NCBI GenBank assembly: GCA_963822355.1
Contig: CAWGHI010000007.1
Location: 12,676 to 76,675, forward strand
From: an uncultured Flavobacteriaceae bacterium
Lineage (GTDB): Bacteria > Bacteroidota > Bacteroidia > Flavobacteriales > Flavobacteriaceae
Direction: 5' to 3'
Length of the DNA stretch: 64,000 nt
A program made the position numbers and the translations under genes. This document shows positions 1 through 64,000 of the stretch, in pieces (position 1 is the stretch's first letter; each line of letters begins with the position of its first letter). The notes beneath the pieces were generated by a model, which had not been told where the DNA came from, searched no databases, and worked only from the letters and a program-made list of their open reading frames with translations.

Positions 1-307
1 CAAGGAGGAACTTGAGGAATATTTCTTCGGAATAATGCCGGATTATGATGAAGACCGCGTATATGCCAGCGATATTAAAAAAGTGGTGCAATGGTACAAT
101 ATGCTTATTAAAAACGGTATAACCGATTTTTCTGAACCAAAAGAAGAAACCAAAGAAGAGGAAAAAGAGACCGCTGAAAAATCAAAAAAGGCTACTACCA
201 AAAAAACAGCTACTCCAAAAACTTCTGCGCCAAAAACGGCAAACCCTAAAGCTTCTTCCACAAAAAAAGGAGGCTCAACAAAAAACGCCGCTTCCCGTAA
301 AACCTAG
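1..307 (+). CDS. DUF5606-family protein, C-terminal part (gene starts upstream of the window)
   Basis: Frame is open from base 2 (KEELEEYFFGIMPDYDEDRVYASDIKKVVQWYNML), a motif I recognise from this Bacteroidota family. It is followed by a K/T/A/P-rich tail. Confidence 0.75.
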   Translation, partial: KEELEEYFFGIMPDYDEDRVYASDIKKVVQWYNMLIKNGITDFSEPKEETKEEEKETAEKSKKATTKKTATPKTSAPKTANPKASSTKKGGSTKNAASRKT

Positions 308-330
308 GGTGAATAAAAATTATTATCTTC

Positions 331-366
331 AATCCCGATTGTTATCTAACTTCGGGATTTTTTTGT
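331..366 (+). terminator. Rho-independent terminator
   Basis: AATCCCGA (331-338) pairs with TCGGGATT (352-359), followed by a T run, just after the stop at 307. Confidence 0.75.
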
Positions 367-378
367 TAATTCCCCCAA

Positions 379-456
379 AGAATAGAGAATAGAGAACAGA
401 GAACAAGAAGAGAACAGAGAGTGGAGAATCCAGAACTAAGAGCGAAACCTGAAACT
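379..456 (+). repeat. Degenerate 7-mer tandem array (AGAAYAG-like)
   Basis: AGAATAG AGAATAG AGAACAG AGAACAA gaag AGAACAG AGAGTGG AGAATCC AGAACTA AGAGCGA AACCTGA, ending at the ATG at 457. Confidence 0.8.
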
Positions 457-1233
457 ATGAGAAATTCCCGAAAAACACAACTGCAAGCTTTTGACCGATT
501 ATTGACCATTATGGACGAGTTGCGGGAGCAATGCCCGTGGGATAAAAAGCAGACCATGGAATCGCTTCGGCATTTGACCATTGAGGAAACCTATGAATTG
601 GGTGATGCTATTCTTGATAACGATTTGCAGGAGGTGAAAAAGGAATTAGGTGATGTATTGCTCCACATTGTTTTTTATGCCAAAATAGGCAGCGAAACGA
701 ATGAATTCGACATTGCCGATGTCTGTAACGATATTTGTGATAAGTTGATTTCCCGCCATCCACATATTTATGGCGACGTAAAAGTTGCTGACGAGGAAGA
801 GGTAAAACGAAACTGGGAAAATTTAAAATTGAAAGAAGGTAAAAAAAGTGTTTTGGAAGGTGTTCCGAAATCGTTGCCCGCATTGGTAAAAGCAAGCCGA
901 ATACAAGATAAGGTTGCAGGAGTGGGTTTTGATTGGGAAGAACCAAAGCAGGTTTTTGAAAAATTGCAAGAAGAGCTTGGCGAGCTGCAACACGAAATAA
1001 ACGAAAACAACCAAGAAAAAATAGAAGCAGAATTTGGCGACGTACTTTTCTCAATGATAAATTATGCACGTTTCCTAAAAGTTAATCCGGAAAATGCATT
1101 GGAACGCACCAATAAAAAGTTCATTAAACGATTTCAGTATTTGGAAAATAAAGCTAAAGAAATGAACAAATCCTTAAAGGATATGACGCTGACCGAAATG
1201 GATGTTTTTTGGAATGAAGCAAAATTGCAATAA
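457..1233 (+). CDS. mazG: Nucleoside triphosphate pyrophosphohydrolase MazG
   Basis: LREQCPWDKKQT, EETYE, EELGD and EAEFGDVLF tandem MazG motifs. ATG 457 is preferred to GTG 421, which lies inside the repeat array. Confidence 0.95.
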   Translation: MRNSRKTQLQAFDRLLTIMDELREQCPWDKKQTMESLRHLTIEETYELGDAILDNDLQEVKKELGDVLLHIVFYAKIGSETNEFDIADVCNDICDKLISRHPHIYGDVKVADEEEVKRNWENLKLKEGKKSVLEGVPKSLPALVKASRIQDKVAGVGFDWEEPKQVFEKLQEELGELQHEINENNQEKIEAEFGDVLFSMINYARFLKVNPENALERTNKKFIKRFQYLENKAKEMNKSLKDMTLTEMDVFWNEAKLQ

Positions 1234-1261
1234 AATCAATTTGAAATGAAAGCACTCCTCC

Positions 1262-1322
1262 TGTCTGTTCGAGCGCAGTCGAGAACTATCATGATTAGGT
1301 CACGACTGCGCTCGACCTGACA
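1262..1322. repeat. REP-like imperfect palindrome between convergent genes
   Basis: TGTCTGTTCGAGCGCAGTCGAGA ... TCACGACTGCGCTCGACCTGACA: 23-bp arms with 3 mismatches, GC-rich relative to the flanks. Confidence 0.8.
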
Positions 1323-1332
1323 TAAACTCAAA

Positions 1333-3432
1333 CTAGTCTTCCCGAACTTCCTTAATTTTCGAAAGCTTAGCCTTCCAAACTTCAAGTTGTTCTTTATGTC
1401 TTTCGATATTTTTATGGACTTCTTTTACCAGTGGATTGTTTTCATCAACATGATGGAAAAATCCTAGATTGTTTTCCAGCTGACGTATTTCATCTTTGGT
1501 CTCGTCTATTTTTTTCGAAATAAAGAAATGCTCATTCTGTAGTTTTCGTTCGTCTTCTCTATTTACAAGCGTATTTAACTTATTGTCGAACTTGATGAGC
1601 TCCGTTTCCTTTTTGCCTAAATCAAGTTTTGAGAAAAGTCCATCCAAGGTCTTGTTGAATTTCTGTTCAATCTGACGCTTATTGTATGGCACTCGACCCA
1701 ATTCTTTCCAAGCTTTAATATGTTCTTTTATTGTTTTTAAATCTGCTTTATGATCGCCGCTCAATTCAAAAGAGGAAAGTTTTTCCAACATTTCCTGCTT
1801 GGCTTCGTAATGTGCCATTTCCTCTTTGTTGGCTTCATTTTTCTGTGCGTGCAGCCTATCAAAATAATGATTGCAGGCTTTTTTGAATTGCTTCCAAATC
1901 TTGTCGCTATCCTTTCTTGGCACGTGCCCAATATTTTTCCAGTCACTCTGGATTTTTTTCATCAATTGGGTGGTTGCGTCAAAATCTTCGCTGTCCTTGT
2001 TTTCTTCTGCAATTTTTATTAGCTCACGTTTCTTTTCCAGATTGGTATATTGTTCCTTTTTCTGGTTTTTATAAAAGTTATTTTTTTGATGGTTGAAATT
2101 TCCTGTAGCATCTTTAAAAGCCTTCCAGATTTCTTTGTTGTTTGCCCTTGGCACACGACCTGTATTAAAAAAGGCATCGCGAAGCTCCTGCACTTTTTTA
2201 ATCGCGTTTTGCCAGCCTTGGTGACTTGGTTTGGCTTCGTCAGTTGTCTTTTTTATTTCTTCAACCAGTTCTTTTTTCTTTTCATAATTGGCTTCAAAGT
2301 CTTTTTCCATCTCGGCCAACTGCTCTTGGCGTTTGTCGTGGATTACCTTTGTGGCCTCGCTGAATTTATCCCAAACTTCATCGCGATATTCTTTGGCTAC
2401 TGGCCCAATATCTTCCTTCCACATTTTGTGCAACATCTGCAGTTCGCGGAACGCTTTGTTGATGTCCTCTTCTTGCCCAAGCTCTTCGGCGCGGGTAATT
2501 AATTTAAGTTTCGCGTCAAGGTTATGTTTAAAATCCAAATCGCGAAATTCCCGATTTAGATGCAAGAAATCATAAAAATTTTCAACATGATGATGATATG
2601 TATTCCAAACAGTATTGTACTTGTCTCTGGGAATAGCACCCGCAACATGCCATTTTTCCTGTATATCCTTAAAATGTTTATAGGTAGTATTTATGTTTTC
2701 CTCCGCTCCCAAAAGGCCTTTTAACTCTTCAATGAGTTCCCAGCGCTTTTCAAGATTGGATTGCAGATTTTTTTTAAGGCTTTTATAATGGTTATTACGC
2801 TTTTCTTTATAATCGAAATAAAGCGAATTAAATTCCTTTTTTAGCGGAGTAGTGTAGTGAAAGTCGATAATATTTCCGCCCTCTGCAAGAAATTCCTCTT
2901 TTTTGTGCTCAAGTTCTTCGTTGAATTTGTTGTTGAACTCGGAACGAATTTCCTCAACATCGTGTTTTAATTCCTGAATTTTTTTCGTCTTCAGAAGTTT
3001 ATCAAGTTCGGCAACCAGTTCTTTTTCCGAAAGTGTACTGTAATCTTTTTGTGCTTTTTCCTCGTTTTCCTCTTCATCGTCCTCATCTTCTGACGAAGCT
3101 ACTTCTTCTTCATCCTCATCCTCACTCTCCGAAGATTCAATCTTTTCATTGGAAGTGGCTTCAATCTCTTTTTTTTCCTGAACCGATTCCTTTTCAGCAA
3201 TCATTGCTTTTGCCACTTCGTTTTCTTCCTCAGATTCTTTTTCAGAAACTGGACTTTCCGTATTTTTTTCGGAGGTACTTTTTTCCTCCTTAACTTCTTC
3301 GCTTTCGGTTTTGGATGTATTTTCCTGGGCCGATGTTTCTGTAGTTTCAGAAGCCTCGCTTGTTGATTCGGTAGTTTCGTTTGCTGGAATTTCTACTTGG
3401 TTTTCTTCCTGTGGCAATTTTTCGTCAGACAT
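1333..3432 (-). CDS. DUF349 domain-containing protein
   Basis: About 700 aa with repeated helical units (W..F..A...F; WK.IG.VP) and an acidic low-complexity N-terminus. ATG at 3432; the ORF track extends to TTG 3441. Confidence 0.9.
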   Translation of the reverse strand: MSDEKLPQEENQVEIPANETTESTSEASETTETSAQENTSKTESEEVKEEKSTSEKNTESPVSEKESEEENEVAKAMIAEKESVQEKKEIEATSNEKIESSESEDEDEEEVASSEDEDDEEENEEKAQKDYSTLSEKELVAELDKLLKTKKIQELKHDVEEIRSEFNNKFNEELEHKKEEFLAEGGNIIDFHYTTPLKKEFNSLYFDYKEKRNNHYKSLKKNLQSNLEKRWELIEELKGLLGAEENINTTYKHFKDIQEKWHVAGAIPRDKYNTVWNTYHHHVENFYDFLHLNREFRDLDFKHNLDAKLKLITRAEELGQEEDINKAFRELQMLHKMWKEDIGPVAKEYRDEVWDKFSEATKVIHDKRQEQLAEMEKDFEANYEKKKELVEEIKKTTDEAKPSHQGWQNAIKKVQELRDAFFNTGRVPRANNKEIWKAFKDATGNFNHQKNNFYKNQKKEQYTNLEKKRELIKIAEENKDSEDFDATTQLMKKIQSDWKNIGHVPRKDSDKIWKQFKKACNHYFDRLHAQKNEANKEEMAHYEAKQEMLEKLSSFELSGDHKADLKTIKEHIKAWKELGRVPYNKRQIEQKFNKTLDGLFSKLDLGKKETELIKFDNKLNTLVNREDERKLQNEHFFISKKIDETKDEIRQLENNLGFFHHVDENNPLVKEVHKNIERHKEQLEVWKAKLSKIKEVRED

Positions 3433-3534
3433 TTGTTTCAATGTTTAGGTTCTATTTTATTGGAGGGTCAAGATACTAACAACTGCGCAATTGGCAAAGC
3501 ACACATCTTTTTTTTGATAATTTTTATGTGAATT

Positions 3535-4266
3535 TTATGAATTCCATATTTCCCAAGCTTTTTCGGCCTGTAATTCCAACATTTTCAAACCATTGCTTGT
3601 TTTTGCGCCTTGGATTTTCCCTCTTTTTATGAATTCGGTTTCCGTGGGATTGTAGATTAAATCGAAAAGCAAATGGTTTTTTGTGATAAATTGATAGGGA
3701 ATCGGCGGACAGTCCGTTATATTCGGAAAAGTGCCCAAGGGTGTGCAATTAATGATTAGCAGATGGTTTTCAATTATAGATTTGTTCAAAGCGGAATAGT
3801 CTAATATGTTTGAAGCAGCGCTACGACTCACAAACTTATATTCAAAGCCTAAATTACCTAACGTATATGCAATGGCTTTTGAAGCGCCACCTGTACCTAA
3901 AATGAGGGCTGTTTTGTGTTGAAGTGGCAAAAAATTTTCCAATGATTTTTGAAAGCCGAAATAGTCTGTATTGAAACCAATCAAATTTTTATCTTCAGTA
4001 ATCTTTATTGTGTTCACCGCGCCTATTTTTTCTGCTTCAATATCTAATATATCCAGAAATTGAATCACTTCCTCTTTATAGGGAATTGTTACGTTAAGTC
4101 CCTTTAAATTTAATGTTTCAGCAATAATCTGTGGAAAATTTTTTATGGAAGGAATATCAAAATTCTCATAGGAATGAGGCAAGTTTTCCCGTTCAAATTT
4201 TTCAGAAAAGAAAGTTTTTGAGAAGGAATAGCCGATGTTTTTACCTATCAATCCAAATTTAGCCAC
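3535..4266 (-). CDS. aroE: Shikimate dehydrogenase
   Basis: GLNVTIPYK, IGAVNT, NTDYFGF, ILGTGGAS, NCTPLG and DLIYNP motifs. Confidence 0.92.
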   Translation of the reverse strand: MAKFGLIGKNIGYSFSKTFFSEKFERENLPHSYENFDIPSIKNFPQIIAETLNLKGLNVTIPYKEEVIQFLDILDIEAEKIGAVNTIKITEDKNLIGFNTDYFGFQKSLENFLPLQHKTALILGTGGASKAIAYTLGNLGFEYKFVSRSAASNILDYSALNKSIIENHLLIINCTPLGTFPNITDCPPIPYQFITKNHLLFDLIYNPTETEFIKRGKIQGAKTSNGLKMLELQAEKAWEIWNS

Positions 4267-5281
4267 GCTGCTTCTTTTTGAAATTATCGTACCAATCCAA
4301 ACTTAAAACGATCAGTATCCCTAAAATTATGAACGCTATTGCCAAAATGGTTTCAGTTCCAAACTCAGAGGGAAGAAAACGATTATAGCCGGTAATTATT
4401 TCTCTTCCATTGGCGTCAAATTGGATATTGCCCAAGGCATCGAGAGCATATTTTTTTTCCTTCCAAGGCCAAACAACTCCTAAAGAACCTGCAATAAAAC
4501 CAATAATTACCGCATAAGTAGCTTTTTTGAACCGTTTTAAAACATAAGCCAAAAGATGCGAAAGCGAGACCAAACCAACCAATGAGCCTAATGAAAAAAC
4601 AGCCAAAACTTTTAAAAGCTCCACTCTTTCGGGATCATAAATCCAGCTGAAATCCAATTGAAAAATATTGGCAATCGTATCAAACAAGGCATTTACGGAA
4701 TCTACCAAAAGAAGAACATAATTTCCCAAAAGAATTAAAATAAAGGAGCCCGAAAACCCCGGAAGTGTCATTCCGGAAACACTAATAATTCCACAGAAAA
4801 AAACGAAAAAGAGATTGCTATTTTCCTTTGCGGGTTCCAAAAAGCTGATAGCCACACCGGCAAGCGCCCCGCATAATAAAAAAGAAAAGTATTTGCGATT
4901 CCAATCACCAAAATCTTTCGCAATAAAGTAAATGGAGCCGATGATCATCCCAAAGAACGCGCTCCATACGTAAAGTTCATAATGAACAATTAAATAATCA
5001 AGAAGTTTGGAAATGCTGAAATAACTGACCACCATTCCAAAAATGAGCAGGCTCAAAAACTGTCCGTTGGTATATCTATAAACACTTTTAAACCGACCGT
5101 TAATCAATAATTTGAAAGCTTTTCTATTTATTTTTTGAAGGGAATAAATAAATTCTTCATAGAACCCGGCCACAAATGCTACAACACCGCCCGAAACCCC
5201 AGGCACTTTATTGGCCGCACCCATCGCTAGTCCTTTTAATACCAACCAATATTTATCGGAGAAGGAGCGATTTTCGTACAC
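4259..5281 (-). CDS. DUF368 (undecaprenyl-phosphate translocase family) membrane protein, divergent paralogue
   Basis: GLAMGAANKVPGVSGG and MTLPGFSGSFILILLG re-entrant motifs; WPWK; multiple TM segments. Confidence 0.88.
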   Translation of the reverse strand: MYENRSFSDKYWLVLKGLAMGAANKVPGVSGGVVAFVAGFYEEFIYSLQKINRKAFKLLINGRFKSVYRYTNGQFLSLLIFGMVVSYFSISKLLDYLIVHYELYVWSAFFGMIIGSIYFIAKDFGDWNRKYFSFLLCGALAGVAISFLEPAKENSNLFFVFFCGIISVSGMTLPGFSGSFILILLGNYVLLLVDSVNALFDTIANIFQLDFSWIYDPERVELLKVLAVFSLGSLVGLVSLSHLLAYVLKRFKKATYAVIIGFIAGSLGVVWPWKEKKYALDALGNIQFDANGREIITGYNRFLPSEFGTETILAIAFIILGILIVLSLDWYDNFKKKQRG

Positions 5282-5307
5282 TTAATTTCTAGTATTGAGT
5301 ATTGGGA

Positions 5308-6303
5308 TTAGTAGGACTTTTTTTCATCAGTGCCTACGGCAACTTTCTTTACAGCAAGGCGTTCCAACAGAAAGATTGTTAAAAAACCTATCGTTGCGAA
5401 TATTACTGCGAATAATATTTGTGGGTTACCCCCATAATTTTGAGGCAAAATGCTTCTTTCAATAAATGGAATTTGTTCTCCCAAGTGATTCATTCTATAC
5501 TGTAAAACTTCTTTCCACGGCCAAATTTTGTTGAGGGCACCTATCATAAACCCAGTAAGTATTGCCAGAATTAAGTTTTTATGATGTTTAAACATCCAAT
5601 TCAACGCTTTCGAAAAAACCTTGAGACCAATAATTGCACCCACCCCAAATATTAAAAGCTTTCCAAATGCACCCCAGAAAAGTGAACTATTTAATGTGGT
5701 GATTCCTTCCCCCAGTTGGGTTACAATGCCAATGACTGTTGTGTATGCGCCCATAAGTAAGAGGATAAAAGAGCCAGAAATTCCGGGAAGTATCATTGCG
5801 ATAATGGCTATAAAACCCGCAAAAAATAGAAACCAAGTGCTTTCCGGAGAACCCACAGGATCCGCAATGGTTATTAAATAAGAAAGTACTGAAGCTAAAA
5901 CTAATGCTACCATTACAGATAATCTCCAATTGTTTATTTGCTTGCCAACGTAAACAATGCTGGCTATAACCAACCCAAAGAAGAAGGACCAAACCATGAT
6001 TGGATACACATCCAAAAGCCAAGTTATTAGTTTTGCTAGGGAAATAATACTTATAAGCACCCCGGAAAAAAGGGCGATCAAAAACGAAAGGTTGTAATGT
6101 TTCCATGCATTCAAAAAACCTTCATTTTTCCAGATTTTGAAGAAACCTAGATCTATATTGTGAATGGTCTCAATCAATTCTTCGTAAATTCCAGAAATGA
6201 AAGCTATGGTACCGCCAGAAACGCCCGGCACCACATCTGCGGCTCCCATGGCAAGGCCTTTAGCGGTTACCATTAAATATTGGAGAAAATTTCTTTGAGG
6301 CAT
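5308..6303 (-). CDS. DUF368 (undecaprenyl-phosphate translocase family) membrane protein
   Basis: Canonical GLAMGAADVVPGVSGGTIA and AMILPGISGS motifs; WPWK. Confidence 0.92.
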   Translation of the reverse strand: MPQRNFLQYLMVTAKGLAMGAADVVPGVSGGTIAFISGIYEELIETIHNIDLGFFKIWKNEGFLNAWKHYNLSFLIALFSGVLISIISLAKLITWLLDVYPIMVWSFFFGLVIASIVYVGKQINNWRLSVMVALVLASVLSYLITIADPVGSPESTWFLFFAGFIAIIAMILPGISGSFILLLMGAYTTVIGIVTQLGEGITTLNSSLFWGAFGKLLIFGVGAIIGLKVFSKALNWMFKHHKNLILAILTGFMIGALNKIWPWKEVLQYRMNHLGEQIPFIERSILPQNYGGNPQILFAVIFATIGFLTIFLLERLAVKKVAVGTDEKKSY

Positions 6304-6337
6304 AGTCTATTTTACTAAAACCTCAAAAATACACAAA

Positions 6338-7738
6338 TTATAGTGAAGGATTTTTGTGCTGGCTTATTATTTCCTTTACGTTTTCCATTTCAAAAACTGA
6401 AGGGAAAAGCTCCTCAATAATCATTAGGTATTCAGGTTCAGATTTTAATGCATTTTTTAAATGAAAAGCACCTTTGGCAAACTCACTTAAAACATAATAT
6501 AAACCAGACAAGCGATATTCTACTTCAGCATGTTCTGGGTAAAACTCCAAGGCTTGATTGAAATTGTTCACGGCAGCTTCATATTCGCCGAGATTGGTAA
6601 GAATATCACCGCGGGTTAACCATGATTCCAATTCATAATTGCCCAGTTCCAAAGCTTTGCGATAACCAACTTCTGCTTCCTCAAAAAGATTTAAACGGTT
6701 ATTTATTTTAGCATAGCGTTTCCAGTAATTTACATTTTCACTGTCAATATTTATGGCTTTTTCTATGTAGTAAAGTGCTTTTTGGAATTGTTTACTCTTA
6801 AAATAAAAATCGGTTATAGCTATCCAGCCTTTGTCCAATAAAGAATCCTCTTCTACACATTTTGTGAAAAACTGTAGTGACATTTCTGAATTGCCCAATT
6901 TTTCATAACATTTCCCAATTCGCAATAATGCATATGAAGTGGGATCGTCTAATCCCAGCGTTATGGAGTAGCTTTCAATTGCTTCTTCATACATCTTCAA
7001 TTTTTCAAGTACCCTTCCTTTTTCAAGGTACGCACCTATAAAACTATCGTCACTTATAATTGCAAAATCAAACGCAGCAAGTGCTTTTTTGTACTTTTTA
7101 AGCTCATAATATTGTTTCCCGATTTGGTGCCAAGCCACTTCGCAGTAGGGATTTTTATTGAGAAAATCATTCAAATAATCAATTGCAGCTTCATATTCGT
7201 CAAGATATTCAAAGCAATAAATAATGTTATAAAGTGCAGAATAATCTTCTTCGTCTTCCTCCAAACACTTCATAAAATAGTATTTGGCGTTTATGTAATC
7301 TTCCATAAAAAGATATTCCATCCCCAATAGCGACAACACGTCAGCTTCGTCATCGGTTATTTCCAAGGCTTGTTCTAAAAGTGTGATTGCTTCTTTATGT
7401 TTGTCTCTTCTGGAAAATATATTCGCTTTTTGGATATAGATTTCCTCGTTGCTCTGTTCCAGTTGGTACAATTCGTCCAAAAGTTCATCGGCGATGTCCA
7501 ATTGGTTTTCAAAAATGTACATTTCTATTTGGAAAAGCTTCAGATTTATGGAAGATGGATGTTGCTCAAGACCCAATTTTGTGGCCTTTTTGGCCAGTGC
7601 AATCTTTCCGTTTTCAAGATAGTGGTGCACTATCTCTTCAAATTCCTCTGAGTCGAAAAATAGAACGCTGTTGGTTTTCAGCATGGATTCGAATCTTTCC
7701 AGCGAGAAGTTGTTATGCTCGTTTGAACTTAATTGCAT
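6338..7738 (-). CDS. Tetratricopeptide repeat protein
   Basis: Multiple ~34-aa helical repeats (A..A...AL...P, Y...G..Y). Confidence 0.85.
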   Translation of the reverse strand: MQLSSNEHNNFSLERFESMLKTNSVLFFDSEEFEEIVHHYLENGKIALAKKATKLGLEQHPSSINLKLFQIEMYIFENQLDIADELLDELYQLEQSNEEIYIQKANIFSRRDKHKEAITLLEQALEITDDEADVLSLLGMEYLFMEDYINAKYYFMKCLEEDEEDYSALYNIIYCFEYLDEYEAAIDYLNDFLNKNPYCEVAWHQIGKQYYELKKYKKALAAFDFAIISDDSFIGAYLEKGRVLEKLKMYEEAIESYSITLGLDDPTSYALLRIGKCYEKLGNSEMSLQFFTKCVEEDSLLDKGWIAITDFYFKSKQFQKALYYIEKAINIDSENVNYWKRYAKINNRLNLFEEAEVGYRKALELGNYELESWLTRGDILTNLGEYEAAVNNFNQALEFYPEHAEVEYRLSGLYYVLSEFAKGAFHLKNALKSEPEYLMIIEELFPSVFEMENVKEIISQHKNPSL

Positions 7739-7884
7739 ACGCACGGTTTAACGGTTTCTTCTATTTTAAAGATAATAATGTAAAAATAAGTTCAATAGTT
7801 ATGCCGTCTTTATTGTTAACGGACTTATCAACAGAAAGGTAATGGTTAAATTCCTATTAATAAAGGGGTTGCACACAATTGACT

Positions 7885-9090
7885 TCAATTGATTCGATTT
7901 AGCACGATTTGAAGCAAATTGCATCCTTCTGCAATTTCGTCATTGTTGATTGTTAATGGCGGTGTAATGCGGAGCGCGCGCCCTTCAAAAAGTAGCCAAA
8001 AAAGTATCAAGCCTTCCTCTTTGCAAGCGAGGATAACTTCGGAAGCGATCTCGGGAGTTTCCATCATTGCTGCGAGCATCAAACCTCTTCCGCGCACTTC
8101 CTTTATTAATGGATGTTTTAAAAGTTTTCTGAAAAGTTGTTCCTTTTCAAGTGTTTGTTGAATAATATCCGATTCCGTCAACTCTTGCAACGTAGCCAAT
8201 GCAGCGGCGGCAATTACCGGATTTCCGCCAAAAGTTGTTATATGTCCAAGTTTCGGATTATCCTGAAGCAGCGCCATAACTTCGTATGAAGCTGTAAAAG
8301 CGCCAATCGGCATTCCGCCGCCCATTCCTTTTCCCATCACTAAAATATCGGGCACAATTCCGAAATGTTCAAAAGCGAAAAGTTTTCCGGTACGTCCAAA
8401 TCCGGGCTGAATTTCGTCTAAAATTAAAAGTGTGCCCGTTTCATCGCATCGCCTCCGCACTTTTTTCAAATAATCATTTTCCGGTTGTATAAAGCCGGCG
8501 CCACCCTGGATAGTTTCCAAAATAATAGCCGCGGTTTCCGAAGTTATTCTTTGAAGATCCGCTTCATTATTAAAATTTACAGGGAAGCAATCTGGAATCA
8601 GTGGTTTGAAAGCATTCTTGCGCTCCTCAAAACCCATCACGCTCATTGAGCCCATAGTATTGCCGTGATAGGCATTATTTGCATACAGAATCTGCGTTCT
8701 TCCCGTGGCGCGTCGGGCGAGTTTTAATGCGCCTTCAATGGCTTCCGTACCGCTATTCACTAAATAAGTTGTGTTTAGATTATTAGGAAGATTTTGGGAA
8801 AGCAATTTTGCCAATTCTACCGCAGGTTCCTGTATATATTCACCATAAACCATTACGTGCAAATATTTATCTACCTGATTTTTTATTGCTGAAATAACTC
8901 GCGGATGGCAATGGCCAAGCGTACAGGCCGAAACTCCCGCAACAAAGTCCAGATGTTTTTTCCCTGAGGTGTCATAAATATAGCTTCCTTCTGCGTGAGA
9001 AATTTCCAACGGCCAATGGATGCGGTGCTTGTTTGTGCTTGATATTTGAAGAAGTCGTCGATCATTAATTTCCGGTTTGAAGGGAATCAT
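7885..9090 (-). CDS. Class III PLP-dependent aminotransferase (acetylornithine aminotransferase-like)
   Basis: NSGTEAIEGALK, YHGNT, DEIQPGFGRTG and MGKGMGGG (PLP lysine) motifs. Confidence 0.88.
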   Translation of the reverse strand: MIPFKPEINDRRLLQISSTNKHRIHWPLEISHAEGSYIYDTSGKKHLDFVAGVSACTLGHCHPRVISAIKNQVDKYLHVMVYGEYIQEPAVELAKLLSQNLPNNLNTTYLVNSGTEAIEGALKLARRATGRTQILYANNAYHGNTMGSMSVMGFEERKNAFKPLIPDCFPVNFNNEADLQRITSETAAIILETIQGGAGFIQPENDYLKKVRRRCDETGTLLILDEIQPGFGRTGKLFAFEHFGIVPDILVMGKGMGGGMPIGAFTASYEVMALLQDNPKLGHITTFGGNPVIAAAALATLQELTESDIIQQTLEKEQLFRKLLKHPLIKEVRGRGLMLAAMMETPEIASEVILACKEEGLILFWLLFEGRALRITPPLTINNDEIAEGCNLLQIVLNRIN

Positions 9091-10859
9091 TCATTTTTTG
9101 CTGAATGGAATCCCGTTTCGCTTCACTTTCCAACGTTTCCGGTTGTGGATCATCGGGTCTGTTTTGTAAATCTTTCGGACTTAGTTTTGATTCTTCGGGA
9201 AGTTGTATTTCTTCTTCGGGTATATCATCAAAAAATTGTCCTTCGTCTTTGGGCAAGGGAATTCCCGTTATTTTGGGAAGCACAGGGGCAGGTTTTCCTT
9301 TGAATAAATCTTCAACAGCATATAATCGTTCCTCACCACGCCATTGAAAACCCGGAAGAATTCGCGCATTTTCGGGCAACATGGAAGGAGGATAAATTTT
9401 TCCGGTGGCTTTTTTAATAAAACGTATTCCGGAGATTTGCTGTTCTTCCAAATATATTTGGATGGAACTGGAAACGGTATTGTTAATACCCACTAATTCG
9501 CCATTGTCGTTTCGCGGATAGTAAATTACCTGTGCATTTTTATTGATATTTACCGTGTCCAATTCATTATTGGTGAAAAGTCCGATAAGCCGTTCACCCT
9601 TTACCTGATTATACCCCAAACTATCTTTTTGAACCAAAAAAGCATTATTGAAAACTTTGAGGGTATCAAGTTTATCGGTAATCGTGTCTGAGAGTATATG
9701 TATTGTATCACCGATCATTTGGTTTTCACCGCTCCAAAGTACAGGGTTTCGAAGCAGTTTGGTAATTCCACGTTTTTCATTCACGTAAATGGAATCACAT
9801 TTTCCGCTGGTGGGATCATCGCCCACCTTCCCTGGTTTAAAAAGTCTCGCTTTATAAAAACCTTTCATGATTCTGTTTTCTGGCTTCCCCGTTATTTGTA
9901 GCGTATCGGCGTGAACATAAATTGAATCATTGTCCCTGACTGTAATGGCTACGGCTCTCTTTGTTATGAAAACTGAATCTTTTTCACGGAAAACTTCGGC
10001 ATAATGCCCGCGAATTACACTTTTATTAATAGTGTCCAAAACCCGAATATTATTGGTGGCTGAAGCAAAGCTTTTGTTTCGGTCAAAATAAATGCTGTCG
10101 CCGTAAAGAGTTCTGTTTTCGTAATCCACTTTTGAATTTTTTACGAAGTAACCCGTATCACCGCGAGTGTCGTAATAACCGCGTTCGCAATAAACCGTGC
10201 TTGTTTCACTAACAATTGTTGATGGCCCATAAAGGTAAGCTGCCCCGGTTTCGGAATAAAAATCCAGTTGGTTGCTGTTTACGGTATACTTAGGATTTAC
10301 AAGTCTTTACATTTTGAAGAAATTGATATTTTTTGGTTTCTGCAAAATATCTGCCGGAACGGCTGGTCAATACACTTGCCGTGTCGCGTACGGTTCCGCC
10401 GGTTCTGTAATAGGCTTGCTGTTTTATTCTATCAAAGTAAAGAGTATCGGTTTGAAGGGTGGTTTTTGGTTCTGTCAAAACTACATCACCACTGGCAAAG
10501 GCAAATTGGGTATTACCGTTATATTCTGCGTATTTGCTATTCATAGAAACGGTGTCACCCTGGGTAATACGCACTTCTCCGTAGGCTTTCACAAAATTGC
10601 TTTTCAAATAAACAAAGGCCTGGTCGCACCACATTTCTATACCTTCGTGAACTATGTAAACCTGACCGGTTTCGTCTTTGGTGTAAATGGCGGCATCTGG
10701 AAATTCAGGTCGCAATTCAAGATAGCCGGATTGTATATCAACCTTTTGCTTTTCCTGTGCAGAAATATTGGTTCCAAAGAAAAGAAAAGCAATAACAAAT
10801 ATGATAGATGATATTTTCAAAAAAGAATTATTTATCATTAGCAACGAAAATATCAACAA
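9065..10859 (-). pseudogene. OstA-like (LptA/LptD-related) protein split by a +1 frameshift at ~10307; probably an intact gene with an assembly error
   Basis: ORF 10290-10859 ends ...FLQNVKTCKS*. Removing one T of 10306-10308 continues into LVNPKYTVNSNQLDFYSETGAAYLYGP...DYENRTLYGDSIYF, joining ORF 9065-10129. Confidence 0.85.
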
Positions 10860-10867
10860 AAAATTGA

Positions 10868-12139
10868 TTACCGATGGATAGTCTGCTTTCTATCCGGTCC
10901 CACCGAAACTATTTTGATCGGCACTTCCAATTCTTTTTCAAGAAAATCAATATAATCATTTAGTGCCTCTGGCAACTGGGATGCTTCACTCATTTTAGTT
11001 AAATCTGCCTTCCAGCCTTTCATTTTTGTGAAGATTGGTGTAACGTTTTCAGCCTCGATATTAAAAGGTAAATGGTTGATAGTTTCCCCTTTGTAATTAT
11101 ATGCGGTACAAACTTTTAATGTTTCAAAACCACTTAAAACATCGGCTTTCATCATTATTAATTGTGTAACTCCATTAACTTGAACCGCATAACGAAGCGC
11201 TACCAAATCCAACCAACCACAACGTCGTGGCCGTCCGGTTACCGCGCCAAATTCGTTCCCAACTTTTGCCATTTTTTTACCATCCTCGTCAAAAAGTTCG
11301 GTGGGGAAGGGGCCACTACCCACACGGGTTGTATATGCCTTAAAAATTCCAAATACATCTTTCACTTTGTTTGGTGGCACTCCCAAACCTGTGCAAGCCC
11401 CCGCCGCTGTTGTATTTGAAGAGGTTACAAAAGGATAGGTTCCAAAATCTATATCCAGCAAAGAACCTTGGGCGCCTTCCGCTAAAATAGTTTTTCCTTC
11501 TTTTTGTGCTTGGTGCAAATATTCTTCGCTATCAATAAAAGTAAGGGTTTTTAATGTTTCGACTGCGGCAAAAAATTCCGCTTCCAAATCTGCTAAATCA
11601 TACTGCACATCCACATTATAAAAATCAATCATCGCTTCGTGCTTGTCTGCCAAAGCGCGGTATTTTTCCTGCCAGTTTTCAAGCTCCAAATCGCCAATGC
11701 GGATTCCGTTTCTTCCGGTTTTGTCCATATAAGTGGGACCAATTCCTTTTAAAGTGGAACCGATTTTGGCCTTTCCTTTAGCAGCTTCTGAAGCCGCATC
11801 CAGCAAACGATGCGTAGGCAAAATAACATGTGCTTTTCGGGAAATGATTAGATTTTTCTTAAAATCTATATTGAATTTTTCCAACGCTTCAATTTCCTTT
11901 ACAAAAACTACAGGATCTATAACAACACCGTTACCAATTACATTCACAGAATTTTTGTGGAAAATACCGGATGGAATGGTGCGCAGCACGTGTTTTATTC
12001 CATCAAATTCCAACGTGTGGCCAGCATTTGGCCCGCCTTGAAAACGTGCAATTATATCATAGTTTTTGGTTAGGACATCAACAATTTTTCCTTTGCCTTC
12101 ATCGCCCCATTGTAGTCCAAGTAGTAAGTCTACTGCCAT
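10868..12139 (-). CDS. purA: Adenylosuccinate synthetase
   Basis: GLQWGDEGKGK, GGPNAGHT, EGAQG and GAVTGRPRRCGWLD motifs. Confidence 0.98.
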   Translation of the reverse strand: MAVDLLLGLQWGDEGKGKIVDVLTKNYDIIARFQGGPNAGHTLEFDGIKHVLRTIPSGIFHKNSVNVIGNGVVIDPVVFVKEIEALEKFNIDFKKNLIISRKAHVILPTHRLLDAASEAAKGKAKIGSTLKGIGPTYMDKTGRNGIRIGDLELENWQEKYRALADKHEAMIDFYNVDVQYDLADLEAEFFAAVETLKTLTFIDSEEYLHQAQKEGKTILAEGAQGSLLDIDFGTYPFVTSSNTTAAGACTGLGVPPNKVKDVFGIFKAYTTRVGSGPFPTELFDEDGKKMAKVGNEFGAVTGRPRRCGWLDLVALRYAVQVNGVTQLIMMKADVLSGFETLKVCTAYNYKGETINHLPFNIEAENVTPIFTKMKGWKADLTKMSEASQLPEALNDYIDFLEKELEVPIKIVSVGPDRKQTIHR

Positions 12140-12145
12140 AATTTT

Positions 12146-12616
12146 TTAAGAATTGTCCGCCTTAATATTTTTGGCGGTTTTTTTATTTCCGTAGAAATAA
12201 AGTGAATGGTTAGTTATTTCAATATCGAAAACTTCTTCGATGGTTTTTTTGATGCTGTGTATTCGTGGATCGCAAAATTCAATTACTTCACCGTCCGCTA
12301 GGATAACATGATCATGATTACGGTCAAAATACGATTTTTCATAATGGGCTTGGTTTTGACCAAATTGGTGCTTGCGCACTAAGCCACATTCCAGAAGCAA
12401 TTCTATGGTATTATAAAGTGTGGCGCGGCTAACACGATAATTTTTATTCTTCATATTTATGTAGAGCGACTCAATATCAAAATGGTCGTCGTGATCATAA
12501 ATTTCTTGCAGAATTGCGTAACGCTCCGGCGTTTTCCGGTGTCCTTTTTTTTCAAGAAACCCCGTGAAAACGTTCTTTACAATTGCCTGATTATTTATAT
12601 CTGTTTTTGAGCTCAT
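12146..12616 (-). CDS. fur: Fur-family transcriptional repressor
   Basis: [26 protein letters not shown] and HDHVI motifs. ATG 12616 is preferred because a promoter -7 box lies just upstream. Confidence 0.88.
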
Positions 12617-12627
12617 AATTAAGGTTG

Positions 12628-12635
12628 CAAAGTTA
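12628..12635 (-). promoter_or_regulatory. Bacteroidota sigma-70 -7 box (TAACTTTG) for fur, at the relA/spoT-fur junction
   Basis: Exact match to TAnnTTTG, 11 nt upstream of ATG 12616. Confidence 0.6.
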
Positions 12636-12643
12636 CTCAAATT

Positions 12644-14848
12644 TTACACTCTGGTAACTTTATCAATTCCGTTTATTTTTTTGATGTTTTCTACCAAATT
12701 ATTGAGAATGGATTTATTCTTTACCACCACAACAATTTTTCCGGTAAAAATGCCATCGTTACTATCAAAATGAACACTTTTCATATCTATGTGAAGGTTG
12801 TTGGAAATCACTTTTGTAACTTCGTTTACTAAGCCTATGGTGTCTATTCCACTAATTGTAAGATCTGCTTTAAACTCCCGTTGCGTAGAATCTATCCACT
12901 TGGCGGGCATAATGCGATAGCTGTAGTTACTCTGCAGCTGTAATGCATTCGGACAGTTGGTTTTATGAACTTTAATCCCTTCATTGACAGTTACAAAACC
13001 GAAAACATCATCACCCGGGATTGGGTTACAGCAATTAGCCATTTTGTAGTCCAGTTTGTCTTCGTTTTTTCCAAAAACAAGCTGATCAAACTTTTCGGTT
13101 ATTTCTTCTTTGTGAACATCTTCAGGTTTATCTGGTTTTCGGATTCTGTTTTTGAAGAAACTTATAAAGGCATTGCTTCGTGAAGCGGCAAATTCTTTCA
13201 GTTTGGGATTATCAATAATTCCAGCGCCCACGCGATAGTACAAATCCAGACTTGTTTTCACTTTAAAGTAAACAACCAATTGGTTTAGTAGACTCTCGTC
13301 CAAATTTAATTTTAAGGATTTCAATTTACGGGTCAAAATTACTTTTCCTTCTTCGGCGAGCTGTTTCTTTTCGTCTTTTAAGGAAGATTTAATTTTGGAA
13401 CGGGCACGACCAGTTGTTGCATAGTTTAACCAGTTTGCCGTGGGCTTGGCATTGTCAGAAGTAATTATTTCCACTTGGTCCCCACTTTTTATTTCGTGAC
13501 TTAGGGGGACCAGTTTTCCATTCACTTTGGTACCGCGCGTATGCATTCCGATTTCAGTGTGAATGTGGAAGGCGAAATCCAATGCTGTTGCGCCTTTGGG
13601 AAGTGAATAAAGATCACCTTTGGGCGTAAAAACGAAAATCTCTTTCGCGTAAAGGTTCAATTTAAATTCCTCCACAAAATCCACTGCGCTTATTTCAGAA
13701 TTTTCCAAAGTGTCCTGCAGTTTGTTTAACCAGTTTTCAAGTCCGCCGTCGTCTTTTTCCTTGTTTTTGTATTTGTAGTGTGCGGCGAAACCTTTTTCTG
13801 CAATTTCGTTCATCCGTTCACTGCGAATCTGCACTTCCACCCAGCGGCCTTTTGGACCCATCACCGTAATATGAAGCGCTTCATACCCAGTGGATTTCGG
13901 GGAAGAGATCCAATCGCGTAAACGAATTGGGTTGGGACGAAAATGATCTGTAACTATTGAATATATTTTCCAGGCGAAGAATTTTTCGTTTTCGGGAGCA
14001 CTTTTATAAATTATCCGCACCGCGAATTTGTCATAAACCTCATCAAAGCTCACATTCTGGGCGAGCATTTTTCTTCGAATGGAAAAAATTGATTTTGGGC
14101 GGCCTTTAATCTCGTATTTCAAATCCTCGGCATCCAATGAATCTTTAATCACTTTGTTGAAAGCCTCAATATAGGCATCTTGTTCTTCCTTACTTTCTTT
14201 TATTCGTCCTAAAATATCGGCATAAACCTCCGGCTCCGTGAACTTGAGCCCCAAATCTTCCAGTTCAGATTTAATATTGTAGAGCCCAATACGGTGGGCG
14301 AGGGGCGCATAAATATATAGCGTTTCCGAAGCTATTTTTCGCTGTTTGTCCCGCGGCATGGAATCCATCGTTTGCATATTATGCAGCCTATCCGCAATTT
14401 TTATGATTATTACGCGAATATCTTCATTTAGCGTAAGTAACATTTTCCTAAAATTTTCCGCTTGCATGGAAACATCCTCGGACATATTGATGTGGGCAAT
14501 CTTGGTAAGCCCATCAACAATACGCATTACCGCCGGTCCGAACATACGTTCAATATCTTCTAAGGAATATGTGGTATCCTCCACGACATCATGTAAAAGT
14601 GCGGCGGCAATAGATGTGGCATCCAAACCAATTTCGGAAGCGACAATCTTTGCAACGGCTATGGGGTGAAAAATATAAGCTTCGCCACTTTTACGGCGCT
14701 GATCTTTATGGGCATCCACGGCAACATCGAACGCGCTGCGAATCAGTTTTTTATCTTCTTTGGAAAGGGTGCGATAACTGATTTTGAGTAACTGTTTATA
14801 TTGCTTTGTGAGCTCCTTTTTCTCTTTTTCTATAGCGGCTTCTGTCAT
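12644..14848 (-). CDS. spoT: Bifunctional (p)ppGpp synthetase/hydrolase (long RSH)
   Basis: RKSGEAYIFHP, LLHDVVEDT (HD), IKIADRLHNM, GRPKS and EVQIRS motifs, then TGS (FVFTPKG), ZFD (CCNPIPGD) and ACT domains. Confidence 0.95.
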   Translation of the reverse strand: MTEAAIEKEKKELTKQYKQLLKISYRTLSKEDKKLIRSAFDVAVDAHKDQRRKSGEAYIFHPIAVAKIVASEIGLDATSIAAALLHDVVEDTTYSLEDIERMFGPAVMRIVDGLTKIAHINMSEDVSMQAENFRKMLLTLNEDIRVIIIKIADRLHNMQTMDSMPRDKQRKIASETLYIYAPLAHRIGLYNIKSELEDLGLKFTEPEVYADILGRIKESKEEQDAYIEAFNKVIKDSLDAEDLKYEIKGRPKSIFSIRRKMLAQNVSFDEVYDKFAVRIIYKSAPENEKFFAWKIYSIVTDHFRPNPIRLRDWISSPKSTGYEALHITVMGPKGRWVEVQIRSERMNEIAEKGFAAHYKYKNKEKDDGGLENWLNKLQDTLENSEISAVDFVEEFKLNLYAKEIFVFTPKGDLYSLPKGATALDFAFHIHTEIGMHTRGTKVNGKLVPLSHEIKSGDQVEIITSDNAKPTANWLNYATTGRARSKIKSSLKDEKKQLAEEGKVILTRKLKSLKLNLDESLLNQLVVYFKVKTSLDLYYRVGAGIIDNPKLKEFAASRSNAFISFFKNRIRKPDKPEDVHKEEITEKFDQLVFGKNEDKLDYKMANCCNPIPGDDVFGFVTVNEGIKVHKTNCPNALQLQSNYSYRIMPAKWIDSTQREFKADLTISGIDTIGLVNEVTKVISNNLHIDMKSVHFDSNDGIFTGKIVVVVKNKSILNNLVENIKKINGIDKVTRV

Positions 14849-14955
14849 AAACTAAAAGTACAGATAAGTAATTTAATTGGCAAGAAAATTAATGGATAGG
14901 GAAATTTCAAAAATGCATTTTTTCATTCGATTTTTTTTCTTTTAAGAAAATTATG

Positions 14956-14983
14956 TGTAACAATTTATTCAACTTAATGTCTA
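14956..14983 (+). promoter_or_regulatory. Putative ECF-sigma promoter for the M16 pair (TGTAAC-N17-GTCTA)
   Basis: TGTAAC at 14956-14961 and GTCTA at 14979-14983, ~40 nt before ATG 15023. The spacing matches general ECF promoter architecture. Confidence 0.45.
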
Positions 14984-15022
14984 TTAGGAAAATACTTTAT
15001 GTTTTAACAAAAACCACCACTT

Positions 15023-16411
15023 ATGAAAAACAAATTGCTGCTGCTTTTCATTTTGGCAACCGGAATTGCTGGTTTTGGCCAAAAGGTTAATGCTCAAAAA
15101 ATGAAATCTTCAGAATTTAATGTTCCCGTGGAATATTACAAATTGAATAACGGTCTAAAAGTGGTATTATCTCAGGATAAATCCTCACCCACAGTTATTG
15201 TTGCTACTTATTATAATATTGGTTTTAGGATTGAGCCAAGGGACCGTACAGGTTTTGCACATTTATTTGAGCATATGATGTTCCAAGGTTCACAAAACTT
15301 GGGGAAAATGGAATTTATAAAATTAGTTCAACAAAATGGTGGGGTATTAAACGGTTCCACCCGTTTCGATTTTACAAATTATTTTGAAATAGTACCCTCA
15401 AATAAATTGGAAACCATGCTTTGGGCGGAGGCCGATAGAATGAAAGGGTTGGACATCACCCAAGATAATCTAACCAACCAACAAGGGGTTGTTAAAAATG
15501 AAGTAAAGGTGAATGTTTTGAACCAGCCTTATGGCGGTTTTCCATGGCTTGATATGCCGCAATATGCGAATACCAATTGGTACAATGCACATAACTTCTA
15601 CGGGGATTTAAAAGACTTGGACGCGGCAAATTTGCAGGATGTGGAAAGCTTCTTTAAAACTTATTATGCGCCAAATAATGCCGTTTTATCAATTGTTGGC
15701 GATTTTGAAATGGCAGAAGCTAAAGCTTGGGTAGAAAAATATTTTGGTGAAATTCCTGCGGCACAGATACCTCCTAAGCCTGATGTTTCCGAACCGAGGC
15801 AGGAAAAGGAAAAAGAATTCACCAAAAATGATTCTTTGGCAAACAAGCCCGCGCTTGCGGTAGCCTACAATATGCCAACCCGAAATACTCCCGAATATTA
15901 TGCGATGGGCCTGTTGGACCAAATTTTAATTCAGGGTGATAATGCGTTGCTTCAAAAAAAATTGGTTGATGAAAAAGGGTACACTTCTTATGTGAGTGGG
16001 GGCATAAATTATTTGGGAAATATGTTCAATTACAACGGCCCAATGCAGTTAATGTTTGATGTTACCTATGACAATGAAACATCAAAAAAACAAGTGATGG
16101 ATGCTGTTGATGAAGTGATTGATGGACTTTCCAGCAAAGTAAACCAAGAAATGATTGATAATGCAATCGTAAAAATGCGCTCTCAATTATATGACGAATT
16201 GGGCGGAAATTTTGGTTTTGGCCGGGCGGATTTACTCAGTAGTTTCGCCCTTTTTGATGACGATCCGTCAAGAATAAATACTTTGGAAGACGAATTTAAA
16301 AAAGTGACTCCCGCACTTGTTAAAAAGACCATTTCAGAATATTTGAGAAGAACAAACCGAACCATTTTGGTAGTAAACCCACTATTGGCAAATAACGAAA
16401 AAACAAACTAA
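15023..16411 (+). CDS. M16 (insulinase/pitrilysin) family zinc peptidase, catalytic subunit
   Basis: Signal peptide; GFAHLFEHMMF (HxxEH); NGSTRFDFTNY; VVKNE. Confidence 0.92.
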   Translation: MKNKLLLLFILATGIAGFGQKVNAQKMKSSEFNVPVEYYKLNNGLKVVLSQDKSSPTVIVATYYNIGFRIEPRDRTGFAHLFEHMMFQGSQNLGKMEFIKLVQQNGGVLNGSTRFDFTNYFEIVPSNKLETMLWAEADRMKGLDITQDNLTNQQGVVKNEVKVNVLNQPYGGFPWLDMPQYANTNWYNAHNFYGDLKDLDAANLQDVESFFKTYYAPNNAVLSIVGDFEMAEAKAWVEKYFGEIPAAQIPPKPDVSEPRQEKEKEFTKNDSLANKPALAVAYNMPTRNTPEYYAMGLLDQILIQGDNALLQKKLVDEKGYTSYVSGGINYLGNMFNYNGPMQLMFDVTYDNETSKKQVMDAVDEVIDGLSSKVNQEMIDNAIVKMRSQLYDELGGNFGFGRADLLSSFALFDDDPSRINTLEDEFKKVTPALVKKTISEYLRRTNRTILVVNPLLANNEKTN

Positions 16412-17797
16412 ATGAAAACTTCAGTATATACATTTTTGATAGCCTTGTTCCTCGCAGTGCCAAGCATCGCGCAGAAACAAATTCCACCAAAAGGCACAGA
16501 TCCAAAAGATTTTACGCTTCCGAAAAAGGAAGTGATGAATTTGGATAATGGAATGCAATTGGTACTGGTGCCCTATGGCAGTATTCCAAAAGCAACAATT
16601 AGTATTACCGTGAAAACCGGAAACATCAACGAAACAAAAGACCAAGTGTGGCTTGCGGATTTGCTTGGAGATTTGATGAAAGAAGGGAGTACCGCGGATT
16701 ATTCTGTAAAAGATAAACTTGCCGGAATGGGCGGAAATCTAAATATTGGGGTAGGTTCGCACAACACTGCTATAAGTACCAATGTGCTTTCTGAATTTGC
16801 TCCTGATGCCTTGAAAATTCTTGCAGATGTTTTGGAGAATCCAAAATTACCGCAAAGTGAATTAGATCGATTAAAAAATAATATGAAACGGAATTTAACG
16901 GTTTCGCTTTCAACTCCGGGCGCTCAGGCAAGAAAAGATTTCTTTGCTGAAATGTATCCCAACCATCCCTATGGAAGATTATATCCAACAACCGAACAAG
17001 TCGATTCTTATACTTTAAGCGATGTAAAATCTTTTTATGATGCCAATTTTGGAGCGCAACGTACAACAATTTATGTAGTAGGAAATTTTGATGCACAAAA
17101 AGTGAAAGAGGTGGTAAAAAACCAATTAGGTGATTGGCGTAAGGGACCAAAGGAAAATTATCCTGTTGCGCAAGCGCAAACAAAAGGTAAAGTACAAATT
17201 ATTGATCGGCCCGGCGCACCGCAATCAACCATTTATTATGGCCTTCCAGTTGCCGACCCTTCCAATAAAGATTATATCGCTTTGGATGTGATGAATACAC
17301 TTTTGGGAGGATCTTTTGGATCGCGAATTACCAGTAACATTCGTGAGGACAAAGGCTATACCTATTCTCCCGGTAGTGCTTTGGTTGCGAACTATAAAAG
17401 CGGACTGTGGTATGAAAGTGCCGATGTAACAACTGAATTTACGGGCGCTTCCATAGACGAAATTAAAAAGGAAATTGTGCGTTTGCAGAACGAAGCACCG
17501 AACAAAGCAGAATTGGACGGGATGAAGAGTTACAAATCTGGGCTTTATGTTTTGCAAAATTCAACCCCCAATGGAATTATCAATCAGTTGAATTTTCTCA
17601 ATATCCATGATTTAGATGAATCTTTTTTGGTGAACCAAGTAAAAAATATTAATGCAGTCACCCCGGAACAAGTTCAGGAAATGGCAAAAAAATACATTCA
17701 GCCGGATAAAATGACACTGATAGTAGTTGGTGATAAAGAAAAAATTAAAGAGCAAGTAAAGGAAACCATTGCACAACCTGCAAAAAAAGAACAGTAA
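16412..17797 (+). CDS. M16 family peptidase, non-catalytic partner subunit
   Basis: Signal peptide; no HxxEH; LGGSFGSRITSNIREDKGYTYS (M16 C-terminal R/Y motif). Abuts the first gene. Confidence 0.9.
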   Translation: MKTSVYTFLIALFLAVPSIAQKQIPPKGTDPKDFTLPKKEVMNLDNGMQLVLVPYGSIPKATISITVKTGNINETKDQVWLADLLGDLMKEGSTADYSVKDKLAGMGGNLNIGVGSHNTAISTNVLSEFAPDALKILADVLENPKLPQSELDRLKNNMKRNLTVSLSTPGAQARKDFFAEMYPNHPYGRLYPTTEQVDSYTLSDVKSFYDANFGAQRTTIYVVGNFDAQKVKEVVKNQLGDWRKGPKENYPVAQAQTKGKVQIIDRPGAPQSTIYYGLPVADPSNKDYIALDVMNTLLGGSFGSRITSNIREDKGYTYSPGSALVANYKSGLWYESADVTTEFTGASIDEIKKEIVRLQNEAPNKAELDGMKSYKSGLYVLQNSTPNGIINQLNFLNIHDLDESFLVNQVKNINAVTPEQVQEMAKKYIQPDKMTLIVVGDKEKIKEQVKETIAQPAKKEQ

Positions 17798-17827
17798 TTA
17801 TTATTGTTGATTTAGTTTGTTGATAAT

Positions 17828-17858
17828 AAAAAGTCCAACGTAAGTTGGGCTTTTTTTA
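17828..17858 (+). terminator. Rho-independent terminator
   Basis: AAAAAGTCCAAC-gtaa-GTTGGGCTTTTTTT. Confidence 0.8.
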
Positions 17859-17900
17859 TTTAATTACCTGGTTGAACTCTAAGTTTGTAAAACGAAACTA

Positions 17901-18149
17901 TTGTTAAGAATCGGGAAAAGTGGAGAAACAGGAGCTATGACCGTTACCGGCTTGCTCGCAGAGACTTACGATATTAAAGTTTTCTGTGGTAATAGCAATA
18001 CTTTAATTCAAACTACAAATATCCACGTAACGGCGGGGATTTGCAGAACAAAACACCTTTTTAGGTATAAATCCACAGATCCTTTAAATTATCAAAAATG
18101 TGTTCTTTTTTTTCATCACGCAAACAAACGTAATTCTTCAAAATCCTAA
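17901..18149 (+). pseudogene. Possible gene remnant (carboxypeptidase-regulatory-like beta-sandwich fragment)
   Basis: GETGAMTVTGLLAETYDIKVF...TTNIHVTAG resembles the G.F...GL..GTY...V...V.AG pattern. There is no convincing start or signal peptide. Confidence 0.3.
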
Positions 18150-18202
18150 AACTTTAACAGTTAAACCCATAAAGGACAAAAGCCAAAATTTAATGTTTCG
18201 TT

Positions 18203-20308
18203 TCACGAAATATAATTCCAGATATTCCGATATTTTACAAGCTGTGCATACGTATTTTTGATAGCACTGTTTTCTTCGGCAATTAGGTTGGGATCTTCCC
18301 GAAGCGTTTGTGCCGCATAACTTCGTGCAATCTTCAATATTTCCGAATCTCTTACAATATCTGCAATACGAAGGTTAAGCACCCCGCTTTGCTGGGTGCC
18401 CATTAAATCACCGGGCCCACGCAGTTTTAGATCCACTTCTGCTATCTCAAAACCGTCGCTGGTGCGAACCATCGTTTGCAGACGTGTTTTTGCATCTGCC
18501 GAAAGTTTGTGGCCAGTCATTAAAATGCAATAGCTCTGTTCCGCGCCTCGGCCTACTCTTCCTCGCAATTGGTGTAATTGTGAAAGGCCGAAACGTTCCG
18601 CACTTTCAATAATCATAACGCTGGCGTTCGGAACATTTACTCCAACTTCAATAACCGTAGTGGCGACCATTATTTGTGTTTCGCCTTTAATAAAACGGTT
18701 CATTTCATATTCCTTATCAGCAGATTTCATTTGGCCATGGACTATGGAAACTTGATATTCTGGCAATGGAAATTCGCGTACAATACTTTCATATCCGTCC
18801 ATCAAATCCTTGTAATCCATAGTCTCGCTTTCCTGTATTAACGGGTAAACAATATACACCTGCCGACCCTTGCTAATTTCGTCCTTTATAAACCGAAAAA
18901 CCTTCAGTCTATTTGCATCAAAACGGTGCACGGTTTTGATGTCTTTTCTGCCCGGTGGAAGCTCATCAATGATACTAATATCCAGGTCGCCATAAACGCT
19001 CATGGCAAGGGTGCGGGGGATGGGGGTGGCGGTCATTACAAGTACGTGCGGCGGATACTCATTTTTGTGCCATAATTTGCTGCGTTGTTCTACCCCAAAA
19101 CGGTGTTGTTCATCAACAATTGCAAGCCCCAAATTTTTGAATTTTACCTTATCTTCGAGCAAGGCGTGGGTGCCAATTAAAATGTTTAATTCGCCATTTT
19201 CGAGTTTTTGGTGGATTTCTTTCCTTTTTGAAGTTTTGGTTGAACCAGTCAATAATTCAATACTGGTGTTCAGCTTATTACACATTTCAATTAAACCGTT
19301 ATAGTGTTGTACTGACAAAATTTCAGTCGGAGCCATTAAGCAAGCTTGAAAACCATTGTCAAGAGCTATTAGCATTGACATTAACGCTACTATCGTCTTC
19401 CCCGATCCCACATCGCCCTGAAGAAGTCGATTCATCTGTGCGTTACTTCCCAAATCGTTGCGGATTTCTTTTATTACCCGCTTCTGCGCTGCCGTCAATT
19501 CAAAGGGTAAATGTTCCAAAAAAAAGGTGTTGAACTTGTCTCCTATTTTATCAAAAGTATAGCCTTTGATTTTTGATTTATGGATGAGGTTTTTTCGGAT
19601 TAATTGCAGTTGAATGTAGAACAATTCCTCAAATTTTAATCGATATTGTGCGCGTGCCAAATGAGCCTGACTTTTTGGAAAATGTATGTTGAAAAGTGCC
19701 TCCTTTTTTGAGGCTAATTTTAGCTGTTCCAACATGGGTTTTGAAAGAGTTTCCACAAAAGCATTTTTGCTCTCCAAAAACAGTTGTTGCATCAGTAAAT
19801 TTATCACCCGATTTGTGATGCCGCTGTTCGCTAATTTTTCGGTGGAAGGATATACGGGTTGCATTGCCGAACGGATGCTTTTCTCGTGCGCATCCAGGAA
19901 TTCCATTTCGGGGTGCGGCATGGAAAAACTGTTATTGAACTGATTCGTTTTTCCGAATATGACATAGGGAACGTTCAATTTCAAATTCTCCCGAATCCAT
20001 TTTTGACCACGAAACCACACTAATTCCATCGTTCCCGTTTCGTCCATAAATGTAGCGACCAGTCTTTTTCCGCGTTTTTGTTCCACCGTTTTTATGTGAG
20101 TGATTTTTCCAATAACCTGAACTTCAGCATTGGTTTGTAGCAATTGGGCAATTTTATAATACTGCGTGCGGTCCAGATATCTATTTGGAAAAAGATTCAG
20201 CAAATCCTGAAATGTATGGATGCCCAACTCTTTTTTAAGTAAATCCGCCCGGTTTGGGCCGACGCCTTTAAGATAATCTATTGGAGTTTGCAGGAAATTG
20301 GCATTCAT
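18203..20308 (-). CDS. recG: ATP-dependent DNA helicase RecG
   Basis: LKGVGP, RLKFEELF, RLLQGDVGSGKT, DEQHRFGV, MTATPIPRT and QLRGRVGRG motifs. Confidence 0.98.
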   Translation of the reverse strand: MNANFLQTPIDYLKGVGPNRADLLKKELGIHTFQDLLNLFPNRYLDRTQYYKIAQLLQTNAEVQVIGKITHIKTVEQKRGKRLVATFMDETGTMELVWFRGQKWIRENLKLNVPYVIFGKTNQFNNSFSMPHPEMEFLDAHEKSIRSAMQPVYPSTEKLANSGITNRVINLLMQQLFLESKNAFVETLSKPMLEQLKLASKKEALFNIHFPKSQAHLARAQYRLKFEELFYIQLQLIRKNLIHKSKIKGYTFDKIGDKFNTFFLEHLPFELTAAQKRVIKEIRNDLGSNAQMNRLLQGDVGSGKTIVALMSMLIALDNGFQACLMAPTEILSVQHYNGLIEMCNKLNTSIELLTGSTKTSKRKEIHQKLENGELNILIGTHALLEDKVKFKNLGLAIVDEQHRFGVEQRSKLWHKNEYPPHVLVMTATPIPRTLAMSVYGDLDISIIDELPPGRKDIKTVHRFDANRLKVFRFIKDEISKGRQVYIVYPLIQESETMDYKDLMDGYESIVREFPLPEYQVSIVHGQMKSADKEYEMNRFIKGETQIMVATTVIEVGVNVPNASVMIIESAERFGLSQLHQLRGRVGRGAEQSYCILMTGHKLSADAKTRLQTMVRTSDGFEIAEVDLKLRGPGDLMGTQQSGVLNLRIADIVRDSEILKIARSYAAQTLREDPNLIAEENSAIKNTYAQLVKYRNIWNYIS

Positions 20309-20499
20309 AAAGTTAGCTTCCCGTTTTTTGGTAAAAAACGTTTTGGATTATTCTTTTTGATGTTATAAGTGATATATTTGTTAATACCTTGGCTAATTTA
20401 AACAATCCTTTGTATGAATTGTCTTCAATTAATTATAAACTAATCGATAATGGGTAATTTTGGCTTTCCAACTTCCTTATTATCAAAACTTATTCACGG

Positions 20500-22077
20500 A
20501 TGAAAAAAAAATACTTTTTATTTGCTTTAATTCTTTTACTCCAAGTTTCAGCTTTTGCCAAAAACCTAGTAGTACCTGAGCTAACAACACGATTAACTGA
20601 GGATTATCCTATTGAAATGCCTGTATTGAAGGCATATCCAATTTATATGAATGCTTCGGTGGAAGCGCCGGATACTATTTCGGAAGTTACTATTACTATC
20701 AACGGTACCGAATATCCTGCTATTGCTGATACAGGCTTTTTCTATTATTTGTGGACCCCGGACGGTTATGGAAATCATGAAATAATTATGACTGCTAAAA
20801 CCGTAAATGGTGACGAAACTTCACTTACACGAAATGTTTCAGTAACTGAGACTGCGACTTCACAAACTGTAAGAAGTTTAGAAGATGTTATTATAGAGTT
20901 TAATGGCGATAACAGCCGCTGGTATTATGGAACTTATTCTTTTCCGCAGTTTGTAGGTGCTTACAATGATATGAATGCTTTTTTGGAAGTGGAATGTCCA
21001 AATATTGCAGGAGGTTGTGATGATTGGGACCGCTGGGCTTTTATAGATGTTAAGGCGCCGGATGGAAATTGGATTCAACTTATTCGTTATATTACCCCCT
21101 ATCGAGTAGCCTGCAATCACGAATTGAATGTAACCGATTATATGTCATTGCTTCAGGGCGAAGTAGAAATACGTGTGTTTATTGATACATGGGGAACTGG
21201 CGGTTGGCAGCTAACTTTAGATACAGATTATACCGCAGGTGCACCAGAATATGCCTACAGCAACGTAGTAGAAGTTTGGGATGGCGAATACGCTTTTGGC
21301 GATCCCGCCAATTTGCAACCTGTTGAAACTTTTAATGTAGAAATTCCAGAAGGAGTAGAGGCTTCCCATTTACGTGTTTCCAATACCGGGCACGGCTGGG
21401 GAGGAAATAACACGGGCAATGCTGCTGAGTTTTTTAACGCAACACATTATTTAGATATAAATGGAACTCAAACTTTCACACAACATTTATGGAACCAATG
21501 CAACCCGAACCCAGATGGCTGTACGGGTCAACAGGGAACTTGGCAATACTCAAGGGCTGGTTGGTGTCCTGGCGCCATTTCGCCGCCAAATATTTATGAT
21601 CTGACGTCCTATGCAGGAACTACGTTTAATTTAGATTACCGTTTCCACCCGAGTTATCAGGATTTTTGCCATCCAAATAACCCGGACTGTATATCAGGTC
21701 AGACCTGTGCAGATTGCAATGACGGGTACAATCCTGTTTATTATGTAGATACGCAAATAATTAACCAAAGTAATAACCCCATGGTCTATGGGAATACGCT
21801 TGGAATTAACGCCATAGACAACACACAGGTTTACGATATTACCATTTTTCCAAATCCTTCAAAAGGAGTTTTTCAAATTAAGACTCAGTATCCTGAATCC
21901 ACAACACGTATGACTATTAATACTGTGGAAGGAAAATCCGTGAAAGCTTACTATTTTAAAACTTCTACCGAATTGAACAATTATTCCTTTGACGTTACAA
22001 GTCTTTCGAAAGGTGTTTATTTCATCAACCTTGAAAATTCTTATGGTACAGGCGTGAAAAGAATTATTTTAGAATAG
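20500..22077 (+). CDS. Peptide-N-glycosidase F-related protein with T9SS type A sorting domain
   Basis: Signal peptide; Ig-like N-domain; CDDWDR, RYITPY, GHGWG..AAEF and RAGWCPG PNGase F motifs; CTD (IFPNPSKG...DVTSLSKGVYFI...KRIILE). Confidence 0.85.
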   Translation: MKKKYFLFALILLLQVSAFAKNLVVPELTTRLTEDYPIEMPVLKAYPIYMNASVEAPDTISEVTITINGTEYPAIADTGFFYYLWTPDGYGNHEIIMTAKTVNGDETSLTRNVSVTETATSQTVRSLEDVIIEFNGDNSRWYYGTYSFPQFVGAYNDMNAFLEVECPNIAGGCDDWDRWAFIDVKAPDGNWIQLIRYITPYRVACNHELNVTDYMSLLQGEVEIRVFIDTWGTGGWQLTLDTDYTAGAPEYAYSNVVEVWDGEYAFGDPANLQPVETFNVEIPEGVEASHLRVSNTGHGWGGNNTGNAAEFFNATHYLDINGTQTFTQHLWNQCNPNPDGCTGQQGTWQYSRAGWCPGAISPPNIYDLTSYAGTTFNLDYRFHPSYQDFCHPNNPDCISGQTCADCNDGYNPVYYVDTQIINQSNNPMVYGNTLGINAIDNTQVYDITIFPNPSKGVFQIKTQYPESTTRMTINTVEGKSVKAYYFKTSTELNNYSFDVTSLSKGVYFINLENSYGTGVKRIILE

Positions 22078-22100
22078 AAAATTAATTCACAACTTTTAAA

Positions 22101-22137
22101 AAGGTTATTTTTGACTCTCAAGAATAACCTTTTTTTA
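22101..22137 (+). terminator. Rho-independent terminator
   Basis: AAGGTTATTTTTGA-ctc-TCAAGAATAACCTT followed by a T run. Confidence 0.75.
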
Positions 22138-22187
22138 TGCTTAATTTTTTGAAAATAAGATTTGATGAAGATCCGCGAAAGCTCTCA

Positions 22188-24249
22188 ATGTTGCTTTTTT
22201 TTCTCCTGTTTTTTGGATTTTGCTTCCATGGAGAATTAGCAGCCCAGCAGACTGATGTTGTGGATTTTTTGAAGATTGAGGCGACAAATAAGTCCGGATG
22301 CTGTTGAAAAAAAAATAGCAGGGAGATTTGTGACCACCTTTGAAGTTTTAAAAAAAACCGATTCCATTTTTATGGATGCCGTAAATATAAATATAGATGA
22401 AATTAAAAGTAAAGAATTCAAAATATCTGCCGAGGAGAAGAAGGTTTGGTTTGTCGGCGATTTTGAAAAAGGAAAAACATACGTAGCGGATTTTTATTAT
22501 GAAATGTTCCCCAAACAAACACTTTATTTTTTTGAAGATCAAATATGGACGCAGGGTCAGGGTAAATACACTTCGCATTGGTTGCCAAGTATAGATGATG
22601 TAAATGAAAAGATTGAGTTTGATTTGCTCTTAGTTGCCGAAGCTGATAAAAATATAATTGCAAATGGTAAATTAATGGATTTGGGTGAGATTCGCTGAAG
22701 AAGTACCTGGCAGTTCGATATGAAAAAACCCATGTCCAGCTATTTGGTAGCTTTCGCAATTGGCGATTTCGACAAAAAAGAACTCGTTTCAAATTCCGGA
22801 ATTCCAATTGAATTGTATTACAAACCTTCTGATTCTCTTAAGGTTGAGCCAACCTACCGCTACAGCAAACAGATTTTCGATTTTTTGGAAACAGAAATCG
22901 GCCTGCCCTATCCGTGGCAAAATTACAAGCAAGTTCCCGTTCGCGATTTTCTTTATGCCGGAATGGAAAACACAACCGCAACTTTTTTTTCCGAAGCGTT
23001 TATGGTGGATTCCATAGGCTTTAACGACAGAAATTATGTAAATGTCAACGCCCACGAACTTGCCCACCAATGGTTTGGCGATTTGGTTACGGAAAAGGCA
23101 AACAAGGATCATTGGCTGCAGGAGGGTTTTGCTACTTATTTCGCTTTATTGGCAGAAAAGGAAGTTTTTGGCGACGATTATTTTTATTGGCAATTGTACC
23201 AAACCGCAGAGCAATTAAAGGCCATGAGTGACGAAGGCAAAGGCGAATCCCTATTAAACCCCAAAGCAAGTTCACTTACATTTTATCAAAAAGGAGCTTG
23301 GGCGCTTCATATTTTACGGGAGAAAATTGGCGATGAGGCTTTTAAAACTGCCATCAAAAATTATCTGGAAAAATATAAATTCAAAAATGTTTCTACCGAC
23401 GATTTTTTAAATGAAGTAAAAGCTGTTACGGAAATTGATATTACTGAATTCGAAAATAATTGGCTAAAACAGAGCGCTTTTCAAAGTGAAGATGCCTATC
23501 AATCTTTACTGAAATCGCCGTTCATCAGAAAATATTTTGAAATCTCTGCGCTTCGGGCCGTACCTTTATCTGAAAAAGAAATTCAGTTAAAAACGGCGCT
23601 CACATTTCCGAATGATTTTATTGGACAGGAAGCTGTTTATCAATTGGTTGATGAACCTATTTCAGAAACACTTCCGCTCTACAAAACCGCTTTTGAAAGT
23701 AATAATCTATATGTTCGGCAAGCGGTGGCGCTTTCATTGCAGACCATTCCGAAGGAACTTCAAACTGAATATGAAAGTCTTTTAAATGACGAATCATACG
23801 TTACTTTGGAAACAGCTTTATATCAATTATGGTCACAATTTCCTGAAAAGCGAAAGGAATATCTAATTAAAATAAAGGGAATTGAAGGTTTTCAAAATAA
23901 GAATGTGCGTCAATTGTGGCTAACTTTAGCTTTGATTACGGAAGATTTCGAAATTGCTGAAAAGGAAAATTATTTAAAGGAACTGAAAAATTATACTTCC
24001 CCCGACTATAGTTTCGAAATCCGCGAAAAAGCGTTTGAATTTGTCAACGAACTTCTGCTTTGGGATTTGGAAACCCTTAAAAATCTTGCGGAAGCAACTG
24101 TTCATCCCACTTGGCGTTTTGCAAAATCTTCAAAAACACTATTGAATAATTTACTTCAGGAAAAAAAATACCACGAACAAATAAAGATTTTGGGCAGACA
24201 GGTTTCAGAAAAGGCCGCCAATTATTTAAATTCAATCATAAAGGAATGA
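22188..24249 (+). pseudogene. M1-family metalloaminopeptidase interrupted by a +1 frameshift (~22287) and an in-frame TGA (22696-22698)
   Basis: Signal peptide MLLFFLLFFG..AQQTDVVDFLKIEAT; MSSYLVAFAIG, YAGMEN and HELAHQWFG..WLQEGFA motifs. ORFs 22276-22698 and 22720-24249 are in the same frame. Confidence 0.85.
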
Positions 24250-25160
24250 GAGCATTGGTAATTTCGGGCGGTGGCAGTAAAGGCGCATTCGCCGGGGGCG
24301 TGGCTCAGTATTTAATGGAAAAAATGCGCCATGACTACGATCTTTTTGTAGGAACTTCAACCGGCAGTTTGCTAATTTCCCATTTGGCTTTGAACGAGGT
24401 TGAAAAAATAAAAGGGGTTTTTACCTCTGTCAATCAACATAGTATTTTCAGTAGTTGTCCTTTTATTATAAAAGAAGATAAGTTTGGAGGCAAACAAATC
24501 GCGATAAACCACTTCACGGTTTTGAAAAATTTTATGAAGGGGAAAAAAACCTTCGGGGAAAGTTTGAATCTTCGAAAATTGATTGAAAAAACGTTTACCG
24601 AGAATGAATTCAATAACTTGAAAGCCTCCGAAAAAGAAGTAGTGGTAACGGTTTCCAACCTTTCGCTAAACCAAGTGGAATATAAATCCGTCAATGATTT
24701 TGAGTACAAGGATTTTTGTGATTGGATTTGGATTTCTTCGAATTTCACACCATTTATGAGCTTGGTGAAAAAGGACGGATGCGAATATGCCGATGGTGGT
24801 TTTGGCAGTATGGTACCTATTGAAGAGGCTATAAACAGAGGTGCTACAACTATTGATGTAATTGTTTTGGAAACGGAGGTTACCTATTACAACAGGCTTC
24901 CTTCAAAAAATGTGTTTTCCCTGCTTACGAATATGCACAGTTATATGGCGGACCGTATAGAAAAACAGAATATCCGAATTGGAAAATTTGTAGCTGCCAA
25001 TAAAGATGTTATTATCAACTTGTATTATACGCCCACTGTTTTAACTACAAATTCCTTGATTTTTGATAAAGAAATGATGGGTAAATGGTGGGAGCGTGGC
25101 CATGAATATGCAGAACAAAAAAATGGCGAACTCAATGAAATAAAAACCAATGATGTTTAA
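24246..25160 (+). CDS. Patatin-like phospholipase
   Basis: SGGGSKG, GTSTG and DGG motifs. Confidence 0.92.
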   Translation: MRALVISGGGSKGAFAGGVAQYLMEKMRHDYDLFVGTSTGSLLISHLALNEVEKIKGVFTSVNQHSIFSSCPFIIKEDKFGGKQIAINHFTVLKNFMKGKKTFGESLNLRKLIEKTFTENEFNNLKASEKEVVVTVSNLSLNQVEYKSVNDFEYKDFCDWIWISSNFTPFMSLVKKDGCEYADGGFGSMVPIEEAINRGATTIDVIVLETEVTYYNRLPSKNVFSLLTNMHSYMADRIEKQNIRIGKFVAANKDVIINLYYTPTVLTTNSLIFDKEMMGKWWERGHEYAEQKNGELNEIKTNDV

Positions 25161-25202
25161 GTTTGAAGACCCGACCTTGCAATAGAATTACGCCAATATA
25201 AG

Positions 25203-25727
25203 TTAAAAAAGTTCGCTTACTTCTTTTTTTAAATAAGCTAAAGCTTTCTGGGAAGGAGAAACTTCGTCCATATTATTTTGCAGAAGCCCTGTGCGCATTT
25301 TGTCAACATTACCCTCTTTTTCCATCATAGCGCCTTGCCGGATAATGTGAATTGTAGCATTCTTGGCGGCGTTAATTAAATTCCAACATTCAGGGGTAAC
25401 ATATATTTGCTGGGTAAGATTGTGATCATATTCCTGTTCAATATTTTTTATCAACAGGTTTTCATAATCTTCTTTTGAATCGGAAAAAGGTTTTACGCGC
25501 ACTAATAATCTATTGGGATCAATCCGCTCCAAAAACAATGTAATTCTTTCGTAGGCCTGCAATCTAAGCGGTAAAACCTGTTTTTGGGCTTCTTTTTGAA
25601 CCAAATATCTTCTTCGGCCTTCTTCATTGGCAGTATGGCCTTTAAAGAAAAAATATGCAATAATTGCCACGACAATAGCGGGCAATAAATAGGCTACATA
25701 ACTAATAATTTGGGTTGCTTCTTCCAT
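25203..25727 (-). CDS. Conserved hypothetical membrane-anchored protein
   Basis: N-terminal TM; LRLQAYER..LFLERI and H.LTQQIYV motifs familiar from Bacteroidota hypotheticals. Confidence 0.75.
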   Translation of the reverse strand: MEEATQIISYVAYLLPAIVVAIIAYFFFKGHTANEEGRRRYLVQKEAQKQVLPLRLQAYERITLFLERIDPNRLLVRVKPFSDSKEDYENLLIKNIEQEYDHNLTQQIYVTPECWNLINAAKNATIHIIRQGAMMEKEGNVDKMRTGLLQNNMDEVSPSQKALAYLKKEVSELF

Positions 25728-25799
25728 AAAGATTTTTATATAGGAACAAACTTAATATGTTTTTGGTATATGGGCAAGAGATACTTTTAGATCAAAACC

Positions 25800-27416
25800 C
25801 TAATAGCGGACTTTATTTTCCTTCTTCATTGCTTTCACTTCTTTTTTAGCTTCTTTTTCGTGATAGTTTCCACCCAAATGAGGACAATCGGATAGCGCTT
25901 TTACGCTTTCAAAGGGAACTTCACATTTATGATACATAAACGATTCTGCCAAAGTTTTGACCAGGTTTTTATCGCCCACTGTTAAATCTACATCGTCCAT
26001 TGTAAATTGGCAGGGATGTTCGTAACCACAGGCGTGGGTCATCTCCAGGAGTTCTTTTCTGAAGTTTTTAAAATAAAAATGGGCCCGAACCGATTTATCT
26101 TCAATATCTATTCCCCGCTGCAACCATTTATTTTGGGTTGCCACGCCACTTGGGCATTTATTGGTGTGACATTGTTGTGCTTGGATGCAGCCAATGCTCA
26201 TCATTGCCTCCCTGGCAACGTTTACTAAATCGGCACCCATGGAAAAAGCCATGACCGCTCTTGCCGGAAATCCTAATTTTCCACTACCAATAAACACAAT
26301 CCGGTCACAAATGTCGTGCTTTTTGAAAATTTTGTAAACTTCTGCAAAACCAAAAAGCCAGGGTAACGAAACGTGATCGGCAAAACTTGGTGGAGACGCG
26401 CCGGTTCCGCCTTCACCTCCATCAATGGTTATAAAATCTGGACCTTTGCCCGTTTCTTTCATTATCTGCGCGAGTTTCTCCCATTCACCTAAACCTCCAA
26501 CGGCAGATTTTATTCCAACCGGGAGTCCTGTTGCTTCTGCAATGCTTTCAACAAATTCGACTAAACCATTTATCCCATCAAAAGCTGAGTGCCTAGGAGG
26601 TGAAAGTACATCCTTACCTAAAGGTACGTGCCGTATTTCCGCAATTTCAGGAGTTATTTTTGCGCCGGGAAGCACGCCTCCTTTGCCTGGTTTCGCACCT
26701 TGGGAAATTTTTACTTCGATAGCCCTAACTTGTGGATTTTCGTTTACAAGTTTTACGATTTTTTCCATCGAAAATTCACCGTTTTCATCGCGGACGCCAA
26801 AATATCCTGTTCCAAAGTGAAAAATTACATCAGCTCCGGTCTTGTGATAGGGAGAAAGTCCACCTTCACCCGTATTGTGATAGCAATAAGCCAAAGCACA
26901 ACCTTTGTTTAATGATTCGACTGCGCGGGCAGAAAGTGACCCAAAACTCATAGCTGAAACATTTATTATTGAAGTTGGTCGATAAGGCCTTCTTCGTTTG
27001 TGATAGCCTCCCATTAATTTGGCGCACGGAACAAAATAGGGATTTTTATAATTCGGATTGTCTTTTTCAATTTTATAAGGAAGCAGCGAATTATTTATAA
27101 AAATATAATTCGGCTCATAAATGTCGCGGTCCGTTCCGAAACCTTCGTAATTGTTTTCATTTTTCGCGGAAGCATAAATCCATCCGCGCTCAATCCTGTT
27201 AAAAGGGAGTTCTTCTCGGTTATTGGCTACAATATATTGCCGGAGTTCAGGACCAATACTTTCAAGCATATAGCGTAGATGACCAACTATGGGAAAGTTA
27301 TGGCTTATAGTATGACGCTTGTTGAAAAAGATGTCGCGAATGGCAACAATTAAAAGAAATAATAGAACCCAGCCCCACCAAGGTATATTGGCAAGAAATG
27401 ATAGAAATGCATCCAT
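25800..27416 (-). CDS. FMN-binding glutamate synthase family protein
   Basis: N-terminal TM; SAMSFGSLS, NTGEGG, KISQGAKPGKGG, DGGEGGTGA, CIQAQQCHTNKCP (Fe-S). Confidence 0.92.
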   Translation of the reverse strand: MDAFLSFLANIPWWGWVLLFLLIVAIRDIFFNKRHTISHNFPIVGHLRYMLESIGPELRQYIVANNREELPFNRIERGWIYASAKNENNYEGFGTDRDIYEPNYIFINNSLLPYKIEKDNPNYKNPYFVPCAKLMGGYHKRRRPYRPTSIINVSAMSFGSLSARAVESLNKGCALAYCYHNTGEGGLSPYHKTGADVIFHFGTGYFGVRDENGEFSMEKIVKLVNENPQVRAIEVKISQGAKPGKGGVLPGAKITPEIAEIRHVPLGKDVLSPPRHSAFDGINGLVEFVESIAEATGLPVGIKSAVGGLGEWEKLAQIMKETGKGPDFITIDGGEGGTGASPPSFADHVSLPWLFGFAEVYKIFKKHDICDRIVFIGSGKLGFPARAVMAFSMGADLVNVAREAMMSIGCIQAQQCHTNKCPSGVATQNKWLQRGIDIEDKSVRAHFYFKNFRKELLEMTHACGYEHPCQFTMDDVDLTVGDKNLVKTLAESFMYHKCEVPFESVKALSDCPHLGGNYHEKEAKKEVKAMKKENKVRY

Positions 27417-27666
27417 GGAAAGTTTTTTTATAAAGGTATTTAAAATTGTAGGCTTTTGGAAATCGTTTAACTTATATTAAAATGTTTACTTAAAATAATC
27501 AGAAATTGGCAGAAAACGAACCCAAAAGCATGATATAGATTATTCTGCTTGTTAGGCAGAGATTCCAACTGGAATTATTAATCACCCGGTGTTTATAATT
27601 TCAATAAAAACCTTTTACATATTCTTTTGATAATGGTTATTTTCACAACTTGAAGAAAATGAAGTT

Positions 27667-29985
27667 TTGGAAGCATATTTAGAACAACTCAACGATGCGC
27701 AGCGTGCGCCGGTGCTGCAAAAAGACGGTGCCATGATCGTTATTGCCGGCGCTGGTTCCGGTAAAACACGTGTGCTCACATTTCGTATTGCATACTTAAT
27801 GTCGCAGGGGGTAGATCCCTTTAATATTTTGGCGCTCACGTTTACCAACAAAGCCGCGCGCGAAATGAAAAATCGTATCTCTAAAATCGTTGGCGCCAGC
27901 GAAGCCAAAAATCTTTGGATGGGAACCTTCCACAGTATTTTTGCGAAAATACTTCGGTTTGAGGCCGATAAACTTGGCTATCCCTCTAACTTCACTATTT
28001 ATGATACGCAGGATTCACAAAGCGTTATCCGCGCGGTAATTAAAGAAATGAATCTGGACAAAGACGTGTACAAATACAAGCAGGTCTATTCGCGTATTTC
28101 TTCCTATAAAAATAGCTTAATTACCGTAAAGGCATATTTCAATAATCCCGAATTGATGGAAGCAGACGCAATGGCGAAAATGCCACGCTTGGGAGATATT
28201 TATAAAGCTTACGTAGACAAATGTTTTAAAGCGGGCGCAATGGATTTTGACGATCTGTTGCTGAAAACAAATGAATTGCTGACTCGTTTTCCAGATGTTT
28301 TGGCAAAGTATCAAAACCGTTTCCGCTATATTTTGGTGGATGAGTACCAAGATACCAACCACAGCCAATACTTAATTGTGCGCGCGCTTTCAGATAGGTT
28401 CCAAAATATATGTGTTGTGGGCGACGATGCACAGAGCATTTATGCTTTCCGAGGAGCAAATATCAACAACATCCTAAATTTTCAGAAGGATTATGATGAT
28501 GTGAAAGTGTTTCGTTTGGAACAGAATTACCGCTCCACAAAAAACATTGTAAACGCTGCAAATAATATTATTGAAAAAAACAAAACTCGTCTCGAAAAGG
28601 TAGTTTGGACTGCCAATGACGAAGGCAATAAAATTCTTGTAAACCGTACAATGACGGACGGTGACGAAGGCCGTTTTGTAGCCAGCTCCATTTTTGAAAA
28701 CAAAATGAACCATCAGCTAAAAGATGGTGATTTTGCTATTTTGTACCGAACCAATGCACAAAGTAGAGCGATTGAAGATGCACTGCGGAAGAAAGACATT
28801 CCATATAGAATATACGGAGGCCTTAGTTTTTATCAACGAAAAGAGATAAAGGATGTTTTGGCGTATTTGCGCTTGGTTTTAAATCCAAAAGATGAAGAAG
28901 CGCTAAAACGGGTAATAAATTATCCCGCGCGCGGCATTGGTGAAACCACAATTGAAAGGTTAATTGTGGCTGCAAACCATTACAATCGATCAATTTTCGA
29001 GGTAATGCAAAACATTGAAAAGATTGATTTGAAGATAAATTCTGGCACAAAAAACAAGTTGCAGGATTTTGTAACGATGATTGAAAGTTTCCAGGTTTTA
29101 AATTCTGGATATGATGCTTTCACTATAACAGAACACGTTTCAAAAAAAACAGGTTTGTTGCAGGAATTGAAGAAAGATGGCACACCAGAAGGAATTGCAC
29201 GTATTGAAAACATTGAAGAACTACTTAATGGGATGCGAGATTTTGTAGAAGAACAAAAAGAAATCGCTGATGCCACAGGCTCGCTTGCAGAATTTATGGA
29301 AGATGTGGCGCTTGCAACAGACATGGACAATGACAAAGGCGATGGAGAGCGTGTGGCTTTGATGACCGTACATTTGGCAAAAGGGCTGGAATTTCCCTAT
29401 GTGTATATTGTTGGCATGGAAGAAGATCTTTTCCCCAGCGGGATGAATATGAATTCTCGAAGCGAGTTGGAAGAAGAACGAAGACTTTTCTACGTGGCTT
29501 TAACGCGTGCTGAAAAACAGGCTTATTTAACCTACACCCAATCGCGCTACCGTTGGGGAAAATTGATTGACGCCGAACCCAGCCGTTTTCTTGAGGAAAT
29601 TGATGAAAGTTTTTTGGAATATTTGACCCCAATTACTGAAAATCGCTACAAACCATTGCTGGATGCAGATATTTTTGATGAAGTGGATCACAGTAAACTT
29701 CGTCTTCGGAAACCGGTGGCAGGCAAAGCACCCACGGGTCCAACTGAAGAGCAACTTCGAAAACTGAGAAGATTGAAACCTGTTTTAAGCGAAACCAATA
29801 AAGATTTTAGCGCAGAAGATGCAAATTTAAAAGTGGGAACAGTAGTGGAACATGTTCGTTTCGGCAAAGGAAAAATTCTTAAAATTGAAGGTGTTGGTGC
29901 CGATACAAAGGCCGAAATAGATTTTGAAAACGGAGGGCTAAAAAAATTACTGCTTCGGTTCGCAAAGTTGAAAGTAATTAATTAG
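27667..29985 (+). CDS. uvrD: UvrD/PcrA-family ATP-dependent DNA helicase
   Basis: AGAGSGKT, DEYQDTN, VGDDAQSIY, QNYRST, TVHLAKGLEF and EERRLFYVA motifs; C-terminal Tudor-like HVRFGKG. Confidence 0.96.
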   Translation: MEAYLEQLNDAQRAPVLQKDGAMIVIAGAGSGKTRVLTFRIAYLMSQGVDPFNILALTFTNKAAREMKNRISKIVGASEAKNLWMGTFHSIFAKILRFEADKLGYPSNFTIYDTQDSQSVIRAVIKEMNLDKDVYKYKQVYSRISSYKNSLITVKAYFNNPELMEADAMAKMPRLGDIYKAYVDKCFKAGAMDFDDLLLKTNELLTRFPDVLAKYQNRFRYILVDEYQDTNHSQYLIVRALSDRFQNICVVGDDAQSIYAFRGANINNILNFQKDYDDVKVFRLEQNYRSTKNIVNAANNIIEKNKTRLEKVVWTANDEGNKILVNRTMTDGDEGRFVASSIFENKMNHQLKDGDFAILYRTNAQSRAIEDALRKKDIPYRIYGGLSFYQRKEIKDVLAYLRLVLNPKDEEALKRVINYPARGIGETTIERLIVAANHYNRSIFEVMQNIEKIDLKINSGTKNKLQDFVTMIESFQVLNSGYDAFTITEHVSKKTGLLQELKKDGTPEGIARIENIEELLNGMRDFVEEQKEIADATGSLAEFMEDVALATDMDNDKGDGERVALMTVHLAKGLEFPYVYIVGMEEDLFPSGMNMNSRSELEEERRLFYVALTRAEKQAYLTYTQSRYRWGKLIDAEPSRFLEEIDESFLEYLTPITENRYKPLLDADIFDEVDHSKLRLRKPVAGKAPTGPTEEQLRKLRRLKPVLSETNKDFSAEDANLKVGTVVEHVRFGKGKILKIEGVGADTKAEIDFENGGLKKLLLRFAKLKVIN

Positions 29986-30010
29986 TTTTTACTTTTCAGC
30001 AGCTATTCCG

Positions 30011-30901
30011 CTAGTTTGTAAATTCCAAATAAAGATCAATATAAGCACTTATTTGAGTTTTCATATCTTCAATGTCATTTGCTGCCCAATCGCCATGGCC
30101 GCCTTCATAAACTGTAAAATTATGATCAATTAACGCGGTGTTAAGTGCAGCATTTAGCGTTGTAGCATTTGAAAGTGGCACAAGTGGATCGGCATTTCCG
30201 TAGAAAAGCAGGGTAGGGCTACTAGCGTTGGAAACCCGAAGCGCAGGGCTTAATACTTCTGCATAATTTGTGCCTGGCGGGTATGCATTTTCATCTACCA
30301 ATGCTGCCATTAAAAAAGAAAAGTCTGGATTTTCGCTGTAAAAGGGATCGGTAAAATCTGAGGGTCCCACAATGTCTCCAACCATTTTCACTTGATCGTC
30401 CAAATCGTAAGCGTAATCATACATCAAAGAAATATGCGCACCCGCACTCGCGCCAATAAGTGCAAACTGTGGCAAAATCTGTAAATCCTCTTTTTCAGAT
30501 GTAAGTTTATTAATCACTGCATCCACATCTAAAAATTGGTTTGGAAAAGCAGGAGTATTGATATCTGCAAGCACATAGTTTATGTTAACTATCGCGTGGT
30601 TCGGATGCCTTAGTTTTATATAGGGAATCAAAAAGTCCATATCGGCTTTGTCACCACCGGTCCAACCACCGCCGTGAACCAGTGCAATAACTTTAGTTTT
30701 TTCTGAGGAACGATCTGCAGGTAAATAGAGATCGTATTTTTCTTGCTCATTGCTTCCATAGGAAACATTCATAAAAGTTTCGGCGGCTAACGGTTGCTGA
30801 GTGCTATTTTCAGTGTCTTTTGAGCAGGAAAGGAAAGAAATTTGAATTCCAAGGAATAGAATTAAAATGAAGAATTTTTTCATAAACAAAGTTTGTTGCA
30901 A
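30011..30901 (-). CDS. Alpha/beta hydrolase (esterase/lipase), lipoprotein
   Basis: Lipobox FLSC; HGGGW and GASAG motifs; D..VP and terminal GH. Confidence 0.88.
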   Translation of the reverse strand: MQQTLFMKKFFILILFLGIQISFLSCSKDTENSTQQPLAAETFMNVSYGSNEQEKYDLYLPADRSSEKTKVIALVHGGGWTGGDKADMDFLIPYIKLRHPNHAIVNINYVLADINTPAFPNQFLDVDAVINKLTSEKEDLQILPQFALIGASAGAHISLMYDYAYDLDDQVKMVGDIVGPSDFTDPFYSENPDFSFLMAALVDENAYPPGTNYAEVLSPALRVSNASSPTLLFYGNADPLVPLSNATTLNAALNTALIDHNFTVYEGGHGDWAANDIEDMKTQISAYIDLYLEFTN

Positions 30902-30996
30902 CCTGTAACGGAGAAATTCCTTTTTTATGTTACACGGTTGGTTATAAGTTGTTATTTCTTATAAAATGATTTATATTTAAACAAAAACATGTTGCA

Positions 30997-31614
30997 ATGG
31001 CTGAGTTCATAAAGATTTACGAAGAAAACCCAAACCCCAAGGAAATTAAGAGGGTTGTAAAAATTCTTCGCGATGGAGGAGTAATTATATATCCGAGTGA
31101 CACAGTCTATGCCCTTGGGTGTGATATAAAAAATAACCGTGCTATGGAACGCGTGGCCCAGTTGCGTGGCGTGAAACTGGATAAAGCAAATTTCTCTTTT
31201 GTTTGCGAGGATTTAAGCAATCTAAGCGATTATGTAAAACAAATTGACACCCCTACGTTTAAATTACTGAAACGAAATTTACCGGGTCCCTACACATTTG
31301 TTCTTCCCGGAAATAATAATCTCCCCACGGTATTTAAAAAGAAAAGGGAAGTGGGCATCAGGGTGCCAGATAATGCTATAACCCGCGCTATTGTCCACGA
31401 GTTGGGAAATCCGATAATTTCAACATCCATAAAAGATGAAGATGAAGTAATAGAATATACCACCGACCCCGAACTTATTTTGGAAAAATGGGAAAATTTG
31501 GTGGACCTTGTTATTGATGGTGGTTATGGGGGAAATATCCCTTCAACAGTAATTGATCTTACCGGAAGTGAACCTGTTGTAATACGTGAGGGAAAAGGAA
31601 GCTTGGAACTCTAG
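30997..31614 (+). CDS. Sua5/YciO/YrdC-family protein (threonylcarbamoyl-AMP synthase-like)
   Basis: YPSDTVYALGC, LPGPYTF, VGIRVP, STS and PSTVIDL motifs. Confidence 0.9.
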   Translation: MAEFIKIYEENPNPKEIKRVVKILRDGGVIIYPSDTVYALGCDIKNNRAMERVAQLRGVKLDKANFSFVCEDLSNLSDYVKQIDTPTFKLLKRNLPGPYTFVLPGNNNLPTVFKKKREVGIRVPDNAITRAIVHELGNPIISTSIKDEDEVIEYTTDPELILEKWENLVDLVIDGGYGGNIPSTVIDLTGSEPVVIREGKGSLEL

Positions 31615-31655
31615 TTTTTGGTAATGTTTCTTTTGGGATTCTGGTAAAAGTTTAA

Positions 31656-31991
31656 TTATTTCAACAAATGCTGTAATCCTCGATATATGTTTTCTTCAAG
31701 TATATCGATGGAGCCGTCTGTAAGAAACATACTTTTTATATTTTCAAAAAGTCTGTCTATCTCATTTTTTGAGTAATGGTAACGGGTAACGGTATCCTGA
31801 ATTTTTTGAATACGTTGGTAATCGTTATCTTGATCAAACTCTTTGTGAATGTGATGATATTTTTCTTCACCCACTTTGGATTTTATATATTCCTTTTCAG
31901 CTTTGGTTTCAATAAAATTTGCATTAGCACAGTACATTAAAATATATGCTTTCAGCTCTTCACGGGTCCAATTGGTCTTAAATTCTTCCAT
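31656..31991 (-). CDS. Hypothetical protein, TerB-like helical
   Basis: Y.LMYCANA...E...E.EYI and F..DG......E pattern resembles the TerB fold. Confidence 0.6.
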   Translation of the reverse strand: MEEFKTNWTREELKAYILMYCANANFIETKAEKEYIKSKVGEEKYHHIHKEFDQDNDYQRIQKIQDTVTRYHYSKNEIDRLFENIKSMFLTDGSIDILEENIYRGLQHLLK

Positions 31992-32070
31992 TTTTATTTT
32001 AATTATAAAATGTTCTATTTTCTTATCTAAATATACAAAAAGCTTCCCTAAGATTTTGTTGACATACTGA

Positions 32071-32101
32071 TTAAAAAACCCGGTCTTTTCGGGACCGGGT
32101 T
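32071..32101 (-). terminator. Rho-independent terminator of the OmpA-family gene
   Basis: Minus strand reads AACCCGGTC...GACCGGGTT followed by TTTT. Confidence 0.8.
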
Positions 32102-32124
32102 CATTTTATTTTTATTTCAGAAAA

Positions 32125-32985
32125 CTATTTTCCTCCAGCTTCAAGGTTTTTCATTTCCTTCTCAATCATATCATAGAATTGATCAATTTTTGGAAGAACC
32201 AAGATTCGGGTACGTCTGTTTGTCGCTCTGTTTTCCGCAGTTGTGTTTGGTACTAATGGTACATAATCTGCACGACCCGCAGCAATTAAACGAGCTGGCT
32301 CTACACCAAGTTTTTGTAGTTCACGTACAATAGCAGTAGCTCTTTTTACACTTAAATCCCAGTTATCAAGTAACAACCCGTTGCTATAAGGAACGTTGTC
32401 TGTATGTCCTTCAACCATTGCTTCAAACTCAGGCTTTCCGTTGATTACTTTGGCAACTTTACCGAGAATTTCGGTAGCTCTGTTTGAAATTTGGTAGCTT
32501 CCGCTTTTGAAGATTACTTTATCTGAAAGAGAAATATAAACTACACCTTTTTCAACATTTACTTCAATATCTGGATCATTTACGCCAACTTCTCTTTTAA
32601 GACTTGTAACCAAAGCAAGAGTTACACTATCTTTTTTATTGAGTGCATCTTGCAAGCGTGTAATTTTAAGATCTTTTTCTTTTAAACTTTCCAATGATTT
32701 TTCAAGATTGGTAGCACCTTTGGATGTAAGCATGGTAAGATCTTTTGAGCTTTGAATAAGATCAGCATTGGTTTTTTTCATATCTGCCAATCGCTCTTCA
32801 AGTTCCTTAGCTCGCGCGGTTGAGGCTGCTCTTTCAGCAAGACAATCGTTTAGTTTAACGGTGGCCGTGTTAAGCAAATCTTGCGTGTTTTTTTGTTTTG
32901 CTTCAAGTTCTTTATATTTCTTGCTCGATACACAAGAAGTAAAAGCTAAACTTGAACATACTACTAAAATCAATAATTTTTTCAT
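32125..32985 (-). CDS. OmpA/MotB-family lipoprotein
   Basis: Lipobox FTSC; coiled coil; VEGHTD, NWDLSVKRA and NRRTRI motifs. Confidence 0.92.
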   Translation of the reverse strand: MKKLLILVVCSSLAFTSCVSSKKYKELEAKQKNTQDLLNTATVKLNDCLAERAASTARAKELEERLADMKKTNADLIQSSKDLTMLTSKGATNLEKSLESLKEKDLKITRLQDALNKKDSVTLALVTSLKREVGVNDPDIEVNVEKGVVYISLSDKVIFKSGSYQISNRATEILGKVAKVINGKPEFEAMVEGHTDNVPYSNGLLLDNWDLSVKRATAIVRELQKLGVEPARLIAAGRADYVPLVPNTTAENRATNRRTRILVLPKIDQFYDMIEKEMKNLEAGGK

Positions 32986-33091
32986 AATGAGTTGGTATTA
33001 TATTTAGATTGTTTATTCAATAATTCTGAACCAAAATTATCAATTTACATTTCAGCTAAGAAACGATTAACAATACTTTAAGTAAAATAAA

Positions 33092-34084
33092 TTAAAGTTG
33101 GCTGTAAACTTTTTTTTTCAGTATAAAATACTGAAATACAATAGATTTAACGAAATAATATTTAAATTCTGACTTGTGGATTTTCCTTTTTTGAAGAAAC
33201 TTCGGAATGAATCCATAAAAACTGAAGTGAGCTTTCAAAACCGCTAAAAAATGTTGTGTTTTTCCCTGAAATAAAAACTGAAAAGCGGCAATACCATCCA
33301 AAAGCATTCGCATTAAAATTGAAGTTAAAGCTTTGATTCCTTTTACGTTTTTTAAGATACTTAAAAGTGAATTTCTAAAGTTGTAAAATGTTTTTTTGGG
33401 GTTCATAATATTTAAGGTGGCACCGCCCACATGATAAACTTTTGAAGTTCCCACAAAAAGAATTTTTCCCCCATCTGATTGCAAACGCCAGCAAAGATCA
33501 ATCTCCTCTTGGTGGGCAAAGTAATCTTCATCAAAGCCGCCTACTTTCCAAAAAGCTTCTGCATTTACAAAAAGACAGGCCCCGGAAGCCCAAAATATTT
33601 CAGAGATATCGTTATATTGACCTTCATCCTTTTCCAAGGTATTGAAAATCCGGCCGCGACAAAAAGGATACCCGTACTTATCTAAAAATCCGCCAGCGGC
33701 GCCTGAATATTCAAAATATTCCTTGTTTTTATAATCCAGGATTTTTGGCTGTGCGGCGACTACGGAATTGTTTTTCTCAAATTCGGAAATAATTGGCTGC
33801 AACCAATTTTCTGTTACTTCAACATCACTGTTTAGCAATACAAAAATTTCTTCGGAAAGATTTTTTAAAGCGTCGTTATAACCCTTAGCATAGCCACCAT
33901 TTACTTTGTTTTGAATGACTTTCACCGAGGGAAAAAACTCCATAATAAAAGCAACGGAATCATCTGTGGAAGCATTATCCGCTACATAAACATTGGCTTC
34001 ATTGGAAAATTTGACAACCGACGGCAGGAATTTCTCCAATAAATCCTTTCCGTTCCAATTAAGTATTACAACAGCTACTTTCAC
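33092..34084 (-). CDS. Glycosyltransferase family 2
   Basis: VILNWNG, VADNAS, LLNSD, WASGAC and EEIDLCWR motifs. Confidence 0.93.
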   Translation of the reverse strand: MKVAVVILNWNGKDLLEKFLPSVVKFSNEANVYVADNASTDDSVAFIMEFFPSVKVIQNKVNGGYAKGYNDALKNLSEEIFVLLNSDVEVTENWLQPIISEFEKNNSVVAAQPKILDYKNKEYFEYSGAAGGFLDKYGYPFCRGRIFNTLEKDEGQYNDISEIFWASGACLFVNAEAFWKVGGFDEDYFAHQEEIDLCWRLQSDGGKILFVGTSKVYHVGGATLNIMNPKKTFYNFRNSLLSILKNVKGIKALTSILMRMLLDGIAAFQFLFQGKTQHFLAVLKAHFSFYGFIPKFLQKRKIHKSEFKYYFVKSIVFQYFILKKKVYSQL

Positions 34085-34120
34085 GGTGTAAAGATAGATT
34101 TTTGAAGTGTTTTTTCAGTT

Positions 34121-34570
34121 TTATTTATAATTGGGAATTTCTTCTAAAAAATTATAACATTCGTTTTCATTGTCCATTTGGCAATAATAATGTTCCAAAC
34201 CGTTGCTAATCATCAAATATTGTGCATCCAAAGTTAGATTGTATCTGGCAATTTGATCAAAGGTAAGTTGTGTGATTGGGACGGAAGGTGATTTGCATTC
34301 AACAATTAAAAAAATACTTCCATCATTGTTAAAAACTACAACATCATATCTTTTTATAGTATTGTTAAGTTTCAGTTGCTTTTCAACGTTAATAAGGCTT
34401 TTGGGATATTTTTTTTCCTTCAGAAGAAATTGAACAACATGCAAGCGAACCCATTCCTCGGGCGTGAGTACCACGAATTTTTTTCTTATTTCATCAAAAA
34501 CCAACGTTTTATTTTCGCTACTTTTGAAGCGAAAGGAATAAGTTGGATAGTTGAGTTTTTGCATACGCAA
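34121..34570 (-). CDS. Stand-alone type I restriction enzyme HsdR N-terminal-domain protein
   Basis: TPEEWVR, YP....VEK, RYDVVV, IVECK and QIARYN PD-(D/E)xK-type pattern; 149 aa with no helicase domain. Confidence 0.85.
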   Translation of the reverse strand: MRMQKLNYPTYSFRFKSSENKTLVFDEIRKKFVVLTPEEWVRLHVVQFLLKEKKYPKSLINVEKQLKLNNTIKRYDVVVFNNDGSIFLIVECKSPSVPITQLTFDQIARYNLTLDAQYLMISNGLEHYYCQMDNENECYNFLEEIPNYK

Positions 34571-34572
34571 AG

Positions 34573-34650
34573 ATTCAAAATTTAAATTTCAAAATTCAAA
34601 ATTAAACTTCTTCAATCTAAAATCTTCAATCGTTAATCGTAAATCATCAA
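34573..34650 (+). repeat. Degenerate 7-mer tandem array (nnnAATC) abutting the holA ATG
   Basis: TTCAATC TAAAATC TTCAATC GTTAATC GTAAATC ATCAAATG, preceded by AAATTCA-type units. Confidence 0.75.
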
Positions 34651-35655
34651 ATGCCACTCGACAAAGTAAAATCTATTATTACTGATATTAAAAACGGAAA
34701 CACTAAACCCATTTATTTTTTGATGGGAGAGGAGCCGTATTATATTGATGGTATTTCAAAATACATTGAAGAAAATGTTTTGTCTGAGGAAGAAAAAGGT
34801 TTCAACCAAATGATACTTTATGGCCGTGATGTAACGGTAGAAGACATCATCAGCAACGCCAAGCGTTATCCTATGATGGCGGAAAAGCAAGTGATTATAG
34901 TGAAGGAAGCCCAAGATCTTTCTAGAACAATTGAAAATTTGGTGGGCTATGCCGATAATCCACAACCAACAACCATTTTGGTTTTTTGCTACAAATACAA
35001 AACTTTGGACAAGCGAAAAAAACTGGCTAAAACTGTCGCAAAATCAGGCGTTGTTTTTGAAAGTAAAAAACTGTATGATGACAAAGTACCTGATTGGATT
35101 AAACGTGTACTTGCCGGAAAAGGTTACACAATCACTCCCAAAGCCGCACAAATGCTTGTGGAATTTCTTGGGAATGATCTCAGTAAAGTGAATAACGAGC
35201 TTGAAAAATTACAACTTATTATAAAGCCCGGAGAACAAATAACGCCACAAATTATTGAAGAGAACATCGGTATCAGTAAGGATTTCAACAATTTTGAACT
35301 ACAGAATGCCATTGGTGAAAAGAATATCAAAAAAGCGTTTGCCATAATCCAATATTTTTCACAGAATCCAAAAAACAATCCTTTGGTGATGACGGTGGCT
35401 TTGCTTTACAGTTTCTTTTCCAAACTCTTAAAATACCACGCACTTTCAAATAAAGGCGACGCGGCAAAGGTTTTGGGGGTAAATCCGTATTTTGTTAAAG
35501 ATTATCAAACTGCCGCCCGAAATTATCCGATGAAAAAAGTTAGTGCCATCATAGCCGCAATACGTGAAGTTGATATGAAAAGTAAGGGCGTGGGCGCCGC
35601 AAATCTTCCACAGGGCGATTTACTGAAGGAGTTGTTGGTAAAGATTTTTAATTAG
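34651..35655 (+). CDS. holA: DNA polymerase III subunit delta
   Basis: IYFLMGEE.YYID, AKRYPMMA, NELEKL, GISKDFN.FEL and D.KSKG motifs. Confidence 0.93.
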   Translation: MPLDKVKSIITDIKNGNTKPIYFLMGEEPYYIDGISKYIEENVLSEEEKGFNQMILYGRDVTVEDIISNAKRYPMMAEKQVIIVKEAQDLSRTIENLVGYADNPQPTTILVFCYKYKTLDKRKKLAKTVAKSGVVFESKKLYDDKVPDWIKRVLAGKGYTITPKAAQMLVEFLGNDLSKVNNELEKLQLIIKPGEQITPQIIEENIGISKDFNNFELQNAIGEKNIKKAFAIIQYFSQNPKNNPLVMTVALLYSFFSKLLKYHALSNKGDAAKVLGVNPYFVKDYQTAARNYPMKKVSAIIAAIREVDMKSKGVGAANLPQGDLLKELLVKIFN

Positions 35656-35687
35656 AAAGAAATTTTCCACCAACAATCAACAATCAA

Positions 35688-36065
35688 CTATTTCTTGTCC
35701 ACAGAATACTTGCCAGGCCCCAAAAGCGCAATTGCCGTAAAGGCCAATAAAAAAAGAAGGGCCTTTTCTTTTGTTCCCAAGGGATCTGCGGCGTGAACAA
35801 TAAAAGCTGCTACGGCCATTGTTAGGATAACGGGAATTGCGGACAGCCTTGTTTTAAATCCAATTATTATAAGAATAGGAAAAAGGACTTCACATAAAAC
35901 TGCTAATATTAAAGTAGCTGGTTCGCCGATGCCAATGGGGTCCCCAAATGAAAAATCGCCCGAAAGCATCCTCATAAGTTTTGGTATTCCATGGGTGAGC
36001 ATTAAGCCCCCGAAACCTAAACGTAGTAAAAGCAATCCTATATTTTGAATGTTTGTGTTGTTCAT
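35688..36065 (-). CDS. DoxX-family membrane protein
   Basis: LLLRL..G.LM..HG..K, four TM segments, GPGKYSVD. Confidence 0.9.
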   Translation of the reverse strand: MNNTNIQNIGLLLLRLGFGGLMLTHGIPKLMRMLSGDFSFGDPIGIGEPATLILAVLCEVLFPILIIIGFKTRLSAIPVILTMAVAAFIVHAADPLGTKEKALLFLLAFTAIALLGPGKYSVDKK

Positions 36066-36162
36066 TTATATCAATTGGAATTAAAAACGAATATAGTAAA
36101 CTATTCATTCATATTTAGTAGTAACCAATTATTAAAAAATTGCTATAGCCTTATTTTAAGTG

Positions 36163-36170
36163 TATTTTTG
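36163..36170 (+). promoter_or_regulatory. Bacteroidota -7 box (TATTTTTG) for the men cluster
   Basis: TAnnTTTG match 18 nt upstream of the menA ATG. Confidence 0.5.
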
Positions 36171-36188
36171 TCTTCATAAAAATATGGA

Positions 36189-37130
36189 ATGACAAAAATT
36201 AAAGCTTGGTTCGCGGCGGCAAGATTGCGAACACTTCCGCTTTCGGTTTCAGGGATTATTGTTGGAGCTTCTGTTGGAAATAAAATTTTAAAACAACCAA
36301 ACCTTGACTTGAATTTTAATGGAAATTCTTCTACCCATTTTTGGCAATCCAGTATTTTTTGGCTTGCAATATTGGTAACTATAGGATTTCAGGTTTTATC
36401 CAACTTTGCGAACGATTACGGCGATGGCGTTCGTGGAACTGATGCCAAAAGAGAAGGCGAAAAACGCATGGTAGCATCGGGAATAATTTCGCCGAAACAA
36501 ATGAAAATAGGAATGATTATTACTGGAATCATCACGTTTTTTTTTGCAACTATTTTAATTTTTATAGCTTTCGGAAATGAAAACTTCATCATTTCCTTTA
36601 TTTTTTTCAACCTCACAATACTTTCAATAATTGCTGCAGTAAAGTACACGGTCGGTAAAAAAGCATACGGATATTCAGGCTTGGGCGATATTTTCGTATT
36701 TCTGTTTTTTGGTCTTTTGAGCGTGTTGGGAAGTTACTTTTTATTCACACACTCTTTAAAATGGCAGTTCGTACTGCCTGCCACGGCAATTGGTTGTTTT
36801 AGCACTGCGGTACTAAATCTAAACAATATGCGCGATATTGAAAATGATGCTGCTGCGGGTAAAAACACATTGGTTGTTAAGTTGGGAATGAATAAAGCTA
36901 AAATATACCACACCTTTTTATTGCTTTCAGGAATGCTTTGTGCTGTTATTTACACGATCATCAACTTTCGGGAGCCCCTACAGTTCATAATATTTATTGC
37001 TTTCATTCCTTTCTTCTTAAATATAAAAACGGTTTTTAAAAACAAATCCCCGATGTTGCTCGATGGCGAATTGAAAAAGGTTGCGTTAAGCACTTTTCTG
37101 TTTGCGATCTTGTTTAGTATCTTTATGTGA
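36189..37130 (+). CDS. menA: 1,4-dihydroxy-2-naphthoate polyprenyltransferase
   Basis: RLRTLPLS, NFANDYGDG..GTD, YGYSGLGD and NNMRD..ND...GK.TL motifs. Confidence 0.95.
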   Translation: MTKIKAWFAAARLRTLPLSVSGIIVGASVGNKILKQPNLDLNFNGNSSTHFWQSSIFWLAILVTIGFQVLSNFANDYGDGVRGTDAKREGEKRMVASGIISPKQMKIGMIITGIITFFFATILIFIAFGNENFIISFIFFNLTILSIIAAVKYTVGKKAYGYSGLGDIFVFLFFGLLSVLGSYFLFTHSLKWQFVLPATAIGCFSTAVLNLNNMRDIENDAAAGKNTLVVKLGMNKAKIYHTFLLLSGMLCAVIYTIINFREPLQFIIFIAFIPFFLNIKTVFKNKSPMLLDGELKKVALSTFLFAILFSIFM

Positions 37131-37141
37131 AAAATAAAAAC

Positions 37142-37822
37142 ATGAAAATTACATTTTACGGACAAAATGCTTTAGGAATTGAAATAAAAGGAAAACACAT
37201 TTTGGTAGATCCCTTTATTTCGGGAAATGATCTTTCAAAAGATAAAATTGATATCAATAAACTAAAAGCAGATTATATCCTTTTAACCCACGCACACCAA
37301 GATCATACATTGGACGCAGAAGCTATTGCGAAAAAAACAGGAGCTATTATTGTGAGCAATTATGAAATCACAAACCATTACGAAGCAAAGGGAATAGAAG
37401 TTCACCCCATGAACCACGGCGGAAGCTGGAAATTTGAATTTGGAAAAGTGAAATATGTAAACGCAATTCACACAAGTTCATTTCCCGACGGCAGTTACGG
37501 CGGTCAACCTGGCGGTTTTGTAATTGAGGGTGAACACAAAAACATTTACATCGCCGGCGATACTGCTTTAATGATGGATATGAAACTCATCCCGATGCAC
37601 ACAAAATTGGATTTGGCGATTCTCCCAATCGGCGATAATTTCACTATGGGAATTGACGATGCCATTATAGCAAGCGATTTTGTGCAATGCGATAAAGTTT
37701 TGGGCGTACATTACGATACTTTCGGTTACATCGAAATTGACCACGAAGAGGCTAAACGTAAGTTTTATGACGCCAATAAGGATTTGATGTTGCTTGAAAT
37801 TGGCGAATCTATAGAATTATAA
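37142..37822 (+). CDS. UPF0173-type metal-dependent hydrolase (MBL fold)
   Basis: DPFI, THAHQDH, AIHTSS, IYIAGDT, LPIGDNFTMG and VHYDTF motifs. Confidence 0.9.
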   Translation: MKITFYGQNALGIEIKGKHILVDPFISGNDLSKDKIDINKLKADYILLTHAHQDHTLDAEAIAKKTGAIIVSNYEITNHYEAKGIEVHPMNHGGSWKFEFGKVKYVNAIHTSSFPDGSYGGQPGGFVIEGEHKNIYIAGDTALMMDMKLIPMHTKLDLAILPIGDNFTMGIDDAIIASDFVQCDKVLGVHYDTFGYIEIDHEEAKRKFYDANKDLMLLEIGESIEL

Positions 37823-37837
37823 AAGTACAGTTGGAAT

Positions 37838-37874
37838 ATCAGATTGTTAGATGGTTGGATTTTTAGATAATTAG
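37838..37874 (+). repeat. Left 8-mer array / left arm of the inverted repeat flanking the four-helix-bundle gene
   Basis: TCAGATTG TTAGATGG TTGGATTT TTAGATAA. Bases 37842-37861 are complementary to 38226-38245. Confidence 0.85.
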
Positions 37875-37876
37875 AA

Positions 37877-38227
37877 ATGCATAGGTTTAAGGATTTGGAA
37901 ATTTGGAAACAAAGTAGATTGTTTTGTAAAGATATTTATGAAATTACCGCTACATTTCCAGAAGCTGAAAAATTTGGACTTACCAGTCAATTAAGGCGTG
38001 CAAGCATATCAATACCTTCAAATATTGCTGAAGGAGCATCCAGAAAATCAAATAAAGACTTATCAAGATTTTTGGAAATAACAATAGGTTCTTGTTACGA
38101 AATTGAAACCCAATTACTAATAGCTAATGATTTGGGATTTATAAAAGAAGAAAATTTGAACCCATTACTTTTAAAACTGGAAGGAATTGTAAAAATGACT
38201 TCAAAATTTAAATCAACCCTAAAATAA
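37877..38227 (+). CDS. Four-helix-bundle protein (23S rRNA-IVP / TIGR02436 family)
   Basis: F.DL.IWK.S, FP..EKFGLTSQLRRA..SI.SNIAEG..R and GS.YE.ETQL motifs. Confidence 0.93.
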   Translation: MHRFKDLEIWKQSRLFCKDIYEITATFPEAEKFGLTSQLRRASISIPSNIAEGASRKSNKDLSRFLEITIGSCYEIETQLLIANDLGFIKEENLNPLLLKLEGIVKMTSKFKSTLK

Positions 38228-38264
38228 TCCAACCATCTAATAATCCAAAAATCTAGTAATCCAA
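38225..38264 (+). repeat. Right 8-mer array / right arm of the inverted repeat
   Basis: TAATCCAA CCATCTAA TAATCCAA AAATCTAG TAATCCAA, between the four-helix-bundle stop and the menC TTG start. Confidence 0.85.
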
Positions 38265-38265
38265 A

Positions 38266-39318
38266 TTGACAGCTTCTTATCATAAACACATCCTAAACTT
38301 CAAAAATCCCAGCGGCACTTCCCGCGGAGTCTTGAAAACCAAAGAAACTTATTTTCTTATTCTTAAAACTGAAGAAAAAGTAGGAGTGGGAGAGTGCGGC
38401 CTTCTGCGTGGGTTGAGCATCGACGATCGCCCCGATTATGAAAAAAAATTAAAGGCCGTCTGCGAGAAAATCGATTTTGGTTTAAATGAAGAAAATCTTT
38501 ACGAAGCTTTAACTGAGTTTCCCTCAATACAATTTGGAGTTGAAACCGCTTTTAAATCGTTGCAGTCAAAAAATCCTTTTGAATTATATCCTTCGGAATT
38601 TACACGTGGCGAAGCAGCAATTCCAATAAACGGTTTGGTTTGGATGGGTGATACCATTTTTATGAAAGAACAGATTTCAGAAAAATTGAAACAAGGTTTC
38701 ACTTGCATAAAAATGAAAATCGGTGCCATCGATTTTAAAACCGAAGTCGAACTTTTAAAATCTATTCGAAAAGAATTCTCAGCTTCCGAGGTAGAATTAC
38801 GAGTTGATGCAAACGGCGCATTTTCACCCAAAGAAGCTTTGGAAAAATTGAAAGTGCTTTCAGATTTGAAATTACATTCCATTGAACAACCCATAAAACA
38901 AGGGCAATGGCAGGAAATGGCACGGCTTTGCGAAGAAACTCCATTGCCAATTGCGTTAGATGAAGAATTGATCGGAATCTTTTCCGAGGAAGATAAAAAT
39001 AATTTGCTCGAAACCATAAAACCCCAATATATAATCCTCAAACCATCGTTAATTGGTGGGTTTCGCGGAAGCGATCGCTGGATAAATCTCGCGGAAAAAC
39101 ACAATGCAGGTTGGTGGATTACTTCCGCTTTGGAAAGTAATGTGGGTTTGAACGCAATTTCGCAATATACATTTACAAAAAATAGTAAATTGCCACAAGG
39201 TTTGGGAACGGGCAGTCTTTACACAAATAACATTGCAAGTCCGCTGGAAGTTTCAAACGGAGAATTAAAAATAAATCCGAATACCAAATGGGATTTCAAT
39301 ATGAAAACTTTCAATTAA
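38266..39318 (+). CDS. menC: o-succinylbenzoate synthase
   Basis: Enolase superfamily KMKIG, DANG, EQP and DEE motifs; men context; TTG start. Confidence 0.88.
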   Translation: MTASYHKHILNFKNPSGTSRGVLKTKETYFLILKTEEKVGVGECGLLRGLSIDDRPDYEKKLKAVCEKIDFGLNEENLYEALTEFPSIQFGVETAFKSLQSKNPFELYPSEFTRGEAAIPINGLVWMGDTIFMKEQISEKLKQGFTCIKMKIGAIDFKTEVELLKSIRKEFSASEVELRVDANGAFSPKEALEKLKVLSDLKLHSIEQPIKQGQWQEMARLCEETPLPIALDEELIGIFSEEDKNNLLETIKPQYIILKPSLIGGFRGSDRWINLAEKHNAGWWITSALESNVGLNAISQYTFTKNSKLPQGLGTGSLYTNNIASPLEVSNGELKINPNTKWDFNMKTFN

Positions 39319-39353
39319 AACTTATTTTTCTCACAAATCAATAATCACAATAA

Positions 39354-40325
39354 ATGTATATAAAACAAGCTTTTAAGTCCCTACACGAATGGTGGCGCTA
39401 TTTAATAGGTTTCATCATAATATTTGTCGCCAGCCAAATAGGAACCATCCCTCTAATTGTTGCAGTACTAGTAAAAATCCTTTCGGAAGGCGGAAGTATG
39501 GATTCCATTCAGGACCCAAATGTTATGATGACAGTATTAGATTCCAACCTTACCCTATTTTTGATGCTGCTCAGTTTTGCCGTAGGTTTGCTGGCTGTAT
39601 ATTTGGTTGTCCGCTTCTTTCATAAACAACCTTTTGTGGAACTTACAACATCTCGAAAAAAAACAGATTGGGGCCGAATATTTTTTGGCTTCGGGCTTAT
39701 AACAATAACTACCATTGTTGTCACTGGTTTGGATTATTACAGCAATCCCGATGATTATGTGCTTCAATTTGATTTGGTTCCATTTATAATTCTCACCGTG
39801 ATTGCAGTAATTATGATCCCCTTACAAACAAGTTTTGAGGAATATCTTTTTCGGGGTTATTTGATGCAGGGAATTGGCGTTTTGGCAAAAAACAAATGGT
39901 TGCCACTTCTTATAACTTCGGTAGTTTTTGGCGCGCTTCATTTGGCAAATCCGGAAGTTGATAAATTGGGTAATATTATTATGATTTACTACATAGGAAC
40001 TGGTTTTTTCCTCGGAATCATGACGCTAATGGATGAAGGTATGGAACTGGCGCTTGGTTTTCACGCGGGTAATAACCTAATTTCCGCACTTTTGGTTACC
40101 GCAGATTGGACCGTCTTTAAAACCAATTCTATTTTAAAGGATGTTTCAGAACCTTCTACAGGTTTTGATGTAGTTGTACCTGTGCTGATTTTATATCCAA
40201 TTTTTTTGTTTATAATGGCTTACCGTTATAAATGGAAGGATTGGAGTGGCAAGCTTTTCGGCAAAGTGGAAGAATCCATTGTTATTACTGAGGAAAAGGA
40301 ACCGAATGAAAGTTTAATTGAATAG
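39354..40325 (+). CDS. CPBP (Abi/CAAX) family intramembrane metalloprotease
   Basis: EEYLFRG, FGALH and H..NN motifs; multiple TM segments. Confidence 0.9.
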   Translation: MYIKQAFKSLHEWWRYLIGFIIIFVASQIGTIPLIVAVLVKILSEGGSMDSIQDPNVMMTVLDSNLTLFLMLLSFAVGLLAVYLVVRFFHKQPFVELTTSRKKTDWGRIFFGFGLITITTIVVTGLDYYSNPDDYVLQFDLVPFIILTVIAVIMIPLQTSFEEYLFRGYLMQGIGVLAKNKWLPLLITSVVFGALHLANPEVDKLGNIIMIYYIGTGFFLGIMTLMDEGMELALGFHAGNNLISALLVTADWTVFKTNSILKDVSEPSTGFDVVVPVLILYPIFLFIMAYRYKWKDWSGKLFGKVEESIVITEEKEPNESLIE

Positions 40326-41404
40326 TGAAACCGTTATTGCATCCCAATTTTAAATTGAATGGCGAAATATTTTCTTCTGCGGAAGATTTAAAATTTCGCA
40401 CAAAACAAATTGTTGAAAATAAGGCGGACGATCAAAGTGCCATTGGAAAATTTATTTTGGAATGGTTGGATGACAATTATTTTATTAAGGTAAAAACCTC
40501 CGGATCCACTGGTTTTCCTAAGGAAATAAAACTTCAAAAAAAGCACGTTTTTCAAAGTGCAATTGCTACAGTTACTTATTTCGATTTAAGGGAAAACACT
40601 AAAGCATTGCTATGTCTTTCTTCGGAATATATTGCAGGTAAAATGATGTTGGTTCGGGCAATGACTGCGGGTTGGGATTTGCAAACGGTTGCACCGGAAA
40701 AGAACCCACTGGAACATATTGTTGGGGAATTTGATTTTACCGCAATGGTTCCCTACCAAGTTTTCCATTCCTTGCCAAATTTGGACAAAGTGAAAAAATT
40801 GATTATTGGCGGAGCGGCTGTACCTTCAGAATTGGAACAACAATTACAAAAGTTGAAAACTAAAGTATTTGTCACATACGGAATGACCGAAACCATAAGT
40901 CACATCGCAGTTCGCCCACTAAATGGAAAAGAAAAATCCACTGTTTTTTCAGCACTTCCAAAAGTAACATTTTCACTGGGAGAAAATGGATGTCTACAAA
41001 TTCATGCCCCGGAAATTTCTGAAGAAACCATTGTAACGAATGATATTGTTGAATTGCTTTCCCCAACTTCCTTTATATTTTTGGGTAGAGCAGACAATGT
41101 GATTAACACCGGAGGAGTAAAAGTGCACCCCGAAATGGTGGAAAAAAAGCTTTCCCTTCATATAAAACAACCTTTTTTTATTGCTTCAGAAAAAGATGAT
41201 GCTTTGGGAGAACGGGTAATCTTAATAATTGAGAGTGAAAAACAATTGAGATTGGAAGATTATTCCGAAGCTTTTAAAACACTTTCCGATTATGAAAAAC
41301 CGAAGAAAATCTATACTACAGCCCAATTTGTTTATACCGAAACTGGAAAGATAAAAAGGAATGAAGTGTTGAAAAAAATTAAACCTGAATTACCCCCAAA
41401 TTAA
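40325..41404 (+). CDS. menE: o-succinylbenzoate-CoA ligase (AMP-binding)
   Basis: TSGSTG.PK, YGMTET and GRADNVINTGG.K.HPE motifs; men context. Confidence 0.82.
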   Translation: MKPLLHPNFKLNGEIFSSAEDLKFRTKQIVENKADDQSAIGKFILEWLDDNYFIKVKTSGSTGFPKEIKLQKKHVFQSAIATVTYFDLRENTKALLCLSSEYIAGKMMLVRAMTAGWDLQTVAPEKNPLEHIVGEFDFTAMVPYQVFHSLPNLDKVKKLIIGGAAVPSELEQQLQKLKTKVFVTYGMTETISHIAVRPLNGKEKSTVFSALPKVTFSLGENGCLQIHAPEISEETIVTNDIVELLSPTSFIFLGRADNVINTGGVKVHPEMVEKKLSLHIKQPFFIASEKDDALGERVILIIESEKQLRLEDYSEAFKTLSDYEKPKKIYTTAQFVYTETGKIKRNEVLKKIKPELPPN

Positions 41405-43022
41405 ATGTCTTCTCAATAGGTGCGTGGTTCGCCGCTTCAATACCCATGGAAATCCATTTTCGCGTATCCAAAGGATCTATCACCGCATCTGTCCAAATTC
41501 TGGAAGCTGCATAATACGGCGAAATTTGACGGTCATAACGTGCTTTTATTTTATCGAACATTTCCTTTTCGTCTTCTTCTGTGATCGTTTCACCTTTTTT
41601 CTTCAATGAAGCTGTTTCAATTTGCAGCAATACTTTTGCAGCACTGTTTCCACTCATTACTGCAAGTTCGGCGCTTGGCCACGCCACAATCAATCGTGGA
41701 TCATAGGCTTTTCCGCACATGGCATAATTTCCTGCTCCGTAACTATTCCCTATTATTATCGTGAATTTTGGAACAACGCTATTGCTAACGGCATTTACCA
41801 TTTTGGCTCCGTCCTTAATAATACCGCCGTGCTCGCTTTTACTTCCTACCATAAATCCGGTAACGTCTTGCAAAAATACCAACGGAATTTTCTTTTGGTT
41901 GCAATTTGCTATAAACCGTGTGGCTTTATCTGCACTGTCGCTGTAAATTACACCACCGAATTGCATTTCGCTGGGTTTGGTTTTTGCTTTTGTGGTTTTT
42001 ACCAATGTGCGCTGGTTTGCAACAATTCCAACGGCCCAACCATCAATCCGGGCGTAACCCGTTAAAATTGTTTGTCCGTAGCCTTCTTTGTATTCTTCAA
42101 AATCGCTATCATCCACGAGTCTTTTTATCACTTCGCGCATGTCGTATTGTTCTGCCCGCGACTTTGGAATTAATCCGTAGATTTCTTCAGGTTTTTCTTT
42201 AGGCTTCACCGCTTTTTCCCGGTTAAATCCGGCTTTGTCAAAATCCCCTATCTTCGAAATAATATTTTTTATTTTGTCGAGTGCATCTTTATCGTCCTTT
42301 GCTTTGTAATCCGTCACGCCGCTAACTTCACAGTGCGTAGTTGCGCCACCAAGCGTTTCGTTATCGATGGTTTCGCCAATAGCAGCTTTCACCAAATAAC
42401 TTCCAGCAAGAAAAATACTTCCGGTTTTGTCAACAATTAGCGCTTCATCGCTCATAATAGGAAGGTAAGCACCTCCGGCCACGCAACTGCCCATCACGGC
42501 TGCAATTTGTGTAATGCCCATACTGCTCATAACGGCATTGTTTCTAAATATTCTTCCGAAGTGTTCTTTATCGGGAAAAATCTCATCCTGCATAGGCAGA
42601 TAAACTCCCGCGCTGTCCACCAAATAAATAATTGGTAACCGGTTTTCGATGGAAATTTCCTGTGCGCGAAGATTCTTTTTTGCGGTAATAGGAAACCAAG
42701 CTCCCGCCTTCACTGTGGCATCATTGGCAACTACAATACATTGTTTGCCTTTCACATACCCAATTTTCACAACCACGCCGCCACCGGGTGCACCGCCATG
42801 TTCTTCATACATTCCATCGCCGGCAAAGGCCCCGATTTCAATACTTGGTTTCTTTTCATCCAGTAAATATGAAATACGCTCGCGCGCCGTGAGTTTTCCT
42901 TGAGAGTGTTGTTTATCTATTCTTTTTTGGCCTCCGCCGAGTTTTACTTTTGCCAGTTTATTATTTAATTCTGAAACCAGCAATTTATTGTGGTCTTCGT
43001 TTTTGTTGAAGTTTAAATCCAT
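41379..43022 (-). CDS. Acyl-CoA carboxylase beta subunit (methylcrotonyl-CoA carboxylase-like)
   Basis: GKLTARERI, NDATVKAG, GSCVAGGAY, LGGA..H and SYGAGNYAMCG motifs. Confidence 0.92.
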   Translation of the reverse strand: MDLNFNKNEDHNKLLVSELNNKLAKVKLGGGQKRIDKQHSQGKLTARERISYLLDEKKPSIEIGAFAGDGMYEEHGGAPGGGVVVKIGYVKGKQCIVVANDATVKAGAWFPITAKKNLRAQEISIENRLPIIYLVDSAGVYLPMQDEIFPDKEHFGRIFRNNAVMSSMGITQIAAVMGSCVAGGAYLPIMSDEALIVDKTGSIFLAGSYLVKAAIGETIDNETLGGATTHCEVSGVTDYKAKDDKDALDKIKNIISKIGDFDKAGFNREKAVKPKEKPEEIYGLIPKSRAEQYDMREVIKRLVDDSDFEEYKEGYGQTILTGYARIDGWAVGIVANQRTLVKTTKAKTKPSEMQFGGVIYSDSADKATRFIANCNQKKIPLVFLQDVTGFMVGSKSEHGGIIKDGAKMVNAVSNSVVPKFTIIIGNSYGAGNYAMCGKAYDPRLIVAWPSAELAVMSGNSAAKVLLQIETASLKKKGETITEEDEKEMFDKIKARYDRQISPYYAASRIWTDAVIDPLDTRKWISMGIEAANHAPIEKTFNLGVIQV

Positions 43023-43065
43023 TGAAATTTATTGTTTGCGCTAAAATACAAAATGTTTTATGTTC

Positions 43066-43107
43066 AAAGTTGAAAGTTGAAAGTTGAAAGTTGAAAGTTG
43101 AAAGTTG
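43066..43107. repeat. Perfect microsatellite (AAAGTTG)x6
   Basis: Six exact 7-bp copies in a divergent intergenic region. Confidence 0.95.
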
Positions 43108-43177
43108 TCATCCGAAAAAACTATGACATTTTGTTAACGAAATTCAATTTTATAATCCCGATATTTGTTTTTACACT

Positions 43178-43185
43178 TAAATTTG
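43178..43185 (+). promoter_or_regulatory. Bacteroidota -7 box (TAAATTTG)
   Basis: TAnnTTTG match 40 nt upstream of ATG 43226. Confidence 0.55.
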
Positions 43186-43225
43186 CGACTTGAAAAAAGA
43201 AAAATAAACCAAACAGAAATAGCTT

Positions 43226-43408
43226 ATGGGCATGAATAAAAATACTGTACTGGCTTGGGCCACTTTTATTATGATTATTGTGGGGTTAGTATTGATAGGA
43301 ATGGGCGCTTTCCGGTATGATGACGTAGCTGGCTGGGGCTTTGCGGCAGTGGGAATTGGCTTTTTCGCCATTGCGTGGGTTTTTAATGCGCTGAAAGGAA
43401 GGGTGTAA
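43226..43408 (+). CDS. CAL67264-family small membrane protein
   Basis: MGMNKNTVLAWAT...FNALKGRV: a 60-aa, two-TM protein typical of Flavobacteriaceae. Confidence 0.85.
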   Translation: MGMNKNTVLAWATFIMIIVGLVLIGMGAFRYDDVAGWGFAAVGIGFFAIAWVFNALKGRV

Positions 43409-43462
43409 AAAACCAATACTACAAAATATTATTTTCTACAAACACACAAATAAACTCTCGAA

Positions 43463-45154
43463 ATGTCCGACGATAAAAAAGTAATTTTTTCAATGTCTGG
43501 GTTGACAAAAACCTATCAGAGCGCCCAGACCCCAGTTTTAAAAAATATATATTTAAGCTTCTTCTATGGTGCCAAAATTGGCATCCTCGGTCTTAATGGA
43601 AGTGGTAAATCCACTTTGCTGCGAATCATTGCCGGCGAGGAAAAAAACTATCAAGGCGATGTGGTTTTCGCTCCCGGTTATACCGTGGGTTATCTCGAAC
43701 AGGAACCAAAACTTGATGAGACCAAAACCGTGCTCGAAGTAGTAAAGGAAGGCGTTCAGGAAGTGGTTGATGTTCTGGATGAATACAATAAAATCAACGA
43801 TATGTTCGGTTTGCCGGAGGTTTATGAAAATCCTGTAAAAATGGACGAGTTGATGGAAAAACAAGCGAAACTTCAAGATAAAATAGATGCCACAAATGCA
43901 TGGGAACTCGACACAAAGTTAGAAATAGCGATGGATGCTCTTCGCACGCCCGAGCCTGATAAACCTATTAGTGTGCTTTCGGGTGGTGAAAAACGAAGGG
44001 TCGCACTTTGTAGGTTACTTCTGAAAGAGCCAGATGTATTATTGCTGGATGAGCCTACAAACCATTTGGATGCGGAGAGTGTTCATTGGTTGGAACATCA
44101 CCTTTCAGAATATAAGGGAACGGTGATCGCTGTAACCCACGATAGATATTTTTTGGATAATGTTGCAGGCTGGATTTTGGAATTGGATAGAGGGGAAGGT
44201 ATTCCGTGGAAAGGAAATTATTCATCCTGGTTGGAACAAAAATCGAAGCGTTTGGCGCAGGAACAAAAGCAAGCCGGAAAACGTCAAAAAACCTTGGAGC
44301 GAGAGTTGGAATGGGTCCGACAAGGAGCGAAAGGCCGTCAGACCAAACAAAAAGCACGTTTGCAGAATTACGATAAACTATTGAGCCAAGATCAAAAGCA
44401 ATTGGATGAAAAGCTCGAAATATACATCCCGAACGGACCGCGTTTGGGAACAAATGTTATTGAGGCGAAAGGTGTTGCCAAAGCATTTGGCGATAAACTG
44501 CTTTATGAAGATTTAAATTTCAAATTGCCACAAGCAGGAATTGTTGGAATTATTGGTCCAAACGGTGCCGGTAAAACCACGATTTTTAAAATGATTATGG
44601 GCGAGGAAACACCCGATAAAGGTTCTTTTGAAGTAGGGGAAACCGCAAAAATCGCTTATGTTGATCAGGCACATTCCAATATTAATCCCGACAAAACCAT
44701 TTGGGAAAACTTCAGTGATAATCAGGAATTGATTATGATGGGCGGAAGGCAGGTAAATTCCCGGGCATATTTGAGCCGTTTCAATTTCAGTGGAAGTGAG
44801 CAAAACAAAAAAGTTTCCATGCTTTCCGGTGGGGAACGAAACAGGCTGCATTTGGCAATGACCTTAAAAGAAGAAGGAAACGTATTATTGTTGGATGAGC
44901 CCACTAACGATTTGGACGTAAATACGCTGCGTGCCCTGGAAGAAGGTCTGGAAAACTTTGCGGGTTGTGCTGTAATAATAAGTCACGACCGTTGGTTTTT
45001 GGATAGGGTCTGTACGCACATTCTCTCCTTTGAAGGAAATAGTGAAGTTTATTATTTTGAAGGAGGTTTCAGCGAGTATGAAGAAAATAAAAAGAAACGT
45101 TTAGGCGGCGATTTGATGCCGAAGCGAATTAAATATAAAAAGTTGATACGGTAA
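43463..45154 (+). CDS. ettA: Energy-dependent translational throttle protein EttA (ABC-F)
   Basis: SFFYGAKIG.LG.NGSGKS, two ABC cassettes with LSGGE, GNYSSWLE and RQTKQKAR linker. Confidence 0.95.
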   Translation: MSDDKKVIFSMSGLTKTYQSAQTPVLKNIYLSFFYGAKIGILGLNGSGKSTLLRIIAGEEKNYQGDVVFAPGYTVGYLEQEPKLDETKTVLEVVKEGVQEVVDVLDEYNKINDMFGLPEVYENPVKMDELMEKQAKLQDKIDATNAWELDTKLEIAMDALRTPEPDKPISVLSGGEKRRVALCRLLLKEPDVLLLDEPTNHLDAESVHWLEHHLSEYKGTVIAVTHDRYFLDNVAGWILELDRGEGIPWKGNYSSWLEQKSKRLAQEQKQAGKRQKTLERELEWVRQGAKGRQTKQKARLQNYDKLLSQDQKQLDEKLEIYIPNGPRLGTNVIEAKGVAKAFGDKLLYEDLNFKLPQAGIVGIIGPNGAGKTTIFKMIMGEETPDKGSFEVGETAKIAYVDQAHSNINPDKTIWENFSDNQELIMMGGRQVNSRAYLSRFNFSGSEQNKKVSMLSGGERNRLHLAMTLKEEGNVLLLDEPTNDLDVNTLRALEEGLENFAGCAVIISHDRWFLDRVCTHILSFEGNSEVYYFEGGFSEYEENKKKRLGGDLMPKRIKYKKLIR

Positions 45155-45157
45155 ATT

Positions 45158-45601
45158 ATGTGGAAAAACATTATATTAATCGGACTGATAATTTCGCTTT
45201 CATCTTGTGGGGCGAAACGAAAAAGTGTAGAAGCTTCCAAAGATTCAAAGGAAATAGTTTTAGGTAAAAGCGAAGCGGTTTCCTATAAAAGTTTAGGAAA
45301 TGGTGTTGCTTCTATTTCGTTACAGCTATTCGAAAATAACACTTTCAAGTTTGACTTCAAAAGTATACCACAACCAGACACTAACGAAAAAGTGGTGAAA
45401 ATTTCTGAAAATGGAACTTATACTTCAGAAGGGAATTGGAAAATCTTGAACTTTAAAAGTCCTAAATTCTCACTTGCTGCAATTTTCGATAAACAGTTTG
45501 GGGATTCAACATTTTTCAAAATAATTGATAAGGAAAATGTAAAAATAAATACTTCTAAAAACGCACTTCCAATTTGGGGAGTGGTTTGTGAAAAACAATA
45601 A
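45158..45601 (+). CDS. Hypothetical lipoprotein
   Basis: Lipobox LSSC; beta-rich 147 aa. Confidence 0.75.
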   Translation: MWKNIILIGLIISLSSCGAKRKSVEASKDSKEIVLGKSEAVSYKSLGNGVASISLQLFENNTFKFDFKSIPQPDTNEKVVKISENGTYTSEGNWKILNFKSPKFSLAAIFDKQFGDSTFFKIIDKENVKINTSKNALPIWGVVCEKQ

Positions 45602-45615
45602 TGGGTTCAAAAATT

Positions 45616-45650
45616 AAAAATCCCGATTCAATTGCTGAATCGGGATTTTT
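45616..45650. terminator. Bidirectional Rho-independent terminator
   Basis: Perfect AAAAATCCCGATTCA-attgc-TGAATCGGGATTTTT between convergent genes. Confidence 0.9.
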
Positions 45651-45670
45651 TAGCTTTAAATCATTGCTCA

Positions 45671-48223
45671 TTATTTGTTTATTATTAGTTTTTTGGTAAC
45701 CGATTGCTTCCCACTATTCACTTTCACCATATAAATACCAGCGGCAATTCCATCGGTTTTTACTGTGATGTTTTTATTTAAAGCGAAATTTCCATTGAAT
45801 AAATTCTTTATCTTTTTCCCCGAAATATCATATAGAATAACAGTTCCTTCCGTAGACATATTTTGGGTAATAGTAAATTCTAAAGTCGCTGGATTTGGGT
45901 AAAGTTTAATTGAATTTTCAGTGATTTCGCTACCATTAATGCTCAAAATATCGCTCACGTTATAGCTGTGCATTGCTCTTCCGAAAGTTCCTGCATAAAG
46001 TGTTTTGGTAGGTTCGTGAAATTTTAAATCCATAATTACCGTAAATGGGAGATTGTTTCCCAAAATAGTCCAATTCGCGCCGTCGTTCTTTGAATACCAA
46101 ACGTTTAAATCTGTTGCCACGAAAAGTATATTTTCTGCGGGATAGGTTACAATGTCATTCACGGGAATATTTGGCAAATTCGAAGAAATATCTGTCCAAT
46201 TTTGTCCGCCATCAGTGGTTTTGAAAACGTGTGGGGTATAATCCAAATATTTAAAACCGGAAACAGTTACATAGGCAGTCAAATCATTATCGGGAACCAT
46301 TGCGATGGAAGTAATGTATTGATCCGGCAAACCGGCACTAACGTCTGTCCATGTTGTGCCGCCATCAAAAGTAACATTCACATTTCCATCGTCACTTCCC
46401 GTATAAATTACATCAAGGTTATTATAGGAAGAAGCAATTGCCGTAAGTGTTCCGAAAGCAAGGGAACCACTTGGGTGCAGACCATCGGTTAAGTCGGGGC
46501 TGATTGCAGTCCAAAATGCCGCTTTATCTGAAGTATACAATCTATTGGTTCCGTAATACAATGTTTCGTGATCGAAGGGAGAAATTATTACAGGTGTATT
46601 CCAATTATTTCTATCGCTTCCGCTTATTCCGCTTGTTGCATTATTGAAATTGTTTCCGCCATTGGTACTTCGCCCGAGATTACCGTATTGGGATTCCACA
46701 TAAATATAATTATTGTCTACGGGATCAACATTCACATGAAAACCATCACCGCCCCAAATGGAATTCCAATCACTTGCGCCACCAGTAATGGTGCGGATCG
46801 TGTTGTTGTCCTGCGTACCGCCGTAAAGTCTTTCGGGTTGTGTTTTGTCAACTTCAATATTATAAAATTGGGTTATGGGAAGATTTAAAAATTTAGTCCA
46901 ATTACTGCCGCCGTTATCTGAAATATAAGCGCCGCCATCATTTCCGGCAAGCATAAAGTTGCTGTTTGTCCTAGAGAAATCCAGCGCATGATGATCTACG
47001 TGCATTCCGTTCAAGGTACTCCAAGATGAGCCACTATTGGTTGATTTTGCGATATCAAAGCCAACAATATAAACTTCTGAGGAATTTGTTGGATTAACGC
47101 GAACGTTTCCAAAATACCACCCAAAATTCGCATCAATGCCGCTCAACGCTCCCGCAGGTGTAACCAACGTCCAATTGTTTCCATTATCTGTTGATTTATA
47201 CAATCCATTAAATTCATTGGTGATTTCATTGGTAGTGAATCTGGCATAAACCGTTGAAGGATCTGATTCTGAAACAGCTATACCAATCCTACCTGTTTGT
47301 GCATTTGGAGCAGGAAGTCCGTTGGCAGCACCAAGTTGGATCCAAGTGGTTCCTCCATCCAAAGAACGATGAATTGCAGAAGTAACTCCACCGTAATCAC
47401 GTTGCCAAGGCTTGCGAGTGCGCTCCCACATTGCGGCATAAATGATGTTTGTATTTGCCACATTCATAGCAACATCAATCGCAGCGGTTGAATCGGTTAC
47501 AAATAATACCTGTTCCCAATTTGTTCCGCCATTAGTAGTTCTATAAATTCCACGCTCCACATTTTTTCCATATAATTGCCCCGTAGCTGCCGCAAATACG
47601 CGGTCTGGGTTTGTGGGATCAACCACAAGTCGGCCAATGTGATTGCTTTCCGGCAAACCAATATTCGTCCACGTATCGCCGGCATTGTCGCTTCTGTAAA
47701 TTCCGTCACCAAAATAAGCGCCGTCTGTAGCACTTCCATTGGCTTCTCCTGTACCAGCATAGATTCGTTGGGAATTTGAGGGAGCTATAGCAATATCGCC
47801 AATAGAAGGTTTTGTAACTTCATCAAAAATTGGAGTCCAATTTGCTCCGCCATCATAACTTCTGAAAATTCCACCCGTTGCTGTAGCCACGTAAAGATGG
47901 TCATCATTATCGGGTGCAATGGCCACATCAGTAACACGTCCACCGGTGTTCAATGGACCTATAAAAGTCCATTCGCCAGCTTGCTCGGGAGATCGATTTG
48001 CAATAATTTGTTTGCTTTGAAGAATGGCTTCTTTATACGCTTCTTTATTAATATAGTTGTTGGGATATGCACGTTGGTTGTACATCCATTCTGCGGGATA
48101 TTCCATTTTTCCAATTTCTTTTTCTGAAGCTTTTTCTTCTGAATTGTTTTTACAGCTCGATAAAAGAATGGCTGAAAGAAATATTGGTGCAATTATATTT
48201 AATGGGAGTTTGTGATTTTTCAT
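45671..48223 (-). CDS. BNR/Asp-box repeat (VPS10/sortilin-like beta-propeller) protein with T9SS type A sorting domain
   Basis: Repeated S.DGG..W / T.DGG..W boxes; GGTQDN; CTD LYPNP..GKKI..IAAGIYMVKV..KKLII. ATG 48223 gives a lipoprotein-like signal (LLSSC). Confidence 0.88.
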   Translation of the reverse strand: MKNHKLPLNIIAPIFLSAILLSSCKNNSEEKASEKEIGKMEYPAEWMYNQRAYPNNYINKEAYKEAILQSKQIIANRSPEQAGEWTFIGPLNTGGRVTDVAIAPDNDDHLYVATATGGIFRSYDGGANWTPIFDEVTKPSIGDIAIAPSNSQRIYAGTGEANGSATDGAYFGDGIYRSDNAGDTWTNIGLPESNHIGRLVVDPTNPDRVFAAATGQLYGKNVERGIYRTTNGGTNWEQVLFVTDSTAAIDVAMNVANTNIIYAAMWERTRKPWQRDYGGVTSAIHRSLDGGTTWIQLGAANGLPAPNAQTGRIGIAVSESDPSTVYARFTTNEITNEFNGLYKSTDNGNNWTLVTPAGALSGIDANFGWYFGNVRVNPTNSSEVYIVGFDIAKSTNSGSSWSTLNGMHVDHHALDFSRTNSNFMLAGNDGGAYISDNGGSNWTKFLNLPITQFYNIEVDKTQPERLYGGTQDNNTIRTITGGASDWNSIWGGDGFHVNVDPVDNNYIYVESQYGNLGRSTNGGNNFNNATSGISGSDRNNWNTPVIISPFDHETLYYGTNRLYTSDKAAFWTAISPDLTDGLHPSGSLAFGTLTAIASSYNNLDVIYTGSDDGNVNVTFDGGTTWTDVSAGLPDQYITSIAMVPDNDLTAYVTVSGFKYLDYTPHVFKTTDGGQNWTDISSNLPNIPVNDIVTYPAENILFVATDLNVWYSKNDGANWTILGNNLPFTVIMDLKFHEPTKTLYAGTFGRAMHSYNVSDILSINGSEITENSIKLYPNPATLEFTITQNMSTEGTVILYDISGKKIKNLFNGNFALNKNITVKTDGIAAGIYMVKVNSGKQSVTKKLIINK

Positions 48224-48288
48224 CAATAAAGAATTAGGATTTGTTTTTATGAATGGATATGGCAATGTGCTAACGGTAAATATCGCAA

Positions 48289-49089
48289 TTATTTGTTGGG
48301 ATACCAATCCAATTGTGTAACCTTAATATCAGAGCTTTCGCTTTCAACCAACGACTTAAATTTTGCAACATCGCTCAACCCTTCCGTACCCCGATAATGA
48401 TAGGGATAAACAGTTTTAGGTTGAAACGCCAAAACGGCTTCCGCAGCTTGCTGCACTGTCATTGTATAGGGCAGATTCATACAGATGAACGCAATATCAA
48501 TATTTTTAAGGTTACGCATTTCGGGAATATCTTCGGTGTCGCCCGAAATATAAACACGTTTACCGTTTCTTTCAAGAACGTAACCATTTCCTCTGCCTTT
48601 TTCATGAAACTTTAATGCTTCGGGTCGAAGATTATACATTGGGATTGCTTCAATTGTCATTTCAAAATCATTGATTATATCGCCATTGTTTATTACCTGC
48701 GTTTTATTTTGAAGACTTTGAGGCAACTTTTCAAAAACCGCTTTGGGAGCAAATAACATTGTTTTTTCCACTGCTATTGCTTCCAACGTAGCTATGTCCA
48801 TATGATCTCCGTGTATATCCGTAATTAGAACCATATCAGGTTCTGTAAATTTTGAATAGCTTTCTTCCCCACCAACCGGATCTACATAAATGATAGTGCC
48901 ATCCCAGTTAATTACCATGCTGGCATGCTCTACGGGATTGATGGTAAACCTCTTTTCCATTGCGGCTTCTCCGCCATCAACCTCTTTTGTGGGTGTATTG
49001 GTTATTGCTTCGGGTTCGGTTTTTTCTGAATTGCTTTTGCAACTTACAAACGCAATTGTCAGTACGAGTAAATAAATATAGAGTTTCAT
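48289..49089 (-). CDS. MBL-fold metallo-hydrolase, lipoprotein
   Basis: Lipobox FVSC; ITDIHGDH, YISGDT, MNLPYTM and PYHYRG motifs. Confidence 0.88.
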   Translation of the reverse strand: MKLYIYLLVLTIAFVSCKSNSEKTEPEAITNTPTKEVDGGEAAMEKRFTINPVEHASMVINWDGTIIYVDPVGGEESYSKFTEPDMVLITDIHGDHMDIATLEAIAVEKTMLFAPKAVFEKLPQSLQNKTQVINNGDIINDFEMTIEAIPMYNLRPEALKFHEKGRGNGYVLERNGKRVYISGDTEDIPEMRNLKNIDIAFICMNLPYTMTVQQAAEAVLAFQPKTVYPYHYRGTEGLSDVAKFKSLVESESSDIKVTQLDWYPNK

Positions 49090-49171
49090 AAATAATCCAT
49101 TTTAGATGAAAATACCAATATTAAGTGTATTGGTGAGTTTTACTTTTTCAATAGTATATAAAATATAAGAT

Positions 49172-50864
49172 TTACATTTTGCTGTCAATATATTCAATTG
49201 TTTCTTTTTCAGCCTGAATAGTAGCTGTGTAAATATCTTTTGCTCTTTTAAGAATGTCGTCTGCAAATTCTCTGTCCTTTATATCCTTCGCATTTATGCG
49301 CACATTGAAATAGGCTCCCAAAACCGCGGTTCTGGCGCAAAGGATTCCCACTCCGGCATCAGATAACGAGCTTTGCATGCCATCCTTTAACATAGCTTGC
49401 ATAACTTCCAGGGAATGATACGCGGTTTCCATTACTTGAAAAGGAATTTGTGTAGCGTATTTGGTTGCTTCTTCAATTGCAGCTTTTCTTTTGCTAACTT
49501 CATCTTCGGAACCTTTTGGCATCCTGAAACTCTCCATTATTTTGTTGAAGGCATTCGTGTCTTCATCTACCAAATACAACAACTGTTTTTTATACGCCTG
49601 ACCTTTTTCTGCCCATTGAGAAAAGAATTCCCATTTGTCGTCCCAACCCGCTTTATGTGCAGATAAGATTTGCGACCATAGTACCCAAAGCAACCCCCAA
49701 AGTGCCAACATAAGCTGCAATGGAACCACCGCCGGGAGCTGGAGATTCACCCGCTGTTTCATCGGCAAAATCATTCAACTTTAGATCTACCAATTTCTTT
49801 TCGCCCTTGTCAAGCATGTACTCGATAATTTTTTCATTTGGATTGAAAGGCTTTAAATCGTCCAATCCCAATGATTTAATGGCAATTTTAATTTTTTCAC
49901 TTTCTGAAATTCCCAAAGAACGTTGTTGCTTCACTAAAAAATAATCGGCTGCATCAAGCATTGCTTGCAAAGGAATCAATCCAATAAGTTCAGAACCAGT
50001 TACCCGTAAACCTCTCTCTTCAGCTGCTTTGCAGGTTTCGTCAAAGGCCACGTGCATAGAGGTAATGGAAATATTGGTAAGGTTGTACGAAATTTGTGCG
50101 ATGCCATATTCTTCTATATACCAACCAATACCTTTTACTGCTTTTAACTTTCCGGGGATCCGAACGGGCTCTCCATTTTTGTCCAAAACCTGTTTTCCGG
50201 TAATGGGGTTTCCCTCCCGTTTTACACGTCCTGCTTCGCGAATATCGAAAGCGATAGCGTTTGCTCTTCGGGTTGAAGTGGTGTTGAGGTTCACATTATA
50301 AGCAATTAAAAAATCACGCGCCGAAATAGCAATAGCTCCACTTTTTGCGATCTTATCATTAAATTCTGCAGGTCCAAAATCCGGTTTCCAGAGAGGATCA
50401 ATCAATTTTTTAGGTAGGCCTTCATATTCTCCGGCACGGCAGCTGGCGAGGTTTTTACGTTTGTCTTCCTTCGCCGCCTTTTCATAAAAATATCCGGGAA
50501 TACCAAGCTCTTTGCCTACTCTTTCACCCAATTTATGTGCATATTTGGCAGTTTCTTCCAAAGTGATGTTGGAAATAGGAACCAAGGGGCAAACATCGGT
50601 AGCGCCAAAACGAGGATGTGCTCCACTGTGTTTTGACATGTCAATAAGTTCCGAAGCTTTTTTAATTAATCTAAAGGCAGCTTCAATAACAGGTTCTGGT
50701 TCTCCCACAAAAGTGATGACGGTTCTGTTAGTTGCTTTTCCTGGATCAACATCCAAAAGCTTTACTCCTTCAACAGTTTCAACTATTTGGGAAATGGCTT
50801 TTATTTTTTCGGCATCACGGCCTTCACTTATGTTTGGAACACATTCTATTAACTGTTGTTTCAT
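49172..50864 (-). pseudogene. ftcd: Glutamate formiminotransferase/cyclodeaminase (bifunctional), +1 frameshift at ~49665; probably an assembly error
   Basis: ECVPNISEGR, HPRFGATDVCP, LIAYNVNL, PAPGGGSIAAY. Removing one base restores MVANLSAHKAGWD and the cyclodeaminase tail (DEDTNAF; SDAGVG; NVRIN). Confidence 0.88.
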
Positions 50865-50891
50865 GTTTTTTTATTTGTATAATATTGGAAT

Positions 50892-51894
50892 CTAAGCAAT
50901 TGCATCTGAAATTAAAAAAGAAATGGTTTTTCCAACCTGTGCTGAAAAATTTCCCAATAGTGGTGCGCCTTCACATATATGGAAATAAACACAATTCTCT
51001 TTTTTTGAAAAATACGATATAAATTTTCGCGCATCATTAATCGAAAAACCTCCCGGAGTCATAGCACTGCTGCCCATATCCTCGATAGCGTCCAAATCCA
51101 GTTCCAATCCAAAAGGAGCATTGCATATAAACATTTCCGCCTCTTTTATGCCTTCTGAAAACGACAATTTTTCATTGATAGCTATATCTTCAAAAAGGCT
51201 GAATTTTATCTGGTCCTGATGCAACAAAAGTCTATCGAAAACAAATTGGGATGTATAATTACGATGGAGCCCGAAAGTAAAATAACGATTCAGAAACCCA
51301 TCTTCAAAAGCATAGGAAAATCCATTGCCACTATGGCGGTATCCCAATGCCCTAAAATCGGTATGGGCATCAAAGTTTAGACAATTTACAGGGTTTTTAA
51401 GAGCTTCGGAAGCTCCCTTTAGGTTTCCATAGCTATTGTTGTGGCCGCCTCCAATAATAATTGGGAATTTCCCAGCTTCGATAATTGTTTTTACTATAAT
51501 GGAAACCTTATGGTCTATTTGCGTAACTAGCTCGCCCAGTTTTTCTACAGAATGGCCATCTTCCATTGAAAGGTTTTCAGCCTGTTGCATTTGGATATCA
51601 CAATCAATTTCACCTAACAAAATTACATTTCCTGCATCTGCAAAATAATTTAGCTGAATATTCAAAAAACTTTTTAAAGCAGCTTCCCAAGCTGTTGAAG
51701 TGCCGGCATTTCCATAGTTTGCACGAACCCCAATATCTTCCGGAATTCCTAAAAGAACATATTTTGCAGCATGGGTTTTTAAAGTCTTCCAGTTTTTCAA
51801 CAAAAGTTACTTTTTCACCAAATTTGGTTTCGCCAATTCTCTTTTTTATAAAAGAAGCAACATCCTTTTCAGAATAAATTTTTAAAAGCCCCAT
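50892..51894 (-). pseudogene. hutG: Formimidoylglutamase (arginase family), +1 frameshift at ~51782; probably an assembly error
   Basis: RIGETKFGE N-terminus in one frame; GIPEDIGVRAN, GGGHNNSY, DAHTDFR, HSGNGFS and ELDLD in the next. Removing one A of 51781-51783 joins EKLEDLKTHAAKY. Confidence 0.85.
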
Positions 51895-53129
51895 TATACT
51901 TCCTTCCCGTTTATGATAACCGAATCAATCAAATTGCTACCGAAAGCATAAGGTAAATACCCGTAGGAGGGAATCGGTTTTGTTATAATAAGATTTGCAG
52001 TTTTCCCTCTTGTAATACTACCGTGCGTTCGGCTCAAGCCCATTGCGTATGCACCATTGATTGTTGCTGCATTTATTGCTTCTTCGGGTGTTAAGCGCAT
52101 TTTTATACAAGCAGTGGCAACCACAAAATTCATATTTCCGCTGGGCGTGGAACCCGGATTATAATCTGTTGCGAGTGCTAAAGGCAATCCCGCATCAATT
52201 ATTTTTCTGCCAGGCGTATACGGAATACTTAAAAAGTAAGAGCAGGAGGGAAGCGCCACAGGCATAGTTTTGCTGTCTTTTAAGGCTTCCAAATCCTGGT
52301 CAGTCAAAACTTCTAAATGATCCACACTCAAGGCATTGTGTTTTACGGCCGCTGCAATTCCGCCTATACTGTTGAATTGGTTTACGTGAACTTTCGGGAT
52401 GAGGTTGTATTTTTTTCCTTCGGATAAAATACGTTCCATATCTGCCACCGAGAAATATCCATCTTCGCAAAAAACATCTATATATTCCGAGAGCTTTTCC
52501 GATGCTATTTTTGGTAGCATTTCATGACAGAGTAAATCTACATAACCTTCTTTGTTGTTTTTATATTCCATGGGAACTGCGTGCGCACCCAAAAACGTTG
52601 TTTTAATGGTAATTGGATATTCTTCGGAAAGTTTCTTTGCAACGCGTAACATTTTCAATTCGGCATCAGTGGTAAGTCCGTAACCGCTTTTTATTTCAAT
52701 GGCGCCGGTGCCTAGACTCATAACTTCCTCTAAACGTGTGGCAGATTGGTGGTACAAATCCTCTTCTGAGATTTCTTGCAATTTTTTGGCGCTGTTTAAG
52801 ATTCCTCCGCCTTTTTCAGCAATTTCTTGATAGCTGAGTCCGTTAATTCTATCTACAAATTCCTGTTCTCGATTGCCTGCGTAAACAATGTGGCTATGGC
52901 TATCGCACCAAGCTGGCATAACTATCTTCCCACTGCAATCAAATGTTTTAAAACCTTCGTGGTTTCCCATTTTATCCATTGTTCCGTAGTCTTCAATAAT
53001 GCCGTGGTTTATAAATACCCAAGCGTTTTTTAGAGTGGGTAATTCTTTCATCTCTTTTCCACTAAGTTTTGAGGGACAATTTTCGCGGACTTGTAACAAT
53101 TCTTTTATATGTGTGAGCAGTAATTTCAT
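51894..53129 (-). CDS. hutI: Imidazolonepropionase
   Basis: DSHSHIVYAG.R..EF, GGGI, EIKSGYGL, GAHA, DVFCE, SVDHLE and ATDYNPGS motifs. Confidence 0.96.
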   Translation of the reverse strand: MKLLLTHIKELLQVRENCPSKLSGKEMKELPTLKNAWVFINHGIIEDYGTMDKMGNHEGFKTFDCSGKIVMPAWCDSHSHIVYAGNREQEFVDRINGLSYQEIAEKGGGILNSAKKLQEISEEDLYHQSATRLEEVMSLGTGAIEIKSGYGLTTDAELKMLRVAKKLSEEYPITIKTTFLGAHAVPMEYKNNKEGYVDLLCHEMLPKIASEKLSEYIDVFCEDGYFSVADMERILSEGKKYNLIPKVHVNQFNSIGGIAAAVKHNALSVDHLEVLTDQDLEALKDSKTMPVALPSCSYFLSIPYTPGRKIIDAGLPLALATDYNPGSTPSGNMNFVVATACIKMRLTPEEAINAATINGAYAMGLSRTHGSITRGKTANLIITKPIPSYGYLPYAFGSNLIDSVIINGKEV

Positions 53130-53342
53130 GGGAATAATTTTATAGCAAAATTTTTTATAAAGATATAGAAACTAATTTCCATATGCGAAATTCCCATTTC
53201 CGAAGTTTTAAGGGAATTTAATGTGAACGTGGCGCAATTCAGAAAACAGATTATTTAAAATATATATAATTTTAAAGTGAGATTAATATTGATATATTTT
53301 TAAACTAATTTATACCTTTAAACAAAATGAAATTTATAGAGA

Positions 53343-54509
53343 ATGAAATTAAAGAACATAGGAATGAATACCGTCTGCACCCATATTGGTGAGGTAGAAG
53401 ACACACAGTTTAAAGGCGCAATTTCGCCCTTGTTTATGTCCAGCAGTTATGCTTATGAGGATGTTGATGTAAAACGCTATCCGCGCTATTTCAACACGCC
53501 AAACCAAGAGGCACTTTGCAAAAAAATAGCAATGCTGGAAAAGAGTGAATCCGCACTAATTTTTGGAAGTGGAATGGCCGCAATAAGTACTACTATGTTC
53601 GCATTTTTGCACAAAGGTGATCACGTTGTACTTCCGCAGACTTTATATGGCGGAACTTATAATTTCGTGGTTGAAGAGTTTCCTAAATTTGGAATTGAGT
53701 ATTCTTTTGCAAACGGTTTTTCCCAAGCGGATTTTACCGAGAAAATCAGGAAGAACACCAAAGTTATTTTTGTGGAAACTCCTTCAAATCCGTTAATGCG
53801 TATCACAGATTTGGAAATGATTTCAAAACTTGCAAAGCAACATGGAATTATAACAATGATTGATAATACGTTTGCTTCACCAGTAAACCAAACCCCGGCA
53901 GATTTTGGTATCGATATTATGATTCACAGCGCGACGAAATATATGGGCGGGCACAGTGATATTTTGGCGGGCGCCGTTGCTGCAAGTGAGGAAAACATTA
54001 AAAAAATCTGGAACCTCGCAAAAAATCTGGGAGGTAGCTTGAGCGATTATACGGTTTGGCTTTTGGAACGAAGTATGAAAACAATGGTTTTGCGAGTAAA
54101 AGCACAAAATAAAAATGCCAAAAAACTTTCAAGATGGTTAGAGAAACATCCGTTGGTGGAAAATGTTTATTACCCACGCCTAAAAAGTCATCCAGATCAC
54201 GAACTTGCAAAGAGACAGATGAAAGGTTTTACGGGAATGCTTTCATTCGAAATAAATGAATCGTTGAATGTTGGCGATTTTCTAAAAGCGTTGACCATGA
54301 TAAAACCCTCCATGAGTTTGGCTGGGGTGGAATCTACCATTCTTTCACCGGCAAAAACCTCGCACGCACTTCTTTCAGCGGAAGAACGGAAACGACAAAA
54401 TATAAGTGATGGCTTACTTCGTTTTTCTGTAGGTATAGAGGAAGTGGAAGATATAATTGCTGATTTGGAAGAAGCTTTCAAAAAGGTCTCTAAAATGGAA
54501 AAAATATAA
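53343..54509 (+). CDS. Cys/Met metabolism PLP enzyme (cystathionine beta-lyase/gamma-synthase family)
   Basis: YPRY.NTPN, SGMAAI, ETPSNP, DNTFASP and HSATKYMGGHSD motifs. Confidence 0.92.
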   Translation: MKLKNIGMNTVCTHIGEVEDTQFKGAISPLFMSSSYAYEDVDVKRYPRYFNTPNQEALCKKIAMLEKSESALIFGSGMAAISTTMFAFLHKGDHVVLPQTLYGGTYNFVVEEFPKFGIEYSFANGFSQADFTEKIRKNTKVIFVETPSNPLMRITDLEMISKLAKQHGIITMIDNTFASPVNQTPADFGIDIMIHSATKYMGGHSDILAGAVAASEENIKKIWNLAKNLGGSLSDYTVWLLERSMKTMVLRVKAQNKNAKKLSRWLEKHPLVENVYYPRLKSHPDHELAKRQMKGFTGMLSFEINESLNVGDFLKALTMIKPSMSLAGVESTILSPAKTSHALLSAEERKRQNISDGLLRFSVGIEEVEDIIADLEEAFKKVSKMEKI

Positions 54510-54519
54510 AATAAATATT

Positions 54520-55236
54520 ATGAAGATTGACATACTTGCCATTGGTGCGCACCCAGACGATGTGGAATTGGGATGTTCCGCGACCTTGGCAAAAGAAATA
54601 AACAACGGAAAAAAAGTAGGTATTTTAGATTTAACCCGGGGTGAACTCGGAACCCGCGGCACAGCTGAAATCCGCGATAAGGAAGCTGCAAACGCAGCAG
54701 AAATTTTAGGAGTAAAGTTTCGGCAAAATCTTGAGTTTTCGGATGGATTTTTGGTGAATAATGCTGCATCCCAACTTGAGATAATTAAAATAATTAGGAA
54801 ATATCAGCCCGATGTTGTGCTCTGTAACGCAATTGACGACCGACATATTGATCACGGAAAAGCCAGCAAACTGGCGAGTGACGCGTGTTTTTTAAGTGGA
54901 TTACAGAAAATTGAAACCATCTTAAACGGCAATAATCAAAAAGCTTGGCGGCCAAAACTAGTATATCATTATATACAATGGAAAAACATTGAACCAGATT
55001 TTGTGGTAGATGTTACAGGATTTTTAGAGAAGAAACTGGAAGCGGTTTTTGCATATAAAAGCCAATTTCACCAAAAAGAAGCCGATGAGCCCGAAACGCC
55101 AATTTCCTCCACCAATTTTAGAGATAGCATTACCTATCGTGCACAGGATTTGGGAAGGCTAATTGGAGTAGAGTATGGCGAGGGGTTCACTGCTGAGCGA
55201 TATCCGGCGGTAAATTCAATTTTTGATTTAATTTAA
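54520..55236 (+). CDS. bshB1: Bacillithiol biosynthesis deacetylase BshB1
   Basis: AIGAHPDDVELG, DLTRGE.GTRG, R..E...AA and RHIDH motifs. Confidence 0.9.
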   Translation: MKIDILAIGAHPDDVELGCSATLAKEINNGKKVGILDLTRGELGTRGTAEIRDKEAANAAEILGVKFRQNLEFSDGFLVNNAASQLEIIKIIRKYQPDVVLCNAIDDRHIDHGKASKLASDACFLSGLQKIETILNGNNQKAWRPKLVYHYIQWKNIEPDFVVDVTGFLEKKLEAVFAYKSQFHQKEADEPETPISSTNFRDSITYRAQDLGRLIGVEYGEGFTAERYPAVNSIFDLI

Positions 55237-55254
55237 ATTTCTTTAAAGTTAGTA

Positions 55255-55285
55255 TTGCGCAACCATAAGAATTGATTTATATTTG
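55255..55285 (+). promoter_or_regulatory. Bacteroidota sigma-70 promoter of tRNA-His (TTG-N20-TATATTTG)
   Basis: TTG at 55255-55257 and TATATTTG at 55278-55285, with 20-nt spacing. Confidence 0.65.
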
Positions 55286-55324
55286 CGTCCGCTTAGCGAA
55301 GTTGTGTTTTTAAACATAATTTAT

Positions 55325-55399
55325 GGTGGTTGTAGCTCAGCTGGTTAGAGCGCTTGATTGTGGTTCAAGAGGTCGCCGGTTCGAAACCGGTCTTCCACC
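55325..55399 (+). tRNA. tRNA-His (GTG)
   Basis: G-1, D-arm TAGCTCAGCTGGTTAGAGC, anticodon arm CTTGA-TTGTGGT-TCAAG, T-loop TTCGAAA, discriminator C73. CCA is not encoded. Confidence 0.95.
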
Positions 55400-55406
55400 C
55401 GAAAAT

Positions 55407-55437
55407 AAAATCCTCCCTTTTTGGGGAGGATTTTTTC
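55407..55437 (+). terminator. Rho-independent terminator (possibly bidirectional)
   Basis: AAAATCCTCCC-N6-GGGAGGATTTT followed by further T. Confidence 0.85.
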
Positions 55438-55465
55438 GTTTTAAGTTATTTTATAAATGTCCTTC

Positions 55466-56476
55466 TTACTTTTTATTCAGAGCAATTCGCATTTCTCTAT
55501 TGGCTATTTCCCAAGCTGTGTAAAAAATTAATTGGGCCCGTTTCGCCATTAAATCATATTCAATTTTATCTGGAGTATCCGTGATTTTGTGGTAATCTTC
55601 GTGTACACCGTTGAAATAGAAAATAATTGGTACGTTGTTTTTTGCAAAATTATAATGATCGCTTCGGTAATAAAAACGGTTGGGATCATTGGGGTCATCA
55701 TATTTATAATCAAGATCCAGATTTGTGTATTTCTTGTTTACTTGTGTTGAAATATCCTGAAGTTCTTGACTTATTTTATTACTTCCTATTAAATAAATAT
55801 AGTTTGGATTGTTCTTTTTCTCGGGATCAATTCTTCCAATCATATCAATATTTAGATCGCAAACAGTATTTTCTAATGGGAATATTGGATTTTCAGTGTA
55901 ATATCTTGACCCGTACAGGCCAATTTCTTCCCCAGTTACATGCAGGAACAAAATAGAGCGTTTGGGACCATTGCCATCTTTTACAGCTTGTTGAAATGCT
56001 TGGGCTATTTCTAAAATAGCCACGGTACCACTACCGTCATCATCCGCGCCATTGAAAACGTTGCCTTCTTTATCTGTACCCACATGGTCCAAATGTGCTG
56101 AAATAACAACAATTTCATCCGGCTTTTCGGAGCCTTTAATAAACGCTACTACATTTTCAGAGGGTTTTGCTTCCTTTCTTCCTTCAAAGAAACTAGCTGG
56201 AATGCTCTGATAATAATTGTTCTTTTCAATGGGCGACTCAATGCCTTCATCCATATAAAAATTACGAAGGTATTCGGCGGCCAATCTTTGCCCTTTAGAG
56301 CCTGTCATTCTGCCCTCCATTTCATCACCGGCATAAATATACAAGTGCTTTTTTAGGTCTTGGGCTGTAATGGTATTGGCGTAATCAACATTTGTTTTTT
56401 TAGGCCCTGAAATGTGTTGTGCAGAATTGCAAGAAAATATAAAGGGCGAAAAGAATAAAAAAAGGATAATTTTCAT
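55466..56476 (-). CDS. M28-family metallopeptidase, lipoprotein-like
   Basis: SAHLDH, GADDDGSG, GEEIGL.GS, RSDHYNF and EDYHK.TD motifs. Confidence 0.92.
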   Translation of the reverse strand: MKIILFLFFSPFIFSCNSAQHISGPKKTNVDYANTITAQDLKKHLYIYAGDEMEGRMTGSKGQRLAAEYLRNFYMDEGIESPIEKNNYYQSIPASFFEGRKEAKPSENVVAFIKGSEKPDEIVVISAHLDHVGTDKEGNVFNGADDDGSGTVAILEIAQAFQQAVKDGNGPKRSILFLHVTGEEIGLYGSRYYTENPIFPLENTVCDLNIDMIGRIDPEKKNNPNYIYLIGSNKISQELQDISTQVNKKYTNLDLDYKYDDPNDPNRFYYRSDHYNFAKNNVPIIFYFNGVHEDYHKITDTPDKIEYDLMAKRAQLIFYTAWEIANREMRIALNKK

Positions 56477-56671
56477 AAAGATGTGAAAATGAAATTTACA
56501 TTAAATAACTGAAATTTTTTTTGATTTTTTTTCTGTCTCCCATGGAACGGTAAACGATCAACTTTGTTATTGAGAAAATAACTAAATTTTCCATGATTGT
56601 TTAAACGGTGGTAAAATGTAAAGATAAAATAAGTTTAATGTCTGCTCACAATAAAAAATAAATTAAATAAG

Positions 56672-56704
56672 ATAGCCCTGGAAATAAAAACATTCCAGGG
56701 CTAT
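56672..56704 (-). terminator. Hairpin terminator of the PA2169-family gene
   Basis: ATAGCCCTGGAA ... TTCCAGGGCTAT 12-bp stem. Confidence 0.75.
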
Positions 56705-56734
56705 TCTTGCCTTTTTCTTCTTCATAGTGCTGAT

Positions 56735-57217
56735 CTATTCAACATCGGCAAGGTCTTCTAAAGTCTTTACTTCAGATAAAGTATTGCCTATTTCGGAAGC
56801 TTGTTTCTGTATCAAATTGGAAACATTTGGCGGGAAATTTTCTTCCTTTAATTTTTCTTGATATTCATCATAACTGGCTTTCTCACCTCTAATGCATTCC
56901 TCCAAAACGGCTTCGTCCTCATTTCCGGAAACGGCACTTTTTATGTCTATCCAAGTGCGGTGAAGATCTCCGGTAAAGCTTCCGCTATCTTTTGGTTCTT
57001 CATTCAAATTTCTAATTTCGCGCGATAATTCATTTGCAAATCGACTTCTTTGCGCGGCCTGTTGTTTCAGAAAATTTTTAAGTCTTGGGTTTTCAGCATC
57101 TTCCATGGCTTTTGTAAAACCCTTTTCTGCATCATAATTTTTTTCCAACAGTCCCTGTAAATTATCAACCAGTTCATCGTGGTTGTGCTCTTTTGCTTTT
57201 TCGTTTGTAGTTTTCAT
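56735..57217 (-). CDS. PA2169-family four-helix-bundle (ferritin-like, DUF2383) protein
   Basis: L..LLEKNYDAEKGF..A, G.LHR.W..IK and ECIRGE..S..EY motifs. Confidence 0.88.
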   Translation of the reverse strand: MKTTNEKAKEHNHDELVDNLQGLLEKNYDAEKGFTKAMEDAENPRLKNFLKQQAAQRSRFANELSREIRNLNEEPKDSGSFTGDLHRTWIDIKSAVSGNEDEAVLEECIRGEKASYDEYQEKLKEENFPPNVSNLIQKQASEIGNTLSEVKTLEDLADVE

Positions 57218-57457
57218 AGTTTTCTATTTTTTAATTCCTATAAAGATACCTTTCACCTTTAAAAAAGATTCTTAGCACTTTCACAATTGAGAAGTGTTTA
57301 ACGATATGTGTTAAGGTTTTGTTTTTTGTAAATTTTGAACTACTGCAATAGAAATTCTGGTTGGAATGGCGGATCTCAGAGTTGTTAATTATGTTTTAAA
57401 GTTTTGAGGTCCTTTTTAAAGTTGTGTAACTTATGGATTCAATTAAAAATAAAAATC

Positions 57458-57601
57458 ATGGAAAAGAAAGAAAAATCAACCGAACAGAAAAAGCAAAGTA
57501 TAAAGGAACAGGCAATTAATAAAGGTGCAACCCACGGAAAAGAAGTAAACCCCAAATTGCAACAAAAGCAGGAAAAGCACCAACCTCGGGACACTGCTTA
57601 A
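57458..57601 (+). CDS. Small hydrophilic hypothetical protein (47 aa)
   Basis: A-rich initiation context (AAAATCATG); MEKKEKSTEQKKQSIKEQAINKGATHGKE... Confidence 0.5.
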   Translation: MEKKEKSTEQKKQSIKEQAINKGATHGKEVNPKLQQKQEKHQPRDTA

Positions 57602-57742
57602 TACCGGAAACTTTCGAATTAATAAATGCACGGATAAATGAAGGTTCGTGCATTTTATTTTTTGGTTTATAGCCTGTATTTTCTATTGTTGTTTTGCGGT
57701 AGTAATATATTAATAATTATTTTGCCCAAAGCGCTGGCCCAT

Positions 57743-58309
57743 TTAACGAATGCGCTTCAAAATTTTGCGCGCCCGGGCTTGATAGCCTGCACTTTTGTGG
57801 GGTGCGTTTTCAGTGAGAATATTTCGCAACTCCGGATATATCCACGTTTTATCGTGATCCCATCCCAAATAATAAAGACATTGCATTGCAGGAGCCTGAC
57901 AGGCAACTTTTTGGTCTGTAATTAGCCAATCAAAGCAACATTCTGTAATGCATTTTTTTTCTTCTTTATTTAGAACACTGTAAACTATACCAAACACATG
58001 CATAAAATGATAATGGCACAGCATTTCACAGATTTTTGCGGAGGAACGCAGCGCAGAATCATTTTTTATAGTTGGAAGTCGTTCAAAAAACAGATGCATA
58101 TACTTAAAGAAATTTGTTGCTTTATGTTTGCAAATAATTTCCAACACCCAAGCGGATTTCACCAAAAGTTCACTTTCTTCATGGAAACACCATTGTAACG
58201 TTTCCCGAACATAATGTGGTTTTTTGGTAATCCAGAGAGCAATTTCCAATCTTTTTTTTCGACTGCTGTCAACCTCCATCAATTTCTCCTTTAAATCTTC
58301 CGGAAGCAT
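57743..58309 (-). CDS. Conserved helical (HEAT-like) hypothetical protein
   Basis: SAW.LE, S..R...KICE, ECCFDWLI and KVA.QA.AM..L motifs typical of a Flavobacteriaceae family. Confidence 0.7.
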   Translation of the reverse strand: MLPEDLKEKLMEVDSSRKKRLEIALWITKKPHYVRETLQWCFHEESELLVKSAWVLEIICKHKATNFFKYMHLFFERLPTIKNDSALRSSAKICEMLCHYHFMHVFGIVYSVLNKEEKKCITECCFDWLITDQKVACQAPAMQCLYYLGWDHDKTWIYPELRNILTENAPHKSAGYQARARKILKRIR

Positions 58310-58315
58310 ATTCTT

Positions 58316-58987
58316 CTATTTTAAAAGTTCAACAACCTTTGGAACCCCGGTCGATGCCTTTTCTGCAAAAACGGAAATTCTTTTTGTTTCTGAAATTGAC
58401 GGTTTTGGATCCACAAAATAAATTTGAGCTTCATTTTTGGCATATTGAACCAAGCCAGCTGCGGGATAAACTTGCATGGAAGTACCGACAATTATTACCG
58501 CATCAGCTTTTCCAACTTCTTCAGCTGCAACTTCAATCATCGGCACCATTTCACCGAACCAAACTATATGCGGGCGCAGTTGGTGGTTGTGTTTGCACAA
58601 ATCGCCAAGGTTTAAATCTTTTTTCCAGTCTATAATCAAGTTTTCATCAAAGGTACTTCGTACTTTCAAAAGTTCACCGTGAAGGTGAATTACATTTGTA
58701 CTGCCCGCACGTTCATGCAGATCGTCCACGTTTTGTGTGATTATTGTAACATCGTGTTCTTCTTCAAGTTCGGCCAGAGCAATATGTGCGGCATTTGGCT
58801 GAACCGTTAAAAGTTGTCTTCGACGCTGATTGTAAAAATCCAATACAACGGCGGGATTTCGAGCAAAACCCTCGGGCGAGGCAACTTCCATCACATCGTG
58901 TCCTTCCCAAAGTCCGTCGCTATCCCTAAACGTTTTGATTCCGCTTTCTGCGCTTACTCCGGCGCCTGTTAATACTGTTATTTTCAT
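58316..58987 (-). CDS. cobB: NAD-dependent deacylase (sirtuin)
   Basis: LTGAGVSAESGIKTFR, FYN.RR, TQNVDDLHERAG, LHG, LRPHIVWFGE and GTS..VYPAA motifs. Confidence 0.94.
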   Translation of the reverse strand: MKITVLTGAGVSAESGIKTFRDSDGLWEGHDVMEVASPEGFARNPAVVLDFYNQRRRQLLTVQPNAAHIALAELEEEHDVTIITQNVDDLHERAGSTNVIHLHGELLKVRSTFDENLIIDWKKDLNLGDLCKHNHQLRPHIVWFGEMVPMIEVAAEEVGKADAVIIVGTSMQVYPAAGLVQYAKNEAQIYFVDPKPSISETKRISVFAEKASTGVPKVVELLK

Positions 58988-59035
58988 TTGGATTAACGAT
59001 TGTTGATTTTCGATTGTTGATTTTTGAATTTGTTG
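58988..59035 (-). repeat. Degenerate 7-mer array (nnnAATC) abutting the cobB ATG
   Basis: Minus strand reads AAAAATC AACAATC GAAAATC AACAATC GTTAATC CAAATG. Confidence 0.8.
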
Positions 59036-59092
59036 TTCCCCCTGATGACTGAATACTATTTTGGTATCTTCGCTTAAAATTAATTATTTTCA

Positions 59093-59773
59093 GTGGATAT
59101 TGCATTATTAGAACATCTTCAAACGTATTTGACTGACCGTAGAAAAAATCTTTTTCAAAAAGTACTTTCTGAGCGTACCCGCCATTTCACTGTGGTTACG
59201 GAAGATGTTTACCAACTTCATAATACCAGTGCTGTAATGCGAACCTGCGATGTTTTTGGCATTCAGGATTTGCATGTAGTAGAAGAAAAGGTTAGCAAAC
59301 GGATTGATAAAGAAATTGCGATGGGCGCACAAAAGTGGGTGGATTTCAAGAGATATACTTCAATAAAAAACTGTATTTCAAGCCTTAAAAATTCCGGCTA
59401 CCAAATTATTGCTACCACACCACACGACAATTCCACGTTGCTCCACGAGTTTGATGTTTCAAAAAAGAGTGCTTTTTTATTTGGAAAAGAAATGGAGGGA
59501 CTCAGTGATACGGTGATGGCTGAAGCTGATGGTTTTTTGAAAATCCCCATGTATGGTTTTACGGAAAGCTTGAATATTTCAGTTTCCGCTGCAATTATTT
59601 TGCAAAGCGTAGTTACAAAAATGAAGCAAAGCAATGTAAATTGGCAGCTTTCCGAAGAGGAAAAACTTGAACTTGAAATGCAATGGTTAAAGAAAACAAT
59701 AAAGGCTTCCGATGAAATTATTGAAAGATATTATTCTGAAAATCCCAAATCCCAAATTCCAGATTCCAATTAA
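59093..59773 (+). CDS. TrmH/SpoU-family RNA methyltransferase
   Basis: HNTSAV.R.CD.FG, FG.E..GLS and IPM.GFTESLNISV motifs. Confidence 0.92.
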   Translation: MDIALLEHLQTYLTDRRKNLFQKVLSERTRHFTVVTEDVYQLHNTSAVMRTCDVFGIQDLHVVEEKVSKRIDKEIAMGAQKWVDFKRYTSIKNCISSLKNSGYQIIATTPHDNSTLLHEFDVSKKSAFLFGKEMEGLSDTVMAEADGFLKIPMYGFTESLNISVSAAIILQSVVTKMKQSNVNWQLSEEEKLELEMQWLKKTIKASDEIIERYYSENPKSQIPDSN

Positions 59774-59816
59774 AGTTCAAAAATCTAAAATCGACAATCA
59801 ACAATCGTTAATCAAA
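59740..59816 (+). repeat. Degenerate 7-mer arrays spanning the methyltransferase 3' end and abutting the rdgB ATG
   Basis: AAATCCC AAATCCC AAATTCC AGATTCC ... AAAAATC TAAAATC GACAATC AACAATC GTTAATC AAAATG. Confidence 0.8.
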
Positions 59817-60392
59817 ATGAAACTCGTCTTCGCAACCCACAATAAAAATAAATTCACAGAAGTGAAAGAAATGCTTCCGAAGCACATTGAACTATTAAGT
59901 CTGGATGATATTGGGTGCAGTGAAGATATAGCCGAAACCGCCGAGACCATTGAAGGAAACGCCATTTTGAAAGCAGATTACGTTCAAAAAAAATATAAAT
60001 TAAACTGTTTTGCTGATGACACAGGTTTGGAAGTGAAATCATTGAACAACGAACCTGGAGTTTTCAGCGCTCGATATGCGGGGAATTCAAACGACTCAAA
60101 TGCCAACATTCAAAAGTTATTGAAAAATTTAGAAGGAAAAGAAGATCGAAGTGCCCGTTTTAAGACCGCAATAGCATTAAATTTGGACCAAGAAGAAATT
60201 ATGTTTTTGGGAATTTGTGAAGGCGAAATAATAAAGGAACTTCGCGGCGAATCAGGTTTTGGTTATGATCCTATCTTTCAGCCAAAAGGTTATGAAAAAA
60301 CCTTTGCTGAAATGACACTTCAGCAAAAAAGTGAAGTTGGCCATCGTGGGAAAGCTATGCGGCAACTAATCGACTACTTATCGAAAGGCTAA
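59817..60392 (+). CDS. rdgB: Non-canonical purine NTP pyrophosphatase (Ham1)
   Basis: LVFATHNKNK..E, ADDTGL, PGVFSARY, GFGYDPIF and HRG.A motifs. Confidence 0.93.
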   Translation: MKLVFATHNKNKFTEVKEMLPKHIELLSLDDIGCSEDIAETAETIEGNAILKADYVQKKYKLNCFADDTGLEVKSLNNEPGVFSARYAGNSNDSNANIQKLLKNLEGKEDRSARFKTAIALNLDQEEIMFLGICEGEIIKELRGESGFGYDPIFQPKGYEKTFAEMTLQQKSEVGHRGKAMRQLIDYLSKG

Positions 60393-60396
60393 TTTC

Positions 60397-60993
60397 TTAT
60401 TTAAAAAAAAGGTTTACGGGAACCCGTGTGCCTATATAAAAATGAAATCTCCTCTTATCGTCAACAATACTGCTAACGCCGTATAAAACTCCACCATCTA
60501 TACTAAGAACATTTTTTATTCTGTACTGCAAAGCTAATTTTACAAGTCCATCAATAGCTGTGTAATTTTTAGGTTCAACATCTTTTACGTTTTCAAAAGC
60601 AGGTTTGTTTAGAAAAAAACCAGCACCAATACCTAAATTAAAATGAAGATGACTATTCCAAAGTTCCGCTCCCACCGTTGGAATTAAGTTAATACTTTGA
60701 AAAACATTATCTCCATAATTGGGTGAAGATGTTTCAACGTAATATAGGTCAACCGCGTATGAAAATGTATTTTCAGTATAATAGGCTGCATAGCCACCAA
60801 AAGCAATATGAGCATCACTTTCGGTTGTTTTATTGCCGTAATCTATATCGTTATCGCCTACAATAACTTTTGATTTGTCTTCAAATACAAAAGCCGTTCT
60901 ATGATATTGAAGAAGGGGTCCAAACTCAAAGGTTTGCGAAGTCCCTATGAAGGAAATAAAAAAGAATGTAACTACTAAAAAAGGCTTATTCAT
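60397..60993 (-). CDS. Outer-membrane beta-barrel (porin-family) protein
   Basis: Signal peptide, alternating aromatic/hydrophobic strands, terminal aromatic-rich strand. Confidence 0.65.
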   Translation of the reverse strand: MNKPFLVVTFFFISFIGTSQTFEFGPLLQYHRTAFVFEDKSKVIVGDNDIDYGNKTTESDAHIAFGGYAAYYTENTFSYAVDLYYVETSSPNYGDNVFQSINLIPTVGAELWNSHLHFNLGIGAGFFLNKPAFENVKDVEPKNYTAIDGLVKLALQYRIKNVLSIDGGVLYGVSSIVDDKRRFHFYIGTRVPVNLFFK

Positions 60994-61087
60994 ACTATTT
61001 TTTTGAGGGAGTAAATATAAAAATATAGCTGAAATATATTAGTTTTTTCTTAACAAGAAGTTATTCTTCATTATCCATAAAATAAAC

Positions 61088-61095
61088 TACCTTTG
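61088..61095 (+). promoter_or_regulatory. Bacteroidota -7 box (TACCTTTG) for the DEAD-box helicase
   Basis: TAnnTTTG match ~140 nt upstream of the ATG. Confidence 0.65.
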
Positions 61096-61236
61096 CGCCT
61101 TGAAAAATCTGAGGTATATAAACTTTAGATTTCAACAAAAAATCCTCAAGGTGAGGAGTGTTATAGTGAAGCTGTCCGTTTTTTATATGTCCAGTAGCTT
61201 CCCGTTAGCACACATATAAAAACTTTATTTAATAAA

Positions 61237-63099
61237 ATGACAGCATTTAAAGCACTCGGCTTGGAAGAAAATCTTCTAAAAGCCATCGCCGACATGGGTT
61301 TTGAAACTCCCTCGGAAGTACAAGAAAAAGCAATACCAATTCTTTTAGAGCGCGAAACCGATATGGTTTCCTTAGCACAGACAGGAACTGGTAAAACAGC
61401 AGCATTTGGTTTTCCGATGTTGCAAAAAATTGACGTAAATAGCCGCACTACGCAAGGATTAATCCTTTCGCCAACACGTGAACTTTGCCTTCAAATTACA
61501 AACGAAATTGTAAACTATGGCAAGTATATGCCGGGACTAAACGTAACGGCTATTTATGGAGGCGCAAGTATAACAGACCAAGCGCGTCAGATTAAAAAAG
61601 GTTCGCAGATAATCGTTGCAACGCCAGGACGTATGAAAGATATGATTGGCCGTGGATTGGTTGATATTTCAAAAATTGATTATTGCGTGCTCGATGAGGC
61701 AGATGAAATGCTCAATATGGGCTTTTATGAAGATATCACCGATATTCTATCCCACTCACCAAAAGAAAAAAGTACGTGGCTCTTTAGTGCAACGATGCCT
61801 AAAGAGGTTTCCACCATCGCTAAGAAATTTATGCGTACCCCAGTTGAAATTACTGTGGGAACAAAAAACGTAGGTTCGGACCAAGTTTCGCACGAATATT
61901 ATTTAGTAAATGCGCGCGACCGTTACAGCGCATTAAAGCGTTTGGCAGATGCAAACCCAGAAATCTTTTCGGTTATTTTCTGTAGAACAAAGCGCGATAC
62001 ACAAAAAGTTGCCGAACAACTTATTGAGGATGGTTACAGCGCTGCTGCCCTGCATGGAGATTTAAGCCAAAGTCAGCGTGATACGGTAATGAAATCATTC
62101 CGGGCGCGCCAAATCCAAATGCTTGTGGCAACAGATGTTGCAGCACGCGGAATTGATGTTGATGATATTACACACGTAATAAATTACCAATTGCCAGACG
62201 AAACTGAAGTTTATACCCACCGTAGCGGCCGAACCGGTCGGGCGGGTAAAACTGGGATTTCTATGGTTATCGTTTCAAAAAGTGAAGTGCGAAAAATTCA
62301 CACTATTGAAAAGATGATCCAAAAGAAATTCATTCAAAAGGAAATTCCTTCGGGAATGGAAATCTGTGAAGTGCAGATGTTTCACTTGGCAAACAACATT
62401 AAGGAAACAAAAATAAACCATGAGATTGACGCTTATCTTCCAAACATAAATGAAGTATTGGCAGATTTTTCAAAAGAGGAACTTATCCAAAAAGTTTTTT
62501 CGGTTGAATTTACACGTTTCTTAAATTACTACAAAAACAGTAAAGACCTTAATATTTCTGGGGGTGGCGATCGCAATTTCTCGGAAGAAAGTAAAGACAG
62601 TACGCGCTATTTCTTAAATATTGGTAACAAAGACGATTTCGATTGGATGAGTTTGAAGGATTTTCTTCGCGATTTGTTACAACTTGGAAAAGATGATGTT
62701 TACAAAGTTGACGTAAAAGATAGTTTTTCGTTTTTCAACACAGATACAGTCCATCAAGAATTGGTGATGGGTATTTTCAAGGATTTTAAACTTGAAGGAA
62801 GACAGATCAATATTGAAATTTCAAAAGATACCGGACGCAGCAAAGGCCGAAGTGGCGGCGGCGGAAGGGATAGAGATCGCGGCAAAAGAAGAGGCGATCG
62901 AAATGACCGTAGTGATAGAGGTGGCAGAAGTGATAGAGGAGGAGACCGCGGAGATCGCAGTGAGCGCAAAGGCAGTTTCAAAAAACGTAGCGGCGGCTCA
63001 AGTGGCAGTGATAAACCGTCTTTTAAGGGCAAAAGCCGAAGAAGCAGTGAACGTCCAGAGACCAAAGGTACTGGCGGCAGACGCAGAAGAAAGGATTAA
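61237..63099 (+). CDS. DEAD-box RNA helicase (CsdA/DeaD-like) with DbpA-type RBD and R/G/D-rich tail
   Basis: Q motif, AQTGTGKT, PTREL, TPGR, DEAD, SAT, ARGIDV and HRSGRTGRAG motifs. Confidence 0.96.
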   Translation: MTAFKALGLEENLLKAIADMGFETPSEVQEKAIPILLERETDMVSLAQTGTGKTAAFGFPMLQKIDVNSRTTQGLILSPTRELCLQITNEIVNYGKYMPGLNVTAIYGGASITDQARQIKKGSQIIVATPGRMKDMIGRGLVDISKIDYCVLDEADEMLNMGFYEDITDILSHSPKEKSTWLFSATMPKEVSTIAKKFMRTPVEITVGTKNVGSDQVSHEYYLVNARDRYSALKRLADANPEIFSVIFCRTKRDTQKVAEQLIEDGYSAAALHGDLSQSQRDTVMKSFRARQIQMLVATDVAARGIDVDDITHVINYQLPDETEVYTHRSGRTGRAGKTGISMVIVSKSEVRKIHTIEKMIQKKFIQKEIPSGMEICEVQMFHLANNIKETKINHEIDAYLPNINEVLADFSKEELIQKVFSVEFTRFLNYYKNSKDLNISGGGDRNFSEESKDSTRYFLNIGNKDDFDWMSLKDFLRDLLQLGKDDVYKVDVKDSFSFFNTDTVHQELVMGIFKDFKLEGRQINIEISKDTGRSKGRSGGGGRDRDRGKRRGDRNDRSDRGGRSDRGGDRGDRSERKGSFKKRSGGSSGSDKPSFKGKSRRSSERPETKGTGGRRRRKD

Positions 63100-63209
63100 T
63101 TAGTAGGTGAGGGATGAGTTTAGAGTCTTAAAAAAATTCTAGTTCACATTTTTTTGAATTTATTTTGAATTAAACTTTAGCACCACTTTAACGTCTATAT
63201 AATTATATT

Positions 63210-63246
63210 TACGGGTCTTTTAATTTCGAGACCCGTATTTTTTTAT
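63210..63246 (+). terminator. Rho-independent terminator-like hairpin
   Basis: TACGGGTCTT ... GAGACCCGTA followed by a T run, immediately before the GNAT ATG. Confidence 0.65.
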
Positions 63247-63250
63247 ACTT

Positions 63251-63871
63251 ATGCAAACCTTCAACTTCCTGCAGGAACATATACTGGAAAACGACAGTGT
63301 TCGGCTCAATCCCCTGCACCATCAGGATATTGATAAACTTGTGCATTTTTCAGAACAACAGCCCGAACTTTGGAAGTATTCCCTTCAGCCTGCAAATGGG
63401 AAAGAGAACTTAAAAACCTACATTGACTTCGCCTTGAACGGAAGAAAAGAAGAGACTTCATACCCGTTTATTGTTTTTGACAAACGAACCCAGCAAGTTG
63501 CAGGAAGCACCCGTTTCTACGATTTTCAGAAAAACCACAATACCGTGCAATTGGGTTATACTTGGTACGGCAAAGAATTTCAAGGCACGGGGCTCAACAA
63601 ACAGTGCAAATTATTATTACTTGAATTTGCTTTTGAAACCCTTGATCTTGATCGAGTGGAATTTAGGGCAGATGCCAATAACCAAAGAAGCATAGCCGCA
63701 ATGAAAAGCATCGGTTGCACCGTGGAAGGGATTTTGCGCAGCAATTGCATAGCTCCAACAGGCAGGCGTGACAGCATCGTTTTAAGCATTTTAAAAGAAG
63801 AATGGTTTTTATGCGTAAAAGAATTATTGATATCTAAAATTGAAAAAGAAAGGAAGGTTTCGCCTCAGTGA
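63251..63871 (+). CDS. GNAT-family (RimJ/RimL-like) N-acetyltransferase
   Basis: AGSTRF, GYTWY..QGTG.N, LLL.FAFE, RVEF.AD..N.RS and G...EG.LR motifs. Confidence 0.9.
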   Translation: MQTFNFLQEHILENDSVRLNPLHHQDIDKLVHFSEQQPELWKYSLQPANGKENLKTYIDFALNGRKEETSYPFIVFDKRTQQVAGSTRFYDFQKNHNTVQLGYTWYGKEFQGTGLNKQCKLLLLEFAFETLDLDRVEFRADANNQRSIAAMKSIGCTVEGILRSNCIAPTGRRDSIVLSILKEEWFLCVKELLISKIEKERKVSPQ

Positions 63872-63897
63872 AATTTTTCCGTATATTAAATCCCTAT

Positions 63898-64000
63898 ATG
63901 ACAAAATTCATCCTACTTATAGCCCTTCTCTTTGCCGCCGCAAGTTCCTTTGCACAAGAAAATAATATTATAAAGGGGACCGTCATGAACGATGCGGACG
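63898..64000 (+). CDS. N-terminus of a secreted protein (carboxypeptidase-regulatory-like domain), truncated by the window end
   Basis: MTKFILLIALLFAAASSFAQ signal peptide, then IKGTVM.D. Confidence 0.6.
   Translation, partial: MTKFILLIALLFAAASSFAQENNIIKGTVMNDAD

Follow-up and report, generated by a model that had tools for sequence, protein, structure and literature searches.

A four-helix-bundle gene enclosed by inverted octamer arrays within a men operon, and its resemblance to 23S rRNA intervening sequences

We analysed a 64,000-nt stretch of contig CAWGHI010000007.1 from an uncultured Flavobacteriaceae bacterium (assembly GCA_963822355.1); this stretch is the window, and coordinates given without a contig label refer to it. 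In the part considered here, menA (36189-37130) overlaps by 4 nt the gene of a metallo-beta-lactamase-fold hydrolase (37127-37822, plus strand; Pfam Lactamase_B_2, E=9e-20), which is adjacent to menC in 24 congeners. The o-succinylbenzoate synthase-like menC gene lies downstream (38266-39318, plus strand; Pfam MR_MLE_C, E=6e-29, and MenC_N). Between the hydrolase gene and menC is a 116-aa open reading frame (37877-38227, plus strand), which encodes a four-helix-bundle protein of the family named after the intervening sequences (IVSs) of 23S rRNA. Because menA, the hydrolase, menC, a CAAX protease and a menE-like ligase adjoin one another in a Pfam search, an earlier note on this DNA, made from the sequence alone, was fair in placing the gene inside the men operon.

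Arrays of 8-nt units stand on both sides of this ORF. The 5' arm (37830-37875, plus strand) is rich in G, T and A and consists of about six units of the form TTRGAnnn, found by TRF at period 24 (3 x 8) and as inverted repeats; it ends 2 nt from the ATG. The 3' arm (38223-38265, plus strand), rich in C, A and T, consists of five units of the form nnATCYAA (TRF period 8/16, inverted repeat). It overlaps the TAA stop codon of the ORF, abuts the menC TTG at 38266 and makes up the entire menC leader. A repeat search matched the pairing core of the 5' arm (37842-37864) with that of the 3' arm (38223-38245), giving 23 nt of 91% complementarity with a spacing of 358 nt. Within the cores, a 20-nt segment (37842-37861 with 38226-38245) has a single G:T position, which would read as G-U in the sense RNA, and a longer imperfect pairing of 34 nt at 76% runs out to 37875 and 38261. 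Compared with shuffled arms, the flank-flank duplex at this site has z-scores of -4.8 to -6.2 by RNAduplex, the value recorded for the 5' arm being -6.2. Direct reading and the repeat search bear out the earlier description of a 20-bp helix with one G-U pair enclosing the whole 116-aa ORF, and TRF together with direct reading does the same for the 8-nt build of both arms and for a right arm that reaches the menC TTG.

The predicted RNA fold of 37820-38275 has an energy of -96.1 kcal/mol (z=-3.84), and none of 100 shuffled sequences was equally stable. The MFE and centroid structures alike show the long-range stem and an outer helix with its 5' half at 37829-37836 and its 3' half at 38260-38268 (plus strand), the latter holding the menC TTG start codon (38266-38268). 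In this predicted fold the menC start is covered by the 3' arm and the outer helix. Rfam returned no rRNA or other family match in 36000-40000, and a scan of the cassette that used no Bacteroidota promoter model gave no promoter or terminator signal above shuffled expectation. Mismatched positions between arms comprise 45 G:T and 46 A:C pairs, so that there is no G:T excess and no wobble signature of a sense RNA, and within the genus TTAGAT is favoured in 5' arms and ATCCAA in 3' arms. Because of these two observations, selection for perfect pairing in the sense RNA is not demonstrated.

The 116-aa protein matches PF05635 over residues 5-109 (E=1e-38, 132.1 bits against a cut-off of 33.8, 106-position model) and TIGR02436 with 124.4 bits against a cut-off of 24. 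Among solved structures its nearest relative is PDB 2GSC (XCC0516), matched with E=2.7e-24 over residues 6-96, and it is on this sequence relationship that we place it among the four-helix bundles. 2GSC was deposited as five chains of identical sequence and has been described as a homopentameric toroid (PMC4990558). Avd, the accessory protein of diversity-generating retroelements (DGRs), and the PF05635 protein have a related four-helix-bundle pentamer fold (PMC10053308). The protein studied here scores 21.5 bits against the bAvd model PF22296, for which the cut-off is 40, and no reverse transcriptase gene is adjacent, so it does not belong with the DGR Avd proteins; no template/variable repeat pair was found near the cassette. 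PADLOC gave no family at E<=0.01, and the protein does not classify as a known anti-phage defence component. Among orthologues dN/dS is 0.06-0.14 at dS 0.7-1.7, and the protein is under strong purifying selection.

The source genome (3.07 Mb, 38% GC) contains 14 PF05635 loci. By eye and by RNAduplex, complementary arms lie within 90 nt at 10-11 of the 14 copies and within 260 nt at 13-14; at the apparent exceptions the G-rich arm is 110-140 nt further upstream, behind an additional array. Arm sequence is specific to the copy, examples being GTATTGA, GGATGAT, AACTGTGTAATT, AGAGAAA and GATTGAC. When flank-flank duplex energies were ranked over 2921 crudely called genes, PF05635 genes took ranks 7, 10, 12, 14 and 42, the menC-site copy standing 14th with -33.2 against a genome mean of -13.2 (SD 5.2). 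Members of the genus carry 1 to 18 copies, and several pseudogenes occur among them. A MITE or IS-type element was considered for the cassette and rejected: the arms differ in each of the 14 copies, the borders have no target-site duplication and the cassette contains no transposase.

Other small genes with paired flanks were also sought in the same genome. A search for small ORFs bracketed by arrays yielded 25 candidate pairs 250-600 nt apart, all of them spurious 9-mer matches within ordinary genes. The sole other flank-paired small genes were two GIY-YIG genes of about 100 aa (C4:214236-214538 and C4:56185-56520) with GC-rich, REP-like inverted-repeat flanks, one of the two genes adjoining a four-helix-bundle cassette. 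Two identical four-helix-bundle copies, at C2:4300-5100 and C5:24100-24700, are each followed by a 19-unit CCGACAA array; as they lie near contig ends, they may be a recent duplication or an assembly repeat.

The hydrolase|menC junction was compared across 24 congeners. An intact cassette is found in five of them (the source genome, L021, L028, L032 and L031), with 79-92% protein identity to the menC-site copy. Decayed forms comprise a truncated ORF in L020, a 35-aa remnant with arm remnants in L030 and solely a CCAACAAT array in L035. At about 16 of the 24 junctions there are 9-175 nt with other elements: GC-rich REP-like hairpins, a GCAAAGACG hairpin or C-first array hairpins. The AATCCAA array is missing from the menC leaders of congeners without the cassette. 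As a site in its own right, the junction in L016-L043 is a turnover hot spot, holding REP-like GC elements, GCAAAGACG, C-first AATCACA/AATTCCA hairpins, the cassette or a mere 9-10 nt.

The same site is filled in three other genera, Zunongwangia, Patiriisocius and Christiangramia. In the orthologues the arms are still complementary (z -2.9 to -8.3) and built from the same type of unit, with varying numbers of units and 3' arms of 41-236 nt. Because these genera share the site, and given the dN/dS and dS values of the orthologues, insertion at the menC site predates the genus, and loss is frequent. The gene-less junctions that the earlier note had thought to look for in relatives do exist, and they mostly look like losses or replacements because the site is old and shared, the protein is under purifying selection and a decay series is present. 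A local tree of 2.1 kb, itself poorly resolved, rejected a single-origin clade of cassette-bearing congeners (6 changes, AU p=0.01), and recombination may lie behind the scattered carriers on this tree. For the menC lineage we also considered insertion of the gene into the loop of a pre-existing hairpin. This is not supported, because the gene-less array hairpins at the menC junctions of L022, L023, L025 and L029 are C-first, the reverse of the cassette, are built from other units and fall into a short-loop, terminator-like class, and because the arms travel with the gene between the menC and panB sites.

In Flavobacterium, Flagellimonas and several MAGs, genes for proteins 66-78% identical to the menC-site copy stand between panB and a gene of the rluA type. 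Their arms belong to an 8-nt family, TWRGAYTN/NARTCYWA, that is shared with the menC-site arms, and in the protein tree the proteins of the two sites group together in a single supported clade. The unit variants GGAT, AGAT and AGAC covary between the two arms over the menC and panB loci (permutation p=0.008, with relatedness ignored). Comparison of these loci shows that gene and arms have been inherited as one and, over deep time, relocated as one. The panB|rluA junction of the source genome itself (C1:128776-128890) has no ORF, only a G-first hairpin built from TTAGATT/AATCCAA units, which is likely a cassette relic. ORF-less periodic hairpins in the whole genome number 12 G-first and 6 C-first, the C-first hairpins being a distinct short-loop AAATTCCAAA class, and the cassette itself decays into gene-less hairpins. 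The earlier view of the cassette as mobile therefore stands for its lack of a transposase and for relocation over deep time, as seen between the menC and panB lineages, and does not stand for recent mobility at the menC site, against which there are the occupation of the same site in at least three other genera, the strong purifying selection and the decay series.

A search from a 4-sequence alignment, with one genome taken per species, gave 79 relatives from Bacteroidota, Planctomycetota, Desulfobacterota, Verrucomicrobiota, Omnitrophota, Clostridia and Alphaproteobacteria (at least seven phyla). The duplex between the 5' and 3' flanks of the same locus averages -38.3 kcal/mol, against -26.0 kcal/mol for permuted pairs (p=1.2e-12). 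Chance pairing or low complexity is ruled out by this permutation, by the rank of 14 among 2921 genes and by the z-scores of -4.8 to -6.2 against shuffled arms. The proposal that other family members carry inverted flanks has thus held, both at 13-14 of the 14 copies in the source genome and at the 79 loci across phyla. The arms are again tandem units, and the unit is specific to the lineage (GGTTTTC/GAAAACC in a Clostridia MAG, CGTGAAT/ATTCACG in Omnitrophota). Among 145 arms with a TRF array, 131 have a unit of 7 nt (104) or 8 nt (27), and the number of units per arm has a median of 4.3 (IQR 3.6-4.9, the lower end being set by the TRF score threshold). At the median, 24 bp is the length of the best ungapped stem, which ends a median 24 nt 5' of the start codon and begins a median 12 nt 3' of the stop codon; an ungapped stem scoring >=11 within 100 nt was not found at 26 of 78 Bacteroidota loci.

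The design has a consistent polarity and orientation. Forty-three loci, inside and outside Bacteroidota, have a G-rich 5' arm and a C-rich 3' arm, none has the reverse and 20 are mixed. This polarity reads identically on both strands, which makes it a feature of the inverted repeat rather than of gene orientation. As for orientation, 72 cassettes are sense to both neighbours (59 in the wide sample and 13 of 14 in the source genome), and an antisense cassette within a co-directional pair was seen once in the wide sample and not at all in the source genome. In these genomes the PF05635 gene nearly always comes packaged with a pair of inverted 7-8-nt arrays around it. The menC-site locus shows the features of this class: a PF05635 ORF, complementary 7-8-nt arrays that abut its start and stop codons, a G-rich 5' arm and a C-rich 3' arm, and a sense position within a co-directional gene pair.

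Arrays alone are not specific to cassettes, because about 390 intergenic arrays with a period of 7, 8, 14 or 16 occur in the genome without a PF05635 gene. They have many different units, some in up to 20 copies. At period 7 there are 209 intergenic and 125 coding arrays, with only about 12% of the genome being intergenic. Further arrays were noted in the window. A 7-nt-period low-complexity array (34568-34650; CAAAATT, then nnnAATC units) reaches the holA ATG at 34651, and a near-perfect GTTGAAA x6.6 array (43062-43107) stands 40 nt upstream of a 547-aa ORF (41379-43022, minus strand). The leaders of the divergent genes cobB (58316-58987, minus strand) and rdgB (start at about 59816, plus strand) have a GATTAACGATTGTTGATT-type array in common, at 58990-59030 and 59785-59815, in opposite orientation; the two make up a 25-nt inverted repeat with an unrelated SpoU-type methyltransferase gene (59093-59773) inside it. 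Complementary arrays can arise in this way from two like leaders in opposite orientation.

We read the menC-site locus as an IVS-type cassette that rides on transcription of the operon, its arms pairing into a stem of the RNase III type; for this reading, drawn by analogy with the IVSs, we estimate a probability of about 0.5. The cassette is one instance of a widespread heritable unit, consisting of a PF05635 gene in the loop of a long hairpin with 7-8-nt tandem-array arms. It is most likely transcribed within the men operon RNA, because it lies in sense orientation between co-directional host genes, and this orientation, together with the absence of promoter or terminator signals above those of shuffled sequences, indicates expression by read-through from the host operon. 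In the RNA the arms would pair, as in 23S rRNA IVSs, to form a duplex of about 20-34 bp closing at the start and stop codons. By analogy with the Coxiella IVS this duplex would be a substrate of RNase III, the gene for which (rnc) is encoded at C2:854259-854903, and once cleaved the RNA would yield a cassette mRNA separate from the hydrolase and menC cistrons. Pairing or cleavage may plausibly affect menC translation as well; such an effect would be expected because the 3' arm is the whole menC leader and the outer helix holds the menC TTG. Rho prefers C-rich, G-poor unstructured RNA, and we propose that the G-first polarity could be a constraint at the RNA level, in which an early G-rich arm would mask a C-rich, G-poor arm resembling a Rho-loading sequence.

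The same arms could instead be recognition arrays. The encoded protein, as a ring pentamer, would bind about 4-5 of its own tandem units in RNA or DNA and regulate its own expression; the putative bound repeats are (TTGGATTN)5 or its complement and (NAATCCAA)5, solo arrays of like unit might be bound too and make up a regulon, and the complementarity of the arms would be secondary. We think this account unlikely, although it is compatible with the stem reading. The unit counts per arm given above agree with it, as does the homopentameric, five-chain form of the relative 2GSC. The unit family tracks the protein subfamily over the menC and panB sites, and protein identity is correlated with arm k-mer similarity with a rho of 0.22, against 0.07 for control flanks; co-inheritance of gene and arms would, however, produce the protein-arm correlation equally well. 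Of 367 solo arrays, 67 have 8-mers in common with the arms of resident cassettes, with 5.6 matches for each own cassette and 1.7 for each foreign one, but the foreign control includes GC-rich phyla. Similarly, 4-5 units also correspond to about two to three turns of double-stranded RNA, and low unit counts were removed by the TRF score threshold. A further alternative, which we consider improbable, puts the function of the arms at the DNA level, where a hairpin or cruciform, or a product of templated copying, would drive insertion, excision or gene conversion and RNA pairing would be incidental. The lack of a bias of G-U over A-C is what would be expected if neither RNA strand were selected, and the strand symmetry of the polarity makes it a property of the inverted repeat. 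Cassettes relocate along with their arms, near-precise loss of the ORF has left the arms alone at panB|rluA, and the arrays expand and contract rapidly, as seen in the spread of 3' arm lengths among orthologues. Nevertheless, arms that differ between copies do not provide a sequence-specific transposase site, no target-site duplication was seen at the borders and no recombinase lies nearby. A 350-nt spacer is also unfavourable to cruciform extrusion in duplex DNA, the cassette has been kept at one site across genera, and the 72:1 sense orientation and a dN/dS of about 0.1 point to selection at the level of expression.

Alternatively, the arms would be ordinary host leader or spacer arrays, two of which happen to flank a gene in opposed orientation with complementarity as a by-product. 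The abundance of intergenic arrays, the strong enrichment of period 7 between genes and the many arrays that stand before start codons all make such coincidences conceivable; the cobB/rdgB leaders show one around an unrelated methyltransferase gene, and at our locus the menC leader is the 3' arm. On this account, however, the AATCCAA array should not be absent from the menC leaders of cassette-less congeners, and no gene faces outward from the 5' arm for it to lead. Among the 2921 genes, complementary bracketing is moreover specific to the PF05635 family, and it is seen again in phyla whose array sequences are quite different; we regard a chance bracketing as very improbable.

To our knowledge, the S23p/IVP four-helix-bundle family has no known function some 30 years after its discovery in 23S rRNA intervening sequences, and we know of no explanation for the intergenic heptamer arrays of cyanobacteria, Beggiatoaceae, Geobacter and Bacteroidetes. 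The packaging of gene with arrays, its polarity, orientation and selection, and its decay to hairpins tie these two puzzles together. A bolder proposal, which we offer as a long shot, is that PF05635 pentamers would be the protein partners of the heptamer and octamer arrays, each reading about five subfamily-specific units. Each gene would then carry two inverted sites, solo arrays would be relics or targets in trans, and the IVSs of rRNA would be copies that had landed in rRNA. If this were true, PF05635 proteins and the arrays would form a post-transcriptional network. The PF05635 protein, which has no assigned function, gains a testable partner sequence. For annotation, the cassettes explain one kind of hairpin and array found where operon genes meet, and they supply the leader of the downstream host gene, menC in the present case. 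In the literature searched, a gene-in-inverted-arrays unit outside rRNA was not found, in agreement with the earlier note, which named the cassette a candidate for an undescribed system.

Several known systems share parts of this build. In phage T7, early mRNAs have RNase III processing stems between cistrons (Dunn and Studier 1973, cited in PMC4990558); as there, a double-stranded stem in a polycistronic RNA could separate cistrons without a promoter or terminator, but unlike the local T7 hairpins the cassette stem is long-range, is built from tandem units and encloses a whole gene. Likeness to the Avd of diversity-generating retroelements is confined to the related four-helix-bundle pentamer fold (PMC10053308) and a weak bAvd match, whereas the reverse transcriptase and the template/variable repeats of those elements have no counterpart near the menC cassette. 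Arrays of the heptamer TAACTGA have been described in Beggiatoaceae, Cyanobacteria and some Bacteroidetes (PMC4679880), and heptanucleotide elements in Geobacter (PMC2700814); among relatives in the Flavobacteriia, Gramella and Aequorivita have heptamer arrays. The cassette arms resemble these in having 7-nt units between genes, often ending at start codons, and a variable copy number. They differ from the arrays of those reports, which are direct and for which no gene family was named, in being inverted around an ORF.

The closest likeness is to the ORF-bearing 23S rRNA IVSs of Coxiella and Leptospira. In Coxiella burnetii the IVS in helix 45 has a 28-bp terminal stem in which RNase III cuts have been mapped, and tandem GACAGAT heptamers, three to four in number, precede the S23p start codon (PMC4990558). 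As in these IVSs, an S23p/PF05635 gene lies in the loop of an inverted-repeat stem of about 20-28 bp, heptamer-type units stand directly 5' of the start codon, unit number varies between strains, there is no mobility gene and the whole measures about 430-490 nt. Terminal inverted repeats enclose the menC-site element too, in the form of the 23-nt arms of 91% complementarity and the stem of the MFE and centroid folds. The resemblance put forward in the earlier note is therefore one of the same build. The menC cassette, unlike the 23S rRNA IVSs of helix 25 or 45, lies between the protein-coding hydrolase and menC genes of an operon, its 3' arm is also the leader of a host gene, and its ORF is under strong purifying selection whereas that of the Coxiella IVS is decaying. 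RNase III cleavage has been demonstrated for the IVSs and would by analogy extend to the menC cassette, which, being located outside rRNA, we call IVS-like and not an IVS.
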